Assembly (NCBI GenBank): GCA_001599295.1
Contig: BCGN01000001.1
Location: 806,001 to 870,000, forward strand
Direction: 5' to 3'
From: Sporopachydermia quercuum
Lineage: Eukaryota
Length of the DNA stretch: 64,000 nucleotides
Shown: positions 1-64,000 of the stretch, piece by piece
How the letters are laid out: every line of letters starts with the position of its first letter
Position numbering within the stretch: position 1 is the first letter of the stretch
Translations under genes and position numbers: made by a program
The notes under the pieces: model-generated
Told to the model about the DNA's origin: nothing
The model's input: the letters and a program-made list of their open reading frames with translations, nothing else
The model's database searches: none

Positions 1-1
1 C

Positions 2-316
2 CTTGCTTTGAATGTTCAAAGATTAAAGGCTTATCTCGACAAGTTAGTTGTTTTCCCCAGAAAGGCTGGTAAGCCCAAGAGCGGTGACGCTTCTGCTGAA
101 GAAGTTGCAGCTGCCAAGCAAGTTCTTTCTGCTGCAGCTACCTTCCCCATTGAACAAATTTCCGAAGAATCTGAAACCAGACCTATCACTGAAGAAGCTA
201 AGAACTTTGAAGCTTATAGAACTTTACGTCTCGCCAGATCTGAAGCCAGATACAAGGGTGCTCGTGAAAAGAGAGCCAAGGACAAGGCCGAAGCTGATGC
301 TGACAAGAAGAAATAA
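2..316 (+). CDS. RPL13: 60S ribosomal protein eL13, 3' part (5' truncated by window edge)
   Basis: [18 protein letters not shown]...[23 protein letters not shown] matches the eL13 C-terminal half; strongly biased codons; stop TAA at 314-316. Confidence 0.95.
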
Positions 317-823
317 GTGCACTAACAATTTTGTAGCAGAATATAGTTGGGTGTTTTCTCTTAATAAATCAAATCATTGTAATGATAAAATACTGTAAGC
401 TGTAGACGGCTTTTGTTAAGAAGTTCGAACTCGGACTCGGACTCGGTTCTTAGGGGGTAGCAATGCTTTTCAAATCATGTGAATCATACATAGGTAGAAG
501 GATGGATTAGGTATGAGATTGATGATCAGTGGCCTGTATCATCTTACCTATCTCTAGTAAAGAAAGTATTTTATAAATCACAAGATGAATCATTGTACGA
601 ATACATTTGAAACATTTTCTTAGGGAAAGCTAACAGTTTAATCTACTGTGTTATCACTCGCATGATAACAATTACGAACAAACTAGATAACAGTGTATGA
701 CCATAAACATAGGAGCTACTACGAAATACAATCTTCGCATTGAAGAATGTTGCAAGGTACAGTTGATAAGTTTGAAAAAAGAATTAAAGTATTATTATTC
801 CAGGCAATCATACCCTAAGTAAC

Positions 824-1248
824 CTAGTCAAACAATCCGAATCCCATGTCATCGTCAGATTCTTCCTTTTCTTCTTCCTTTTCTTCTTCAGCAGCGGCTT
901 CTTCAGTAGCAGCACCACCGGCAGCGGCAGCAGCACCACCAACGGCAGCAGCAGGAGCACCAGAAGAGATGTTGAATAACAAATCCTTAATGTCCTTTCC
1001 AGCTAAAGCCTTGGCGAAAAGGTCAAACCAAATCTAATTGTATGTTAGTATACAAGTAGTAGAACACTATAACCAAACATCACCCAATTGACCTTCAATT
1101 TGGATGGCAGTTAGTATTAAAGAAAACTTACACCTTCGATTTGGAAACCAGCTGCCTTGGTTAAGGTAGCGAGCTTTTCGGAAGTAATTTCAACCTCAGC
1201 ATCAGCAAGGATGAGAGCGGCGTAAGAAATAGCAGTTTCGTTAGACAT
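824..1248 (-). CDS. RPP1: 60S acidic ribosomal protein P1, 2 exons (1248-1132, 1033-824), 108 aa
   Basis: [26 protein letters not shown]...[21 protein letters not shown]...[13 protein letters not shown]. Intron 1131-1034 has GTAAGT, TACTAAC and TAG, and joins in frame. Confidence 0.95.
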
Positions 1249-1556
1249 TTTAAAAACTAGAATAATCAATTTAAGCCGATGGTAGCAGACTATCCTTTCT
1301 TGACAATTTACAATATCCAAATTTCTGAAAATAGTACCTCTCTTGATGTATATCCTGTATATCTGTATATAGTGTTAGAGGGTGGAAGAAAGTATTGAAC
1401 TATGGTGTTGGTTCCAAACACCCCGATTCCCTGAGAATGGATTTCCTTCCCAAATTGAAAATTTTCCTTTTTGAGATTATATTTTCATGTTTGTTTGAAA
1501 TCGATACATGTAAAATATCAATGAAGTTGGCTTCCGCATTGCCCAATTAGAAAAAG

Positions 1557-1564
1557 CAGTCACA
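1557..1564. promoter_or_regulatory. Homol-D box (CAGTCACA) upstream of RPP1
   Basis: Exact CAGTCACA about 310 bp upstream of the RPP1 ATG; second copy at 2043-2050. Homol-D is a known ribosomal-protein promoter element in fission yeast and other non-Saccharomyces fungi. Confidence 0.5.
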
Positions 1565-2140
1565 ATAGATTGTGAAAGAGGGTGAGACCCAGGGATATCA
1601 CCATATCAGAGAACTATACTTCTTGTCTCAATCAATTATTCGTAAATTTCCAAAGGAAGAAACAATAATTGATTCCTTCTCTCTTTTCAAATGTGGAGGG
1701 AATAGTGTTGGTGAATGATGCAATGTGACAATGCATACTTCGTTCATGATGTGAGAACTGCAAGATAAGTGTGGAAATATTATATATTATAACAACAGAA
1801 ATTATCAGAATACTTATAGATATATCAGGAATATGTTGCAGAGTTGAGAGTTCATATATAAACTATGGCGAAAATAGTAAAAGTATTGAATATCGTGATG
1901 ATGCAGAATTGAAAAGGCAATTTGCTTTAAGCGATAAATTGAAGGAACATATATATAGTACAAACTTTCAGAAGACAATATTTGTTCATCTGTCACTTTG
2001 GTAGACCCAATGCATCTTATATATTAAACCAGTTAATAATGACAGTCACATGAATCTTTGATGAACAAATGTTCACTCGGAGCTTTGATTAGTAAAGTAG
2101 GGCAAATTACGTTCTACTTGAATCTTGAATAAAATTGATC

Positions 2141-3748
2141 TCAAGGCGCAGACGGAGTATCAGCTTGAGCTAATTCTGAATCTATAGTTCCTCCTGTAGT
2201 CTCATTCTTAAATGGCGAACCTGATGGAGTTATACTTAAAGGATTCAATAATGAACCACTAGATCTTACCGTTTTCCGGCTTAAAGGAACAGCTGAGGCC
2301 GATAAGGGCTCTGATTGACCAATATCTTCTCCCTTTTTTCCAGTTGACTTCTCTTGTTGCTTTAAATTTCTTCTTTCCTCATCAAGTAAGCTGAGTTTGA
2401 TAGCTTCCATAATCATTCGTTCTTCTAAATCTGCGTAAGTTCTATCATTTGTTGGATTTCTAGCTGAAATACCACTTCCACTTAATGATCCCCTTTGTCT
2501 AGTACCGTTGTTCAGCAACAAGGAAGAAGCATGAATTGCACTGGCAGTTGCAGCTTTGCGTGCCAGCTTTGTTCTCGCAACGATAAGTTTCATTTTCCAG
2601 TCTGGTCGTATAGCATCGGTTGTTATAACTGCTGGATTTGATGAAGGAATTGAACCCCTACGTTTCGAATGTGCCCCTACATCACTATCCGAGTTTAATG
2701 ATTTCATTATTTCAGCTTTTGTCTGAGTTACAACCTCCATCTGCCGCTTTTCTGAGTTACTTCTCTGTATCACAGCATTACCGGAAGATGGAATTCCGAA
2801 TTGGAATGGCAGAGGTGAATATGTCACCCCAAAGTCTGGCATAGCACAAAATGGGCAACACGCGTATTCAGAAATCAATTGCTCTGCATCATCTAATGAC
2901 GATACTGATGCAGTGTGATTCATTGACGAGGAAGTAGGAGTTTCGTGTTCGTGTGGAGGATGTGGATCTAGTCTTTTGATTTGTACAAAGCATTCAGTAC
3001 AAATAGGCTGAAAACAACATCTAGATCGATTCAGATATTTGGGAAAAAAAAGAAAACAGATGGGACATTCAGCACAATCATGGTATATTGTAAACAACTT
3101 TTCGTAGTACTCAGTCAAGGTGTTGGTATTTGGAAGACATAAAGTGAATTTACCACTTTCATCGAACTTCAGGTTCAAAAGTTTAGGATCTCTTTTGTTG
3201 TATTCATTCAACAGTTCTTCGTCAGTCCACCCAGCGTCAAAATCCGATAAAGGTTTAAAAAAAGGTGCCAATCTTCTGTCGATAATGAGAGATCTTACAG
3301 TGACAATGTCAAAGTCTAGATTGCTGGTATAGATCCCCGACGGCGCCAAATACCCACCATCAACACTTTCAGTGACTCTGACGGTAAGTGCTATTTTCCT
3401 GGCTTCTTTCTCCCTTTCTCTCTCTTTTTTCCTTTTCGTATTTGAAGGAGATGAAGTTGAAGAGTGACGGCGGTGTGAAAATGATTGTATAAAAGCTTGT
3501 GCATCAGCAGAAGAAGAAGATAAATTGCTTAATCTTCGATAACTTGAGGGCGACAAACTTGCTGGATTCACACCAGGAATCATTAAGGCAGGGGAACTGC
3601 CATTAATCGTCACATCAGCGTCATTGACAGCTTGATCATTGCTGCCTATTATAGATGAAGAACTCGAATAAGATCTCGATCTATCTGCATTGAACTGGGT
3701 TCTGGACTCCCTCCTACTTCCTTGTTCCTTAGTAGCTGAGTTCCCCAT
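2141..3748 (-). CDS. SIP5: Sip5 (Snf1/Reg1-Glc7 interacting protein, RING-like Cys cluster)
   Basis: True start is MGNSATKE (ATG at 3748). Motifs [58 protein letters not shown] and [14 protein letters not shown]. Confidence 0.9.
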
Positions 3749-4828
3749 TCCAGTTATCTTGATCCACAATTCTATGATCAGTTTCCAGTGAAACCCACTC
3801 AAGTGATACTTGTAAAGCTTTCAACGTATTGTATTGCCCCTGACTAGTTCGATAATCTTCTTAATCAGAATTTTACACTTCACTATCACTATCAGCGGCG
3901 TCTATTTCACAAGCTACGGTATCACCTTCGTAAAATTTGATAGGTATTTTCAACGTATTAATTCTACTTTTATTTTTATTCTTCTTCTCCCTTTAAATTT
4001 CACCTAGAACTAATCATGCAAGCCCCCAAAGTAGATAGTAAATCGTACAGCGTACAAATATGTCAACGTGATTGCTCATACATTTATGCCATTTCCTCCT
4101 TTCATTATAACATTAACTATCTCTGATGGCTCATTACCTGAGCTATAGATAGATAACGATAGTCTACAAGAGGGGGTGAAAGGAGATGTGATTATACATA
4201 GAAAGCATAACGGACAGTTTCGATGCGAAATGATATCAAAGTTGTTAAGGGACAATACATGCATTGTACTGCATGAGATCTACAGATACCTTATTTTACT
4301 CTTGAGAGGGACCACGGTATAAATTAGAAGGGTCTTTGAAATCTATCAAGATATGTTCGATATTTCCATATCTTCAATAATCAACCGACTACTTTTACAA
4401 TATAGTGAATAGTTTTTAAGGTAGAAATACTGACAGGCAGCAAGGGGTATTTTTATATCTGGTGCTTCAAGATAGGAATGTTGAGAAGAAAGGTTAGATA
4501 TGACAAAGATATGACACAGATATATTAACTTACTTCAACAAAAAGCGTATTATGCTATTTTTAACTACTACGGCATATGAGATAATAGATAAAATCTGTT
4601 CGATTAATATTTAGTAATTTACTATTCTAATATAAAAATACAGAGTAGGCCGTTACAATTGCAAGGCTCATTATCGAGATGATTAAAGCATGGGTATATG
4701 TGTTCAAATTTGTATTTTTTTCCATAACGATCTAATGCCCGGTGTAAGAAATGCTAAGAACAAGAGCTCTCCAAACTATGATAACTCAGTTTGAGATCAC
4801 TGCTTCCAAGACCTTTTTCGGAAAAACT

Positions 4829-7132
4829 TTAGGCCCACACACCAACATAAATAAAAACCCAGATGAAACAAATGGTTCCCATTGTTAAGGCCAAACCTAT
4901 ACTTGCTATCTTATGTTTCCTATCAACCACACCAATAACTTCGTCCATGAGACCACCTCCTAGTAATAACCAGCCAGGTGGGAAGAAGAAAAATCCAATC
5001 ATAATGGCAACACTTAATTCTGGAGAACATAGCTTTCTTCCATAACGATCTACAGGGAATTTCACTTTACCTTCCGGTTGTCTTAATTTCTCCAAATCAT
5101 CATAAGTTACCTTTGAGTAGCCATCCAAAAACACATTTCCAAGTAAATTTCTTATCAACACATCTTCAGTAGCAACCAGTGGTTTTTCAACGTATGTAGG
5201 CTCTGATGGTATTATGGAATCAAGTGTTTTCTTATACTTTGAATTGAGTAGAATTGGTGTATGAGAATAACTACCTACAAATCCTTCTCTATCTTGCATC
5301 CAGATTGCATCAGTTTCAATCAAAGGTGAGGGATGATTGTTGCTCAGATAAACACTATTACCTGTATGGCTGGTTGATGGCAGTGTCAACATATCAGGAA
5401 TTGTGTTGGTGTCAATGCTCATGCTCAGAGGCTTATTTTGAGAAAAAGCATTGGCATCAAAACTCTCGTGAATACTATCATCAATAACGAGTATATTCTC
5501 ACTCAGGCGCTTACTCTCATCTGTAGAGTTAGCAATTGTACTGGGTGTGAAGTTATTGTCTTCTGATAGTTTTGTCGATATAAAGGGTCTTGGGAGTAAG
5601 GGAACCGGTAGCTGAGGTCTCATTGATCTCCGTCCTTGATTTAGCCGCGATCGTCTGTTGATGTTATCAATGGTCAGGTTCAAATTGCGTGGCATTGCAG
5701 ACCAATTGTTTCGCTGGTTAGTTCCTGTTTGTTTCAGAGACTTATCTGATGAACTTGCTGTATATGTTGATGATGCTGAAGAGAAGTTTAGGAGTTGATG
5801 TGAATTATGCAATAGATGTAGATCTCGAAGCGATCTAGATGTGTTGAGTTGCTGCTCTGGGTAAATTGGTTTATAAACTGTTATTGGCTCTTTCTTTGAA
5901 GGATGATCTGAATCACTATCGGAGAAGAACTCTTCTGTATTAGTCTGAGCAATTGTATAGTTGGCGGGAGGTTTTGTGGGTGGTATTATTGCTAATGTAT
6001 TCGATGGAGCTTCTGGTTCTGCCAAAGAGTTGTAAAGTGATTGAGCTGATGGTTTCATCGGTATCGTTGATGCTTTTTGATCTGAGAAGTGAATATCGTC
6101 TAAATTGTTCATGACTTTCAAATTGTCTAGGTCAACAAAATTGGATGAATCATGAAACGCTAAAGAATCAGGAAATGAATCAGAAGCAGTTCGTGTATGC
6201 GATAATTTTCGAACATGCGTCTGATTTGGTGTACATGAAGAAGTAAAAGGAAACGAAGGGGAACTCGGTCGAGAAGTCATTGTTACTAACTTCGGCGATG
6301 TAGAAGAACCTAATCCATTTCTTGACCCTGAGATGTTATTCGACTGAGAAGTAATAGAGGGAGAGTCTCTAAATATTGTGAATTGATCTGGTGTTTCATA
6401 GCTTATAGGTTTCTTCTTGAAAAGCTTCCCGGGGGACCTCAATAATTTATTTCTTGGCGAAGAGTACGATCGAGAATGGGTAGGTGTTGATGGAGGTAAT
6501 GTGACATACGTTTGAGAACTGTCGCTTGTATTTCTGTTATGATGAAATAATGCTCTTCCTGTAAACTTAGAATCTCCTAACGACTGGCTGGGTTTCCTTG
6601 TAGGGGAAAGTGCTTTGAATGGTATTTTAATCTTCTGCCTTATATTTTGCATACGATTTGGAGAAAGACTCTTGCGATTAGGCTGAATTACCTGTGCTGG
6701 CTCTAATTTTTTGATAGGAAAGTTCTCAATTCTCATCTGTCTTCTCTTCTCAATTTCTATTCTATCGCTTGGAAATATTATAGAGGATGTATCATCGATT
6801 GGGGCATTAACATAAATGTTTTCAGTGAAAGGACGCAGTTTTACATTGTGATTGGATTCTTGGAGATTGTGAAGTTTTTCATTACTGGAAGGATTCGTGG
6901 TCCGTTGAATAGCAAGCTTATTGGTCTGTAGCAACTGGGCAACACTTCCCTTACTGTTTGCTCTTTTGGTAGATGCCAGAATCTTTCTTGATGATATCGA
7001 ATTTCTGTGTGATTGTTTTGAGGTGTTCATAACACTGCTGCCATCATCACTATACAGTGATAAATCGCCTGAACTAATTGTTCCAACAGATCTGGCATTC
7101 TTCTGTCTGTCAACAGCTACTTCTGGATCCAT
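4829..7132 (-). CDS. Ser/Pro-rich protein with two C-terminal hydrophobic helices, function unknown
   Basis: Long ORF with first ATG at 7132 (MDPEV); low-complexity body; C-terminal VAIMIGFFFFPPGWLLLGGG and IASIGLALTMGTICFIWVFIYVGVWA. Confidence 0.75.
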   Translation of the reverse strand: MDPEVAVDRQKNARSVGTISSGDLSLYSDDGSSVMNTSKQSHRNSISSRKILASTKRANSKGSVAQLLQTNKLAIQRTTNPSSNEKLHNLQESNHNVKLRPFTENIYVNAPIDDTSSIIFPSDRIEIEKRRQMRIENFPIKKLEPAQVIQPNRKSLSPNRMQNIRQKIKIPFKALSPTRKPSQSLGDSKFTGRALFHHNRNTSDSSQTYVTLPPSTPTHSRSYSSPRNKLLRSPGKLFKKKPISYETPDQFTIFRDSPSITSQSNNISGSRNGLGSSTSPKLVTMTSRPSSPSFPFTSSCTPNQTHVRKLSHTRTASDSFPDSLAFHDSSNFVDLDNLKVMNNLDDIHFSDQKASTIPMKPSAQSLYNSLAEPEAPSNTLAIIPPTKPPANYTIAQTNTEEFFSDSDSDHPSKKEPITVYKPIYPEQQLNTSRSLRDLHLLHNSHQLLNFSSASSTYTASSSDKSLKQTGTNQRNNWSAMPRNLNLTIDNINRRSRLNQGRRSMRPQLPVPLLPRPFISTKLSEDNNFTPSTIANSTDESKRLSENILVIDDSIHESFDANAFSQNKPLSMSIDTNTIPDMLTLPSTSHTGNSVYLSNNHPSPLIETDAIWMQDREGFVGSYSHTPILLNSKYKKTLDSIIPSEPTYVEKPLVATEDVLIRNLLGNVFLDGYSKVTYDDLEKLRQPEGKVKFPVDRYGRKLCSPELSVAIMIGFFFFPPGWLLLGGGLMDEVIGVVDRKHKIASIGLALTMGTICFIWVFIYVGVWA

Positions 7133-10100
7133 CCTTTCAAGATTTTTTTTCAGATGCTGTACTTTCAGTAGGAGACTCACTATAACATATTACTAATAGA
7201 TTTCTTTCAAATGCTTCTAAAACTGAACAGGAATTGAAACTGGATTTGTTGATAGTTTACATGAGATCATTAAAATGTAAGATAGCTCAGTTTGATTCTT
7301 CCTTCGAACTGTTATGATTGCCTGATGATAATCGCTAGGATTGATATAAAGCGTTTGACGTGTTTGAACTGATCGAAAAGTAACACGATTGACTTATCAT
7401 CAATTATTTTCACTGGATTAATCATTGATCAATCCGTTCTTGAGTTTGCAATAATCAATTCCACGGAGGAGTTGTACACTTACTTGACATACAGTAACTT
7501 CTTTTACTTCGCTCATGTCTTCCAAATAATTATCAAATGCAATAAGAGAGTCGAATCCTCGCAGTATTACATTATGACAATGATCAGAACATCATTAATA
7601 TTCTATCGATAATCTTTTTCGGTGATTCATAAAAACCTCCTTATTGGGATGCTTTGCTTCTGTTTTAGTCTGAATCTCAACTGCTTTTTATTAACTTGTT
7701 TATATTAAATCCTAAACCAGCAGCAGGTTTTCTGAATTCGCTTACAAAAATACCATATTATGCAACTTTATTTACAATTGTGTGCCTAGGAAACCAGAAT
7801 TTGGAATTAGGGGGAATACAGGAGATATCAATAACATAGTCTTCAGAAGCCCAGACATTTTACTCCATCTATTTTCATGCTGTCATCAAAGTATAAAACT
7901 GACGTCTTGAAAATTGACATTTCTCAAAAAGTAGTGAAGCAGAAAGGATGAGAAGTCATTATCAGCTTGCAACTGATGCAACTGTTGCGACTATGTAGAT
8001 TGAAGTTAAATATGATGCATTAGCAATAAAAAAAAGCTGTGATTTAGAAATTTCTTTTACTATTTAATCTACTATTTATTATTTTACTTTTCAATTTCAC
8101 TCCTTGGCTTATCTCATTAGATAGATCGTGTCTTTCACTATGCAATGACAGTTAAGAAATTTCCCTCTAGAGTTGAATAAAGAGAAAGGCACCTCCAAAA
8201 AGAGATATAGAAAATTTCATTAGAAACGCGTAAGAGAATTTGCTACGTCTTTACACATGTTGGTTATTTGAAACTTCTCTTAAATTAAATCAACTAGTAA
8301 GATAGATGAAATTCGCAATGGCGTTCTTTACAGGCAATAGGTAAAGTATTTTTTAGTAATTACGAAATCCTTACTTAATCCTAAAGTTCGATTATTTTCA
8401 GATATTCGAATACATAAAACAGATAGGAGCAGGGCAGTTTCAAATATAGCAGTTTCAAATATAAGAATTCACATGCTTCTAGTAGATAAGAATACATAGC
8501 AATGCCGTTTTACTTACGTTAAGCGTACTTGAATTTCCATTACTTAGTAATAGTAATACGAAGAACAATTAATTGTATTGTCTGGAGCCTATTGGAATGA
8601 AGCAATAATACAAAATTTTGTTCTTCACCTTGCCAAAGAAATGATATACATCTAGACAATATTTAATTATCATACTACATGTTTGGGATCTATCAATCTC
8701 AAACTGCTTTGAATCAAATCGTCCGGCCTGAACGAGGTTATAAATAACTCTCAACTAAAGTCTCCAGCAGATTTGATTATTTTTGACCAAATTCGTGTTT
8801 TTTCTTTACCAACGTTGACTTAATTAAAGTTGTCCCCATTTGTTTGAAAGATTCATACCAAGCACCCAACTGGATATGGGAAATATGGTGAGAAAGTCTA
8901 ATTAAGTATCGCGTGGAAGTGAAATTTTCTCGTGCAAAGGAAGGACGCAACCAAATTGATAGGCTAAAATAGACCGATACTTTTATTCATATAACGAAAA
9001 CAATTCTAACACTTTGAAAAGCTATTCAAAACACATCGTCGAAATATCCAAAATTGCTTGTTTCTCTATCGCCTGCAATTTATTTTGACTCATATTTCTA
9101 AATATCTCGAATAAAATAGCGGCTTATTTTATCTACTATAATTAACTTGCTACATAATATGGTTTGATCTGAAGCTAAGATTGGAAGTTAGAGTTAATGG
9201 TGCATGGACATACAGGAAATTCAAGCACAACCTCATACCTTAAATGCGTCACCACGCATGGTTTATTCTAGACCACCTAATAACTCTAATTAATTGACAT
9301 AGAGAGTTGTTTGATTAATTTTTCGGGGCTTAAAACATACGTTCTGGATCAGGAGCTATCATCTAACAATCAGGACTTGGTATTGCTCAGTGATCACCCG
9401 TTCTTGTTTGTATAAAGTATTGGAAAAGCGTGACTCGATAATACATCTCTGAAGGCTTTTGATAACCGGGAGTAATAACTGACGTGAAGTCAATGATCCA
9501 GTATCCTTCTGTCATTGAAGAAATTTCAGTCTCTAAGCTGAAAAAAATATTGTACAATGTAATTTTTCAAAATTGATCACCAAGTTTCTTTCTATTTCCT
9601 TATTGGATTCTGCTTACTCCCATCTTATCCTTTTGATTTGCTTCCATTTACTCATTCATTCACTCATTTCTTCTCGGCACTGCTACATCACCCCTGAAGT
9701 TTCGGACAATAGCACTAGGTTTTCATTGATTATTCAATATTACCTGTTTTGTATAGTGGCTAAAGGACTCGGACAGTTTATAATTACCCAAAATTTTGAT
9801 CAAAGTTGCTAGAACATAATAACTTCGTCGGTTTGCCATCGGGACAGTTACTTGTCCATTTATCACATTCTGGTTTAGTATTTAAAATAGCTTGAATTGA
9901 ACTTTAACCTAAAGCTTATTTAGCGAAGTGTCGAACTGTGTGCCCTTCATCTTGTTTCAAGATGTGAGTTTTAGTTAACGCCATCGATAGGAATCAGTGT
10001 TTAAATACTCGCAACTATCTTGTTTTACCAAACTCTTCTATCACTTATAAATATTCGGAAGTAATTTATATATCTTGTATAAATTTTACCATTATCGTGA

Positions 10101-10257
10101 AGTTACTGTACTATTTAATCGACATTAGCTAGCTGGACTACTACAGTTTGAGATCAAACATCTTTTCTCATAATAATTACTGACAAAATCACATTTGATA
10201 CACCATATCAAGTTTTCCACATAAACGAACCCAACACAATAGAAGAATCCCTTGAAC

Positions 10258-11121
10258 ATGAGTTCACCTGAATCTGAACCATTCTCTCCAAAAGAAGATC
10301 TTTCTTCTACTCCTTCGTCAGCATTTACTAGTCCTAACTTGGACGAACCATTAACACTAGATAGCTCTCAATTAATTGGAAAGAAGAGTAAAAGATCCAG
10401 TGGGGATTTGATTCCACCCATGCCAATTGGATCTTTACCCCCAAGGAAAAGGGCAAAGACTGAAGAAGAGAAAGAACAACGCAGGATAGAGCGTATTATG
10501 AGAAATAGACAGGCTGCTCACGCTTCAAGGGAAAAGAAGAGAAAGCATGTTGAAGAACTAGAGACAAAATGCCATGAACTGGCAACTGAAAACAATCAGC
10601 TTCAATCTAAGATGTCAGTGTTGAAGTCTCAACAATCAAGCATCTTGGAGCAAAACCAAGAAATGTTAAATCAAATTAAGAAACTCACATCAATCATTAA
10701 ATCATTAAGTGAAAAATCCGGTCTTCCAGTTGATGATCTTCAACTGGAACTCCCAAGTACTAATAAGGCTACTGATGCTACATTGTCGGTACCTGACTTA
10801 CCTCTCAAACTTGAGAGCAAGAATACTGAAACCATATCACCACTTATTTCATCACCTCTTCTTGAAGAGGATTCCAACACATCCTCATGGAATCTACATA
10901 TGAACTCATCACTACCTGTTGAGACACTTCAATCCGTACCATCCACCACCACTTCACCTCTCGATGATTTCGTCCCGTTCGTGATGCATCCAGCAGAGAT
11001 GCACAAAGACCCGCAGCGTCAGAACAGGACGATCCTTTCTTCCATGACTTCATCCTCATGGACGACATCGACGCAACCCCTTGTTTCTAAACCCGTTCAA
11101 AGCCTGCTGATGGCCTGTTAA
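10258..11121 (+). CDS. HAC1: UPR bZIP transcription factor Hac1 (unspliced 287 aa to 11121; Ire1-spliced 270 aa ending at 11090)
   Basis: LPPRKRAKTEEEKEQRRIERIMRNRQAAHASREKKRKHVEELE is the Hac1/HacA bZIP signature; twin Ire1 hairpins at 10985-11020. Confidence 0.95.
   Translation: MSSPESEPFSPKEDLSSTPSSAFTSPNLDEPLTLDSSQLIGKKSKRSSGDLIPPMPIGSLPPRKRAKTEEEKEQRRIERIMRNRQAAHASREKKRKHVEELETKCHELATENNQLQSKMSVLKSQQSSILEQNQEMLNQIKKLTSIIKSLSEKSGLPVDDLQLELPSTNKATDATLSVPDLPLKLESKNTETISPLISSPLLEEDSNTSSWNLHMNSSLPVETLQSVPSTTTSPLDDFVPFVMHPAEMHKDPQRQNRTILSSMTSSSWTTSTQPLVSKPVQSLLMAC
10994..11013 (+). other. Non-spliceosomal (Ire1/Trl1) 20-nt intron of HAC1
   Basis: TGCATC[CAG|CAGA]GATGCA and GAC[CCG|CAGC]GTC are two stems with 7-nt CNG|CNGN loops; removal shifts the reading frame. 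Confidence 0.92.
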
Positions 11122-11141
11122 CTTAGAACATTTTTTTTTTA

Positions 11142-11220
11142 TAATTTCAACTCATTTTGTGTTTGCAAATGGCGCGCTAACGCTGCGACTGGTATTACTG
11201 CAATATGACAGTTGAATTTT
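11142..11220 (+). promoter_or_regulatory. HAC1 3'UTR stem-loop carrying the 3' bipartite element
   Basis: TGGCGCG (11170-11176) and GCGAC (11185-11189) lie near the tip of a long hairpin closed by TTCAACT...AGTTGAA. Confidence 0.8.
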
Positions 11221-11939
11221 AATTTCTTTCACTTAAAATTCTATTTATTAGGCTATCGCGGCTGGTTCTCGATAGATTCCTTGGGTTAGGTTAGGTTTGG
11301 GTTTGGTATGGTTTATTGAAAAATAGTTTTTTAGTCTCTTTCAGAGTTATATAGTCATTGTATCAACAATATACGGTCAGTTTACTTCTCTTGTAATTTT
11401 CACTTGTTGGAATTTCAGTCATTTATGTTTTGTTTCAATCATAAACACCATCCTATCCCATTTATTTCAAGCTTCAAATCACCCTACCTACCCCTCTTAC
11501 ATTTTCCCCATTTTCTTCTTTTTTCACTCGTCTCATATCAGGGGTATTAAGCAAGTTACTTCAAAGCTTTATCTTTTCTTACTTTAGCTTTACGTCTCGT
11601 CTTAGTCTTATGTGTAACTTTGGCTCCAATGATTGATTTTGATCTATCCCATCGAGTTCATTATGATTGATTTGCGAGTGAATGAAGTTTTATAAGAAGT
11701 CATTATAAATAAGCGAATGGCTATAAGATGAATAAGTTCAATTCAACATTTGGCTTTGGATGGAACTGCAGTAGGTATTGAAGAAAGTGCATTAAGTCAA
11801 TTTAGATGGATTAATGGGCTTTGATTGTAATAGAATTGACGAATTTCGACTGAAACTTGACATACAGATAGAAGAATCTCTTTACTTAGAAGTGTACATT
11901 ACATAAGAAAGTATCAGTCTGAAAATAACGATTCGCAAG

Positions 11940-14900
11940 ATGGGCGCTCCTATGAAAGGTATGTTGTTGATTTTATGGATTGAAATGATGTTCAAAAATT
12001 TTTGGAATGCTTGGAATTCCGGCCAAATTATTGATGAATAGAGATAAGTAAAATTAGTGTGCTAACTGTCATGACAGGTTTAGTACAGTTTATCGCGGAT
12101 ATAAGGAATGCAAAAGTAAAAGAGGCGGCAGAGAAAAGAATACGATTGGAATTGACGAATATTCAAAAGCACTTTTCAGCAAAATCGATCTCAGGATATC
12201 AAAAAAAGAAATATGTCTGTAAATTGCTATACATCTACATTCTAGGGTATCCTATTGAGTTTGGTTATATTGAATCGATCTCATTACTTTCATCGAATGT
12301 TTACTCGGAGAAGCAGATAGGGTACCTTGCTATTTCTTTACTCTTGAATGAGAAAAATAACCTGATTCACTTGGTTATAAATTCTATATCTAAAGATTTA
12401 AACGCTGACAACGAAGAATTCAATGTTTTGGCTCTTCATTGTATAGCAACTATTGGCGGTTCAACAATGGGTGAAATATTCATGGAACCAGTGTACAATC
12501 TCCTAAAATCACCGGTTTCAAGCCCATTGATAAAAAAGAAAGCGGCATTAGCGTTATTATGTTTATTCAGAAACGATCCAAGCAGATTCCCTGCTGAATG
12601 GATTCATAGAGTTATATCATTTATTGATGATCCTGATTTAGGTATTGCAACATCAGCGGCCTCTTTAGTTATAGGATTGCTTGATCAATCAAACCTGATT
12701 GAACCTTTTGCTCCTTGCTACTCTTTGGCAGTGAAAAGCCTGTCAAGAATTGTTCTTGATAAACAATATCCTAAGGAATATGAATACTATTCTATACCAT
12801 GCCCATGGCTTCAAGTTAAGCTATTCCAAATTCTTCAATACTTGGACAGACCGAATGATGATAGCATTTACAATAGTTTGATTCAAATTGTTGTCAAATC
12901 ACTGAATACCAATGTTAGACCTACAGACAACGATCAGCAAGCACATGCCCAGAATTCGATCTTATTTGAAGTTATCAGTTTAGCTATCAAGCTAGACATA
13001 AACACCACAACTATGGATAAAATAGTCAATGCATTAGGGGGATTTTTAACATCAGCCCAAACTAATGGAAGATATTTAGCGTTAGATGCATTGTGCCATG
13101 TCACAACTCAATACGAGAAAAACGTGATTGGTATAAGGGAATTTTTGCCTTCTATAGTAGCATTATTGAAGGATAGAGATATTTCTATTAGAAGAAAATC
13201 GTTAGAGCTTCTATACTGTATCTGCGACTCTACCAATTTAGAGAAAATTGTCGGTGAGTTAATGAAATATCTGGAGTCTTCTGACTATTCCATTAGAGAA
13301 GATTTAGTTATAAAAATTGCTGTGTTAGCTGAAAAATACGCATCAGATTATCAATGGTATGTCCATACCATTTTGAAGCTCATCTCATTGGGTGGCAATC
13401 ATATAACGGACGATGTGTGGGAAAGAGTTATACAGATTGTAGTTAATAACGAATCTATTCAAGTGTACTTCTTGAAAATGATCCTTCAGTATTTAAAGGC
13501 TTCCAGCACTAAGCCTGTTCACGAGATTATTATTCGAATGGGAGCTTACGTATTAGGTGAATATGGACACTTGGTAGTTGACCTTAAAGGATCTGAACCA
13601 ATGGATCAGTACTTGATATTAGCAGAGCACTACCCATTCGTTTCTATTGCAACCAAAGTTATGATGTTGACAGCCTTCGTAAAATTCGCCAATCTGTACC
13701 CCGATATAAGAAACCAATTGGTCCTCTTCTTTGAAACTCAAACAGATAATTATGATTGCGAAATTCAACAAAGATCGTTTGAGTATCTGAACTTGATCAA
13801 ATTTGGAGAATCCTATCCAGAATTCATTGCTACTGTTTTGGAAGAAATGCCACCATTCCCAGCTAGAATCTCTCCTTTGTTAGCCAAACTTGAAACTTCA
13901 AGATTGCAAAGAGATAAAACAATAAGGAAGAAATCTGTTGTTGCCAAAGATCTTGACTTCAGCAATATAACCAGAAGAAATGCAAGCAGTGCAAGCTTGA
14001 ATACTCGGCGAAGGCGGTCATCTGAGTTTAATGGTAACAATGGTGGTGCCAACTCTTATGCTGGCGCATCAAACGCTCCACCAACTTCTTCCTCTTCTCC
14101 AACAAAAAAACTTGTACCCCAGTTCACAGGGTCTACTTCAACGTTTATGACAGAACAAGCTGGGGGCTCCTCTTCTAGAGCCAGTCCACCACCTGTTCCT
14201 GCAATACCTTTAACTGCCAATTGGGAGCAGGGTTACTATCGTTTAGCTCATTTCTTATCAGGAGTGTTTTTTGAAAACTCGTTAACAAAGATCCTTCTAA
14301 GAACTGAATACTCCGGTGACACAGGGTACATCACTATTGATTTTCTAAATAAAAGTCCTAGTGCTATGAACTCAGTATACTCTGAAATTACTGTTCCTTT
14401 TATCAAGTTAATTGAAAACTCGGAAGAAAGATTTATTCCTTTGCAAATAACAACTGAAAAATCATTAAGTGCTGAGGTACCTATCAAATCAAGGACAAGC
14501 CAAGTTGTAAAAGTTACTGTGAATAGACCTTATGATAATCCACCTAGGATTCGGTTCTCTTTCATGTCAGGTATTCTTAGTACGATTGATCTAAAGTTAC
14601 CGATTTTGCTGCACAAGTTTTTGAAGCCAACGCCATTAAATGCAGAAGAATTCTTCCGGAGATGGAAGCAAATTGGTGCTGAGAATGGTCGACAATTCCA
14701 GCAAGTATTCAGAAGTAAGAGTAAGCTGAATCATCAAACCAATGAAAGAATGATGACATTAATGAATTGGGGAGTTTGCAGTAATGTCGATAAATCTCCT
14801 AATGCCGTTGTCGGAGCAGCATTATTGAAAACAGCCAAAGGAGGAACTTTTGGATGTCTATTAAGGTTAGAACCAAATGATAGTTTTACGGTAAGTATTG

Positions 14901-15036
14901 TTTTATTTATGTATAAACGTCTCTATTCAACTACTAACATTTCTAGATGTATCGTGTTACTATTAGAACTACGGATGGCGAAGTTTCTAGGATTCTTGGA
15001 TCTTTTATTGTTGAGTTATATGAAATGGGTCCTTAA
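11940..15036 (+). CDS. APL3: AP-2 complex alpha-adaptin, 3 exons (11940-11958, 12078-14890, 14947-15036), 973 aa
   Basis: MGAPMKG|LVQFIADIRNAK...GYQKKKYVCKLLYIYILG. Intron 1 (11959-12077): GTATGT/TGCTAAC/CAG. Intron 2 (14891-14946): GTAAGT/TACTAAC/TAG, which restores the conserved ear ending MYRVTIRTTD. Confidence 0.93.
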
Positions 15037-15317
15037 ATATAGTTTGGTTTATAAACACATGTTATAGATGTTGAAAGTGTATGTAAGTAAATCATAGAAT
15101 GTGAAGCACAGAATTACAGGTGATTCAATGAATATGAAATAAATATTCAGAAGCCTATATAAATTAGGACTACGTTGATTCAGCCTTCCGGCACTGAAGA
15201 ACAAATTGTATACATTGATCTACTTTGTGCTCCTATGTTGATTACATTCATTATATACAGTTAGACCAACATCAGAAATGTTGCAAATCATCAGAAAGCA
15301 ACACACTATATCTACTT

Positions 15318-16181
15318 TCATTTCTTAGATCTAGCACCGAAAATATTACTACCGACTCGAACATTCGTACTTCCTTGTTTAATAGCTTGCTTAAAATCAG
15401 CGCTCATTCCCATACTCAATTCAATAGAGTCAACAACTAACCCCAAAGATTCAGCTAACTCATTCTTCAGTTGAACCAAATTCTTAAAGTCGATATTTTC
15501 TTCCCCGTCAGTATGTGAATGTTCAAACGATCCAATAGTCATTAAACCTTTAAATTCTAGTTTTGGACACGATTCCTTTATATATTTCACCAGGTCGAAC
15601 AAGTCATTCTTCTTTTCTCTATTAATAGCTTCATCTTTGGTGAAAGCACTGATACCGCTTTTTTGATCTTCACCACTAGTATTAACTTGGATGAAAACGT
15701 TTAACAAGGAATCTTCATCTTTCCTGTTGTCATTCAATTTCTTTGCCTTTTTAGTACTATCGAGAGTTTCCACTGCCCACAAATTTGGTATACTAGACAA
15801 ATCTTTACATTTGTTACTTTGTAGTGTGCCAATGAAATGCCAATTGATATCTTTTGGTAGTGCTTCAGATTTACCTACTAGTTCCTGGACATAATTCTCT
15901 CCAAAGTGACGATGGCCTTCAAGATACAAGGCTAAGATGTCTTCAGCTGGTTTGAACTTTGAAACTGCGACTAATCTCACTTTTTCTCTCTTGATAGAGT
16001 TATTTGCACAAGCTTCATTTACTTCATTCTCGATATTACCTAGATTTTGTACTAATTCTTGAACTCTTTCAATATCAGGAAGTGCAACAGTTGAGGCCAT
16101 TTTGAAGAAATAGGGCGGTGAATTCCGTAATAATGCAGATGTTTTCAATGGTGAGAATTGTCTTAGTTGTGCCAAACTCAT
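15318..16181 (-). CDS. Pyridoxal-phosphate homeostasis protein (YggS/PROSC/PLPBP; YBL036C homolog)
   Basis: RLVAVSKFKP, FGENYVQEL, WHFIGTLQSNK, GLMTIG, LSMGMSADF and VRVGSNIFG motifs; second in-frame ATG at 16100. Confidence 0.93.
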   Translation of the reverse strand: MSLAQLRQFSPLKTSALLRNSPPYFFKMASTVALPDIERVQELVQNLGNIENEVNEACANNSIKREKVRLVAVSKFKPAEDILALYLEGHRHFGENYVQELVGKSEALPKDINWHFIGTLQSNKCKDLSSIPNLWAVETLDSTKKAKKLNDNRKDEDSLLNVFIQVNTSGEDQKSGISAFTKDEAINREKKNDLFDLVKYIKESCPKLEFKGLMTIGSFEHSHTDGEENIDFKNLVQLKNELAESLGLVVDSIELSMGMSADFKQAIKQGSTNVRVGSNIFGARSKK

Positions 16182-16983
16182 TCACTCAGTAGTAAGCCCA
16201 TAAAGAAGAAGACGACTTTCGTGCTCCGCATACGATGCGATCTTCTGTGAATTCCGTGTTCAACGAAGAAAAGTCAAAAGGTATTAATTAGTCAATCATA
16301 TAATCAAACAAAATATATTATTATATATCCCATTGACTGTTCTGCTGCGTGTCTGCGTTTCATAAAGTTGCTATCTTAAGAAGAGTCTGTGGACTTCTGA
16401 CAACCAGACAAACATTCAACCCATCTTCATCATCAAAAAAAACCTTTTTTTGATAACATCATCATTAATTGATTGATAAGATCTAATGAATACAGACCCT
16501 CACAAAGGATCTGGACAAGTTAAGTTTAACCTCATCTGTCTAAAACCGGGAGGTTAGATCACCTGAACAAGTCTTCCCATTACGCTCAACAAACACAAAC
16601 AAGGCAAAATACGAACTCATTCACATGTTGACGAAAGTATGTTTTAGCTGTTGACAATGAATGCAATCGCAATTGATTGTTCTTAACATTCTTACGTAGA
16701 CAGTCTGTTCGCAATTTAATAGATATAAAACAGTTTGAGAAAGCAAAAAAAGCTCAATTTGTTTAGGAATGATACACAACTTGTATTGATTGTTGGAAAC
16801 TTCCGGTCGGTGTATTTCTCTGTGAAGTTACATATACATAGGTGTCGTCATTGATTCGAAAAACAAGGCACACGTGAATAAATAGCAATTGAGCAAAGTA
16901 CTCATCTTTGTTGAAGTAATCGCAAGTATATAGAAAGTATCGGGAGAGAGTAGAAACAACAATAATTCCAAGATACTACAAGA

Positions 16984-19077
16984 ATGGTTATATCACTTAC
17001 TAGTAAAGAAGCTTATCCAGATTATGTTATTGCATTCAAATGTGCTCCTGTTGATAAGAAAAACAAGAAATTAGAGGTCGATGGTTTAGCAGAAGCAGAT
17101 TATCTGAATTTTAAGAAACTTGCAGCTAAGCTCAAGCAATTCAATATTGAGATTTTATCTAGACCTGGGAATGATAGAACTGTTCTTATTTTTGCTAGAT
17201 GTGATGATGATGCTGTCTTGAGTTTGTATAGACAAACAGAATTCAATGATTATCTCAACGGAGTTTCATACAAAGTTCCAGGTGTTGAAGGAATCCATCA
17301 AACAAAAGTTAGTAGTTTTACACCTGCTGAAAGGTTAAGGCTTGTTCATTATATAATCTCGAGTGCTGGGTATGCAGGAATTCAACCTCAACTTCCTGAA
17401 TGGGACTTCATTGAAGACATCTTTCCAATTCATGATAAGGAACTGATTGACTCCTGGATTAAGAAATGGAGATCCAAGTGGACTGTTGATAAAGATGATA
17501 TTGATGAGCTTCGCTCAGTATTTGGTGAAAAGATAGCATTGTATTTTGCATTTTTACGCTTTTACTTCAACTGGACTGTTGTAGCCGCGGTAGTAGGTGT
17601 TCTCTGCCATTATATTTTTGGTGACTTCTCTATTGTCTTTGCTATATTCAACGTCATATGGGGTATTTCTCTTGTTTATGCTTGGGATAGGAAAGAAACC
17701 AATCTAGCTGTTGAATGGGGCGTTAAAGGTGCTGTTAGTCCTACTAGAAGAGCTACTTTCAGCTATGAAACCCAATTGCAAAACCCAGTCACTGGAGAAT
17801 TTCATCCTTATTATCCCAAATGGAAACGCCTTTTGAAAGAATTTGCATTCGTGCCTGCAGGATTAGCTGCTGGAGCCGTTTTGATGCTATTTCAAACAAT
17901 TGTCTTTATAATTGAAATTTTCATTTCTGAGATCTATAATGGTCCTTTCAAACAGTATCTTACTTTTCTTCCGACGGTCCTTCTAACAGCAATTGTTCCG
18001 CAACTAACAAATATCTACAGTAGTGTATCATTAATGTTTACTGACTGGGAAAACCATGAGACAGACATTACATATGAGCACTCTAACAGTAGAAAGAAGT
18101 TTGTTTTCAATTTCTTGACGTCTTATATGGGTTTATTTCTTACATCTTATGTCTATTTGCCATTTGCCAGACTTTTGGCTCCTCATTTGGATTTCATTAG
18201 GTCAACGGTTCAGGCTGTATTAGGAGAAGGAACTGTTCGTACAGAAGAATATACAGTTAATCAGGCTCGTTTACATCAACAGGTTGTTTATTTCACATTC
18301 ACTGCTCAAATAATTAATTTTGCTTTGGAATTGGTGGTTCCTTACCTATTACGAGAAGGTACTTCAAGAGCAAAAAAGCTTTCCAAAGGTACAGTTGTGT
18401 TTAACGATGATCCCAAAGAAGCTGAGTTTCTCAAATATGTTCGTAAACAATCTACTTTAGACGTATACGATGTCAATGATGACTATCGTGAAATGGTTGT
18501 ACAATTTGGATATTTGGCTTTATTCGGTCCTGTTTTCTCAATAGCTCCTTTAGCAGATAGTATTAACAATTGGGTTGAATTGAGAACAGATGCAGTTAAA
18601 ATCTGTCTAGAAATGAAAAGACCAATTCCTGAAAGAGTTGATTCAATTGTTCCTTGGAAAGCTAATTTGATGTTTCTTTCATGGCTAGGATCCATTGTTT
18701 CTTCTTCAGTGACTGCTATGTATAGAGATTTGTATAAAATCAACAATCCCAATGAAATCGAGTTGGTGAAGATCAAGCCATGGGTTTTACTTGGAGTTAT
18801 CCTAGTATCTGAACATTTATACTTCGTACTAGTTCAGATTATATATAAGTTGATTAATTCTTCAGAGGCAAAATCAGTGCTGGAAGCTAAGAAAGAGGAA
18901 TATACTATCAGGAAAGAGTATGCTGAGATAGAAGTCAATAAAACAAACTATCTAAAAGCAGCTTCAAATTCTGATGTCAAGATCGATTTGACCGAAGCTG
19001 TTGAAGAGTTTTCTTCGATTGAATTCGGTAAACTGAATTCATCAGAGAAGGAAAGAGAAGGAAAGAAAGATTTGTAA
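16984..19077 (+). CDS. IST2: Anoctamin/TMEM16-family lipid scramblase or channel (Ist2 homolog)
   Basis: FGEKIALYFAFL, WENHET, KKFVFNFLTSY, DDYREMVVQFGY, NNWVELRTD and RPIPERVDSIVPW; multiple transmembrane segments. Confidence 0.9.
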   Translation: MVISLTSKEAYPDYVIAFKCAPVDKKNKKLEVDGLAEADYLNFKKLAAKLKQFNIEILSRPGNDRTVLIFARCDDDAVLSLYRQTEFNDYLNGVSYKVPGVEGIHQTKVSSFTPAERLRLVHYIISSAGYAGIQPQLPEWDFIEDIFPIHDKELIDSWIKKWRSKWTVDKDDIDELRSVFGEKIALYFAFLRFYFNWTVVAAVVGVLCHYIFGDFSIVFAIFNVIWGISLVYAWDRKETNLAVEWGVKGAVSPTRRATFSYETQLQNPVTGEFHPYYPKWKRLLKEFAFVPAGLAAGAVLMLFQTIVFIIEIFISEIYNGPFKQYLTFLPTVLLTAIVPQLTNIYSSVSLMFTDWENHETDITYEHSNSRKKFVFNFLTSYMGLFLTSYVYLPFARLLAPHLDFIRSTVQAVLGEGTVRTEEYTVNQARLHQQVVYFTFTAQIINFALELVVPYLLREGTSRAKKLSKGTVVFNDDPKEAEFLKYVRKQSTLDVYDVNDDYREMVVQFGYLALFGPVFSIAPLADSINNWVELRTDAVKICLEMKRPIPERVDSIVPWKANLMFLSWLGSIVSSSVTAMYRDLYKINNPNEIELVKIKPWVLLGVILVSEHLYFVLVQIIYKLINSSEAKSVLEAKKEEYTIRKEYAEIEVNKTNYLKAASNSDVKIDLTEAVEEFSSIEFGKLNSSEKEREGKKDL

Positions 19078-19310
19078 TTGAAATGCTGAGTTCAATACAC
19101 GGTTAAGAATTGGAAAAGCAAGAAATATTTGCAGTATGATAGATGATTAACAAGTGTCCCTTCATCTGATATTTTTCATTGGTCTTGCTTCTATTTACTA
19201 CTTCTATTGTATTTTATGTATTGTATAGCTGTACTACAGTTAATACATATATTGTTATAAATGCATTGTTGTATCGGTTATTTAACAAACTATTCATCCA
19301 ACTGTTAAAA

Positions 19311-21425
19311 TTACACTTTATTTAAATCAACCCGAGTTCGTTTCCAAATATTATGGTAATAATACTTTTTTTCTTCATGCTCTCCATTAACGCCTTGAGC
19401 TTCCTCTAGTTCCTCGAGCTTTGGGGGTTTGACAGTCATAGTAACAAAAGTTCCTGCTTTCTTACCTTTGATCACGCTACCAGGATTCATCACAACAACA
19501 CCTTTAATCACCTTAACAAAATGAAGTAACTTGGAAGGCATGATAAGAATATCTGGTACAGCTCCAGGGAATTCAGCTAGACCAACATTGGGTAAATCGA
19601 TCTCAGTCTTTGGTTGATAAATATCGATTTCATCCATTGATGGTTTTACTTCCTTATCTTCTTCATCAGAAGCAGCAGGGGAGGGAAGCTTGTTCTCTAC
19701 AATAATTGTTTTCTTTTGAATTGAACCAGGGAAAACTGGGTAAAATCTTCTTTGGTCAATAACATGTTCAGCAATTCTTTCAAATCTATTTCTTTGGGCT
19801 TCTTTTCCGCCACAGCAATCTTTTAAGTCTGCGAAAACATCTAACGTAGATACACCGAATGTAACATCATTTATAGTGAAGTTGGCAGGATTGGGGAAAC
19901 ATTTTACACCTTTTGGTAAATCTAGATGCTTCCTTTCAAAAGCACTCTGAGGGTAAGCAGCATGTTTCAGCGTAGCATCTCGAACAGTTGGAACTAGAAT
20001 AGTTTTGATTCTTGAGTCCAAGGCTTTCAACTGAGAAGACACAGCTACTTTGAACAGATCGTCTAAAGTTGAAACAGGGTCACCGTTCTTCATAGTCTTG
20101 AAATTTTCTGGCAATGAGCTGAAATCACCGTTTACTATTAAAGGATGCGTTACATCGATGAATGGGCCTTGCATGATAAGAAAATGAGGTCTGACTGTTG
20201 TGTTCATTTCATCTACCATTTTAGCTATAACCGAAAAATCAAGGCTATCAATAGGGGTATACGGACCTGACATGACAACGACTTTCATATCATCATTATG
20301 ATGAAGGCTTATAGTACTTTCAATATCAGTAGCAGAACTAACCATAGCAGGCAACGGTGGTAGCTCCAATACTTCTGAAACTGTAAATTCGTTACCACTG
20401 GCATTATTACCTCTTAAAGCAACAATTTGGCCAGGAAAAAAGCTGAAACCTTTGGCTGGGTCTTTCAAAAATCTTAAATTCAGTGGTATTCTTAATCCAA
20501 GTCCTGAAAGACGCGAGCTTTCTAATGCTAATGAAGACTCAGTTAAAGGCTCACCATTGTTCAAAAGCTCAGGAGAATCAGGTACTATTCTCCCCACAAC
20601 AACTATTTCATTTTGGGACATCACCGATGGATTACCAAAGTCAGAAAATTCCAATTGATGATGATCCTTGACTAGCTGTAATACTTCATCAATTTGCTCG
20701 TCTAGAATATCTGCTGCGTCAAGTAGTTTCTGTCTCATGGTCCTATAATTATATTTCTTGATATCAAAGTTAACAGTTAGTTGAGTTTCAACGTTAATTA
20801 TTTTCTCTTCATGAGAAGGACCTTCTTCGTTGATCTGATTAGACAAAGTCTCTGGTAGTCCTTCAGCTACATCAAACTGTGGGTTCAATGATTCAATGAT
20901 TTTACCAAATTCATGGTCAGCGTCAAGAATTAGATTAACAGCTGTAGGAGTATCTGGATATGCTGGAGAAGAAGAACCAACATTAGGCTGATGTCTTTTA
21001 GAAGGAGTTTCCTCAAGTACTTTAGCATGAGATCTCTTAACTGAAGATGAAAACGTCTTGTTATTGCTTCCTATTGATTTTCTCATTGCTATTGGAGTTG
21101 ACGGTAACATATTACCAATAGGGCTACTAGTATTACCAGAAATTCTATTCCTAGGTAGAAGCTTTGCTCGACCGGCTGAGCCCTCCATGCGGCCTTTTTG
21201 CTTACGTTCTAAATCATTTTGAATATAATCTCGAAGATCTTGTAATGTGGACTGAGATAGTTCGATGATCCCTAAATCATTTGTCACGCAGTATGATTCC
21301 CATTTCATAAATAACTCTTCAGCATTCAAATTGTATAATCTCATTAAAGACTCGCATTCAGCGCGAATCGTTGGTTCATCAGCCAAAGGGCCAAATTTTC
21401 TAACCAGTGACGGCTCCTCAGACAT
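19311..21425 (-). CDS. POL12: DNA polymerase alpha B subunit
   Basis: ELFMKWESY, VVGRIVPDS, SFFPGQIVALRGNNASG, GPFIDVTHP, HAAYPQ and QRRFYPVFP. Confidence 0.95.
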   Translation of the reverse strand: MSEEPSLVRKFGPLADEPTIRAECESLMRLYNLNAEELFMKWESYCVTNDLGIIELSQSTLQDLRDYIQNDLERKQKGRMEGSAGRAKLLPRNRISGNTSSPIGNMLPSTPIAMRKSIGSNNKTFSSSVKRSHAKVLEETPSKRHQPNVGSSSPAYPDTPTAVNLILDADHEFGKIIESLNPQFDVAEGLPETLSNQINEEGPSHEEKIINVETQLTVNFDIKKYNYRTMRQKLLDAADILDEQIDEVLQLVKDHHQLEFSDFGNPSVMSQNEIVVVGRIVPDSPELLNNGEPLTESSLALESSRLSGLGLRIPLNLRFLKDPAKGFSFFPGQIVALRGNNASGNEFTVSEVLELPPLPAMVSSATDIESTISLHHNDDMKVVVMSGPYTPIDSLDFSVIAKMVDEMNTTVRPHFLIMQGPFIDVTHPLIVNGDFSSLPENFKTMKNGDPVSTLDDLFKVAVSSQLKALDSRIKTILVPTVRDATLKHAAYPQSAFERKHLDLPKGVKCFPNPANFTINDVTFGVSTLDVFADLKDCCGGKEAQRNRFERIAEHVIDQRRFYPVFPGSIQKKTIIVENKLPSPAASDEEDKEVKPSMDEIDIYQPKTEIDLPNVGLAEFPGAVPDILIMPSKLLHFVKVIKGVVVMNPGSVIKGKKAGTFVTMTVKPPKLEELEEAQGVNGEHEEKKYYYHNIWKRTRVDLNKV

Positions 21426-21659
21426 TTTGCTTTTTCATTAAGATAGAGCAAGATCACTGTAGTTGTGTGATCAGCAATCTATGAAAGGTGTGGTATTAGA
21501 AATGGTATATACGTGACAATGATAATCAACAGAATTAGAATAAAAAATTGGCTGTTACGTGCTATTTATTATAATAAAAGCCTTCAGCAGTGAATTGTAG
21601 TCAGCATACGAAGAACCAGTAATAATGAACAATTATTGTTTCTATTGCGATGTTACAGG

Positions 21660-21690
21660 ACGCGTTAAGCGGTTATATCATTTCGCGTTT
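21660..21690. promoter_or_regulatory. MCB/SCB-type G1/S elements upstream of POL12
   Basis: ACGCGT at 21660-21665 and TTTCGCG at 21681-21687, about 240 bp upstream of a DNA replication gene in an AT-rich spacer. Confidence 0.65.
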
Positions 21691-21938
21691 CAACTCAATT
21701 TCTTTTCTGTGGACTTTGTTCGGACAACTAGAAATTTGGAAATCTAAGAATATCACGTGCTTAATTTTGGACAAATGAAGTGACATTGATACTTAGTGTG
21801 AGAGGTGATATTTTTACATCTATTGATTAGCCTGAAAAGATTGTGCGTTTCAAATATAACATTAGATGATGAGATTATTAAGCATTACATAAGTTTTAAG
21901 GTACAATTGGATGATCATGAAGAATAAGGTATTCTTCT

Positions 21939-22931
21939 CTAGGCAGTAGCCTCAGCAGAGGTAGATGCTGCAGGTTGTGAATTCTTAGAACCATCACTAT
22001 TTCTTTTTTGCTTCTTGTTTTGGCCGTAATTATTCTGTCTCCGGGATCTTTTGAAATTGTTATGTGATGAATGTTGGGAGGATTTTTCAATATCTTTGAA
22101 AGCATTGAACTTCTTCTTATGATTTCTTGGTTTTTGATTTTGAGATTTGCCAAAGCTATATTCAGCAGCTTTCATTTCAACATAAGCGGGTTTGCTCATG
22201 GTTAAAAGTTCTGTATCGCCATACTTGGGTTTAGGATCTAATTCCAGGAACTTTTTAGCATCTTCGAGGTTGGTAAACTCAACAAAAACACTTGATTTGA
22301 ACTTTTTCGTATCATCTCTACGAAGACGAACTTGATTGATATCACCATATTCCCTGAAAAATCTTTCTATATCTTCTTGAGCAGTTTCTGTTTCTTCTCC
22401 AAACCCTTTAGCATAGATTGTTCGTTGTAAGGCATCTTGTTTTTCTTGTTTGTTAGGAGCTTCCAAAGGTACTTTTCGTCTTACTAATTCACCATTATCG
22501 CTGACTTCTAAAAGCTCAGGTGATTTACTAAGAGCTGACACTATAATTTCCACAGGTCTATATTTTCTCATACGTTTGAAATTAGCGATAACAGAAATGG
22601 GAACCCATCCATCATTAGCTTTGGCAGTCATGTATAAAAATTTGTCAGTTGGTAGATTGGCATCTGAGAAGTAAAATTCAACTTGTTTTAAGATTTCTGC
22701 CTCTTTCTCTTCATCAGCAGGCTCAGCAGCCACTGACTTTTTATCTCGAGCCTCTTTATTAGTTTCTGAGGTTTCTTCTTTTTCTTCTTCCTTCTCTTCT
22801 TCCTTCTCTTCTTCCTTCTCTTCTCCCTTCTCTTTCTTTTCAACTACTTGGGCTTCAGGAGCAGCCGGTATTTCGCTAGCTGGAGCTTCTTCAGCATCCG
22901 CAACTTGGATCTTGGACTCTTCTTCACTCAT
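21939..22931 (-). CDS. LHP1: La protein homolog (La motif plus RRM)
   Basis: [43 protein letters not shown] and [10 protein letters not shown]-terminal EEKE repeats. Confidence 0.93.
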
Positions 22932-23031
22932 GTTATTCTAATACTTGTTCGATACGGTCTAAAACTTCTTAAACCTATAATATACGCCCAAGAACCTCAT
23001 TATCATAATTTTCGCTTCATCTACACATTGA

Positions 23032-23044
23032 TGAAAATTTTTCA
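23032..23044. promoter_or_regulatory. RRPE element upstream of LHP1
   Basis: TGAAAATTTTTCA about 100 bp upstream of the ATG of an RNA-processing gene. Confidence 0.6.
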
Positions 23045-23530
23045 TGCTAAAAGATTCTCAGTATTAAGTGGTAAAAGAGTGATCTTCTGTATCTCCCCTC
23101 CTTTCAGGTACCATACCAAGTATGAGAGGAGACACAAGGTAACTCAGAGTAGGCAATGCAATGGGAATGAGTACATTGAACAGTATAGAAGTATGGAGAT
23201 GAAATATACAATTGAATGTCTATTTGACTTCCTTTATAGTATAAATCTATATTCAAAACTTCGAAAGAAAAAAAAATCTAACAAGGTTCTAAATTGTAGC
23301 ATATTGGTAAAAGCTATCTTTTTATCATGAGGGTCTAAACTGACAAAAACATATGTCTGTGATTATGTAAACATAAGCTACTCCAGATTTCTTAACAGCC
23401 CATGTTAATGGATCTAAATGGATTGAAAAATATAAGCAAACAAAAAATATAAATGAGAAAGAACCTGACTAAGATCTCCCTTCTCAGAAATCAAACCTAC
23501 CTATTTTTGTTGTCGTTTTCACCTTATCTC

Positions 23531-24655
23531 TTACAGCTTCCAATTTCTTGATACTCTGTCCAAGAAATTGGCTCCGTTAGGATCGGGTTCAGGACCAACT
23601 CTTAGCACTCCATCTTGTATGAAGGAACATACAAGCTTTGTTCCGTTTTCTACCCAGATTCTTCCATTATACAAACCTCTTCCATCACCAGCAAAATCAG
23701 ACCATGTTTCCATTAAACACCAATCTGCCAGTGACAGTTTTGAAAAATCATGGAATATAAATGTATGCGTCAGGCTGGCGATCTGTTGTATATCAGGAAA
23801 CCGATTCTGAACTCTAGCGACTGTGAAAAGAGAGTTACGATCAGATGCAAATAAAAATGCTGCTATTGCCATGTTTCCTTTCATTGATTGATCAGAACCA
23901 TTTGCTCTCAAGAAATGCAATATACGGCGATGAGATGTGTTATTATTCTTGTTGAATTCCACGTTGTCAACCAAACGGGTATCAAGAAGCTTTTGAGGAT
24001 TATAGGCTTTCAATTTATAGTATTCTTTGAATCTCTCATCATTCATATGCCTAGCTACCCATTCAGTATCAGCAGGAACTCCTGTTTCGTAAGCAAGTGG
24101 CAATTTATCAATACCATTTGGAGCTAGTACTTTTGGTGAAAGTTCGGGCCTGAGTTTTGCTTGATCAGATAAAATTTCCTCTTTATCTTTTTTCTTGAAA
24201 TTTACTGTGGCTATGAAACAAAGATTTTCGTTCGTGAGGAGCTTCTTAACAGCAATCTCATTATCGTGAACAATAATCTTTGCCTTTTTTCTATTGTTAT
24301 AAAGTCCAATATCAAGTTCCACAGATGAATCTTGATAAACATGCACTAAACGAGTGGAGTACGACTTACCATCTCGCAGATGAGAAACTAGATAATAGAA
24401 AGGTGTATTTGTTTTTCCAGGTAATAGAAAAGATCCCTGAAAGGCATGGCACAATAAATCCTTGTTTGGCAATGTTTCTGCAGCTGCTAATAATGATTGA
24501 GCACACACATGACCTCCAAAAGCTGCAAAGGCAATAATTGGACGATAAGGAATCACTTTTGACCTGAATAACGAAGGTTGAGATTGGTCATCCCCAAAAT
24601 CAATCTTCACCTTCTCTATTCCCATAGACTGTGTAAATGACAATGGTTCTAGCAT
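23531..24655 (-). CDS. TES1: Acyl-CoA thioesterase II (TesB/ACOT8 family)
   Basis: FGGHVCAQSLLAA, LRDGKSYSTRLV, FASDRNSL, SLTHTFIFH, GRGLYNGRIW and QDGVLR. Confidence 0.8.
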   Translation of the reverse strand: MLEPLSFTQSMGIEKVKIDFGDDQSQPSLFRSKVIPYRPIIAFAAFGGHVCAQSLLAAAETLPNKDLLCHAFQGSFLLPGKTNTPFYYLVSHLRDGKSYSTRLVHVYQDSSVELDIGLYNNRKKAKIIVHDNEIAVKKLLTNENLCFIATVNFKKKDKEEILSDQAKLRPELSPKVLAPNGIDKLPLAYETGVPADTEWVARHMNDERFKEYYKLKAYNPQKLLDTRLVDNVEFNKNNNTSHRRILHFLRANGSDQSMKGNMAIAAFLFASDRNSLFTVARVQNRFPDIQQIASLTHTFIFHDFSKLSLADWCLMETWSDFAGDGRGLYNGRIWVENGTKLVCSFIQDGVLRVGPEPDPNGANFLDRVSRNWKL

Positions 24656-25984
24656 TTCTACTTCTCTTGCTTATGCCTAGTGTAACTGATTTTGCTATAT
24701 TCTATTTGACTTTTAAGTATACAATTGTTTAACATTAGACTATTCATCTGCTCAGTTATGTACGCATCAGAATATCAATTGTTTCGCCTCGTTATCGTCC
24801 AAGTTCTTATCTTGCTTTTCTCGAAACATTACAAATATCTTTTCCAGAAGGTCAATTATTATCACTACATAAGCATTCAGGTGCCCTAATCATATTTCAT
24901 ACCTCAAGCCGAAGGAACAAAGTGAGCTCGACCGAATGTATTAGAATAACGGAATAAATAACAAAAGGTTTAGATAAAAGTGGGGATTAAGTTTGTCTCA
25001 ATACAGGTCGAGTGATTTGTTATCGAGTGGTGATAGGAACAGCAATTGGATCAGTTTATAAATATGAAATAAGTAATGAAAGAAAGCTTTGTCAATTGAT
25101 ATATATAACTAGAAGCTGTTAATGTCAAGTTTGTAATCTTGCCCAAGGAATTGTAGCTCTTATATTGGTATTTCGGTATATAATAGTTTTATACACGTAA
25201 TGGAGAACAGAATTCAACTGCTCGATACATTTTGTTAAACCTATCATCTTTTCCAAACATAGCAAATGCATAGTTAAAGCGGCAACCAAGTTAATTTTTT
25301 GGCTGTGCTACTAGCTATTTCTACTATTTCTATCCAATACTTTCATATGAAACCCATGAATATGCATATTTTATCCCATCGTTTTTCTTCCTTTCATCTC
25401 CCATCCTCGCTCACTCCAAGTCCCATTTTAACATTAGAGTTTGAGCAAACGTATTTAGGCATAAGATTTTGCGGGGTTTCCTAATCTTACTTCTCATTTA
25501 GTTAATCGTATCTCAAAACAGAAGTTTCTAAACTTTAAATAGTAACTAACCAAATCTTAGAGAGAAGAAAGCAAATTGATGAAGGACATTACTCACTACA
25601 GATATGTTTGGTTGATCAATGATCAGATGAAGCCATTATGACTGCTTGGCAGTAAGATACAATACTCTTTTATGTGTTGAATGTATGAAACGCTTAGTTT
25701 ATCAATTGGTGAAGAACTACTCAACTAGGTCATCACTTACTAAAAGGTGCAAAACTTCTGTAAATGCATGTTCATAAACAAACAATAGCTTGAAAGGCCC
25801 TTAAACGTCACATAGTACCCTAAGAGGTTACGAGCTCTATTGCTTGAAATATTTTGCTACGTCTCATATACGAGATAGAGATAGCTATTTATACGGAGAT
25901 ATAAGCCTAATTGAGATACATCTACTCTGGGCATTCGTTCTTTTTGACGCTATCAGATTTTTTCTATGCACTAGAAAGACAAGT

Positions 25985-27178
25985 ATGGGAAATGCAAATT
26001 CGACAGCAAGAAAAGTATTGCCTGAAGCATCGTCATCTGTTAGAAGCTTCTCATCAGCAAAAGATCAAAAAGGCAGATATGATAACGTGAAAAGGAAAAC
26101 CTCAAAAAGGAGAGCAGCAACACCAGTGGCCTCAGAGTCAATGGCGATGACAGTTCCTAACGGCGAAACAAACAGTATAACGATTAGTAATGGAAGAGAA
26201 AATTATCATTCGTTTACTGATTATGACCCAGACATAGATATGGATCTCACTGTTGGAATATCACAAAGTGAATTGTTTATTGCAGATTTACCTATGCTTG
26301 AACCACAGGTTAACCGGGACATAAATTCAAATGCTTCTAGAAGCGGATCTCACTCTCATGTTAATTTGATCGAAGAGAATAACATTATGTCTAACTGGCC
26401 GGAAGTAGAACATCAAGAGTTTGTTCCAATAACTCAAACGGAAACAAATCCAATTTCTGGTGATACAACATCGGTTGTAATTCAATTCAAAGACACCCCA
26501 GATGCATCGTCTGTAGCTGTTATTGGCTCATTTACCTCTTGGATGCCTAGACCACTACCAAGAGTCTATCCATCATCATCATCAATTCCATACTTTGCAG
26601 CTACATTTCATTTAGAGGTTGGCAAAACATATCGATTCAGATTTATAGTGAATGCAGAACCAGTATGTTCTGATTACTATCCCACAGCAACAGATTATCA
26701 GGGTAATTTTGTTAACTATCTTGATTTGTCGCTCTCACCATCACCGCCACAGATTACCCAACAGGTATCAGTTCCTCCAGAGATATCTACTTATGGTGGC
26801 TACTATGATGTTGATTTAGACGAAGAGTTTGGTCTAGATGTCTTAAATCCACCGTTAGTTTACTGTACAAATATTCCTGAAGCATTCGCGATATCTAACG
26901 ATGATAGTCTCATTCATCATGATAACCTACCCGAAATACCATATTTGCCTGTACAACTAGATTCAGTTATACTGAATGATCGAATAGATGATTCTGATAG
27001 GGTAATGGAACCACCAAATTATGTTGTTCTCAATCATTTAGCGACATCCAGTATTAAGAATGAAACCCTGGCTGTCGCAAGCATTACAAGATATTCCAAG
27101 AAGTTTGTCACCCAAATAATGTACGCACCAATGAACCAACTAGAACAAACAACGCACTCAAACGGCTTGAGAGCATAA
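25985..27178 (+). CDS. SNF1/AMPK beta subunit (Sip1/Sip2/Gal83 family)
   Basis: Start MGNANS (myristoylation-type); CBM-like VAVIGSFTSW...YRFRFIV...ATDYQGNFVNYL; ASC domain PNYVVLNHLATSSIKNETLAVASITRYSKKFVTQIMYAP. Confidence 0.9.
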   Translation: MGNANSTARKVLPEASSSVRSFSSAKDQKGRYDNVKRKTSKRRAATPVASESMAMTVPNGETNSITISNGRENYHSFTDYDPDIDMDLTVGISQSELFIADLPMLEPQVNRDINSNASRSGSHSHVNLIEENNIMSNWPEVEHQEFVPITQTETNPISGDTTSVVIQFKDTPDASSVAVIGSFTSWMPRPLPRVYPSSSSIPYFAATFHLEVGKTYRFRFIVNAEPVCSDYYPTATDYQGNFVNYLDLSLSPSPPQITQQVSVPPEISTYGGYYDVDLDEEFGLDVLNPPLVYCTNIPEAFAISNDDSLIHHDNLPEIPYLPVQLDSVILNDRIDDSDRVMEPPNYVVLNHLATSSIKNETLAVASITRYSKKFVTQIMYAPMNQLEQTTHSNGLRA

Positions 27179-27420
27179 ATGAGCAATATGAACATTTTTG
27201 AGAGAGAAACAGATGAAAAAATAGCATATACCAGCACAGCCCAACACAACATCACACTACATAACGTTACATTAATTATTCTTGGATAAATGACGGAAAG
27301 CTTCTCAACAAGAGAATATCTTTGAACCGAATGAATTTATTTCGAATCCTATAAACATCAAGCACATAACAAGATATAAAACCTCACAAAAGGATTATAT
27401 ACTATTCCCCCAGTACATAT

Positions 27421-28212
27421 TTAATTACCCAATGCTGTAATGTTGAGTTGTCTCATACGTTGTAACACTTCGTCCACTCTTTGATCCAACAAACCTGCCG
27501 TATATTCTTCTCTGCTTTGAGCATCTAAATACTGTTGTACTTGAGCCAATCTTGTATAAGCTTCTGTACAGAACCGAAGCTGGATCTTCACTAAAGCTTC
27601 AAATGATGGATCAAGATAAGGAACTCTTAAATCAATCAATTGTGGTAATTCTGTTGTCAGTTGAGTATTCAAGTTTTCATAGATCTCCTTAGCAAATTGC
27701 AGATCTTTCTCCACTCTTGGTAGTTTAGAGACATCATCACTTGGCTTCTCAGCAAGTTTTTTTGCCTTGGCACGTAATGAATCATAATCCATCATTTTAT
27801 GCTGTCTCTTCTTAATAGCCTCATTTATATCAACAAAATATGCACAGAATCTAGTGATAGGATCTAAAACAGTTTCTCTGTAGGGTCCATCTAATTCTTT
27901 CACCGTTTCGGCATCTAATTCTTGAATTGCTTGAACATAGTAATTTCCAACTCCATCAAGAGTAGTTACACCGTCACCAAAGAATGCTTTCATAGTCTCT
28001 GCAATAGCAGATTGTGATGCTGTCATTGCTCTTAACGAATCCAAGTATCCTTTAGCTTCTTTTTCCATCTTTTTGGCACCTGCTTCAAGAACTCGAAATC
28101 TTCGTTCTTCTAATTCGTAGTTCTTATCAATTGTCTTTTCTACGTGTCCCGCCTTCATCATCACTGATGTACCAGCGCGGTTCACCGCCTTTTTGAATCC
28201 TGACCAACTCAT
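27421..28212 (-). CDS. RVS161: N-BAR amphiphysin Rvs161
   Basis: MSWSGFKKAVNRAG...AKGYLDSLRAMTASQ...ELPQLIDLRVPYLDPSFEALVKIQLRFCTE; no SH3 domain. Confidence 0.96.
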   Translation of the reverse strand: MSWSGFKKAVNRAGTSVMMKAGHVEKTIDKNYELEERRFRVLEAGAKKMEKEAKGYLDSLRAMTASQSAIAETMKAFFGDGVTTLDGVGNYYVQAIQELDAETVKELDGPYRETVLDPITRFCAYFVDINEAIKKRQHKMMDYDSLRAKAKKLAEKPSDDVSKLPRVEKDLQFAKEIYENLNTQLTTELPQLIDLRVPYLDPSFEALVKIQLRFCTEAYTRLAQVQQYLDAQSREEYTAGLLDQRVDEVLQRMRQLNITALGN

Positions 28213-29036
28213 TGTATTACGAATCGATCTTGAATGTTACAGAGCCTTAATTAAGACGATTTATGGTTAATGAATATTATAAATACTTGAATAGAAAGGT
28301 ATGCTCCCTTTATATGCCCTTGGGAAAATCGTTTGTAATCGTTGTCGGAGTAGATCCTTTTCCCTGATGATCGATAGCAACTCCCAGACCTGATTGCACT
28401 AACGATTCAACCAACAATTTAATTTAATGCTGTTGAAACGTATAAATCACCGTTTTTGTCTCACGGGAGCCCTTTTCAAAGTTTGTTGCTGTTCTAGATG
28501 ACATTGATATTGATTCAGATAGGTTTCATCTAGCTCATAACGGTTAAGTCAAGTATCATTCCCTTTCTTGTCACAAAGTGAGAAGGGAGGCAGTACATGG
28601 GATAAGAAGTAATAATAGAAAAGGGTAAAGCGGGAAATGGGACAAGAGTCTTGGCAGGGTCTACTTTAATACTAGATGTAAGGGTGTATAATATCACAGT
28701 TGATGGTTCGAATTTTCTTGATTATATAAGCATAGATTGGTAATTGTAGATACGAATAGTAAAGTAAGGTCTTCTGTATGGTATGGTATGAATACCATTT
28801 GTTGCTTCACATGATGACATGAGAATAAGAGATAGTGATGAGATCTCGTTATTATAATAATCGATTACTTTGTTAGTGGACGGTCTTGTTTCTCCTGAGT
28901 ATATTTCTAGTCAAGAACTTCAGTGTAAGACTAAGAAGATAGACAACTCAACTACTGGTGTTGAGCAGCACAAACATACATGAGAGGCGCTGTTCATTTC
29001 GATTCATAGGAATCATCACACCGGAAAGGTAGAAGA

Positions 29037-29585
29037 ATGAGTCGAACTAAAGCTTTGGTCCAAATTTGGAGCGAATATCTAACGAAATCATTAGCCAACA
29101 AAGCGACAAGTTTGAATATTAATGTTCCATTGAAAGAGGAATCTCAAGTTGACGAACTCTTGAGCATAGATCCGGAATGGTCAAATACACTACCTGTGGA
29201 TGATAAAGTTATGGATCTTGATTCTATTAACAGAGATACACTTCATAAATTACTAAAAGTATCAGCATTACCGAAACCAATATCGCAAGAAAAAGAAAAT
29301 AATCTGATAGAAGTCCTAAGGGAGCAGTTAAAATTCATTGATCATGTGCATACCTTTAGAATAGAAACTGAAATGAACGACCCAAGACTAAAGCCACAAC
29401 CAGAACCTATAAGTTTTGAAGAATTGATGAACTCAGGAAAAAAAGGAGACTCATCTGAAAATTCAATTGAAGAAAAAATGGAATATGGCTTAAATCAAAA
29501 TTGGCTGCCTGCTAGATTGGCTAAAAAAAGTACCATAAAAGGAGAGTATGTTTTGGATGCAACATTGGACAAGATACCAGAATAA
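29037..29585 (+). CDS. GTF1: Mitochondrial Glu-tRNA(Gln) amidotransferase subunit F (GatF/GatC-like)
   Basis: TLHKLLKVSALPKP...LREQLKFIDHVH resembles the fungal GatF core; adjacent to PCP1, as YGR102C/YGR101W are in S. cerevisiae. Confidence 0.7.
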   Translation: MSRTKALVQIWSEYLTKSLANKATSLNINVPLKEESQVDELLSIDPEWSNTLPVDDKVMDLDSINRDTLHKLLKVSALPKPISQEKENNLIEVLREQLKFIDHVHTFRIETEMNDPRLKPQPEPISFEELMNSGKKGDSSENSIEEKMEYGLNQNWLPARLAKKSTIKGEYVLDATLDKIPE

Positions 29586-29736
29586 TCTTATAATTTAATC
29601 TATTGGAAACTGATTTTCCTTTCTATGTACATAATGTGAAAAAATAGTTATTTATACTAGACATGGACGTAAACGAGTATTTGTGCAACACATTCTTGTC
29701 TTCTAACTAAAGTCCTGATATACGATAGATCTTGCG

Positions 29737-30870
29737 TCAATTTCGTGCTTTTCTTCTGTCTGATAGGAGCTTCAAGATCTCGTAATAAAGAAGTCCAGCA
29801 ACTGTGCCACCAATGTGGCCAGCATAGTCCAAACGACCCCATTTGAAAAATAATCCAGCAAAATTAAATGCAGTGGCTACACCTAAAGCAGAGATTGCTC
29901 CACCAGGAATTGGTAGGAAGAACAAAGATACAGGTTGAGTAGGATACAACATTGTGAAGAAAGCAAAAAGACCGAAAGCAGCATTTGATGCTCCGAGACT
30001 TCCTGGTGACTGAGCAACAGCTAGTTTAGCTGCAAACTTTCCTTGACGAAGTGCTGACAAGTATGGGTATAAAACAGACGTCAATGATCCAATCAAAGCA
30101 GAATTAAGATATATAGATGTTGTCATACCTGGGCCAACCGTGTAGACAACAGCATTAGCAAGATACCAAATTGACATCATATTCATGGCCAAATGGAAAA
30201 ACTCATAGTGAGAAAAACTGGATAAAAGCATACTCCATTTACTGAAGTTGATATCTCCTGGATTCATTACGAAATATTTCGTTAAAGTAGAAATTCCTCT
30301 GCCCAAAGTGAAACAACCGAAAACTGCTAAATTGAGACCTATTAATGTGTAAACAAGTTCTTTGCGATGTCTTCTGAAGTATGATAATGGAGGATATTTG
30401 AACAAGGTTGGCACCAGGAAAAAAATCAATGGGAACATAATAAGAGTGAATAATAACGCTGTTTTGACTGTCGGTGGTAGCCCGTTATTGTTCATAGAGC
30501 CAGATGACCATCTTCCAATAGATCTATGTGTAGCATTTAGAATTGTTGAGATAGAGAATGCACGTTTTGAAAATGAGACATTTTTCAATGTTTGTTTGGA
30601 AGCTACCTTAATTATGATATCTGTAGCCATTCTTGATTGTTTCAATGGTCTCAATGACAATAGAAATGTGCTAGATTGAAGTAAAGATGGTTGCTTCTTT
30701 GTTGTTATATGACCAGTTCTAGTGAAAAAGGACAATCTAGTTGATTGCACTGGTTTGAATAACTTAGGTGAAAACCTAGGAAGAAATCCCCCATGATTGA
30801 ATGATTTCATAGTCGGGATATTTCCGGAGAAGAAACACTTCCCTAAGGAAGAAGTAAATTTACTTGCCAT
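29737..30870 (-). CDS. PCP1: Mitochondrial rhomboid protease (Pcp1/PARL)
   Basis: Arg/Ser-rich presequence; SSFSHYEFFHLAMNM, SLGASN and LDYAGHIGG motifs. Confidence 0.9.
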   Translation of the reverse strand: MASKFTSSLGKCFFSGNIPTMKSFNHGGFLPRFSPKLFKPVQSTRLSFFTRTGHITTKKQPSLLQSSTFLLSLRPLKQSRMATDIIIKVASKQTLKNVSFSKRAFSISTILNATHRSIGRWSSGSMNNNGLPPTVKTALLFTLIMFPLIFFLVPTLFKYPPLSYFRRHRKELVYTLIGLNLAVFGCFTLGRGISTLTKYFVMNPGDINFSKWSMLLSSFSHYEFFHLAMNMMSIWYLANAVVYTVGPGMTTSIYLNSALIGSLTSVLYPYLSALRQGKFAAKLAVAQSPGSLGASNAAFGLFAFFTMLYPTQPVSLFFLPIPGGAISALGVATAFNFAGLFFKWGRLDYAGHIGGTVAGLLYYEILKLLSDRRKARN

Positions 30871-31554
30871 TACTGATGACGTCCTTGTTTATGATCTGAT
30901 TGGAGATGATATCAAATCTCGATCAACGTGATAATCTGATGGTTAATCATGAAATATGACAGGCAAACTAAGTCATACACCAGTTGAATAGTCAATGATC
31001 TGCTTGTAATAGCTGCTAAGGTACAGTAACTGATTGAAATCAATTACAATAAAACGAGTCTCGGAAGCGATGTCTACTTTTGCCACTTGGACCTCTTGTT
31101 CCAGCAACTTTTTGAATATATATGTATTTATACACATTTACGGCAGTGGCAATACTATTGATAATCTATTTTCAGTAAAGAATCTATTAGCCTTTCATTA
31201 TCAATTTCTAGTAGCATATGTCTTTGAGAGAGAAATAGCTGATGATATAATCTAAAATATGGGCCTATGACAGAGACGGGAATTCCTGAGATGTAATGAG
31301 GGTGAGAAACGTTACTGAAAGTATTATCTGTTATAGGACTAAATTCTGACTTGTATGGGAGTTGTGTAGCGTGCTGAGCTGAACTGTTTACTATTATTAT
31401 TATTATTATTTACTCTTGCAGTATATAATAATTTTGAATTACCCTATATTAACCCTATACATACTAGACTATCCGCACTAAATTGTCGAACTAAATGAAA
31501 GAAAAAGAGAATATGGTAATATGAGATGAAAAGGTACACAAAAGCACATTCTGC

Positions 31555-34176
31555 CTAAAAGCCTTCTAAACCATTGTTCTCATCACCATCCACATCAATT
31601 CTACGTTTACCATTAAGTCTCATTGCTGATATTTCCCGTTTACGCGTTTGATCTTTAACCTTCTTAGTCATTTTCTCAATTTCTTCTTCAGCATTAGTGA
31701 CATCTTGGTCAGCATATTGCATAATAAGTCTTCGACCTAACAAATGTGTACCAGTTAAAGATTTCATTGCATTCTCAGCATCCTTAGGAGTAACAAATTC
31801 AACAAATGCAAAACCACGAGCCGTCTTGTCGAATTTCTTGGGAACTCTAGCTGACTTAAGAGAACCAAATGTACCAAATAGTTGAACAATGTCTTTCCTT
31901 GTAGCCTCAAATGGTAAATTCTTAACAACAATCTTGGTCTTAGGTTTCTTATTGGAATTAGTATCATTAGAAGATCCATTGCCTTCACCCCTATGAGAAA
32001 TCTTGATCTGTAATTGATGTCCATCTAAAACATAACCGTCCATAGCTTTCATCGCGACAAATGCTTGTTGTTTAGTCTTAAACTCAACAAAACCAAATCC
32101 CATACTTAGTACATTTCCTTCCTTCTTAGGATTAGCTTTTGTCTTGATGCTAGTAATGACAAAACCATCCAAAGTTTTGAAAAGATCTGTGAGTTCTTTG
32201 TTGGTAGTCTTGAAATTCAAGTTCTTGACAAACAAAGATGTAGTTGTTCCAGTCTCCTCGGGTGTGTCTTCTTTCTCATTTTCCCTTCCACTCTCCAGTA
32301 GATCTTCTGCATTGGCCTTGACCACTTTGACATCCTCTTTCTTACCATCTTTACTAGTAAATCCGTCATCTGATGATGCCTCTTTGCTGAACAGATCTGC
32401 AGGGCCTTTTTCTAAGTAAAGAATAGACGTTTTAAATCTTCTATAAGCTAGTTTTGAAAACGCTGCTCTGGCTTCTGGTAAATTTGCGAATTCAACAATA
32501 GCTATGGTACCAGCCGGTGGCATCAATAATCTCTTGATTGTTCCATATTGAACAAACAACTCACCAAGCTCTTCAACAGTGGTTCCATATGGGAAATTCT
32601 TCACGAGGATGATATTATCACTTCTTTCCTTCTTTGAGAAACTATCAAGATCAACGCCTTTCTCTTCGAAATATGATCTGACATCATTGATAACTGATGC
32701 CTCTGATAATGCTTGTTGAACAGCAGAGTTAGCTGATTGAGCATCTAATAAATCTGATTTTTTCACTCCCATTTTAGCAGCAACGGATTCCATAACAGCA
32801 TCCTGATTCATATAAAGAGAGTTCCAGCTGAACTGCTGTTTTGAAGCTTGGAACTTTCGTTTTAACTCTATTTGTCTTTTGAGGGGTAAATTCTTTAAGT
32901 CGAAATCACTAAGCTTTTTCATTTCACTTCGTTTTTTATCACCAGGAAGGATATGCAATAATCTCCCTTGAAAAATCTGTTTATCTAAGCTTAAAAACGC
33001 TTGACATGCGTCATCATGATCTTTGAAAAGTGCATAAACAAATCCCTTCGGCTTGTTCTTTTTTGGATCAACAGGCATATGAACCTCTTCTAACTCACCG
33101 TATTTTGATAATAGGCCTCTGAAATCATTTTCAGTGGCATGATAATCGATATTTCGTATGAAAAGACGTCCCGTTTCACTAATTTTCTTCAGAGCTTTGT
33201 CCTGTTCTGTTTCTTGTGGAATGAATTCTTCTTCATCTTGTTCCCTATCACTACTATTTACCCGTCTTATGGTTTTCCCTGATACCGCACTTTCATTAGC
33301 TTCCCTCGTATCATCCTCACTATTTTCGTCTCCTTCAGTATTGGTTCCATCTTCTTTTATGAGTTTCCGTCTCAGTTTAAGCCATTCAAAATCAGATACT
33401 GACTCATCAACTTTGTTCCCCGTTCCCTCTGCACTATCATCCTGTTGTTCCTTTTCAGGAATGTCACTCAATTTTATGAATTCTTCTTTGTTATGATCAC
33501 TATCATCATCTGCTTCATCCTTGTTTTCAACACCTTTACCAGGAACGAAACTCGAGTATTCATCATCACTGTCAGCGTCTGGCAATTTAAGCATATCATC
33601 ATCATCATCATCATCATTATCATTATCATTTTCAATTTCTGTCTGAAAAGTATTACTGGTTTCAACGCCAGCATAAACATCAATACCTTCGTCGTTGGCC
33701 CACGTTTTCATATTTGCTCTTGGTTGCATTATGTTCAAGAACTCCTTCAGCTTCTCATCTTTTGGTTCATTCTCCTGCGTGTCATTGCTTTTCTTATTTT
33801 TCTTCACTTTTTTACTTTTCAGTTTTTCTTCCATTCGTTGTAATTTTTCTTCTGTGGCAATCTCAGCTTCACGTAGCCTCTTCTTCCTTTCTGACCACGG
33901 CACAGGAACGCTGCTACTAGCAAAGGATTTTGCTAATTCCACTTCTATCCTGGCTGTATCAATGAAACTTTTATTGAAGAATTTGCAAGCACTTTTAGCA
34001 TCATCTTCTGATCTAAATCCTAAGAATGCAAACCTTCTAGATACACCTTCTTTGTTTGTTTTCAATTGTACATCTGTAATTTTCCTCTCATCATATCCGT
34101 TCTTCTGAAAATGCTCTTTGAGCTTTTCCTCCGTAAGATATATGGGAATGTTCTTTACAATGATCCGTGAAGACAT
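31555..34176 (-). CDS. MRD1: Multiple-RRM 40S biogenesis factor Mrd1 (RBM19)
   Basis: Start MSSRIIVKNIP (ATG at 34176); five RRMs; WNSLYMNQDAV, LLMPPAGTIAIVEF and KIVVKNLPFEA. Confidence 0.96.
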   Translation of the reverse strand: MSSRIIVKNIPIYLTEEKLKEHFQKNGYDERKITDVQLKTNKEGVSRRFAFLGFRSEDDAKSACKFFNKSFIDTARIEVELAKSFASSSVPVPWSERKKRLREAEIATEEKLQRMEEKLKSKKVKKNKKSNDTQENEPKDEKLKEFLNIMQPRANMKTWANDEGIDVYAGVETSNTFQTEIENDNDNDDDDDDDMLKLPDADSDDEYSSFVPGKGVENKDEADDDSDHNKEEFIKLSDIPEKEQQDDSAEGTGNKVDESVSDFEWLKLRRKLIKEDGTNTEGDENSEDDTREANESAVSGKTIRRVNSSDREQDEEEFIPQETEQDKALKKISETGRLFIRNIDYHATENDFRGLLSKYGELEEVHMPVDPKKNKPKGFVYALFKDHDDACQAFLSLDKQIFQGRLLHILPGDKKRSEMKKLSDFDLKNLPLKRQIELKRKFQASKQQFSWNSLYMNQDAVMESVAAKMGVKKSDLLDAQSANSAVQQALSEASVINDVRSYFEEKGVDLDSFSKKERSDNIILVKNFPYGTTVEELGELFVQYGTIKRLLMPPAGTIAIVEFANLPEARAAFSKLAYRRFKTSILYLEKGPADLFSKEASSDDGFTSKDGKKEDVKVVKANAEDLLESGRENEKEDTPEETGTTTSLFVKNLNFKTTNKELTDLFKTLDGFVITSIKTKANPKKEGNVLSMGFGFVEFKTKQQAFVAMKAMDGYVLDGHQLQIKISHRGEGNGSSNDTNSNKKPKTKIVVKNLPFEATRKDIVQLFGTFGSLKSARVPKKFDKTARGFAFVEFVTPKDAENAMKSLTGTHLLGRRLIMQYADQDVTNAEEEIEKMTKKVKDQTRKREISAMRLNGKRRIDVDGDENNGLEGF
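33595..33629. repeat. (TCA)n trinucleotide microsatellite encoding the Asp/Asn tract of Mrd1
   Basis: atcatcatcatcatcatcatcattatcattatcat is read as NDNDNDDDDDDD on the minus strand. Confidence 0.8.
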
Positions 34177-34340
34177 TTTTTTCTCAGTATTGCTGATCAC
34201 ACTGTTGGTTAGTTGAGCAGATCACATATATAATACAACCAATGCTGAAATGTATAACTGTCGTGATGATACTTTCTTAGCTGCTAATGTATAACTATTA
34301 ATCTTTGATCACTAACAGAAATCTTTCCCTTCTTAATAAT

Positions 34341-34352
34341 TAAAATTTTTTC
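34341..34352. promoter_or_regulatory. RRPE element upstream of MRD1
   Basis: TAAAATTTTTTC (GAAAAAATTTTA on the gene strand) about 165 bp upstream of a ribosome-biogenesis gene. Confidence 0.55.
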
Positions 34353-34721
34353 TATACTATGATGATGTCTCATAACAGGGTAATTAAATGATTATTGATA
34401 ATCTGTCCCATTATAGGGCAAAATGTGTGCTCTTATCAATCATTATCACAAATTCCTTTTCAGGTAATACTACCGGAACAAAATGATAATCAATTTGTGT
34501 AAGAATTGAAAGGGTGATTGATTATTTTAGAAGAAGAACGTTTTCCCACTCGTTGTTGCATTCTTTTTACTATGTTACTATAGGCAGTTAGTTGTATTAC
34601 AACAGACTATTTCAAGACGTATGTGCTATATATTGTACTCGTTAGTTAGAACAACGGTGTAGAATATCTCTATGATAATCACATTTCGTAGGGGTTTTCA
34701 GGATTTTCTTCTAATCAAATC

Positions 34722-36098
34722 ATGGAATGGCAATCAATCTGGGTAAGCATATTCTATCCTTATCCTGGATCAATACCCTATGTTTATCAACTAAAGGCAT
34801 ACATTGCATTGTTGGTTTTGCTGCTGGTGCTTGTTGTTTACCATTTTGTTTATCTGATAGTATATGGACTTTCAATTCTGGAGATTTCAATGGTTGGCAG
34901 ATGGGAATCTTTCAACGTGAAGTACTGGGTCGAAGAACAGTTCTGGAGATTGGGAGTATTATTGATGTCAAGAAACGATGTATCTATTACTGTAACTGGT
35001 GATGAAATTCAGGGAAACTCTGCTGTTCTACTGGCCAACCATTCGTCACTAATTGACTACTTTGTGATCTATTATGTGAAGAATTTGAGACAGCAAGCGT
35101 TGAATGATAGAACTATACAATTATCATTTTTCACATGGGCAGATATATGGAGAATACCAACAGTTAAGACGTTATATCATATCATTAGATGCAATGAAAA
35201 TTGGAACCTTTCAGAGGATGATTCTGGGAGTATTTTGCTGAGAGAAATGCTAACAATACCTAACAATGAAGCAAGAGGTCCAAAATTTGTCAATTGTAAT
35301 CATACCTTCCTTTTTTCAATGACAATAGTAGCAGTGTAACCGTGGGAGTAGACACGGACTATCTGATGATGATTGACAACTGATACTAATAGTAAATTAG
35401 GGATTGCTGTATACCCAGAGGTCAATATATGGACTGAAAGGAACTTTCATGAGGTAATTTGAAACCCTTAGTTTTATTTTAATGACATGACTCTAAATCA
35501 TTAACGTTTAACTCAAAAGCAACAATATTTTTGTCAGCAAAGATACCTACCAACATTTAACAAGCTACTATACCCAAGATTCTTATCATTGAATACCATT
35601 GTAAATGCGTTAGAAATTCAAAAACAACAGGAGTCAGTAGCTCTGAACAAATCATATATGAGAAACAAGTACGAGAGTCATAGACGTTTCTGGCACAGGA
35701 AATCAATTTCTGCAAATGATAATGTTCAAAATCATCCGAGTAATGAGGTTAAAGATACTCAAAAAGCAAAATTCTATCTCATTGGTATAACTTACACTGG
35801 TACTTATATAAGGAATTCAACACTCACAGAAGGGATAACAGGACTTGTTGATGATACCCCATTCACATCACCTTCTATTTTCGAAATCTTATGTTTAAGA
35901 GCAAAAGCAGACAAAGGTAGTTTACAATTAGGGAACATACAAATCAATGTTCATATTACTGATAAAACAGATGATGTAGATGAAGAAATATTTGCTCTTG
36001 GTAGAAAGATCAAACGGAGCGAATCAAGAAGGAAAAGAAGGGTAGAAAGGTGGCTAGAAAGAAACTGGCAAGAACATGACAGAATGTTGAGTAAATAA
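34722..36098 (+). CDS. MUM3: Mum3/Cst26-like lysophospholipid acyltransferase, 3 exons (34722-35295, 35401-35453, 35520-36098), about 401 aa
   Basis: NHSSLID (HX4D motif). Splicing yields FVN|WIAVYPEVNIWTERNFHE|QQYFCQQRYLPTFNKLLYPRF and a C-terminal VERWLERNWQEHD. Near MBF1 and RNA1, as in Saccharomyces gene order. Splice sites are non-consensus; an alternative in-frame acceptor CAG ends at 35537. Confidence 0.78.
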
Positions 36099-36321
36099 TT
36101 AGCAATAGTCTTATCATTCTAACTGCTGTCATGAGAAAACAAGATTTCATATATTCGGGACAAATGTTATTCAAACACATTCATAAGAACGTACATATGA
36201 GATGGGCATTCAAAAATCGAGTTGATAGTAACAGTAATGAGCTCAAGGAGCTGGGTTTATTATAAGTTAATTAAGATGTATCACTGAAAAAAGAGGAACC
36301 TTAAATGCTTTCCGACACCCA

Positions 36322-37581
36322 CTACAGTTCAGTCTTTGCCAATTTTTCAGCCAAATTATCCACCGATTTATCCTCTTCTCGTGCAACATTGGCATCTTCT
36401 GCATATGTATCATCCTTGACTAAAGCTTCTCTTTCTTCGTCAGTTAATTCTTCCTCAGAAGATTCTTCTTCCTCTTCCTCTTCCTCTTCACTATCTTCAT
36501 CCTCCATATCATCTAATTCATCTAGTTCACCTTCAAACACTTCTTTCAACTCGTCAATCAACTCATCATCCTCAGGAATTTTATTGCCATTAATCTCAAT
36601 AGATTCTACGGAAGGCAATAAACCGTTCTTCAAAACAGTAATCAGAACAGTCAATCCTTTCTTATCAATTTCATTGTATGTGAGTTTTAAGTTCTTGAGA
36701 TTAGGAAACTTCAATTCTGAGTCAGCAATCTTACTGAATAACTTGAAAGAGCCTTTGGGCCCTAAAAGACAATCACCAATTGCTAATTCTTCTAAGGATT
36801 CATTGAACGAGCCCAAAATTTTAGACAAAGCTTTGGCTCCTTTGATAGTAAATGTGTTATCTTCTAGATTCAAGACCTTCAAATTTTCACAAGTAGATAA
36901 TCCTTTGAGCATAAGAGTTTCAATACCTTCTTGCCGGATACCATTCTGAAACAAAAATAGCTTTTCTAATTGCTTATGAACTTTCAAATAATTAGCCCAA
37001 CTATCCATTGATCCATTTTCTAATCTATTTCGACCGCATACTACAGTCAATAAAGGTCGACTTGTTTCTAAGTTCTCATTCTTCTTCTCTTCTGCCAATT
37101 TAACTAAACTTTCACCTATCCTAGCACCTGCAAAAGGACCAAATCCATTATTGGACATGATCAGATGTTGTAAAGGGGCATGCCTAGAGAGGAAATCTTC
37201 TAATGGATCAATAGCCATAAGACCAAAGGCATTGTCTGATAAATCAACAGTATGAAGATTGGAACATTTTATTAGGCCAGCAAAGATTAAGGAAAGACTT
37301 TCAGGGATTTCGTCTTTTAATCTACCAGTGAACAAATCAGCGAAATTAACAACTTCAAGGGACGGTAATTCTGCCAAAACTTTCCCTAAATACTTTGAAG
37401 CCGGAATACCAATAGTGTTCCCCGATAAGTCTAATAATTGAACGGTTGATTTCAATGATTCAGATATCAGTGGTTCTAAATGTTTAGCAATGTCTTCTTC
37501 ACTATCGAGTTTAAGAGATTCTCCTTGCAATGAAAACTTGACAAGAGAATCGTCTTCGTAAAGGTAGCTAAATGCAGACAT
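36322..37581 (-). CDS. RNA1: Ran GTPase-activating protein (LRR plus acidic tail)
   Basis: LSGNTIG, FADLFTGRL, DLSDNAFG, CGRNRLENGS and QNGIR; acidic C-terminus; ATG at 37581. Confidence 0.95.
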   Translation of the reverse strand: MSAFSYLYEDDSLVKFSLQGESLKLDSEEDIAKHLEPLISESLKSTVQLLDLSGNTIGIPASKYLGKVLAELPSLEVVNFADLFTGRLKDEIPESLSLIFAGLIKCSNLHTVDLSDNAFGLMAIDPLEDFLSRHAPLQHLIMSNNGFGPFAGARIGESLVKLAEEKKNENLETSRPLLTVVCGRNRLENGSMDSWANYLKVHKQLEKLFLFQNGIRQEGIETLMLKGLSTCENLKVLNLEDNTFTIKGAKALSKILGSFNESLEELAIGDCLLGPKGSFKLFSKIADSELKFPNLKNLKLTYNEIDKKGLTVLITVLKNGLLPSVESIEINGNKIPEDDELIDELKEVFEGELDELDDMEDEDSEEEEEEEEESSEEELTDEEREALVKDDTYAEDANVAREEDKSVDNLAEKLAKTEL

Positions 37582-39460
37582 TTTGAATCCTGACTGCAAA
37601 TTGTTGAATAACTACCGAAATTATTATTCTATCGTGATTTTCCGGTTGGATACGATCAATAAGTACAAGGATACATACAATTACCGCAAACAAGGTACAA
37701 TGTATGCACAGTAGTATCAAAATCTGAAAAATATCTACTCTATGCTGAAGCGAAAGCCTGTTGATTACTATATTACTTGAATGCACCAATACCGCCAGGG
37801 GTAAAACATGAATTTTCTACATAAAACCTTTAACAGTTTAAACAATAAGAGAAAAACTTGACAGACGAGGAAGAAAGCAAATAAACACATGAAAAAAAAA
37901 CCTACTATAAATAGTGATTACATCATAATTTATTGGATGATAAGCAATAAAAGATTATACAAGCATTTATTAGTATTTCAGGGAAATGAGATATTAAATA
38001 TCACGTGAACTGTCTCGAGATTTAGAAGGAGCGATAATTTCGATTGAAGGTAGACGACGATATTGAGCTTGATTTTAGATTATTTAGGTGTAGACAGGTA
38101 CAGAAAATTGGGAACAAATTTATAATGTACTGGTCAATACTATCTAGTGATCTTAGATGTGATTTCAAATGTCCTTAATCACATCTAGAACTTAACGACT
38201 ATGCACCCATTTGCAAGTTTATCATAGTCCGAATTTATGAATCTGCAATGTAAATTGATTTGGGAGACTTGGGAGACTTTCTGGGATGAATATTATAGCA
38301 ATTGACTAGTGATTGACCCATTAACCAGGTTCTGACACCATTTAGCTAGTTGATAGTCCGCTTAGATAAAGAGAAATTCAACGTCTGAATTCAGATAAGT
38401 GGCAAGTCAGGGAAGTTTTCAACAGCCAAATCATCATATTCAATTGATATTGATATTGAGATTGCTTCTTATTGTTTCAATGATCTGATGGCCACATTGA
38501 TCTAATTCATACAACTAACAAACAATAATAAAATATCCCAAATATTTCGGTGTGACGTATTGGTACTCTTTTGAACGAAATACGAGATGGAATATTAGGA
38601 GTTGAAGAGAACTGTGAGGCTAAGTTGGTTTGCAACGACCAGGTTATGTGCATTAGTGGAACTGAACGCGATTAAGGGGCAGCTAACACAATTGAAGTTA
38701 GCAGTTTTTAATCAAGATGTCCAGCGAGGTTATATAGCGACCCTCTGGAGTCAAAAAGGTAATTTTTGTCTGCAAATCTTATGTAAAACCAACCAGAAAA
38801 GTTCACTCGTAGCACCCCCAGCTGTTGAATAAAGTCCAAGAACCTGAAAAATGTAAACTTAAAATATAAACCTTATATGCTGAATATTCAAGGGAGATAT
38901 TTAAGACCGTAAACTCAATTGTTCCAATATTTATTTGGAAAACTAAAATTCCAATTTAAATTGGACCAAATATTTAATACGCAGCTACATTTATAGAAAA
39001 GCATCTTTATACCTACCACCGATGATCACTATCTAATTCTTTCCATCCTACACTATTTTAACCGTTTTTATAGTTCACCAAATTTCATACCTGATAACTT
39101 TATTGATACCCAAACAAACTTTATCCCTGTTTGAGCCTTTATTACCTCATCGATTTATCTTAATCAACACGTTATATTTCTGCTATATTTCTGCTACATT
39201 TCCTTCAACTATTGCATAAAATTAACCCTATAAGACTGATATTCAATATCATAATAACAAATACTATTGAATAACCAATACAAGTTCAGCTCAGCAACTG
39301 GGGACAAACCTGATAGGAGCCGATCCCAGCAATTCAACATATCGTCCATCATTTATTGGTCCGCCCTGTTCACTTAGAGGACAGATGCTCAATCGTACAG
39401 TCAACTGATCTGGCTGTCTGATCAACTTTTATAAATAAGTTTGACAATCTTTATTGAATT

Positions 39461-42400
39461 ATGGGCCTTTCATCGCATGTTAAGAGCAAGTTTGTTCAGG
39501 CTGTCAGTGATTCTCCTATTGAGATTCCTTCAAAAGTTTCCAACTTCACATCATCATTAATAGATAAGGCCGATAGGTTCATCAATATAAATCATCGTCA
39601 TGACGAAGAGCATGAAATAGTCGTAGATCTTGAAAGGGAAAAAGAGAAGAAAGCAAATCGTTTTTTGTAAGTTAAATCAACAGTTTGCTTTTATTTCAGG
39701 TGCTAGAGCAAGGCATGTGCAAGATTCAGTATTCTTGAACCGCTTTTGTTCGCTCCTCTTATCATCATCACTGCTAGTGAAAATCATTATTAACACAACA
39801 AACTAGATCATTCTGTCCTAGCACTGAAGGAAACAAATCCAAATGGTTTGCATGCGGTAAGTTCAATTTATACTATTATACTCTATTTATATTCATCATA
39901 ATACGCATAGATATGAATAATAAGTACAACTTATTAACCGAAGTACCTTGTTGTAGGCCATGACTATATGCTAGCTGTGGCAGACGCACTAGAATCAGCT
40001 CAAGATGAGATTCTAATTCTTGATTGGTGGTTATCACCAGAACTTGTACGTTGTTCAATTGCTTTTTGGTTTCTATGTATGATCATTTATAACGTAATAA
40101 CTCTAACATCATATAGTATCTGAAAAGACCTCCTGCATTAAATGAGAAGTGGAGATTAGATTATACGTTGGAAAGAGCAGCTAAAAGAGGAGTCAAGATT
40201 TATATCATTGTCTATAAGGAGGTTGAAAGCGCATTGCCATTGATTTCAGTTCATACTAAGCATTACCTTGAGAAGCTTCATCCCAACATTGTAGTAATGA
40301 GACATCCAAATCATACATTAGCTGAAGGTGTCAATATTACACTTTACTGGGCTCATCATGAGAAGCTATGCGTTGTCGATCGTCGTTTTAGTTTTATTGG
40401 TGGAATTGACTTATGTTTTGGCCGTTGGGATCTACACCATCATCCAATCAGCGACTTTGACTCTCAAGCTTCTTCTCTTGCTATTTCTGTTCCTAGAAAA
40501 GAATTTTCCAAGAAAAGGATCGCCAAGAAGATCTTCACCAGAAATAGTGCTAAGCAGTATGAAAAAGGTACCACTGAAAGTATCAGTGCCAGCTCTAAAG
40601 ACCAGAACGAATCCAGCGATTCAGAAAACGATTCGTATAGTTCGTCAGACGAAACTTACTCTGGATCCAATCAAGACACAATAGCTACTAAAGCTACCAG
40701 AGAGTTATTCTGGGGCCAAGATTATAACTCAGCAAGAATTCGCGACTTTGAAACCGTGAATAAACCTTACAACACTCAAACTATAGATCGAAGAGTTTAC
40801 CCTAGAATGGGATGGCACGATGTTGCATTTCAAGTGCAAGGACCTATTGTTGATTATTCTGTCCGTCATTTTGTTGAACGATGGGAGTTTTTACGTAGAT
40901 TCAAGTATTCTAAACGAAAGAAATATGTTTCACTGGCTAATCCTGAAGCCTTATCTCAGAAGTTTGATCAGCTGAAAGAAAGATACAATGAATTAATTCA
41001 TAGATCTGGTAATCCAGAATCAAGCCAAGCTGCCACTGATTTGAAAGGTAGCATGAAAGATAAAGTAGACTATCTAAAGAGCAAGATGAACCAGCTAACT
41101 GTTGACCAAGATGAGAAAGAAAGTGGCGGAAAGGATGAAGAGAAGAAAAGTAATGATACACCTGTTTTTGACAGTATTGATGATGATAAGGAAAATGCTA
41201 ACCAGGAGAAATTAACTGATGATATCGAAGATCCTTCTTTCATGAAAAAGATTACAAAGGATAATAGACATTTTCCTGATACTGTTCATCCAGTTGGTGA
41301 TCGTCATGAGATTGTTGGAACTGCTGACGTTCAAATGGTTCGTTCTGTTGGTGATTGGTCACATGGGTTTCTTCCTGAGAGATCTATTCAAAATGCTTAT
41401 ATTGAATTGATCAACCAAGCGAAACATTCTGTTTATATAGAAAACCAGTTTTTCATTGCTGGATCACATCAAATGGAGGATTTACCATTTGAGAATGAAA
41501 TCGGAGATGCACTAGTTACTAGAATATTAGTTGCAGCGAGAAGTAAAAAGAAATTTCGAGTGATTATTTTCATTCCTGCTATTCCTGGTTTTGCTGGTGA
41601 TTTGCAATCGGATGACGCTATTGGAACAAGAGCTATTATGAGTTTCCAGTATGCTAGTATTTCTAGAGGTGGATTAAGCATAAGACAAAGAATAGCTGCC
41701 GAGGGATTCAATCCTGATGATTATATAATGTTTTATTCTCTTAGGTCTTTCGATCGCATTAATTTCAATGGAACCGTTTGGAATTGTGATGATGTTTCCG
41801 AAACTGTGATGAAATATTCTGGAGCAAGCTTTGATTATAAAGTACCAGTCGAAGGCGATGTGGAGAAATGGAGAAAAGCAGGCATTACTAGTAAACCTCC
41901 TGGTGGAGTTGATTCTATTTCTATATCGGATACAGTACTAGCAGATGGTTCAAAATTATCTGATGAGGATTCCAAATATAAGTGGAGCAATAAAGAAACT
42001 GATGCCAAGCAAGAGAATTTTAGTTATGTCACTGAACAATTATATATTCATGCTAAGCTTTTGATTGTTGATGATGATATTGTCTTATGTGGAAGTGCTA
42101 ATATCAATGATAGAAGTCAGAATGGTAATCACGATTCTGAAATAGCAATTATTCTACAAGATAAAGATGATGTAGTTTCAATTACTGTTGACGGAGCTGA
42201 CACTAAAGTTAGCAGGATTGCATCATCATTGAGAAGATTTCTCATCAGAAAGCACTTGGGATATATCAAGCCTCAAATTATAACCGATGCTACAAGCAGT
42301 GAAGAATCTGACAAAGTGAATTATAAAGTAATGGTGTCACAGGAAAATTACGATTATGGATCAGAGCATGATAAGCTTGTGGTTGATCCTTTATGTGATG

Positions 42401-42708
42401 AATATTGGAATTTGATTCGTGATACTGCCGTTGAGAATGAGAAAGTGTACGAGAAACTATTCCATACAGTTCCTAGTAACAGTATATTGAATTGGTCTCA
42501 ATATAAAGCTTGGATAGGACAGGTACCAGTATATGGTCATTTAACAAGCGGACTATTAACTGGGGATTGGAATGACACAGTTAAGAAAGAACTTGATAAA
42601 ATCCAAGGGTTTGTTGTCCCATTTGCTTACGATTTCTTGAAAGAAGAACCCGAAATTGTACCAAAAGGTCTTACATACAATTCGGTTACTGAGAACATCT
42701 TCACTTGA
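39461..42708 (+). CDS. Phospholipase D with two HKD motifs and no PX/PH domain, 4 exons (39461-39666, 39807-39856, 39957-40045, 40117-42708), 978 aa
   Basis: Splicing gives [58 protein letters not shown] and HAKLLIVDD..GSANINDRS are present. Introns 39667-39806, 39857-39956 and 40046-40116 each have a donor, branch point and TAG. Confidence 0.92.
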
Positions 42709-42908
42709 AAATTTTTTGTTCAATAGAGTGATTTAGCGTTAGTGATTTTTATTTTTATTTTTATTTTTTTGTTTAACAGATTTGATTTGCTTTTAGTTGA
42801 GAATTATACATATAAACTAAGATAAAACGTAACCAAAGTCGCTAAACAATCGTAATATTTGGATGAATCATAAAATCATATAAGAAAAGTCTCAATATGC
42901 CATAACAA

Positions 42909-43358
42909 TTACTTCTTCTTGAATAAAGGTTCACCTATGTTCTTACCTCTTAACTTAACTCCTAAAGCTCTTTCAAGCTTACCTAATAATTGCTGATTAG
43001 GAACCGCTCGTCCACTTTCGTAATCATTGATAACATTCGCTTTCTCGTTCACTTTATTTGCCAAATCCTTTTGAGTCAATTTCTTATCTTGTCTTGCCTT
43101 AGCAATAGTTTTACCAACAGTGATGTCAATCTTTGGTGGAGGAGCAACATCATTTTCACGATCGATCTTTGTTAATCTTTGGCCTTCAGGATTAGAGACT
43201 TTATTACCTGTAGTGTATTTTTGTTCAACAGAAACAATGGCTCCGCTTCTTCTAGCTGCGTTAATTTCAGCTTGTGATCTAGCAACAGTTGCTCTTGGTC
43301 CGCCACCGCCAACTCTGGCTTTAGAACCAATGACTGTAACAGAATCCCAATCAGACAT
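42909..43358 (-). CDS. MBF1: Multiprotein bridging factor 1
   Basis: [11 protein letters not shown]...[10 protein letters not shown]...[42 protein letters not shown]. Confidence 0.97.
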
Positions 43359-44349
43359 CTCTTATTCCTTTTCCGCTTTCTAAACCTATTGCAAAGTAGC
43401 TTATACTTCTTGAAAAATATCTAAACTGCTTTTTAATTGTTTTGTAAATTGATGCGTCCAAAGTCTTGATCAATCTAAACCTTTATGTGATCTATATGAT
43501 ACGAACAAGAACGTTTAGATATGATATAGATTACTGTTGATATATCAAACTTTTCAGTAATAATGACGGTACTGCAACGAAATTTCAATTATATATTAAC
43601 CAAAGCCTTCTGTTTGTATTGATTAAAGCATATAACACTCTTTTAATACTGTTTCTGCTGATGATAAATAGCAATCGTACTTGACTCATTTGTATAGTTT
43701 GTATGTCTGCCAACAGTCGTTTGCCATCGTCATCAAAATGGAGAATTCTCTGGAAACAAAACTCGACGGCTGTTGGTGAATGACCTCACGTGATGTCACA
43801 TGACTTATATGTTTTGATAATCATCCTCGCACTTTTACCTAATTAGGAGAGATGAGTGGTTATTTCTTAAATAAGAAAAATGGATTCAATATGGGACAAA
43901 TAGGTTATTGATTACGTAAATATTTGATATTTCATCTGGTATTATCTGGTGAAACTCTGATGTGATTTGTTTAGTTTACCTGTTGGTAGATAAAGGGAGT
44001 GATGAGATGATATGTAGAGAAGTAAGGGCAGAAAAATGGCAGCCGTTTAGAAAGCCCGAGGAAAATTTGTTGAGGAGGGCCGAACCAGAAGGAACTGGGA
44101 TTATAGAGATTACTGAAGAAGCCTGATATTGCAGTTAACAACAACAATTCTATTCATAGTACAGATAGAGAATCATTTTTGCTATCAAGAAACGGACACA
44201 ATAGCGTTAATCAAACTTGAATTGACAACTTACCCCTATTAATAGGTGCTTTGGAACGTGATTGAATACATATTACTGACCTTTTTCCTTTCTTTGGAAC
44301 CAATAATTACCACTAGCCAAACCAATAATCGTCCTATGCATCTCCCATT

Positions 44350-46680
44350 ATGAGTGAATCCGAACCATCAAGTAACCAGCAGGAGAAGCCAGCATTGCAG
44401 CAATCCGAATTATCACCAGTCCAATGTTTACAGGAAGCCACGAAAGTTGATTTATACGTTCCTGATCGAAATCTTTTGACTTCAATCAGTAGTAAATTAT
44501 TCTCATCCTCATCCTCACCCTCGTCATCATCATCATCAGCATCAGCATCAACTAGCTACAATATATTCGATGCTATAAACATAGATCATTTAAAAGAAGC
44601 ATCCATTGCTAAAGATGTTATTTTCTTCAACGAAAACATAAGCGTCTACATTGTAATCCAGCTATCATTAAACTCTCTTAAAGATAACAATATCATTCCT
44701 GATAATGCCCTAGAAGTATTGGAATCAGACCATGAGGCTTTAGAGTCAGTCCTTCTCACAATTATCAGAGCAGCTGCCGTCAATACAGAACTAATTCTTT
44801 CTGGAACTTCAGTTGACTCCGATACTGCATCTTTGAATTCAGGTAAAAGCGGTAGTAGTAATCTCGAGAAGAGGAAATTTCATTCCTTTTTGATCCGAAG
44901 CGAAAAATGCACGTCATCAGATTTGGAATCCATACAGTTTTCACCAGAAAATGGTTCAATTGCTGTTACATATAAGAAAAACCTTGAGGTGGCATACCCA
45001 AAATTAAGACTGGCTTCAACTAAACTTGATGCTGTTGCTGCTTTGTCTTATCATAATGTTAGTATGAGAAAACTCTTTAGAACTTTAACAGTTAATAGTG
45101 GTAGCCTATTATTTGGTTCTTCTGAATCTTTACCAGATAGTAATGGCAATGAAAATATCAGAGACCCCATCAGTAACTCAGTTAAATCAGATGAATTATC
45201 AGAAAACGACACCGATAGCGATATTCTAATCGATGAATCATGTGATTTCCTAGTATCTAATTTACTCCAGAGCTTAGATAATAACGTTGAAGATAATTTT
45301 GACAATGATTCCGACAATGTCTGTTCTCCCTTGTCAGCATTCTCAGATTTGACTATTAATCATAAAAGCCCTTATATTCCATCGACAGTTGTTAATTTCC
45401 ACTCCCAATCAGATACTCTGCATATAAGGAAGAATTCTTCCCGAATCAATAATGAGAGCGCTACTGGTAACTCTACATCAACTACAACTCACTCACATTT
45501 AGATATGGAGGGCATTAGAAAAACCAGGAGTTTCCCTGTTGTTTCAATCTTGCTCATGAGGCTGAAAAACACTAAAGCTGCTGGTTTGGAAGAATCGTTA
45601 GTATCATTACTGGAACTAGAATCGTCAATCCTTTTAACCAGACCCAACACTTCAGTCAGAAATATTCTCGTTAGAAGTATTCATCTTGAGCTCCTAGGAG
45701 GCACAGTTAAATCTGGTGATTCCCATTTCAAACCTATAATTATAGGGCCTCGCGATATTCATTCCTTGTTGTATTTCCTTGCTGATGCTGAGTTCAGCTA
45801 TTCTACCAATAATAAGAATATAGGAAAATCAAGACCAGTAACAATCACTGTAGAAAGTGTCCCTCTACCATCAAAACTTGATTTCAACACATATTTTAAG
45901 GATTCCAACTTTATCGATAGTTCAGTTGACCCTCAATCAATTGTAAGGTCTAAATGGACTACACTTGTTGATTTCAGTATAAATGCTCCACCTATAAATT
46001 CGGTTACATCAGCTGCAAACAGTGCCAGTGGTATGGGATCTTCAGCATCAAATATTAATACTAATAACAGCATCAATAGTTCTCATTCAGGATCAAACGG
46101 ATCTCAAGTGTTACCGAAAAGACGAGAACCACGGCCAATGAAAGCTCTGAGGTCTTCATCATCTAGTTTAACAGTTAACATCCTAAGCAAGACACCATTG
46201 AGTCCTTTTGCTCCTCATTCGCCTTTACAATCATCATCTACATACCTGTCAGGTTTGACAGTATCGTTTTCTGGGCCTACATCTGTTAAAGCCGGCGAAA
46301 TTGTTGAGTGGGTTGTCCTAGCTATTAATAAAAGCACTGGTAGTAAAATGGTTGGAATTTACGTATCACCAAAGGAAACTTCTGCCATTTTCCGAGGCAA
46401 TGGAGGCTTGCTTCCCCCCAGTTTAGCAGGTCAACCGGCTATTGATAATACAACATTAACGAGAATCTATTTAGGATCTAGGATTAATAGATCTGAAGTT
46501 TTATTTCTCACTAATGATGTAAGAATGGGTCCGTTGGAGCCCCAGACATGTTTTGAGGCAAAGATACATTTTCTGCCTCTTCGTTCGGGGATTTTTTCAT
46601 TAGAGGGACTACAATTAGTTGAGTTAACGTCGGGCGAGAGTTTTGAATGTGGGAAATTATTAGAAATCGTTGTGAATTGA
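44350..46680 (+). CDS. TRS65: TRAPPII-specific subunit Trs65
   Basis: C-terminal GLTVSFSGPTSVKAGEIVEWVVLAINKS...LTNDVRMGPL..CFEAKIHFLPL.SGIFSLEGLQLVEL; near MRPS35, as YGR166W/YGR165W are in S. cerevisiae. Confidence 0.8.
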   Translation: MSESEPSSNQQEKPALQQSELSPVQCLQEATKVDLYVPDRNLLTSISSKLFSSSSSPSSSSSSASASTSYNIFDAINIDHLKEASIAKDVIFFNENISVYIVIQLSLNSLKDNNIIPDNALEVLESDHEALESVLLTIIRAAAVNTELILSGTSVDSDTASLNSGKSGSSNLEKRKFHSFLIRSEKCTSSDLESIQFSPENGSIAVTYKKNLEVAYPKLRLASTKLDAVAALSYHNVSMRKLFRTLTVNSGSLLFGSSESLPDSNGNENIRDPISNSVKSDELSENDTDSDILIDESCDFLVSNLLQSLDNNVEDNFDNDSDNVCSPLSAFSDLTINHKSPYIPSTVVNFHSQSDTLHIRKNSSRINNESATGNSTSTTTHSHLDMEGIRKTRSFPVVSILLMRLKNTKAAGLEESLVSLLELESSILLTRPNTSVRNILVRSIHLELLGGTVKSGDSHFKPIIIGPRDIHSLLYFLADAEFSYSTNNKNIGKSRPVTITVESVPLPSKLDFNTYFKDSNFIDSSVDPQSIVRSKWTTLVDFSINAPPINSVTSAANSASGMGSSASNINTNNSINSSHSGSNGSQVLPKRREPRPMKALRSSSSSLTVNILSKTPLSPFAPHSPLQSSSTYLSGLTVSFSGPTSVKAGEIVEWVVLAINKSTGSKMVGIYVSPKETSAIFRGNGGLLPPSLAGQPAIDNTTLTRIYLGSRINRSEVLFLTNDVRMGPLEPQTCFEAKIHFLPLRSGIFSLEGLQLVELTSGESFECGKLLEIVVN

Positions 46681-47254
46681 ATTTGTATAGGGTATGAATT
46701 ATGATGATCTGCTTAATATTAATGGATAGAAACATAAGAGAGAACGAAACCAGTGGGTAAAAGTGTCTGAACAATAACTGTTTGTTATTATTACAAGCAT
46801 TTATATGCTTAATTCTAATATTTAGTATAATGATCTTTAGCTAGAAGATTAAGCACCATTGTACTATAAAGAATATCACATATCAGTTCCGATTTTTCAT
46901 AGAAATGGTTATTTGTAGGAGCTTTGTTTTGTTTGCTATTGAAAAGAAAAGCGCTATCGTAGCCAAATATTGTTAAGAGCAAAACCATTCAATAACAAAT
47001 TATCTGACTGGTTTAGAACAGTTGAATATAAATAGAGGGAGTTCATTCTAGTGAGCTACAATACTATATCGCCACTACTACCAGTATATATCTAACTGAT
47101 TGATTATTCTATATGTCTAGTAATATATGAGTTAGTAGAACACAAGGTATTTAACTAATAATTATCATAGAAAATCACTTAAATACCATTTGATAGAAAC
47201 AAACTGATAATAGCTAACATTGATAACATTAAGATCTCATAATGTTTTCCATCT

Positions 47255-50200
47255 TCAACATAGCTTCATAAGAAACTCTCTTCGTTTATTACGAGCTTTT
47301 TTGTTATCCCTATAGCCAATAGGAAAACTAATCAACACATTTTCAAAAGCAGAAAGAACACTAGTGAACGAAACACCATTCTCACCACAGTGTCTTAGAA
47401 ATGAACATAAATATATGAGAACATTCGCATTAACACTTGGCATACTCTCAAGAACTGCACTCTCATTACCATTCATAACCAATCCATAACATTCCCTAGG
47501 TACTGTTCCTCCATCTAAAGAGTACAGCAATTCGAATAGAACTCTTAATACAGCCTTGGTTCCAAAATACTTGGGAACAGTTACATCAGGGTGTTTATTT
47601 TCATTCAAAGCATCTAATGGCAAATCGGTTAGCTCAGCGTTACTATCAAGAGCTTCTCGGATTTGGCGATCAATATCCCAAGTGAATATTATCATTGATG
47701 ATAATACAACTTCTTTCCATGATGCTCCTTGTAATGGAGCTCCTGTTGATATATACTGAAGGATTTTCTCCTTATCAGAACCAGTTAAAACGGGAGACGA
47801 TAATGCAGATTCCATGAATAAACCAGGAGTTATTCTTGTCCATATATAGTCAACACATTTCCATATTTCTTTAGGAACTCCAATATTGCCTCTGGATAAG
47901 TCTGAGGATGTATCATCAGCATTCCATTGCTTAACTGATGATTGACCTAACATTGCTAGCTGATGTAATGACATTCCAAAGCAACTAGGTTTTCGATTAA
48001 TCACATAGGATAAAAAGATATCTTGGCCGTTTTCAAGCCTTACAATGAAAACTGATGACAGATCAGTATTTGAATCTGGTGATGATGCGCACTTCGTTGT
48101 TGATAGTTCTAAATCAGCTACTAGGAATAAAGTGATTTCCTCCTGCGCATCTAATAAATATCCAGCTTTTGGATCCAATGGTTCTGGGGTAATGAATACC
48201 TGATTTGTAACATTACTGCTAGTAGGAATGAGCTGGAATCGAACGGAGCTTGCACCAGTATTGGTGAACGTGATTTTATCCATGGCAGGAACACCTGGTG
48301 TAGCATTAACGGTGACTTCCATTGGATCAATAGTTAAACTGGGTCTGTTCGCATTTTCCATCCTGTCAGCTTTTTTCATAATCGATACTAGCTTTTCATG
48401 TTTAGCTGTTGGAGCTACTGCAATAGTGTCTAATGTTGCATTGAAAACCACAGGATCATGATCGGAATTATTCCATACATTAGGTATACTTTGATAGCTG
48501 TTAGAGATGATTTGGGCGTTCAGTTTATTTGTGAGAACACGATACAATACTCTATCGGTATAAGAGCCGGTTCTTTTGTCATCAAGGACTCGTGATGATG
48601 TAGCTGCAGTATTGGTAGCTGTATTAGTAGTATTAGTAGAACTAGTAGGAGTGGTAGAGGTATTAGTAGCAGGATTAATCACTTTGTACTTATACGTAGG
48701 AGGGAAATCGATAGCTGGTTCATTGAAATGAGGGAAAACGATTCCAGCATGTTGTTGTGCTTTCAATGTATCGAACTTCATTAGTTGAGAATATTTTCCA
48801 TTAGCTACCAACTGCTGAACTTTTTCACTAAGTAAGTTTGTTCTATAATTTAGATCTCCAGCAACAATAGTAATAACAGCTGGCGAGTTAGCACTAGGAG
48901 TTGAAATTAATTGATCGTTAGAAGATTCAGTAAAAGTAGAATTAGAAGTAGACACGTGAGCATTTTGATCTGGTTCTCCAGGGGATACTTTATTGAAGTT
49001 TATTTCTTCTTTGGAATATTTTGTAGATTCATTCTCATTGTTTGTTTTGTCGTTCGCATTCTTAGGTTCAGGTTCAGTTTCACTTTCATCGTCAGAATCA
49101 GCAATTTTAAACTCATCAGTTCGCTGTATAGAGTCTTTCTGTTCCTTGGGTTCCTCTGAATCATTTGGCTTCTTTGGTTCCTTCAATTGCTTTATTTGCT
49201 TGTCCTTTTTCAATGACTTCTTTCCAACGGCTTTTCGAATCCTCTTATCTTCATTTTCATTTTCATGTTCAGCTTTAACTTCGGCTTCCCCAGCCCTTTC
49301 ATCTTTGTTATTCTTGCTTTCCTCTATTCCAAGGTTACTAACATCGTCTGTCACTGATTCATAATCAGTAGTATCAAACAGCACTGAGCTCTCGTCACTA
49401 TGAATACCATTGCTAGTACCATCATAATCCTTATCTTCCAGATAACTTGAATCTCCAGTATCATTTTTACTATCCTGTATTTCTTGCTCTGACATTTTAT
49501 ATTTCTCCGAGATCAAATCCACGCAGCCTAATTTAAGCATTATATCATTGAGCTCTTTTTGCCTCCGTTGTAAGACTTCTTCACCCTCTCCTGCAGCTAA
49601 ATGCATATTCAGCAGCTGTACGGTTACACCTGAAGCTTCTGGGGCATTCAAATCAGCATCCACATCCAAATCATCCTTCCCAAAGGTAAACCGTATTGAA
49701 ACAGCACCTTTGTTTCCCCAGACGCCCAGAAATCCTGTGCCAACTGTTTCTTTTTTAATATCAGAAAATAACGGCTTCAGATGATTACTAGCAACGACAA
49801 TACTGTACAATCCTAATAGACCGTTAGTAGCAATAATAGAGTACTGGGCATTTTCTCTACCGTCTTTCACATCAGAATCAGCGAAAATACTGCCATTGAG
49901 CTGCTCAAGAATACCTTTTTTCCAAGCTGCATTTACCTGCTGATTGGCATAAATATTAGCAGCATTCAACGGGATGATTTCTTGGAAGTTTATCAAATAG
50001 ATATCATATTTGTCTTGTCTAGGTAACAAAGCATTCAAATCCGGGACGATAGGATTACCAGCTAAATTCCACGATACAATTTTCACTGTTATTTTTTGCC
50101 TAGTGCAGTAACTTAACTGGTGAGCTAGCAGTTCTGCTGATATGTTAGCATATAATTCCTGAGACTCAGCAACAGGATCAGCAAGCTTGGAGACTATTTG

Positions 50201-50662
50201 ATTAGAGATATCATCATTTGACATTTTTCTTGCTTTTCCTGTAGTTGATAATGCACCAGATCTCTTTTTAAATGGACTTATCGAGTTTCCAAGCATCGAC
50301 AACATGGTTGATCTAGAACTTGATTTTTTATCAGCAATTGAGTCAAGACAGTTATTCCATACATGGACGAACTTGGCTATGTTCTCTTGTTGCACTGAAG
50401 TTGGATTATCAATGATTCCTAATGATTTATTTCCAACAAAAGCACTCAGAGACTTTGAATGTGGTGATACTGGCCTTAAAGCGAGAATGCAAGTTTCATC
50501 CAGTAGATATTTTTGAGTGTTGAATGAAATAGACTGCGATTGATTTAGTGGTGAGATTTTATAGCTGTAGGTGGGGGATTCATTAGGGGACTCTTTAATG
50601 AGCTTTAGATGATGGCTAGAGGTTTTCAACTCGCCAATGACCTCGCTGTTGAGTCCTGCCAT
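47255..50662 (-). CDS. OCRL/INPP5B-like inositol polyphosphate 5-phosphatase with ASH-like and RhoGAP-like C-terminus
   Basis: SWNLAG, FQE, GNKGAV, HLAAG, GDLNYR, PTYKY, SYTDRVL and SDHDPV, followed by an Ig-like ITFTNTG segment and a PKEIWKCVDYI..PGLF...NVLIYLCSFLR RhoGAP-like region; no Sac1 domain. Confidence 0.82.
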   Translation of the reverse strand: MAGLNSEVIGELKTSSHHLKLIKESPNESPTYSYKISPLNQSQSISFNTQKYLLDETCILALRPVSPHSKSLSAFVGNKSLGIIDNPTSVQQENIAKFVHVWNNCLDSIADKKSSSRSTMLSMLGNSISPFKKRSGALSTTGKARKMSNDDISNQIVSKLADPVAESQELYANISAELLAHQLSYCTRQKITVKIVSWNLAGNPIVPDLNALLPRQDKYDIYLINFQEIIPLNAANIYANQQVNAAWKKGILEQLNGSIFADSDVKDGRENAQYSIIATNGLLGLYSIVVASNHLKPLFSDIKKETVGTGFLGVWGNKGAVSIRFTFGKDDLDVDADLNAPEASGVTVQLLNMHLAAGEGEEVLQRRQKELNDIMLKLGCVDLISEKYKMSEQEIQDSKNDTGDSSYLEDKDYDGTSNGIHSDESSVLFDTTDYESVTDDVSNLGIEESKNNKDERAGEAEVKAEHENENEDKRIRKAVGKKSLKKDKQIKQLKEPKKPNDSEEPKEQKDSIQRTDEFKIADSDDESETEPEPKNANDKTNNENESTKYSKEEINFNKVSPGEPDQNAHVSTSNSTFTESSNDQLISTPSANSPAVITIVAGDLNYRTNLLSEKVQQLVANGKYSQLMKFDTLKAQQHAGIVFPHFNEPAIDFPPTYKYKVINPATNTSTTPTSSTNTTNTATNTAATSSRVLDDKRTGSYTDRVLYRVLTNKLNAQIISNSYQSIPNVWNNSDHDPVVFNATLDTIAVAPTAKHEKLVSIMKKADRMENANRPSLTIDPMEVTVNATPGVPAMDKITFTNTGASSVRFQLIPTSSNVTNQVFITPEPLDPKAGYLLDAQEEITLFLVADLELSTTKCASSPDSNTDLSSVFIVRLENGQDIFLSYVINRKPSCFGMSLHQLAMLGQSSVKQWNADDTSSDLSRGNIGVPKEIWKCVDYIWTRITPGLFMESALSSPVLTGSDKEKILQYISTGAPLQGASWKEVVLSSMIIFTWDIDRQIREALDSNAELTDLPLDALNENKHPDVTVPKYFGTKAVLRVLFELLYSLDGGTVPRECYGLVMNGNESAVLESMPSVNANVLIYLCSFLRHCGENGVSFTSVLSAFENVLISFPIGYRDNKKARNKRREFLMKLC

Positions 50663-51554
50663 TGTGGTGATGCTTTTCTTTATTATTTTGTGAGTGAATC
50701 ACAGTAGGTAACAGCTAATTGTGTACGCGCCCAGCTACCGTTGTTCGTCAAGCAATTGTAATACTAATGAAATCTGAACAATAGATACTTGGATATAGTT
50801 CTACTTCTGGTATTCATCATCAACTACTACCAGTTCAGTACTGTATCATCATAACTTACACCTCAATCTTAAAAATCCATCTAATCTTCTATTGTTTGCT
50901 GTTTATACCATTTATCTGCAATGTCATCCTGTGACATACGGTACAGATAAGCCATCATCATCTCATCAACCATCCATTTGCCCCGATGAGCTGAGATGAG
51001 ATGCGAAGAGATGGAATGAGATGAGACAAGAGGTTTCCTTGTCCGGTTGTGTGGGTGGTATTCCTACCATCTGGAAAGGGTAAAGTCATATGAAACCGGC
51101 TGCTACTTGGGAGGAATTCCATGGCGAGACAGGAGGAATTTCTGTGCTAGAAGAATCAGTACACGTATTACGTATCCCACGTAATTATCATACTACCGAA
51201 GGTGAGTGGATTCGTCCATTTAAAATTAGTGAAAAAGGGAAGTTTTCCAGCTGACATTGGCATAGTACGGAATATTAAATTGATGTGAACTGACGGATTT
51301 AAGATAAAATCTACATATGTTTTGGTGCTGTTGATAGTTATATGATAATTCTGTAAAGGTGGAAAGCAATCGAAACGTTGAAGGTTTCAAACAAACTGTT
51401 ATTGCTTTGATTGGAGTAGATCTCAGCAGCAAAACACAGGGGAGAGATTGAAGAGAAGATATCATCGATCTAGGGCGGTTACCTGTTATTGAGTACCTAG
51501 AAGAAAAAGCAAAGGGTTAGAAAAGCAGCGAATCCATCAAAAAGAAAGAGCAAG

Positions 51555-52758
51555 ATGTTAGCCCGATTAAACGGACCAAATAGCAATGCTAGCATGCTCT
51601 CAAAACAATGCATCAGAGGTGTAGCTACAAGAGCTATCCCATTTATTCGGGGAGCTCCAGCTAAACCACCGAGGTCTGTTCGTGGTAATAGAACCACTTT
51701 ACAATACTATCTCAGCAGGTTCTTAGGGCCAAAGAACTACAAAGGTGAATACTATCTAAACAAATACTACTATCCCCCGCAAAACCATAAGCCTAACTAC
51801 TTGAATCCCGTTCGAGATTCTCACGATCCTTTACTCACCGAGTACAACATCAGTAAACAACAAGGAAAGTTCAAGAAGAGGTTCCCTACTAATCAACCTT
51901 TTCCTAATAATCCAAGCACGAAAACAAATGTGGTTGTTAGTGATCAAATGAAAAAGGAGATTCACGACAGAATAGTTAATAAGAAAGAGTCTGTTCCATC
52001 CGTGGCAAAGTTCTATCGTATGAAAATGCCTAGAATTGAAGGAATTGTGAAGTTGGTAGAAATAGAGAATGAATGGAAAGAAAATGTAAGTACTGCCTTG
52101 AATGACACTCTTTTTGGTTTTACAGATTACAAGAAACATTACTGGATGTTATAAAGATGAGACTAAATAAAAATAAACTTATGTTCGATTAGTCTTTAAG
52201 ACAACTACATGGTTTGAAATATTTATTTCTGATTTATTCGGCATGTTTTACCTGTTTTTCTGGAGAACGAAAAAGAACAAAACTTATGAATCAGCAACTA
52301 ACAGTTTATTCTAGGGAAAAATAACTCCTCAGCTTGAGATTTTCGCTGATACAATGAAGAAAATGTTTCCAATACACACACCATATTACACAGCTGAGAA
52401 TTTAACCGAAATTCCTACTCAGAAGGAAACCGAAAACACTGTTTTGTTGACCATTGCTGAATCAGAGCCTTTTGGACCTTCTGAAGCAGCTAAAGTGTAT
52501 GAGGTTGAAGAAGCAGCAACCACTCTTAAGCGTCTTACTGAAACGGGTACTCATTTAGATACCAAATCGGACGTCAAACAAGAAATTTACTATGGCCCTG
52601 TTCTTGAAGGTGAACGATCTGTTTTTAGATTTACCAAGGCTAAAGTTGGTAAAGTTGGTTTCAGATATGGTGCTTCTAGAGATGACACGAAGAAGAACAG
52701 AGGTGTGTATTTTGATAAATTCGGTAATTTGAAATATAGTGATCCTGTTAGTACTTAG
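51555..52758 (+). CDS. MRPS35: Mitochondrial small-subunit ribosomal protein mS45, 2 exons (51555-52085, 52315-52758), 324 aa
   Basis: FLGPKNYKGEY, PFPNNP.TKTN, RIEGIVKLVEIE, ESEPFGP and KVGFRYG. Intron 52086-52314 (GTAAGT/AACTAAC/TAG) joins the two ORFs in frame. Confidence 0.88.
52151..52237 (+). ncRNA. Probable intronic box C/D snoRNA in the MRPS35 intron
   Basis: Box C-like AAGATGA (52154-52160), box D CTGA (52229-52232), ATAAA/TTTAT terminal stem, and a 15-nt element GTTCGATTAGTCTTT complementary to conserved LSU rRNA AAAGACUAAUCGAAC. Confidence 0.78.
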
Positions 52759-53366
52759 TGAAGGAGAACGGGGTGTAAGAATTGAGTAGAAGATGGTGAC
52801 AGGATAGAGAAGAAAAGAGAAGAGGAAAGGAGAGAAGCAATTGTTGCTGGAACTGCTGGGAGTCGTTCAGTTTGTCTGTATATAATACATTAGTTTCTTC
52901 ACTATTGAATAAATGGTTATGATAGGAAGAATAATCACTCTATAATGTAGGGAGCTGGGGCAGTATGAGAAGATAATGAAGATCATGGAACTGTTTTAAG
53001 ATGTTCATTTTACAGAAATTTACATTTATTGAACTATGTATACAACATCTACAACATAGCGTTTAATTCATTCAGGAGTATTGAAAAATTTCAACAATAA
53101 TAACACGTCAATTCACGTTCTAAACATATAAACATTTCTTAACTATAATAACAATAGATTTGAAATCCAATACAAGCAACCAAGATTAATAGTAGATCAA
53201 ACACAATATATTATGTTATGCAATATAGCTTCACCATAACCAAAACTCAATAAAGAATAGCAATAGAAGCAAGATCCTATACGATATTACCATTTTCATA
53301 TAACAAAACAATTGGACACTACTTGAAATTTCTCTCAAAATATCAAATTTGCTTCAAGTTGCTTAT

Positions 53367-56300
53367 CTAATAAAATCCAGTGGTTTGGGCAGATATAGGT
53401 GCTGATCCTTGAGTTAATAACAACCGGTTTCCAAAAGCTGAGCCTGAGGCTTGATCACTGGACCCCCCATTTGCTTCTAATTCTTTACGTTTTCTTTCTT
53501 CATTATCTTTTTCTAGAGCGGCGAGTCTATTATTTTTCTCTTTTATGATAGAAATCTTATAAGGCATAGTTTGATCACCAAGTCCACTGAGCCATGATAA
53601 CTCCTCGACAAAGTCTTCAGAAATCAAATGATAACAAGCATACAGAATAGCAACATAACATTCCTTATTACCTGTATCAACAAAGTATTGTAATAAGTCT
53701 TGAGCAACTTCACTTTTACCTGATTGAGCTGCTGTTTCGATAGCGTCAGCCCATAATTTATCTTCCTTTGATAGAGCAATAGATTTATTCCATTTCTTGT
53801 TCTTTCTGTATAGATGAGCAGCCAGTTGTCTGAAGAATATCAACTTATGTTTTTCTAACCTTTGGGCTAATTCAATAGCATCAAACCTATCAAATGCATC
53901 AACAGAATCCCTTAGAGCTTTATAGTTCTCCTCTTCAATCAATAAATCATTATATGCGTTGTTAACAGCTGCCAAATTCTTCTCTTGCACTGAAACTAAA
54001 AATGGCTTGATCAATGGTAAATTGTCAGATTTTTCAAACATTCTGACAACTCTTGAGATATCGATACGGGAGGCCAAGACATTTAATACATCTAACAACA
54101 ATGATGGCTGTTCAGAAACATAAAAATTCACTGCTTTATAGTAGATTTCCAGGTTGGCTACTTTGACTATGATTTCTTTGAATGTAGTATGATCAAATGC
54201 ATCAGGTGAATGTTCCATCATAGCCAAAGCAGCATTATCCCATTCATCATAATGGCAGTACAAGAAAATTATTTCTGGCCATAAATGAGCTTCTTGAGAT
54301 GCCAAAATCACTTTAGGCATATTAAGTCTTGACCAGAACAATTTCAAATGTTCCATGAGCTTATCTGACTGGTATTTACAATACAAGATAGCAAGCTCGG
54401 TAAACATACCCATGTGAGCTCTTTCTAGACCCAATCCTTGTTCAAACAAAGCTATCAATTCAGAAAAATAGCCATGATATTCGTATTGTGCTGTTAAAGC
54501 AGGAAGTTCTTCAGCATGGATGATCAGATTCAACCCACAGATTTGAGCCAGCCGGAATTCCTTCGAGGCAATACAAGCATCGTTGACTTGTTTCCATACT
54601 TTGGTATTAGATGCTTTACGAGCACATTCGACAGCCGCCTGATAATCCCCAAGATAAACAAGAGTTGATGACAATTTGGCCCAGTTAGAAACAGCAGTGA
54701 ACAAAATCTTGGCTGCTTTGTAGTTTTTCTCTTCGTATAATCTATCACCAATAGCTTCTGCATCTGCGGCGTTAGGTGATTGTAGGAATGATTCCAAATC
54801 AGACAATTTATCCAAAACAGCATAACAGTTGAGAATTTCTCCATCAATGCGGCCTTCACGGATATGTTGACGGGCCATAAGCAAGTATTTCAAAAGATCT
54901 TCATGTTTACCTGCTTTATCAGCATACTCGATAACCTCCTCATAGTTGGATGCGTCTTGGGCCTTGATGTAACTTCCAATAGCATCGGAAATACGTAAAA
55001 CCTTCAGTTGGGCCTTACCAAGCTCAGACCAAGCTTCAGGAGTATCAATTTGTTCAGCAAAGTCTTCTGCTCTATCCAATGAAAGAATATGCTCGGTGAG
55101 AACAGAAAGTGCTTGTAATGATTTACCATGCTTCTTATAAATAGCAAAAGCTTCTTCGAACAAACCGTTCTTGATAGCTGTTTCAGCAACATCATCAGCG
55201 TCATAACCATCTAACACTTCAATGTAGTGCTTAACTCGTGAAGGATCTGCTTGCATGGCAGTAAGCATTAATAGTCCTTGCAAAGAAGCATTATCGCTGA
55301 ATGGTGATGGTTCAAGAATGATCTTTTCCAAGAGTTCAAGAAGCTCATCAGGTAAATCAGCAGACATAAAAGCTCTAACAGCAATAGAAACGTCATCAGG
55401 GTTAGTTGATTCAGGAACAGCAACATTCACAACTTGATCAATTACTTGTCTTCGATGAATGTTATCATCAGACAAAACAGCCAACCAAAGGTCCAAATCA
55501 GCTCTTGATAATAAATACCTGGCTTGGTACTTAAACATAGAATTTTCATTGGTGATTTTCACAACTTCAGCATCATGATGACCTTTTTCATAAGCAATAT
55601 ATGCCAAGAAAGGATCTCTTTTTTCACAGTATAAACCAACAACCAAAGTATCGTATTGATTGTTTTCTCGAAGAAACTTTTCAGGATCGTTATTGGAATC
55701 AATGTAAATTTTTGCCAAAGAGTTGAAGATCTCTTGATCTTGCGAACCACCTGCTAAACAAGCTTCTAAGTATGGTAAAAGTAATTTAAGTCTATTGCGT
55801 TCTTCAACAACCTCCACAAGCTCTTTCAAAGGTACTTGTCCTACAACAGAAGCCAATAAGGCTTGAACTGTCTTCTCATCGCAATCCACATCTAACAAGG
55901 CAGCAACAACTTGCGGAGCTCTGGAAGGATTGACCTTTTGAACGTATACTTCAATGAATTTAAACAATTGGTTTTGGTATAAGTATAAAACCAAATCATG
56001 AACAAAATCAAATCTATCGCAAACAATAATCAATGGCAATTGATCAGAAAGACGAGTTTCCTTCAAGAAGTTTTTAACCTTGGTAGGGTTATAAAAGTTG
56101 TTGTCTCTAACGACTCTTTCTACTTCCTTCAATTGACCTAACTTAGCAGCAGCTTCAATGTACTTGAAAACAACATCACCATCATGAGTGACGTTGACAA
56201 TAGAAGCTAAAAAGTAGTACAAACCTTCAGAAGAATTGAACTCTTCAAATAATTTGATCAAATTAGCTACGCCTAGTAATTCGGAGTATTTGGTGGCTAC

Positions 56301-58379
56301 TTGGATCACAGCTTGTAAAGTAGGAGCAGAAGAAACTTTCATCAATTCTCTCAAACAAGGGAACGTTTGGTCAACAGAAAGGTTACCAAAGAATGTCAAA
56401 AGCCATTCTGGAGTAAATGCTTCAACATGAACAATTACTCTCTTGAAATCAGCAGTATCGGAATAGTTTTCCAAAGCACGTTGATACAATCCGGCCTTTT
56501 CACATAGCTTTGCAACAGCAGTCTTGTCGTAATGAGTGAAGATGCCGTTTCCAAGAATAGCATCTGCTACTTGCGGCGCATTCAATAAGTTTGTTTCCAA
56601 AAGCCTTGTTTGTAAGTACCCCTGATCAGGACTGTTATCTTTCAAAGCGTCTAACAAGAAAGCAGTACCTTGTTGTACCAAGTTCTGGGATAAGAATACA
56701 TCAGCTATTTGAGCGATATCAAGACTGGCAGCAGTTTGAGGATCCGAGGCCAATTGAGAAGCCAATTCGGCAGCTTTGTCAGAGTTAACCCTGGCAACGT
56801 TTTGAACCAGGTTAGGGTAATCTGGAGTATAGCCCGTCTTTTGACAGTAGGGAAGAATTTTGTCGAATTGACCTAACTCCGCTAAACCTGCAACAACCTT
56901 CATGGGAACAGAAGCTCTAAGGTAAACTGATAGGGCAATGGCAGTATCATAAGGCTTGATAATATCACCAAGTTCTTCTGAAGCCGTGAGTTTGTTTTCA
57001 GAGAGCCATTTTTCCAATAATGCAGTTTTACCTTGTTGCAATAAAGGCTTGACCAATTCTAAAGACTCTTCCTTATTAAGAGAGGCCTTATCAATAAGGA
57101 TGGAGAAATATTGCAACAATGGAGAAATGGTCCCTGGAGGAGCTTGAACAGAGCGTAATCTGTTAATAGTAGCAGTAGTACGAAGAATACCTCTTGGTGA
57201 GGTAGCAGCTACTTTAGCTGCTTCTCCGTAGTTTCCTTGCGCCAAGAAGCTATTAAAGCTTTGCTCATATAAGTTGTCAGCACCGGGAAGACCTTCACCT
57301 CGAGAAGCTAAAGAAAGAGCCAATTGAGTATTAGCAAGCTTCTTGAGAACATGTGGTACCAATTTTGTTTCAGAAATGTTTACTGAAAGAACTTGGCCTC
57401 TCTTGTTGATGGCAATAATACCTTTATGTTCATTGAATGGAGCAGCAGTGAACAAAGGATCAGAAGAGATTCTATTAACAAAGATATTTGTTCCAGTGGC
57501 TAGATCGAAAATATGGATGAACCCAAACTTGGTGAGCATATAAATGATGCCATATCTGTTTGAGATTTGAACTGAAAGAGGGAAATCATCTGGAGCGTTT
57601 GGAGGAAAAAACACTTCGACAGATTTCTTTTCAAATTTGGGATTAGCGGGATCGTGATCAGTTTCAATGATATGTAATTGGCCAGCGCCAGTGGCTAATC
57701 TGTTGACAATAACAAACAATTTTGAGTCGGAAGCGGCATTTTCGAGTCTCAATAAAGCAAAACCAGCAGCGAAACCATCAATTGCTTGAGAGATGTTTCT
57801 ATCGCTATTATAAAGCTGTGTTCGACCAACAATACGGCCATTGGCGTCTTGGGTAATTCCAGTAAGTGCAGTCCACTTTTGATCAGCAGAGGCAACATAA
57901 TTGATGATTTGACAGTTAGTTAAAGTGCTGTGAACAGTCGTGACCTTGATAGGTCCTTTACTTGTATCACCATCGAAAATGTTCCAATGATAAATGGAAG
58001 AGGCAGTGATGAGACCCAAAACAGTGGGGGAAATCCATTTCCAGAACGTCACAGGCTCGTCCATAGTAAAAGATTTGAGAATCGATTTGGTTTCTAATTG
58101 AAATACTTGAATAATAGTACCTTGTGCTCTAACAGCTATCACCAGTTGATCTGGATTGATGATAGCCGAATCAGCGGACATTGATTTCTGTATGACTTTA
58201 TTATCATTTTTTAAATCAACAATTGATACCGAATTATGACCATCAGCACCAGATATACGAGCACAGACATAGTGATCGGATTCTAAGGTACACGATCGGA
58301 AATCAATAGAAGATTGAGGGATCCCCAATTCTGTGAGCACTGCGTGTTCTTGGAATTCAATAGGAATATCGGCATCCAT
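53367..58379 (-). CDS. CHC1: Clathrin heavy chain
   Basis: Start [11 protein letters not shown] (ATG at 58379); [49 protein letters not shown] and [17 protein letters not shown]. Confidence 0.98.
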   Translation of the reverse strand: [1670 protein letters not shown]

Positions 58380-60806
58380 CTTGGAAAACAATCCTCAGAG
58401 TTTTCAGTTGCAGCTTTGCAATTCAACAATTCAGAAAGGATCTTCTGATATTTTCTGTAGTTCCTTAACCGGTGTTTCTTTTATTCAATCAACCAAGCAA
58501 TCAGAGAATCTACTAGATGACCAATTGAGCGTTTAATAACAACAATGAAGTAACAACAGTAACAAATATTATAACAATACTAATTCAATCCATCAGTAGT
58601 TACCATTCGATTACAATACCCTGATTCTTCCAATTCAGTTGTTACTATATTTTTGTTATTTAATTCTAATTATATATACAATACAGATCTTGAAAATCAT
58701 CAATTGTTTGTCTTATTACTTGCTCGTGAGGTTAGTTATCTAACGGCAGGTTTGCTTTACTTCTCGGGGCAAAATTGGACAGCCTGTAAAAAAGGAGACT
58801 AATGATGAGGTAATCTGAAAATAGTAAGTTTATCGGAGAATTGCGGTGTAGACAGGTTGGAGGGAGTGCGAGAGACTGCAGAAATACTGCTGATGAGGTA
58901 AGGGGTATAATGGGACATGAAAGTTGCAAGATGGAGAGTGGGATAATCAATTGTTGGAGGACAGGGAAGGCTATTTAAGTAGATTAATATAGAATCAAGG
59001 GAGAGTATTATTGATAGTATGGTTGGTAGTAGCATTTGCTTGACAATGTGAGGTTTTGGAAAGAATAGCTAGGTTATTCAGATGCAATGTGAAGTATGAA
59101 GATGCTGATTCACATTGCAGATAATGGTGGGCATGAATCAATAATGGTTGATTGTTGGATTGTTCTTGAATAGCGTAGCGTTTTCTGTTGGTGTAGTAGA
59201 ATTAATAATCCTATCTTGGAGAGCAAAAATATTGAACATTATTTAAAGTTTCAATATAACAATCATGATGAAGACGAAGATTAATACGGTTGGTAGGCTC
59301 AACCATCATTTTAAACTCATTTATTCCAATAAAGTATAGTGGAAGCTAGGTTGGAATGGAGGGCCTAGCTAATGATGAGATGAGAAACTTGTTTTACCTT
59401 CTTGCTATTATGTGAAACGATTTTTTGAATGTCTCCCTATGCTTAAAAAGAAATTTGGATCCTTTCCTTACTCTCCTTATCGAACCCTACTCAAGAGATC
59501 ATCTTTTGATCCTATTTTTCAGGAAAGCAGGCTGACAACAACACTGAACGATTTCTCGTAGTAACTCTTTGAATCATTAAATGAGTCCACCAGCAGTAGT
59601 GAAAATATATCCTCTTCTATAAAGTTCCGATAAATGTTATCTTAGACAAGGAACTATCGATTCACCAACATATCTCCCAATTGAGCCAACATTTGGACAC
59701 ACATCTATGATTTCACTTATTGTGTTTCTAGCAAAGTTTCTCAATTGATTCTATACATAGAACGTACATTTTTTCGCTAGAAAAAGTCATAAACGACTGA
59801 TTGTTCAAATACGTGATAATCGTTGTATTTATCATCACGAGGGACTAAGCATCCCTTTCATCCACAATCTACTGTCAGTTATCGTCAGGGTCGAATTAGA
59901 GTCACATCCTTCTGTGTTCTAAAATATGCATTATTCCTGCAAAAAGTGGGGTAAATTTGCGATAGGTGCATCTGCATGCATTCCGTATAGGCAGAAATAT
60001 ATTTCATACCATACAACAAAAATGGTATAAACAATAAACAATTAACAGAAGCGTTGTTACCTTACTAAGAATAGTTGAGAAATGAGCAGGTATTTTTCAG
60101 GGTTGAATAGGAAATACTATTTGTTGTTTCAAGAATGAATAATGTTTCAAATAATCGCCCTTCCTCTCAAACCTTTTACTGACTGATTAACTGTATGCAA
60201 TTGGCATCTTAATGTAGGTAGTTCAATGGGACAATGGAGATTTGCTGACAAACAAGAGAACAATATTGTCTCACACTGTACGGTCAAAAAGCTAGAGAAA
60301 GAATAAGACGTTGTGAAATCAATCAATAAATTACATATTAGTTTCCGGAAAGAAACAGTTAAATAAGTCTAGATCTGACAAGACACTTCTAAGTTACTTT
60401 CATTCAGGAGTGAGTAACGTTTTCAGCAAATAGAATAATTGGCTTTACTCATTCTTAGCTAATGTATTACTTGCCGGGACTATGGCGGTAAGATATTTAA
60501 AGTTTGAAGATGGCTTTTTGACATTCCTTTAAAGCCAAAACGCTAATAAAGTTGAATCAACTGTACTACCAATTTGGGAATTGAGCATCAACTTTAAGCA
60601 TTAAAAGAAAGTCGATTATTCAATGGGAATAGCTACCAATACAGAATGGCAACGAATTTTCTTCATTAAATATAACATCATCGACCAGTCGATTATAGAA
60701 AGCAGTAATTTTATCTTTATCTAGAAAACTTATAATGCATTTGGTTTGCAAGATGAGTTCGCTAAAGTGACTCAAGATTCTGGTTTACAAAAACCACGAA
60801 TCGCTG

Positions 60807-60894
60807 AATCTGCAGCAAATATTAGAGTAGGGAATTAAGAATCAAGCCACTTTGGTTAATTCATAATTCCCTACTCTAATATTTGCTGCAGATT
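60807..60894. repeat. Perfect 31-bp inverted repeat forming an approximately 88-nt hairpin
   Basis: AATCTGCAGCAAATATTAGAGTAGGGAATTA (60807-60837) is the exact reverse complement of 60864-60894; the 26-nt spacer is also partly paired. Confidence 0.95.
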
Positions 60895-63800
60895 TTGAAA
60901 ACATAGAACCGTAAAATAACAATAGAAACTTCCCGTCAAATCAACCTCAGCTGGGAGAGAAAGATTCTTTTGAATCGTATGATATATTTCAGGGAATGCC
61001 AATATTTGTCATCAGAAGCTTCATGTGGTTTCATTGTTTCACAGAAGACAAAGGTCTTCAAATTCGTTCAAGCGGCCTTGTAGCTTCAAATGATGAAATG
61101 CTAGACTTGCGGAAAAGCCAGCAGAAGCATTACTAGTTTTCATAGTTAAGTAGAAGTTAACATACTTGAGTTAAGCTTCTACTATTCATCTTAAGTACTT
61201 ATATATATCATTGGTAGAAACAGTATATCACTGCTTCATACAAGACAGATATAGATAACTTGACTTTTATGCACGATGATATATCCTGGAGGTAAAATAA
61301 TGCTATGGAGTATTCAGATTATAGGACAGAACAATTAAACAGCAATTCCAATATCTTTACCACAATCTTTTAATGAAGAAAACTATTTAGCTTAATTATT
61401 TATAAATCATCGAAAATCATAAGAATTGTTATAGAAAATTGGACATTTATGCTTATTAATTCTGAAAGCCAAATGTTGCTACCCATTCACAAGACAGAAT
61501 AATTGGAAATGAATTCCGATAACTACAACGCCATTCTTCTTTTATCTGAAGTATTAATAACTCAATAACATACAAGAAAATCACTGTTCTTACAAGATTA
61601 TTGCAAATAATTTGGCTTTCATGCATGATAAATAATGCTGGAAGCATAAGATTGCTACCAAGCATACAATTTATATATCAAAGCAATCCAAGATTATCTC
61701 TAGAAATTGCAGGACTTTACTCACTATCCTTGTACTATAACAATAGAAAATTTTACTTTTTGAATTGTTAAATGTCATTGCTATTGAGTAATACAGAAAA
61801 TATTGAGAAGAAGTTCAAATTTCTTTCCATACAACGTTGCTCAAAGCGCATCATCTTCTTTAATTAAAATTTAGAGAAACCTCTTTTCATTGAGCAAGCC
61901 ACGAAAATATCATTAGTTGGTCTGAAATTATTTTGATCTCTTGTGGTCAAGGTATCATTTTATTTCGAACAATTCAGCATTGCGAATATACACAAGATCT
62001 TTCAATACTACCTCGCATGATAAAAATGACACTGTCCAGTTGGATTTCATCTATTCAACGACATAGCTTCAGGGGGTTCATAAATGACACTTTTTGAACT
62101 TTTTTACTTACCGGTAATTATTTTCGATCGCTCTAACTATTTTTTTTCCATATTTTCTAACGAGAGTATTGAATTCTCCTTTACAATTTGTTTATGGGTA
62201 ATAGAATCAGATCAAATAGGTATTTACTAGAATTCATTTGTGAGGAGTAGCCAATTGCCTTGTCAAATGGATTGTTACAGTGGTCTACTAATTGGTTTAA
62301 ATGATTGAAGTAGCTAAGGGGACATACTTATTGAGCCTATTGAACGCTCAGATCTAGTGAACAAATAGTGTAATAATTACTTCAAAGATCATCATACTTT
62401 TAGGATAGAATTAATGTTAACTATCCTTTGTAAAGGAGGTCGGATTTTCATTATTGTTCATGGCACCAAAAATCCCATAATCAAAATACCGGCTGAAAAA
62501 ACTCTGGAACTAAACTATTGAACATGGGGATGTTCACTACCGGATGCTCATCTATTTCTCATCTAAAAAACAAAAGTAAAAGACGTAAACAAAGCACTGC
62601 TTTCTATTTATTTCAAAAATGTTTATATTTGTTTTTCCAAGAACATTTGACAACCTATGAAAATTTCTCCTCCCTGGACTGAATTGTTTCCGCCAAATCA
62701 CATGAAATGAGAATAAAGTTTTCATTTTTCAACCTAACTTACATATATAAAAACGCTCTCTTGGTTAAGTTTTTATGAATAGCAAGTAACCCAAGTATAA
62801 GAAATATACAATGATACTGTTTTTTTCTTTTTTTCCTTCAAGCTCCTTCAATGTGCTATCTTTAACCTGAAGATAGGAACCAATCCATTTTCAACTTCTA
62901 TTTCTGCTTTTTCAAACTTGGTTAATGAACTAATTTCAAGAAGTAGGGAAAACTTACTTACAGTTCAACTAAAAATCAAACTAAATCAGACTAAAATTTG
63001 TCTTGACAGTCAAAGAATTAAACTTTCAAGACCGTTTTGATTATTTTACGATTTCTCACTACCAAATAGCTTTAAATTAGGTTCAACTGCATAAGACCTT
63101 AACTTTAATGATATTTGAAAAGCCTTCGGCTTGGTTCAGCATTTCAATAAGTAATTATGGTACGTAGCAATAAATCAAACAAGAACTAATTATTTTTTAT
63201 TTGATTTGCTTGACTAATCAATTATGTAATTACTGAAAAATTTTGTTGAGTGCCTTGAAATCGACGGTCGTTGAGAGCCAGTGAGGTTAAATAAACAATA
63301 AAGTTTCCCTGTCACATTTTCACACTTTCAATGATGATAATATTTACATCAGTTCATAGTAAAAAAAAAGAATAGAAAAGTAAGCTAAAGTTATGTTAAT
63401 CTAACAACATTATAATATTAGAAGTTGCAAGTTAATCTACAGATTACGAACTAGTCATGAGGGGTTTCGTTGTTGATCACACTGAGCTGCTGATTATTAT
63501 ATCAACCTGTTACAATGAACTTTATGAAATACAGATATTTGAGTCATCGTTGTTTCTCCACAAACTATTCATTTCAATTAAAAGGGTGAAAAATCCGTTT
63601 TTAATTCAATTATTTACTCTCAAGTTCCGATCAAAGCACTCCCAGTCTCTCTAGAGATCCGGAATTTTAGCGTACTTTTGATAGAACCCTCAGAAATTGC
63701 ACTTAGCTAAATCAGTATAAATAATTGGATTTTCCGGTGTCTTCAAGATTTCCGAAGTTCCTACAGTCAGACTTCCTTTTTGCTCCAAGGAGAAAGAGCA

Positions 63801-64000
63801 TGTTTTGAGGAGAGTTGAAGAAAGAGGCTCATTGCCAAATTCAATTATTAGATATTGCTCGCTTTATAAGAGATCTTTACATTTAAACGGTTGCGAATAG
63901 GAATCAGTTCAAGAGAAGAATTTAGTTAACATCTAAAAGTTTCTCTCACCGTTTACCAGTTATTTTTTAAGTTTCCTTGCGCAGTCCGATACCTATTACA

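Follow-up and report, generated by a model that had tools for sequence, protein, structure and literature searches.

To our knowledge, almost everything known of regulated splicing in budding yeasts comes from Saccharomyces cerevisiae, where Mer1, a KH protein that contacts RNA through Arg214 and Gln243, controls four introns. The four Mer1 targets pair a non-consensus donor with the enhancer AYACCCUY, and in AMA1, MER2 and MER3 the enhancer sits at most 25 nt from the donor (PMC3082912). Non-G5 donors, such as the GUAUAU of SPO22, make S. cerevisiae introns dependent on Mer1 and Nam8, and neither factor is needed any longer once a consensus donor is restored (PMC3082912). The CCC core of the enhancer is intolerant of G substitution; the CUC and CCU variants of SPO22 yielded 85% and 89% splicing with Mer1, respectively (PMC3082912). 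Because KH domains homologous to Mer1 have been aligned from Debaryomyces hansenii and Pichia pastoris (PMC3082912, Figure 5 legend), a Mer1-related factor is plausible, by analogy, outside the Saccharomycetaceae. Searching the literature, we found no study of Mer1 targets outside Saccharomyces and no title on the splicing of yeast MUM3. The MUM3 family itself consists of lipid-droplet proteins that the walls of ascospores and chlamydospores require for their chitosan layer (PMC8092133).

We analysed a 64 kb stretch of Sporopachydermia quercuum DNA (hereafter the window), which carries a three-exon MUM3-like gene on the plus strand (34722–36098). Exon 1 (34722–35295, 191 codons plus 1 base) encodes an acyltransferase H-x4-D motif (NHSSLID). 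No donor/acceptor pairing other than that of intron 1 (35296–35400, 105 nt, phase 1) links KFVN to WIAVYPEVN in frame. Given an acceptor at 35400, a GT ahead of the stop has to preserve the frame and supply the W of the conserved W-I/L-x-x-F/Y-P-E-V-N motif, and the one at 35296 alone does both. Exon 2 (35401–35453, 53 nt) encodes (W)IAVYPEVNIWTERNFHE and is followed by intron 2 (35454–35519, 66 nt, phase 0) and exon 3 (35520–36098), which includes the TAA stop (36096–36098) and has the RxxxERWLExxW..D family tail at its end. Exons 1 and 3 are open over 191 and 192 codons, and splicing yields a product of 401 residues that is free of internal stops. When intron 1 is retained, an in-frame TAA at 35337–35339 ends the open reading frame (34692–35339), so the claim of the initial annotation that retention halts translation at 35339 was correct; read-through into intron 2 meets a TGA at the third codon. 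Both introns thus need to be removed to make the enzyme, and keeping either leads to an early stop before or within the catalytic region.

The 3′ end of intron 2 offers two in-frame acceptors, an AAG at 35517–35519 and a CAG at 35535–35537, 18 nt downstream, the use of which would remove 6 residues. The AAG, already annotated as probable, is preferred because it keeps the family spacing between PEVN and YPRF without a gap relative to 14 aligned homologues, whereas the CAG form breaks the spacing of all 14. The tandem AAG and CAG (35517–35537) lie behind two overlapping branch candidates and could yield isoforms that differ by 6 residues beside PEVN.

What is this gene? With exon 1 as query, Pfam returned PF01553 at an E-value of 0.0016, below the curated cut-off. 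A word-based search of exon 1 against longer proteins gave no match, but a full HMMER search found 37 representatives at E≤0.001, the best at 2.4e-20. Ten of the 37 were looked up (Candida verbasci, Scheffersomyces, Komagataella, Candidozyma, C. zeylanoides, C. jiufengensis and unnamed contigs) and were all CTG-clade yeasts, Komagataella or unnamed contigs. A family profile built from 11 of these representatives retrieved 107 proteins, including Lachancea “Mum3p”, Eremothecium “Mum3p” and Zygosaccharomyces “MUM3 (YOR298W)” at about 1e-30 to 1e-34, and the alignment of the spliced product with 14 homologues spans the full length. The window protein departs from the 11 relatives at several otherwise invariant columns, at which the Saccharomycetaceae Mum3p proteins depart as well. 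Consistent with membership of this family, the C. dubliniensis MUM3 primers printed in PMC8092133, when translated by hand, encode the same N-terminus and motifs as the window gene.

The genomic neighbourhood points the same way. An MRD1-like gene (31558–34176, minus strand; five RRM matches, Pfam RRM_1 E-value 5.5e-68) is the divergent neighbour of the MUM3-like gene, and in all seven metagenome loci that we recovered, tblastn found MRD1 upstream of the MUM3 relative in the same divergent orientation as in the window. From the profile matches to proteins named Mum3p together with the head-to-head MRD1 synteny, the gene at 34722–36098 is the positional orthologue of MUM3; with the full-length alignment, these data bear out the identity that had been proposed. 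By analogy with S. cerevisiae and C. dubliniensis, it would encode a lipid-droplet O-acyltransferase-like protein with a role in the spore wall of this yeast. The window's clathrin heavy chain is 58–65% identical to each of the best 120 hits listed, which span Nadsonia, Komagataella, Lipomyces, Saitoella and filamentous ascomycetes, and the source yeast belongs to a deep-branching budding-yeast lineage that has no close sequenced relative in the databases. The head-to-head MRD1-MUM3 arrangement (31558–36098) is common to a deep-branching yeast and to seven of seven CTG-clade-like metagenome loci.

We compared the splice signals of the two MUM3 introns with those of six control introns rebuilt within the window, each confirmed by an open spliced frame: one in an acidic ribosomal protein gene (RPP, 1131–1034, minus strand), one in APL3 (11959–12077), three in a phospholipase D (PLD) gene (39667–39806, 39857–39956 and 40046–40116) and one in BOT1 (52086–52314). 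The control donors are GTAAGT (four), GTATGT and GTACGT, all six with G5 and T6; their branch candidates, assigned by eye, all end in TAAC, and their acceptors are TAG in five introns and CAG in one. Intron 1 of MUM3 starts with GTAATC (35296–35301), which has neither G at +5 nor T at +6; its branch candidate TACTAAT (35384–35390) is the sole one among the eight introns to end in TAAT rather than TAAC, and its acceptor is the TAG ending at 35400. Intron 2 starts with GTAATT (35454–35459), just behind an exonic GAG, and offers an overlapping pair of branch candidates, CATTAAC (35499–35505) and GTTTAAC (35506–35512). Four of six MUM3 signals (two non-G5 donors, TACTAAT and AAG) are therefore deviant, compared with 0 of 18 in the controls (hypergeometric P of 15/10626, a hand calculation with branch points assigned by eye).

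Both MUM3 introns carry suboptimal splice signals, and the contrast that the initial annotation had drawn between their weak donors and the GTAAGT, GTATGT and GTACGT donors elsewhere in the window holds against all six controls. Its further claim, that the want of a canonical branch point weakens intron 2, did not survive the comparison, since TATTAAC seems to serve as the branch point of two PLD introns whose donors are GTAAGT; TTAAC-type branch points are normal in the window. The non-consensus donors would be expected to limit basal splicing of MUM3. The sample comprises eight introns, too few for the genome-wide frequency of GTAAT donors to be read from them. The PLD gene (39461–42708) is the most intron-dense gene of the window, with three short introns in its first 660 nt (donors GTAAGT, GTAAGT and GTACGT). 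The PLD family includes the S. cerevisiae sporulation gene SPO14.

Both weak donors are followed by a C-rich octamer. On direct reading, both positions and the single mismatch noted for each octamer proved accurate: ATACCTTC (35302–35309, plus strand) starts at +7 of intron 1 and differs from AYACCCUY in that the third C is U, and AAACCCTT (35462–35469, plus strand) starts at +9 of intron 2 and has an A at position 2, outside the AYACCCUY consensus. Both octamers start inside the 25-nt Mer1 zone, and section 17 of PMC3082912 describes no variant with A at position 2. Since the CCU variant was spliced at 89% in SPO22, ATACCTTC, and likewise the BOT1 octamer ACACTCTT described below, would probably work in the S. 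cerevisiae Mer1 system.

How often would such octamers arise by chance? Across the 64 kb, AYACCCTY with at most one mismatch occurs 58 times on the plus and 62 times on the minus strand, one of these matches being exact; the density is roughly one per kb on each strand, and composition would lead one to expect about 72 and 69 such matches. We then shuffled intron positions 7–40 in 20000 trials, requiring a match to start at positions 7–25. Both MUM3 introns matched in 11 of the 20000 shuffles. When the same rule was applied to all eight introns, three matched, and at least three did so in 5 of 20000 shuffles; the third match is ACACTCTT at +20 of the BOT1 intron, which has the consensus donor GTAAGT. 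The other five of the six consensus-donor introns are without the motif. BOT1, a mitochondrial-regulator gene, has no known link to meiosis. Thus, the MUM3 octamer pair is rarer than chance for a motif named in advance, yet motif, permitted mismatches and distance were all set post hoc. The motif class is over-represented near intron 5′ ends in the eight-intron sample, and weak donors are not its sole setting.

The same three introns also share the heptamer AATGACA, at +15 to +27 (35318–35324 in MUM3 intron 1, 35481–35487 in intron 2 and 52101–52107 in BOT1). It occurs 12 times on the plus strand of the window and, in BOT1, overlaps the near-enhancer ACACTCTT. Some 7-mer was common to at least three of the eight introns in 767 of 5000 shuffles and in 271 of 5000 random genomic sets, and the recurrence of AATGACA is of modest significance once all 7-mers are counted. 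For the AMPK-beta gene, we rejected a possible 5′ intron (GTAAGA as the donor, at 25652, then ATACTCTT), as the open reading frame's own MGNANS start looks, in our judgement, like the real N-terminus.

We looked for the MUM3 introns in relatives. A search for close relatives in metagenome contigs gave 50 pattern matches, none of which was confirmed. The seven distant metagenome loci (L001–L007) amount to four distinct sequences, L002–L004 being near-identical, and all four read openly straight across both intron positions of the window gene. Each has, instead, a single phase-0 intron close to codon 76 (L001:2663–2704, L002:2416–2497, L005:2449–2497 and L006:2732–2782), with the donors GTACGT, GTGAGT, GTATGT and GTATGT, where the window gene has no intron; that of L006 is 51 nt long, in frame and open. 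None of the four distinct codon-76 introns contains an octamer match, the sequences being distant orthologues that lack the window's two introns. Intron positions in the MUM3 orthologue thus differ between yeast lineages, as expected of intron turnover, and the readable relatives lend no support to enhancer-dependent splicing of MUM3. At L007 (1298–1777), the MUM3 frame shifts shortly past PEVNIW, near the position of window intron 2, unlike in the near-identical L002–L004; a frameshift, a misassembly or a variant would account for this break.

The promoter of MUM3 contains two matches to CACAAAT, at 34447–34453 on the plus and 34493–34499 on the minus strand. CRCAAAW, which we take to be the core of the middle sporulation element (MSE), has 17 matches in the 64 kb, 2 of them in the 545-nt MUM3 promoter, about 220–275 nt upstream of the start codon. 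The two MSE-like sites give mild support to a presumed sporulation-linked transcription of MUM3.

Several other features were examined and set aside. A common origin of the two MUM3 introns was rejected: their local alignment scored 18, and 239 of 2000 shuffles did as well, as did 298 of 3000 pairs of genomic segments that start with GTAAT. RNA structure hiding the splice sites was rejected as well, with z-scores of 0.42 for the 270-nt region and of 0.27 and −0.49 for the two introns, nothing beyond chance. We also dismissed U-rich tracts as a Nam8/TIA-1-type signal: at positions 7–36 the two MUM3 introns have T contents of 0.40 and 0.43, within or at the edge of the 0.40–0.57 of the six controls, a 13-nt pyrimidine run in intron 1 being the only standout. 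Across the window, no snoRNA or other RNA family and no tRNA was detected. A search for extra genes or introns in stretches poor in open reading frames gave Pfam matches for RPL13 and the acidic ribosomal protein only, among 146 short open reading frames. One stretch of 5.6 kb (58395–64000) is without any open reading frame of at least 90 codons, any Pfam match in short open reading frames and any tRNA or Rfam match.

How are the two introns best explained? At roughly even confidence, we read them as real but suboptimal, lineage-specific introns of the MUM3 orthologue, next to octamers that are coincidental or not specific to meiosis. The ordinary spliceosome would remove both, probably less efficiently than it removes the neighbouring introns, which we infer from their signals, and the introns would act at most as a throttle that tracks general spliceosome availability. 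Control during sporulation, if there is any, would then be mainly transcriptional, through the promoter with its two MSE-like sites. Three observations sit uneasily with this reading: (i) in each intron a C-rich near-enhancer, at +7 or +9, accompanies a donor that lacks G5, a pairing seen in 11 of 20000 shuffles; (ii) three of eight introns match, with at least three in 5 of 20000 shuffles, and in this lineage the motif class may have a function; and (iii) in S. cerevisiae, non-G5 donors mean dependence on Mer1 and Nam8, and the CCU enhancer variant is active (PMC3082912). Taken at face value, these observations could reflect a Mer1-type meiotic switch, in which a meiosis-induced, Mer1-related KH protein would bind the octamers and recruit the U1 snRNP, so that functional MUM3 mRNA would be made only in sporulation. 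Such a switch fits the concentration of weak signals in MUM3, where both donors are without the G5 found in six of six controls, and the placing of the octamers from +7 and +9, inside the 25-nt zone of AMA1, MER2 and MER3 (PMC3082912). It also fits the CCU variant of intron 1, which gives 89% splicing with Mer1 in SPO22; Mer1-homologous KH domains in Debaryomyces hansenii and Pichia pastoris, which suggest that the factor may predate the Saccharomycetaceae (PMC3082912); the 11 of 20000 shuffles in which both introns match; the action of the MUM3 family in spore-wall formation (PMC8092133); and the two MSE-like cores in the promoter. We nevertheless consider a meiotic switch unlikely. Neither octamer fits the consensus, and the A2 of intron 2 is absent from the variants described in section 17 of PMC3082912. 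The same match class occurs in BOT1 behind a consensus donor, and the readable orthologues have neither these introns nor the octamer; the BOT1 match and the relatives together argue against a putative dedicated meiotic switch. The C. dubliniensis MUM3 works in chlamydospores, that is, outside meiosis (PMC8092133). Finally, Pfam detected no KH domain among the 22 long and 146 short open reading frames of the window, a result that covers the window and is silent on the rest of the genome.

Alternatively, the octamers might belong to a general C-rich intronic enhancer, A-Y-A-C-Y-Y-U-Y, placed near intron 5′ ends and recognised by a component of the U1 snRNP or a constitutive KH protein of the poly(C)-binding type, with no meiotic role. 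The three matching introns, all with a match from positions 7–25 and with BOT1 and its GTAAGT donor among them (at least three in 5 of 20000 shuffles), point in this direction, as does AATGACA at +15 to +27 in the same three introns. We regard such an enhancer as rather improbable, however: the motif is absent from five of six consensus-donor introns, the sample is eight introns, a 7-mer is shared by at least three of the eight in 767 of 5000 shuffles and in 271 of 5000 sets drawn at random from the genome, and local alignment shows no similarity between the MUM3 introns beyond chance, 239 of 2000 shuffles scoring at least as well. A different possibility is that the boundaries themselves are wrong or variable, intron 2 using the CAG at 35535–35537 alone or beside the AAG, with an isoform shorter by 6 residues, or that the gene is decaying. 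The CAG lies behind a T-rich run, 26 nt past the second branch candidate, whereas the AAG, a poorer acceptor, is only 8 nt past it (distances by hand); both forms are in frame, and the protein differs from the 11 relatives at several otherwise invariant columns. Set against this, of the two forms only the AAG one matches the spacing of all 14 aligned homologues, no stop interrupts the 191 and 192 codons of exons 1 and 3, and the Saccharomycetaceae Mum3p proteins are likewise off the invariant columns, which makes wrong boundaries or decay very unlikely in our view. We likewise give little credence to the most far-reaching proposal, that a KH activator of the Mer1/PCBP type and its C-rich enhancer are older than the Saccharomycetaceae and control a late-acting lipid enzyme of the spore wall by way of two weak introns, each with an enhancer of its own. 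If an ancient KH activator did exist, there would be a meiotic splicing regulon with targets other than the four known in S. cerevisiae, and a second lineage that applies the same logic to a different late-acting gene would show that the mechanism is ancient and that its targets turn over. Were the octamers due to chance, the MUM3 locus would still be a clear case of intron turnover within one orthologue of conserved synteny, and its splice signals would still be much weaker than those of the neighbouring genes.

How does the locus compare with known systems? The protein belongs to the same family as MUM3 (YOR298W) and its Candida orthologue Cd36_82000, and the window shares the MRD1 neighbour with the CTG-clade loci; the readable orthologues have a codon-76 intron with a consensus donor, whereas the window gene has two introns elsewhere. 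Like the targets of the Mer1/Nam8 regulon (MER2/REC107, MER3/HFM1, SPO22/ZIP4 and AMA1), MUM3 combines non-consensus 5′ splice sites, some of which in the regulon also lack G5, with a C-rich element just behind the donor, a role in sporulation and a premature stop on intron retention. Unlike those targets, it has octamers one mismatch off the consensus and two introns in one gene, and it encodes a late spore-wall lipid enzyme rather than a recombination or APC/C factor; its host is far from Saccharomyces. Munding, in 2013, reportedly described a competition-driven improvement of weak-intron splicing. The ordinary-intron reading that we favour resembles this “hungry spliceosome” effect, in which weak introns are spliced better as ribosomal-protein transcripts fall in starvation or sporulation (PMC6726248). 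Unlike a Mer1 switch, such an effect would require no dedicated enhancer or factor to act on the two weak introns of MUM3.

What the first reader, a model, noticed from the sequence alone, without database searches (positions are those of the whole stretch)
52151..52237. Intronic C/D snoRNA with a two-part LSU rRNA guide hosted by a mitoribosomal protein gene
Seen: the 229-nt MRPS35 intron is the longest reconstructed here and contains box C-like and box D motifs with a terminal stem. Element 52183-52197 is a 15/15 complement of LSU rRNA AAAGACUAAUCGAAC. A second element ACTACATGGTT (52204-52214) is a 10/11 complement of the overlapping downstream segment AACCAUCUAGU. The D' box appears degenerate (TTTA) and sits in a GTCTT-T-AAGAC mini-palindrome. 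The rRNA sequence is recalled from conserved eukaryotic LSU, just 3' of the yeast Gm908 site. Inference: the D'+5 rule points to the first A after GACU, a site I do not recall as methylated in S. cerevisiae. The RNA may instead act as a chaperone-type snoRNA, and it would link cytosolic ribosome biogenesis to a mitoribosome transcript. Homologs may already be catalogued in other ascomycetes.
Basis: partly seen in the sequence, partly recalled or inferred. Interest (0 to 1): 0.72.

Follow-up and report, generated by a model that had tools for sequence, protein, structure and literature searches.

The report
Intronic CD39-type methylation guide snoRNA
The long intron of a budding yeast's mitoribosomal protein gene very probably carries a small nucleolar RNA of an already described fungal family that guides methylation of one adenosine in large-subunit rRNA, so it is real but ordinary.

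Summary
The features are in the sequence as described. The MRPS35/Bot1-family gene has a 229-nt intron (52086-52314). Inside it lie a box C-like AAGATGA, a 15-nt element (52183-52197) and a box D CTGA. The 15-mer is exactly complementary to real eukaryotic LSU rDNA: 40 of 46 LSU-like loci that cover the site hold the complement.

With D' = AAGA (52198-52201), directly after the guide, the fifth-nucleotide rule selects 25S A917 in S. cerevisiae numbering, not A920. That is the site given for Neurospora Nc CD39 (26S-Am897, D' guide, intronic, cDNA-cloned). Its fission-yeast homologue snR83 is reported to guide the mapped 25S Am949. A "CD39" snoRNA is reported in Candida species but not in S. cerevisiae.

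The second element (52204-52214) lies where published "extra base-pairing" elements lie, between D' and C'.

Weak points: box C has A where fungal snoRNAs have U in at least 99.7% of cases, Rfam has no match, and neither expression nor conservation could be tested. No RNA runs, no whole genome and no relatives' DNA were available.

Verdict: a probable new member of a known family (about 0.8). A chaperone role need not be invoked.

The parts
51555..52085 (+). Exon 1 of the MRPS35 (mS45, Bot1p family) gene
   Evidence: ORF from the ATG. Pfam PF12298 matches profile positions 2-65, E 8.6e-21. Relatives are named MRPS35 / 37S ribosomal protein S35 by their sources. Aligned.
52086..52314 (+). Spliceosomal intron, 229 nt: GTAAGT at the 5' splice site, AACTAAC branch site at 52296-52302, TAG at the 3' splice site
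   Evidence: Frame and Pfam profile run on across the junction. The two other canonical-signal intron candidates not discounted in the window are 56 and 98 nt; only the 56-nt one was checked against its ORF.
52149..52237 (+). Predicted mature box C/D snoRNA, about 89 nt. The ends are inferred as 5 nt outside boxes C and D.
   Evidence: The 5-nt trimming rule is quoted in Canzler 2018. The ends were not observed; no RNA data were available.
52133..52148 (+). 5' arm of an intronic stem outside the snoRNA (52133-52139 and 52142-52148)
   Evidence: In the MFE fold of the intron it pairs with 52235-52249. Flank duplex -11.8 kcal/mol, reached by 173 of 2000 shuffles, so suggestive only.
52154..52160 (+). 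Box C-like motif AAGATGA. The GAUGA core is intact. Position 2 is A instead of U.
   Evidence: This deviates from the fungal consensus, where that position is at least 99.7% conserved.
52183..52197 (+). D' guide (antisense element), 15/15 Watson-Crick to LSU rRNA 913-927 in S. cerevisiae-type numbering. T52193 pairs with A917.
52198..52201 (+). Proposed box D' AAGA (degenerate, keeps GA). Part of the GTCTT-T-AAGAC palindrome 52192-52202.
   Evidence: It abuts the duplex. With it, the fifth-nucleotide rule gives A917, the equivalent of Nc CD39's Am897. D' positions vary by 15-45% in fungi.
52204..52216 (+). Accessory ('extra base-pairing') element. It pairs with rRNA about 923-935, with one C:C mismatch opposite C931.
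   Evidence: Duplex -14.1 kcal/mol against rRNA 923-960, reached by 38 of 3000 shuffles. Its place between D' and C', and its overlap with the guide's target, fit van Nues 2011.
52214..52220 (+). Candidate box C' TTGAAAT. An alternative is TGGTTTGA at 52210-52217, read with a 2-nt insertion. Uncertain.
   Evidence: Only the UG(A) of the consensus is kept. Divergent and split C' boxes are documented in yeasts.
52229..52232 (+). Box D CTGA
   Evidence: No rRNA complement of 9 nt or more upstream of it was found in the LSU fragments held, so this is a single-guide RNA as far as tested.
52235..52249 (+). 3' arm of the external stem
52315..52758 (+). Exon 2 of MRPS35, including the stop codon
   Evidence: Pfam PF12298 matches profile positions 66-156, E 2.2e-17. 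Alignment.

Best explanation
The intron of this yeast's MRPS35 gene encodes a single-guide box C/D snoRNA. It most likely belongs to the fungal family known as Nc CD39 (Neurospora), snR83 (fission yeast) and CD39 (Candida).

Proposed mechanism (inferred):
- The RNA is co-transcribed with the host pre-mRNA.
- It is released from the spliced, debranched intron by exonucleolytic trimming to boxes C and D. A stem formed by flanking intron sequence may help.
- It assembles with the C/D core proteins.
- Its 15-nt element pairs with 25S rRNA 913-927, so that the nucleotide opposite the fifth position upstream of box D' (AAGA), A917, is 2'-O-methylated.
- A second element in the D'-C' loop can pair with the next rRNA segment (about 923-935) as accessory 'extra base-pairing'.

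Shown here: the sequence anatomy, the exact rRNA complementarity, and the coincidence of the predicted target with a published fungal site.
Inferred: expression, processing, protein binding, the methylation itself, and orthology to CD39.
For: - Intron and host gene are established.
- Boxes and elements are at the stated places.
- The 15-mer is exactly complementary to eukaryotic LSU rDNA in 40 of 46 LSU-like loci that cover the site. It occurs once in the window.
- Numbering was checked on locus L034, which gives the expected base at 10 of 10 S. cerevisiae Nm positions. With D' = AAGA the target is A917.
- Liu 2009, Table 1 (passages): Nc CD39 is 73 nt, cDNA-cloned and intronic, with a D' guide 13/0 to 26S-Am897. 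Its S. pombe homologue is snR83, and none is listed for S. cerevisiae, Arabidopsis or human.
- In the same table snR39b, snR72 and snR60 sites sit at S. cerevisiae number minus 20, so Am897 corresponds to A917.
- Diao 2014 (passages): S. pombe 25S Am949 is a mapped methylation assigned to snR83 and is absent from human, plants and budding yeast.
- Donovan 2016 (passages): CD39 is present in all Candida species examined and not in S. cerevisiae. Canzler 2018: one C. albicans snoRNA shares its target-binding region with Nc_CD_39.
- The accessory element's place and overlap fit van Nues 2011, and its pairing energy is reached by 38 of 3000 shuffles.
- The intron is 2-4 times longer than the two other canonical-signal intron candidates not discounted in the window, only one of which was checked against its ORF.
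- The RNA lies 63 nt from the 5' splice site and 77 nt from the 3' splice site.
Against: - Box C reads AAGAUGA. Among 5593 fungal C/D sequences the positions after the first are at least 99.7% conserved, so A at position 2 is very unusual.
- The only terminal pairing in register is five A-U pairs that would absorb the K-turn bulge.
- Folding is not better than shuffles: z = -0.40 for the RNA (64 of 200) and z = -1.21 for the intron (24 of 200). The flank duplex is reached by 173 of 2000 shuffles.
- D' and C' are degenerate and were assigned without homologues.
- Rfam gives nothing at gathering score, and only E > 1 matches to unrelated families in 52050-52350.
- A 15-mer antisense to LSU is not rare at window scale; a second one lies at 60493-60507 with no boxes.
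- The accessory element's p of about 0.013 is one of four comparisons made.
- Sequence homology to Nc CD39, snR83 or Candida CD39 was not tested, because their sequences could not be reached.
Confidence: 0.8

Rival explanations
1. It is a decaying or redundant copy: a former CD39-type snoRNA whose box C has been damaged (U to A). It no longer accumulates, and a functional copy, or none, exists elsewhere in the genome.
For: Box C deviates at a position that is at least 99.7% conserved in fungi. There is no properly registered terminal stem, and folding is not significant. Fungal snoRNA families are often lost or moved.
Against: The 15-nt guide is perfect and abuts a GA-containing D'. The GAUGA core and CUGA are intact. 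A neutral remnant would be expected to have lost guide matches as well.
Confidence: 0.1
2. It is a non-methylating, chaperone-type C/D snoRNA. The long bipartite pairing of about 23 nt would hold this part of 25S domain II open during assembly without modifying it.
For: The complementarity is unusually long: 15 bp plus about 12 more with one mismatch. D' is degenerate. In the tables and texts seen, no Nm is listed at this site for S. cerevisiae, Arabidopsis or human.
Against: With D' = AAGA the geometry is that of a normal methylation guide. The selected nucleotide equals a site assigned to homologous-target snoRNAs in Neurospora and S. pombe, and mapped as methylated in S. pombe. Extra base-pairing is described as stimulating methylation (abstract).
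Confidence: 0.05
3. It is a chance resemblance: an AT-rich intron that happens to hold a 15-mer antisense to rRNA between a GATGA and a CTGA.
For: Two such 15-mers occur in the window against only about 2.2 kb of LSU. About 6.4% of window positions lie in GATGA...CTGA intervals. A 20-mer from the element also matched a bacterial gene by chance in a metagenome. No fold signal was found.
Against: Chance must also account for four things: the sense-strand intron location, the D'-like box directly after the duplex, the agreement of the fifth-nucleotide target with a published fungal site, and the second element aimed at the adjoining rRNA segment (38 of 3000 shuffles).
Confidence: 0.05

Closest known systems
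Neurospora crassa Nc CD39 (Liu et al. 2009, PMC2780460; snoStrip family CD_39)
   Same: A box C/D snoRNA that is intron-encoded. Its D' guide is aimed at the same 25S/26S adenosine: Nc Am897 corresponds to A917 in S. cerevisiae numbering. Size is similar (73 nt against about 79 nt box to box here).
   Different: Nc CD39 also has a predicted D guide (26S-Am375), and none was found here. The duplex is 13 bp there and 15 bp here. Its host gene and sequence could not be seen, so homology beyond the target is untested.
Schizosaccharomyces pombe snR83 (C/D), guide for 25S Am949 (Diao et al. 2014, PMC4138321)
   Same: Listed as the S. pombe homologue of Nc CD39's D' target. Its site is an experimentally mapped methylation that is absent from budding yeast, plants and human.
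   Different: The equivalence of Sp A949 with A917 rests on Liu's homologue column. It was not checked on an alignment here. Sequence and host were not seen.
Candida CD39 (Mitrovich et al. 2010; Donovan et al. 2016, PMC5033589)
   Same: A Saccharomycotina member of the same family. It is present in all Candida species examined and absent from S. cerevisiae. Most Candida C/D snoRNAs are intronic.
   Different: Its genomic location is in a supplementary table that could not be opened, so whether it also sits in MRPS35 is unknown. Mitrovich 2010 is not held.
Extra base-pairing C/D snoRNAs (van Nues et al. 2011, PMC3116282), e.g. snR70, snR75
   Same: The accessory complementarity lies between D' and C' and is aimed at rRNA directly flanking the methylation duplex. 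It is 4-11 bp long and overlaps the guide's target by a few nucleotides.
   Different: There the elements were defined by conservation across yeasts. Here only one sequence is available, and the element has an internal mismatch.
snR60 (S. cerevisiae), guide for A817 and G908
   Same: It targets the neighbouring site G908, 9 nt 5' of A917.
   Different: Different guide sequence and target. Rfam's snoRNA models give no match here.

Membership tests
Box C/D snoRNA (class) | Box C RUGAUGA near the 5' end | tested here: inconclusive
   AAGATGA at 52154-52160 matches 6 of 7 and keeps the GAUGA core. Position 2 is A, where fungi have U in at least 99.7% of cases.
Box C/D snoRNA (class) | Box D CUGA near the 3' end, 60-130 nt from box C | tested here: met
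   CTGA at 52229-52232. The span from box C to box D is 79 nt.
Box C/D snoRNA (class) | Antisense element of 10 bp or more ending at box D or D', with the target opposite the fifth nucleotide upstream | tested here: met
   15/15 bp to LSU 913-927, ending directly at AAGA. T52193 pairs with A917. D' is degenerate (2 of 4, GA kept).
Box C/D snoRNA (class) | Terminal or external stem that brings boxes C and D together | tested here: inconclusive
   Flanking helices 52133-52148 / 52235-52249 appear in the MFE fold. Duplex energy is reached by 173 of 2000 shuffles, and fold z-scores are -0.40 and -1.21.
Box C/D snoRNA (class) | Stable small RNA bound by Snu13, Nop56, Nop58 and Nop1 | not testable with these tools
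   No run on record as RNA holds the stretch. Only DNA contigs could be laid.
CD39 / Nc CD39 / S. pombe snR83 family | D' guide directed at the 25S adenosine equivalent to Nc A897 (S. cerevisiae-numbering A917) | tested here: met
   The offset of +20 comes from the snR39b, snR72 and snR60 sites in Liu's Table 1. A917 is the predicted target in the numbering checked.
CD39 / Nc CD39 / S. pombe snR83 family | Sequence similarity to family members outside the guide | not testable with these tools
   Member sequences are in GenBank and in supplementary files.
CD39 / Nc CD39 / S. pombe snR83 family | Phyletic pattern: present in Ascomycota including non-Saccharomycetaceae budding yeasts, absent from S. 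cerevisiae | tested here: met
   The window's organism is a budding yeast with no close named relative. Best named clathrin hits are 57-59% identical and include Trichomonascus, Pachysolen, Komagataella and Priceomyces. Best MRPS35 hits are 37-47% identical.
Any Rfam snoRNA family | Covariance-model score at or above the gathering threshold | tested here: not met
   There are 0 matches in the whole window at gathering score. The best hit in 52050-52350 is 16 bits, E 1.7, to an unrelated Drosophila family.
Extra base-pairing architecture (van Nues 2011) | Conserved element between D' and C' (or in the unused guide) complementary to rRNA flanking the target | tested here: inconclusive
   Place and complementarity fit. 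Conservation, which defined the published cases, could not be tested.

The most novel reading that the evidence does not exclude
In this deep-branching budding yeast the CD39-type guide has moved into, or been kept in, the coding-region intron of a mitoribosomal protein gene. It works with a non-canonical box C (A at the position of the flipped-out U). It would rely on an unusually long bipartite pairing (15 bp plus about 12 bp over 25S 913-935) and on an intronic external stem to compensate. It would then be both a methylation guide and a folding clamp for this part of domain II. Its supply would be tied to mitoribosome gene transcription.
Probability: 0.12. Interest if true: 0.45.

Novelty: new member of a known kind. 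Interest (0 to 1): 0.25.

Why it matters
If confirmed, this adds one unannotated snoRNA gene to a poorly studied yeast lineage. It also predicts a 25S methylation (A917-equivalent) that S. cerevisiae lacks. That supports the view that the CD39/snR83 guide is ancestral in Ascomycota and was lost in Saccharomycetaceae. It explains why this intron is long and probably why it is retained. It would give a natural example of a box C with A at position 2, should the RNA prove stable. The host being a mitoribosomal protein gene is a curiosity. It is not evidence of cross-talk between the two ribosome systems.

Tried and rejected
- **Whole genome of the window:** none is held. This species' own rDNA, a second CD39 copy and other snoRNAs could therefore not be looked for.
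- **Expression:** no RNA holder is listed among sequencing runs. Laying four runs gave only DNA contigs. One is the probable source. One is a 199-nt exon-1 piece with 5 differences from another sample. Nothing covered the intron in other organisms.
- **Homologues by DNA:** a metagenome scan with the 20-mer (guide plus AAGAC) gave one hit. It is a chance match at the end of a bacterial GTPase-like ORF.
- **Homologues by host gene:** an MRPS35 alignment scanned against prokaryote assemblies, for contaminant yeast contigs, gave 39 pattern matches and 0 confirmed relatives.
- **Earlier findings of this scan:** nothing by place, sequence or words bears on this.
- **Literature:**
  - 'MRPS35 + snoRNA + intron' gave 5 irrelevant papers.
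  - The 12-mer as text found only 28S primers.
  - 'CD39 + snoRNA + Candida + intron' found only Donovan 2016.
  - Mitrovich 2010 is not held.
These include Canzler S-tables, Donovan S1, Diao S2 and Liu's additional files. They probably list CD39 sequences and host genes.
- **My first mapping of the target** to the G805/A807/A817 region, from memory, was wrong. I dropped it after counting on L034.
- **D' = TTGA (52214-52217) with the second element as the guide:** rejected. It leaves no room for C', and it puts a mismatch next to the target.
- **Origin as a captured antisense rDNA fragment:** considered by inspection only, with no alignment run. The two elements are in swapped order relative to rDNA. 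A perfect 15-mer flanked by unrelated sequence does not look like neutral decay.
- **A D-box guide:** no rRNA complement of 9 nt or more upstream of box D in the LSU fragments held.

Full report
**What is in the sequence**

The gene is on the + strand. An ORF runs from the ATG at 51555 and is interrupted at 52086 by GTAAGT. An AACTAAC branch site lies at 52296-52302, and TAG ends the intron at 52314, which makes it 229 nt.

Pfam's Bot1p family (PF12298) matches exon 1 to profile positions 2-65 and exon 2 to positions 66-156. An alignment with 19 fungal proteins runs straight across the junction. Their sources name them MRPS35 / 37S ribosomal protein S35.

A scan for canonical yeast intron signals gave seven hits at six loci in the window. 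Of these, 48832-49368 lies inside a minus-strand ORF and 15079-15448 (two start variants) overlaps another gene. 45581-46245 (665 nt) was not examined. The other two are much shorter, at 56 and 98 nt. The 56-nt one was checked against its ORF.

**The candidate RNA**

The parts lie as follows:
- Box C-like AAGATGA at 52154-52160.
- A 22-nt A/T-rich spacer.
- GTTCGATTAGTCTTT at 52183-52197.
- AAGA at 52198-52201.
- ACTACATGGTT at 52204-52214.
- TTGAAAT at 52214-52220.
- Eight more bases.
- Box D CTGA at 52229-52232.

With ends inferred 5 nt outside the boxes, the RNA would sit 63 nt from the 5' splice site, 77 nt from the 3' splice site, and 64 nt from the branch adenosine.

**Complementarity to rRNA, tested on real sequence**

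No genome is held for this window. I therefore scanned prokaryote assemblies with the published LR5 primer, which was recalled. This returned 54 loci, most of them short contaminant contigs.
- Five are not rDNA-like upstream of the primer site.
- Three are cut before the region.
- Forty-six are LSU-like across it. The exact complement of the 15-mer is present in 40 of these, 21 nt upstream of the LR5 site.
- The six variants differ by one to five bases within the 15-nt target.
- Four loci checked with Rfam are all LSU_rRNA_eukarya.

Locus L034 holds the 5' end of the LSU. Counting from it, with LR0R at 26, puts the complement at 913-927. The same numbering gives the expected base at 10 of 10 S. 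cerevisiae 2'-O-methylation positions. That list was recalled, but 817, 876 and 908 also appear and A807.

My own first guess from memory, the 805-817 region, was wrong.

The second element differs from the adjoining rRNA segment at one base, opposite C931. That base is C in all LSU-like loci printed that keep this segment.

**Is it more than chance?**

Not on the 15-mer alone.
- Against four LSU fragments that cover only the first ~2250 nt, the window holds two antisense 15-mers. The other is at 60493-60507, AT-rich, intergenic and without boxes.
- About 6.4% of window positions lie between a GATGA and a CTGA spaced 45-130 nt apart.
- The RNA does not fold better than shuffles (z = -0.40). 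Neither does the intron (z = -1.21).
- The intron's MFE fold does put two 7-bp helices just outside the boxes (52133-52139 and 52142-52148 with 52235-52249). That flank duplex is reached by 173 of 2000 shuffles.

The case rests on the combination of four things. The element is on the sense strand of an intron. It lies between the boxes. A D'-like box follows the duplex directly. The target that results is a known one.

**Box D' and the target**

AAGA follows the last base pair directly and keeps the GA of the CUGA consensus. In fungi each D' position varies by 15-45%, and highly divergent D' and C' boxes are documented in yeasts. With AAGA as D', the fifth nucleotide upstream is T52193, which pairs with A917.

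**This target is published**

- **Neurospora.** Table 1 of Liu et al. 2009 (passages read) lists Nc CD39. It is 73 nt, recovered from a cDNA library and intronic, with a D' guide 13/0 to 26S-Am897. 'snR83' is given as its S. pombe homologue, and none is listed for S. cerevisiae, Arabidopsis or human.
- **The numbering offset.** In the same table the homologues of snR39b (Gm785), snR72 (Am856) and snR60 (Am797, Gm888) sit 20 below their S. cerevisiae numbers. Am897 therefore corresponds to A917. That is 9 nt after G908 and is an A in L034.
- **S. pombe.** Diao et al. 2014 (passages) report 25S Am949, guided by the newly found snR83. It is one of three mapped methylation sites not found in human, plants or budding yeast.
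- **Candida.** Donovan et al. [quoted passage not shown] Canzler et al. 2018 (sections read) say that one of Mitrovich's four 'novel' C. albicans snoRNAs shares its target-binding region with Nc_CD_39.
- **Arabidopsis.** The Nm table seen lists nothing between G917 (equivalent to yeast G908) and A945.

A C/D family with a D' guide to exactly this adenosine thus exists across Ascomycota, including budding yeasts outside Saccharomycetaceae. The window's element has the right guide in the right register.

**The second element**

Van Nues et al. 2011 (sections read) describe conserved elements in 13 yeast snoRNAs, plus 11 less conserved cases. These elements:
- lie mainly between D' and C';
- are 4-11 bp long;
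- are complementary to rRNA directly beside the methylation duplex;
- sometimes overlap the duplex by a few nucleotides.

According to the abstract, this extra pairing stimulates methylation up to five-fold.

The window's element sits between AAGA and the candidate C'. It can pair with about 923-935, as 8 bp, one C:C mismatch, then 4 bp. It overlaps the guide's target by 3-5 nt. Its duplex energy of -14.1 kcal/mol is reached by 38 of 3000 shuffles. That was one of four region-by-flank comparisons, so the support is modest. The 'two-part guide' is a known layout.

**Weak points**

- Box C has A at position 2. In 5593 fungal C/D sequences all positions after the first are at least 99.7% conserved, although that set was itself annotated with the consensus in mind.
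- The five A-U pairs next to the boxes would absorb the K-turn bulge.
- C' is a guess.
- Rfam has no match at gathering score in the window. It gives only E > 1 hits to unrelated families near the element.
- Expression could not be examined: no RNA run is listed and only DNA contigs could be laid.
- Conservation could not be examined:
  - No MRPS35 relative was found in prokaryote assemblies.
  - Mitrovich 2010 is not held.
- The organism has no close named relative among the hits. Clathrin's N-terminal 500 residues are at best 57-60% identical, and MRPS35 exon 1 is 37-47% identical.

**Verdict**

- The predicted site is A917, not A920.
- That site belongs to a catalogued fungal guide family, so a chaperone role need not be invoked.

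I put about 0.8 on a functional CD39-type methylation guide. The remainder is split as 0.1 on a decayed or redundant copy, 0.05 on a non-methylating chaperone, and 0.05 on chance. It is a new member of a known kind. The host gene may or may not be new for the family.

Noticed in passing
window 10243-11121 (+), with 10969-11033: A stop-to-stop ORF holds a bZIP basic region typical of HAC1. Near its 3' end Rfam's 'bZIP non-canonical Hac1/Xbp1 intron' model scores 37.8 bits (gathering 41, E 0.0012). This is probably the HAC1 orthologue with its Ire1-spliced intron.
   Followed up: partly
window 60798-60904, both strands: A long hairpin or inverted repeat matches several plant and animal miRNA-precursor models below their thresholds (best 48 bits). 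It lies in a stretch (59500-61500) without ORFs of 70 aa or more. Its nature is unknown.
   Followed up: no
window 60493-60507 (+): A second 15-mer exactly antisense to eukaryotic LSU rRNA fragments. It is AT-rich and intergenic, with no recognisable C/D boxes nearby. Probably chance, and useful as a calibration of how often such matches occur.
   Followed up: partly
window 14891-14946 (+): A 56-nt canonical intron (GTAAGT ... TACTAAC ... TAG) lies near the 3' end of a long ORF starting at 12038 (family not tested). It shows that ordinary introns in this yeast are short.
   Followed up: partly
L002-L055 (genome contigs): Most of the 54 prokaryote-assembly contigs that carry the LR5 primer site are short pieces of eukaryotic LSU rDNA. 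That is contamination in deposited bacterial and archaeal assemblies, isolates as well as MAGs.
   Followed up: partly
window 51577-51775, run X4: A 199-nt contig from another sample (organism B) covers part of exon 1 with 5 differences. A close relative or strain therefore exists in public data, but its intron was not covered.
   Followed up: no
L001 2001-2020: The 20-mer made of the guide plus AAGAC occurs by chance at the 3' end of a bacterial GTPase-like ORF in a metagenome contig. Even 20-mers hit by chance in collections of that size.
   Followed up: yes
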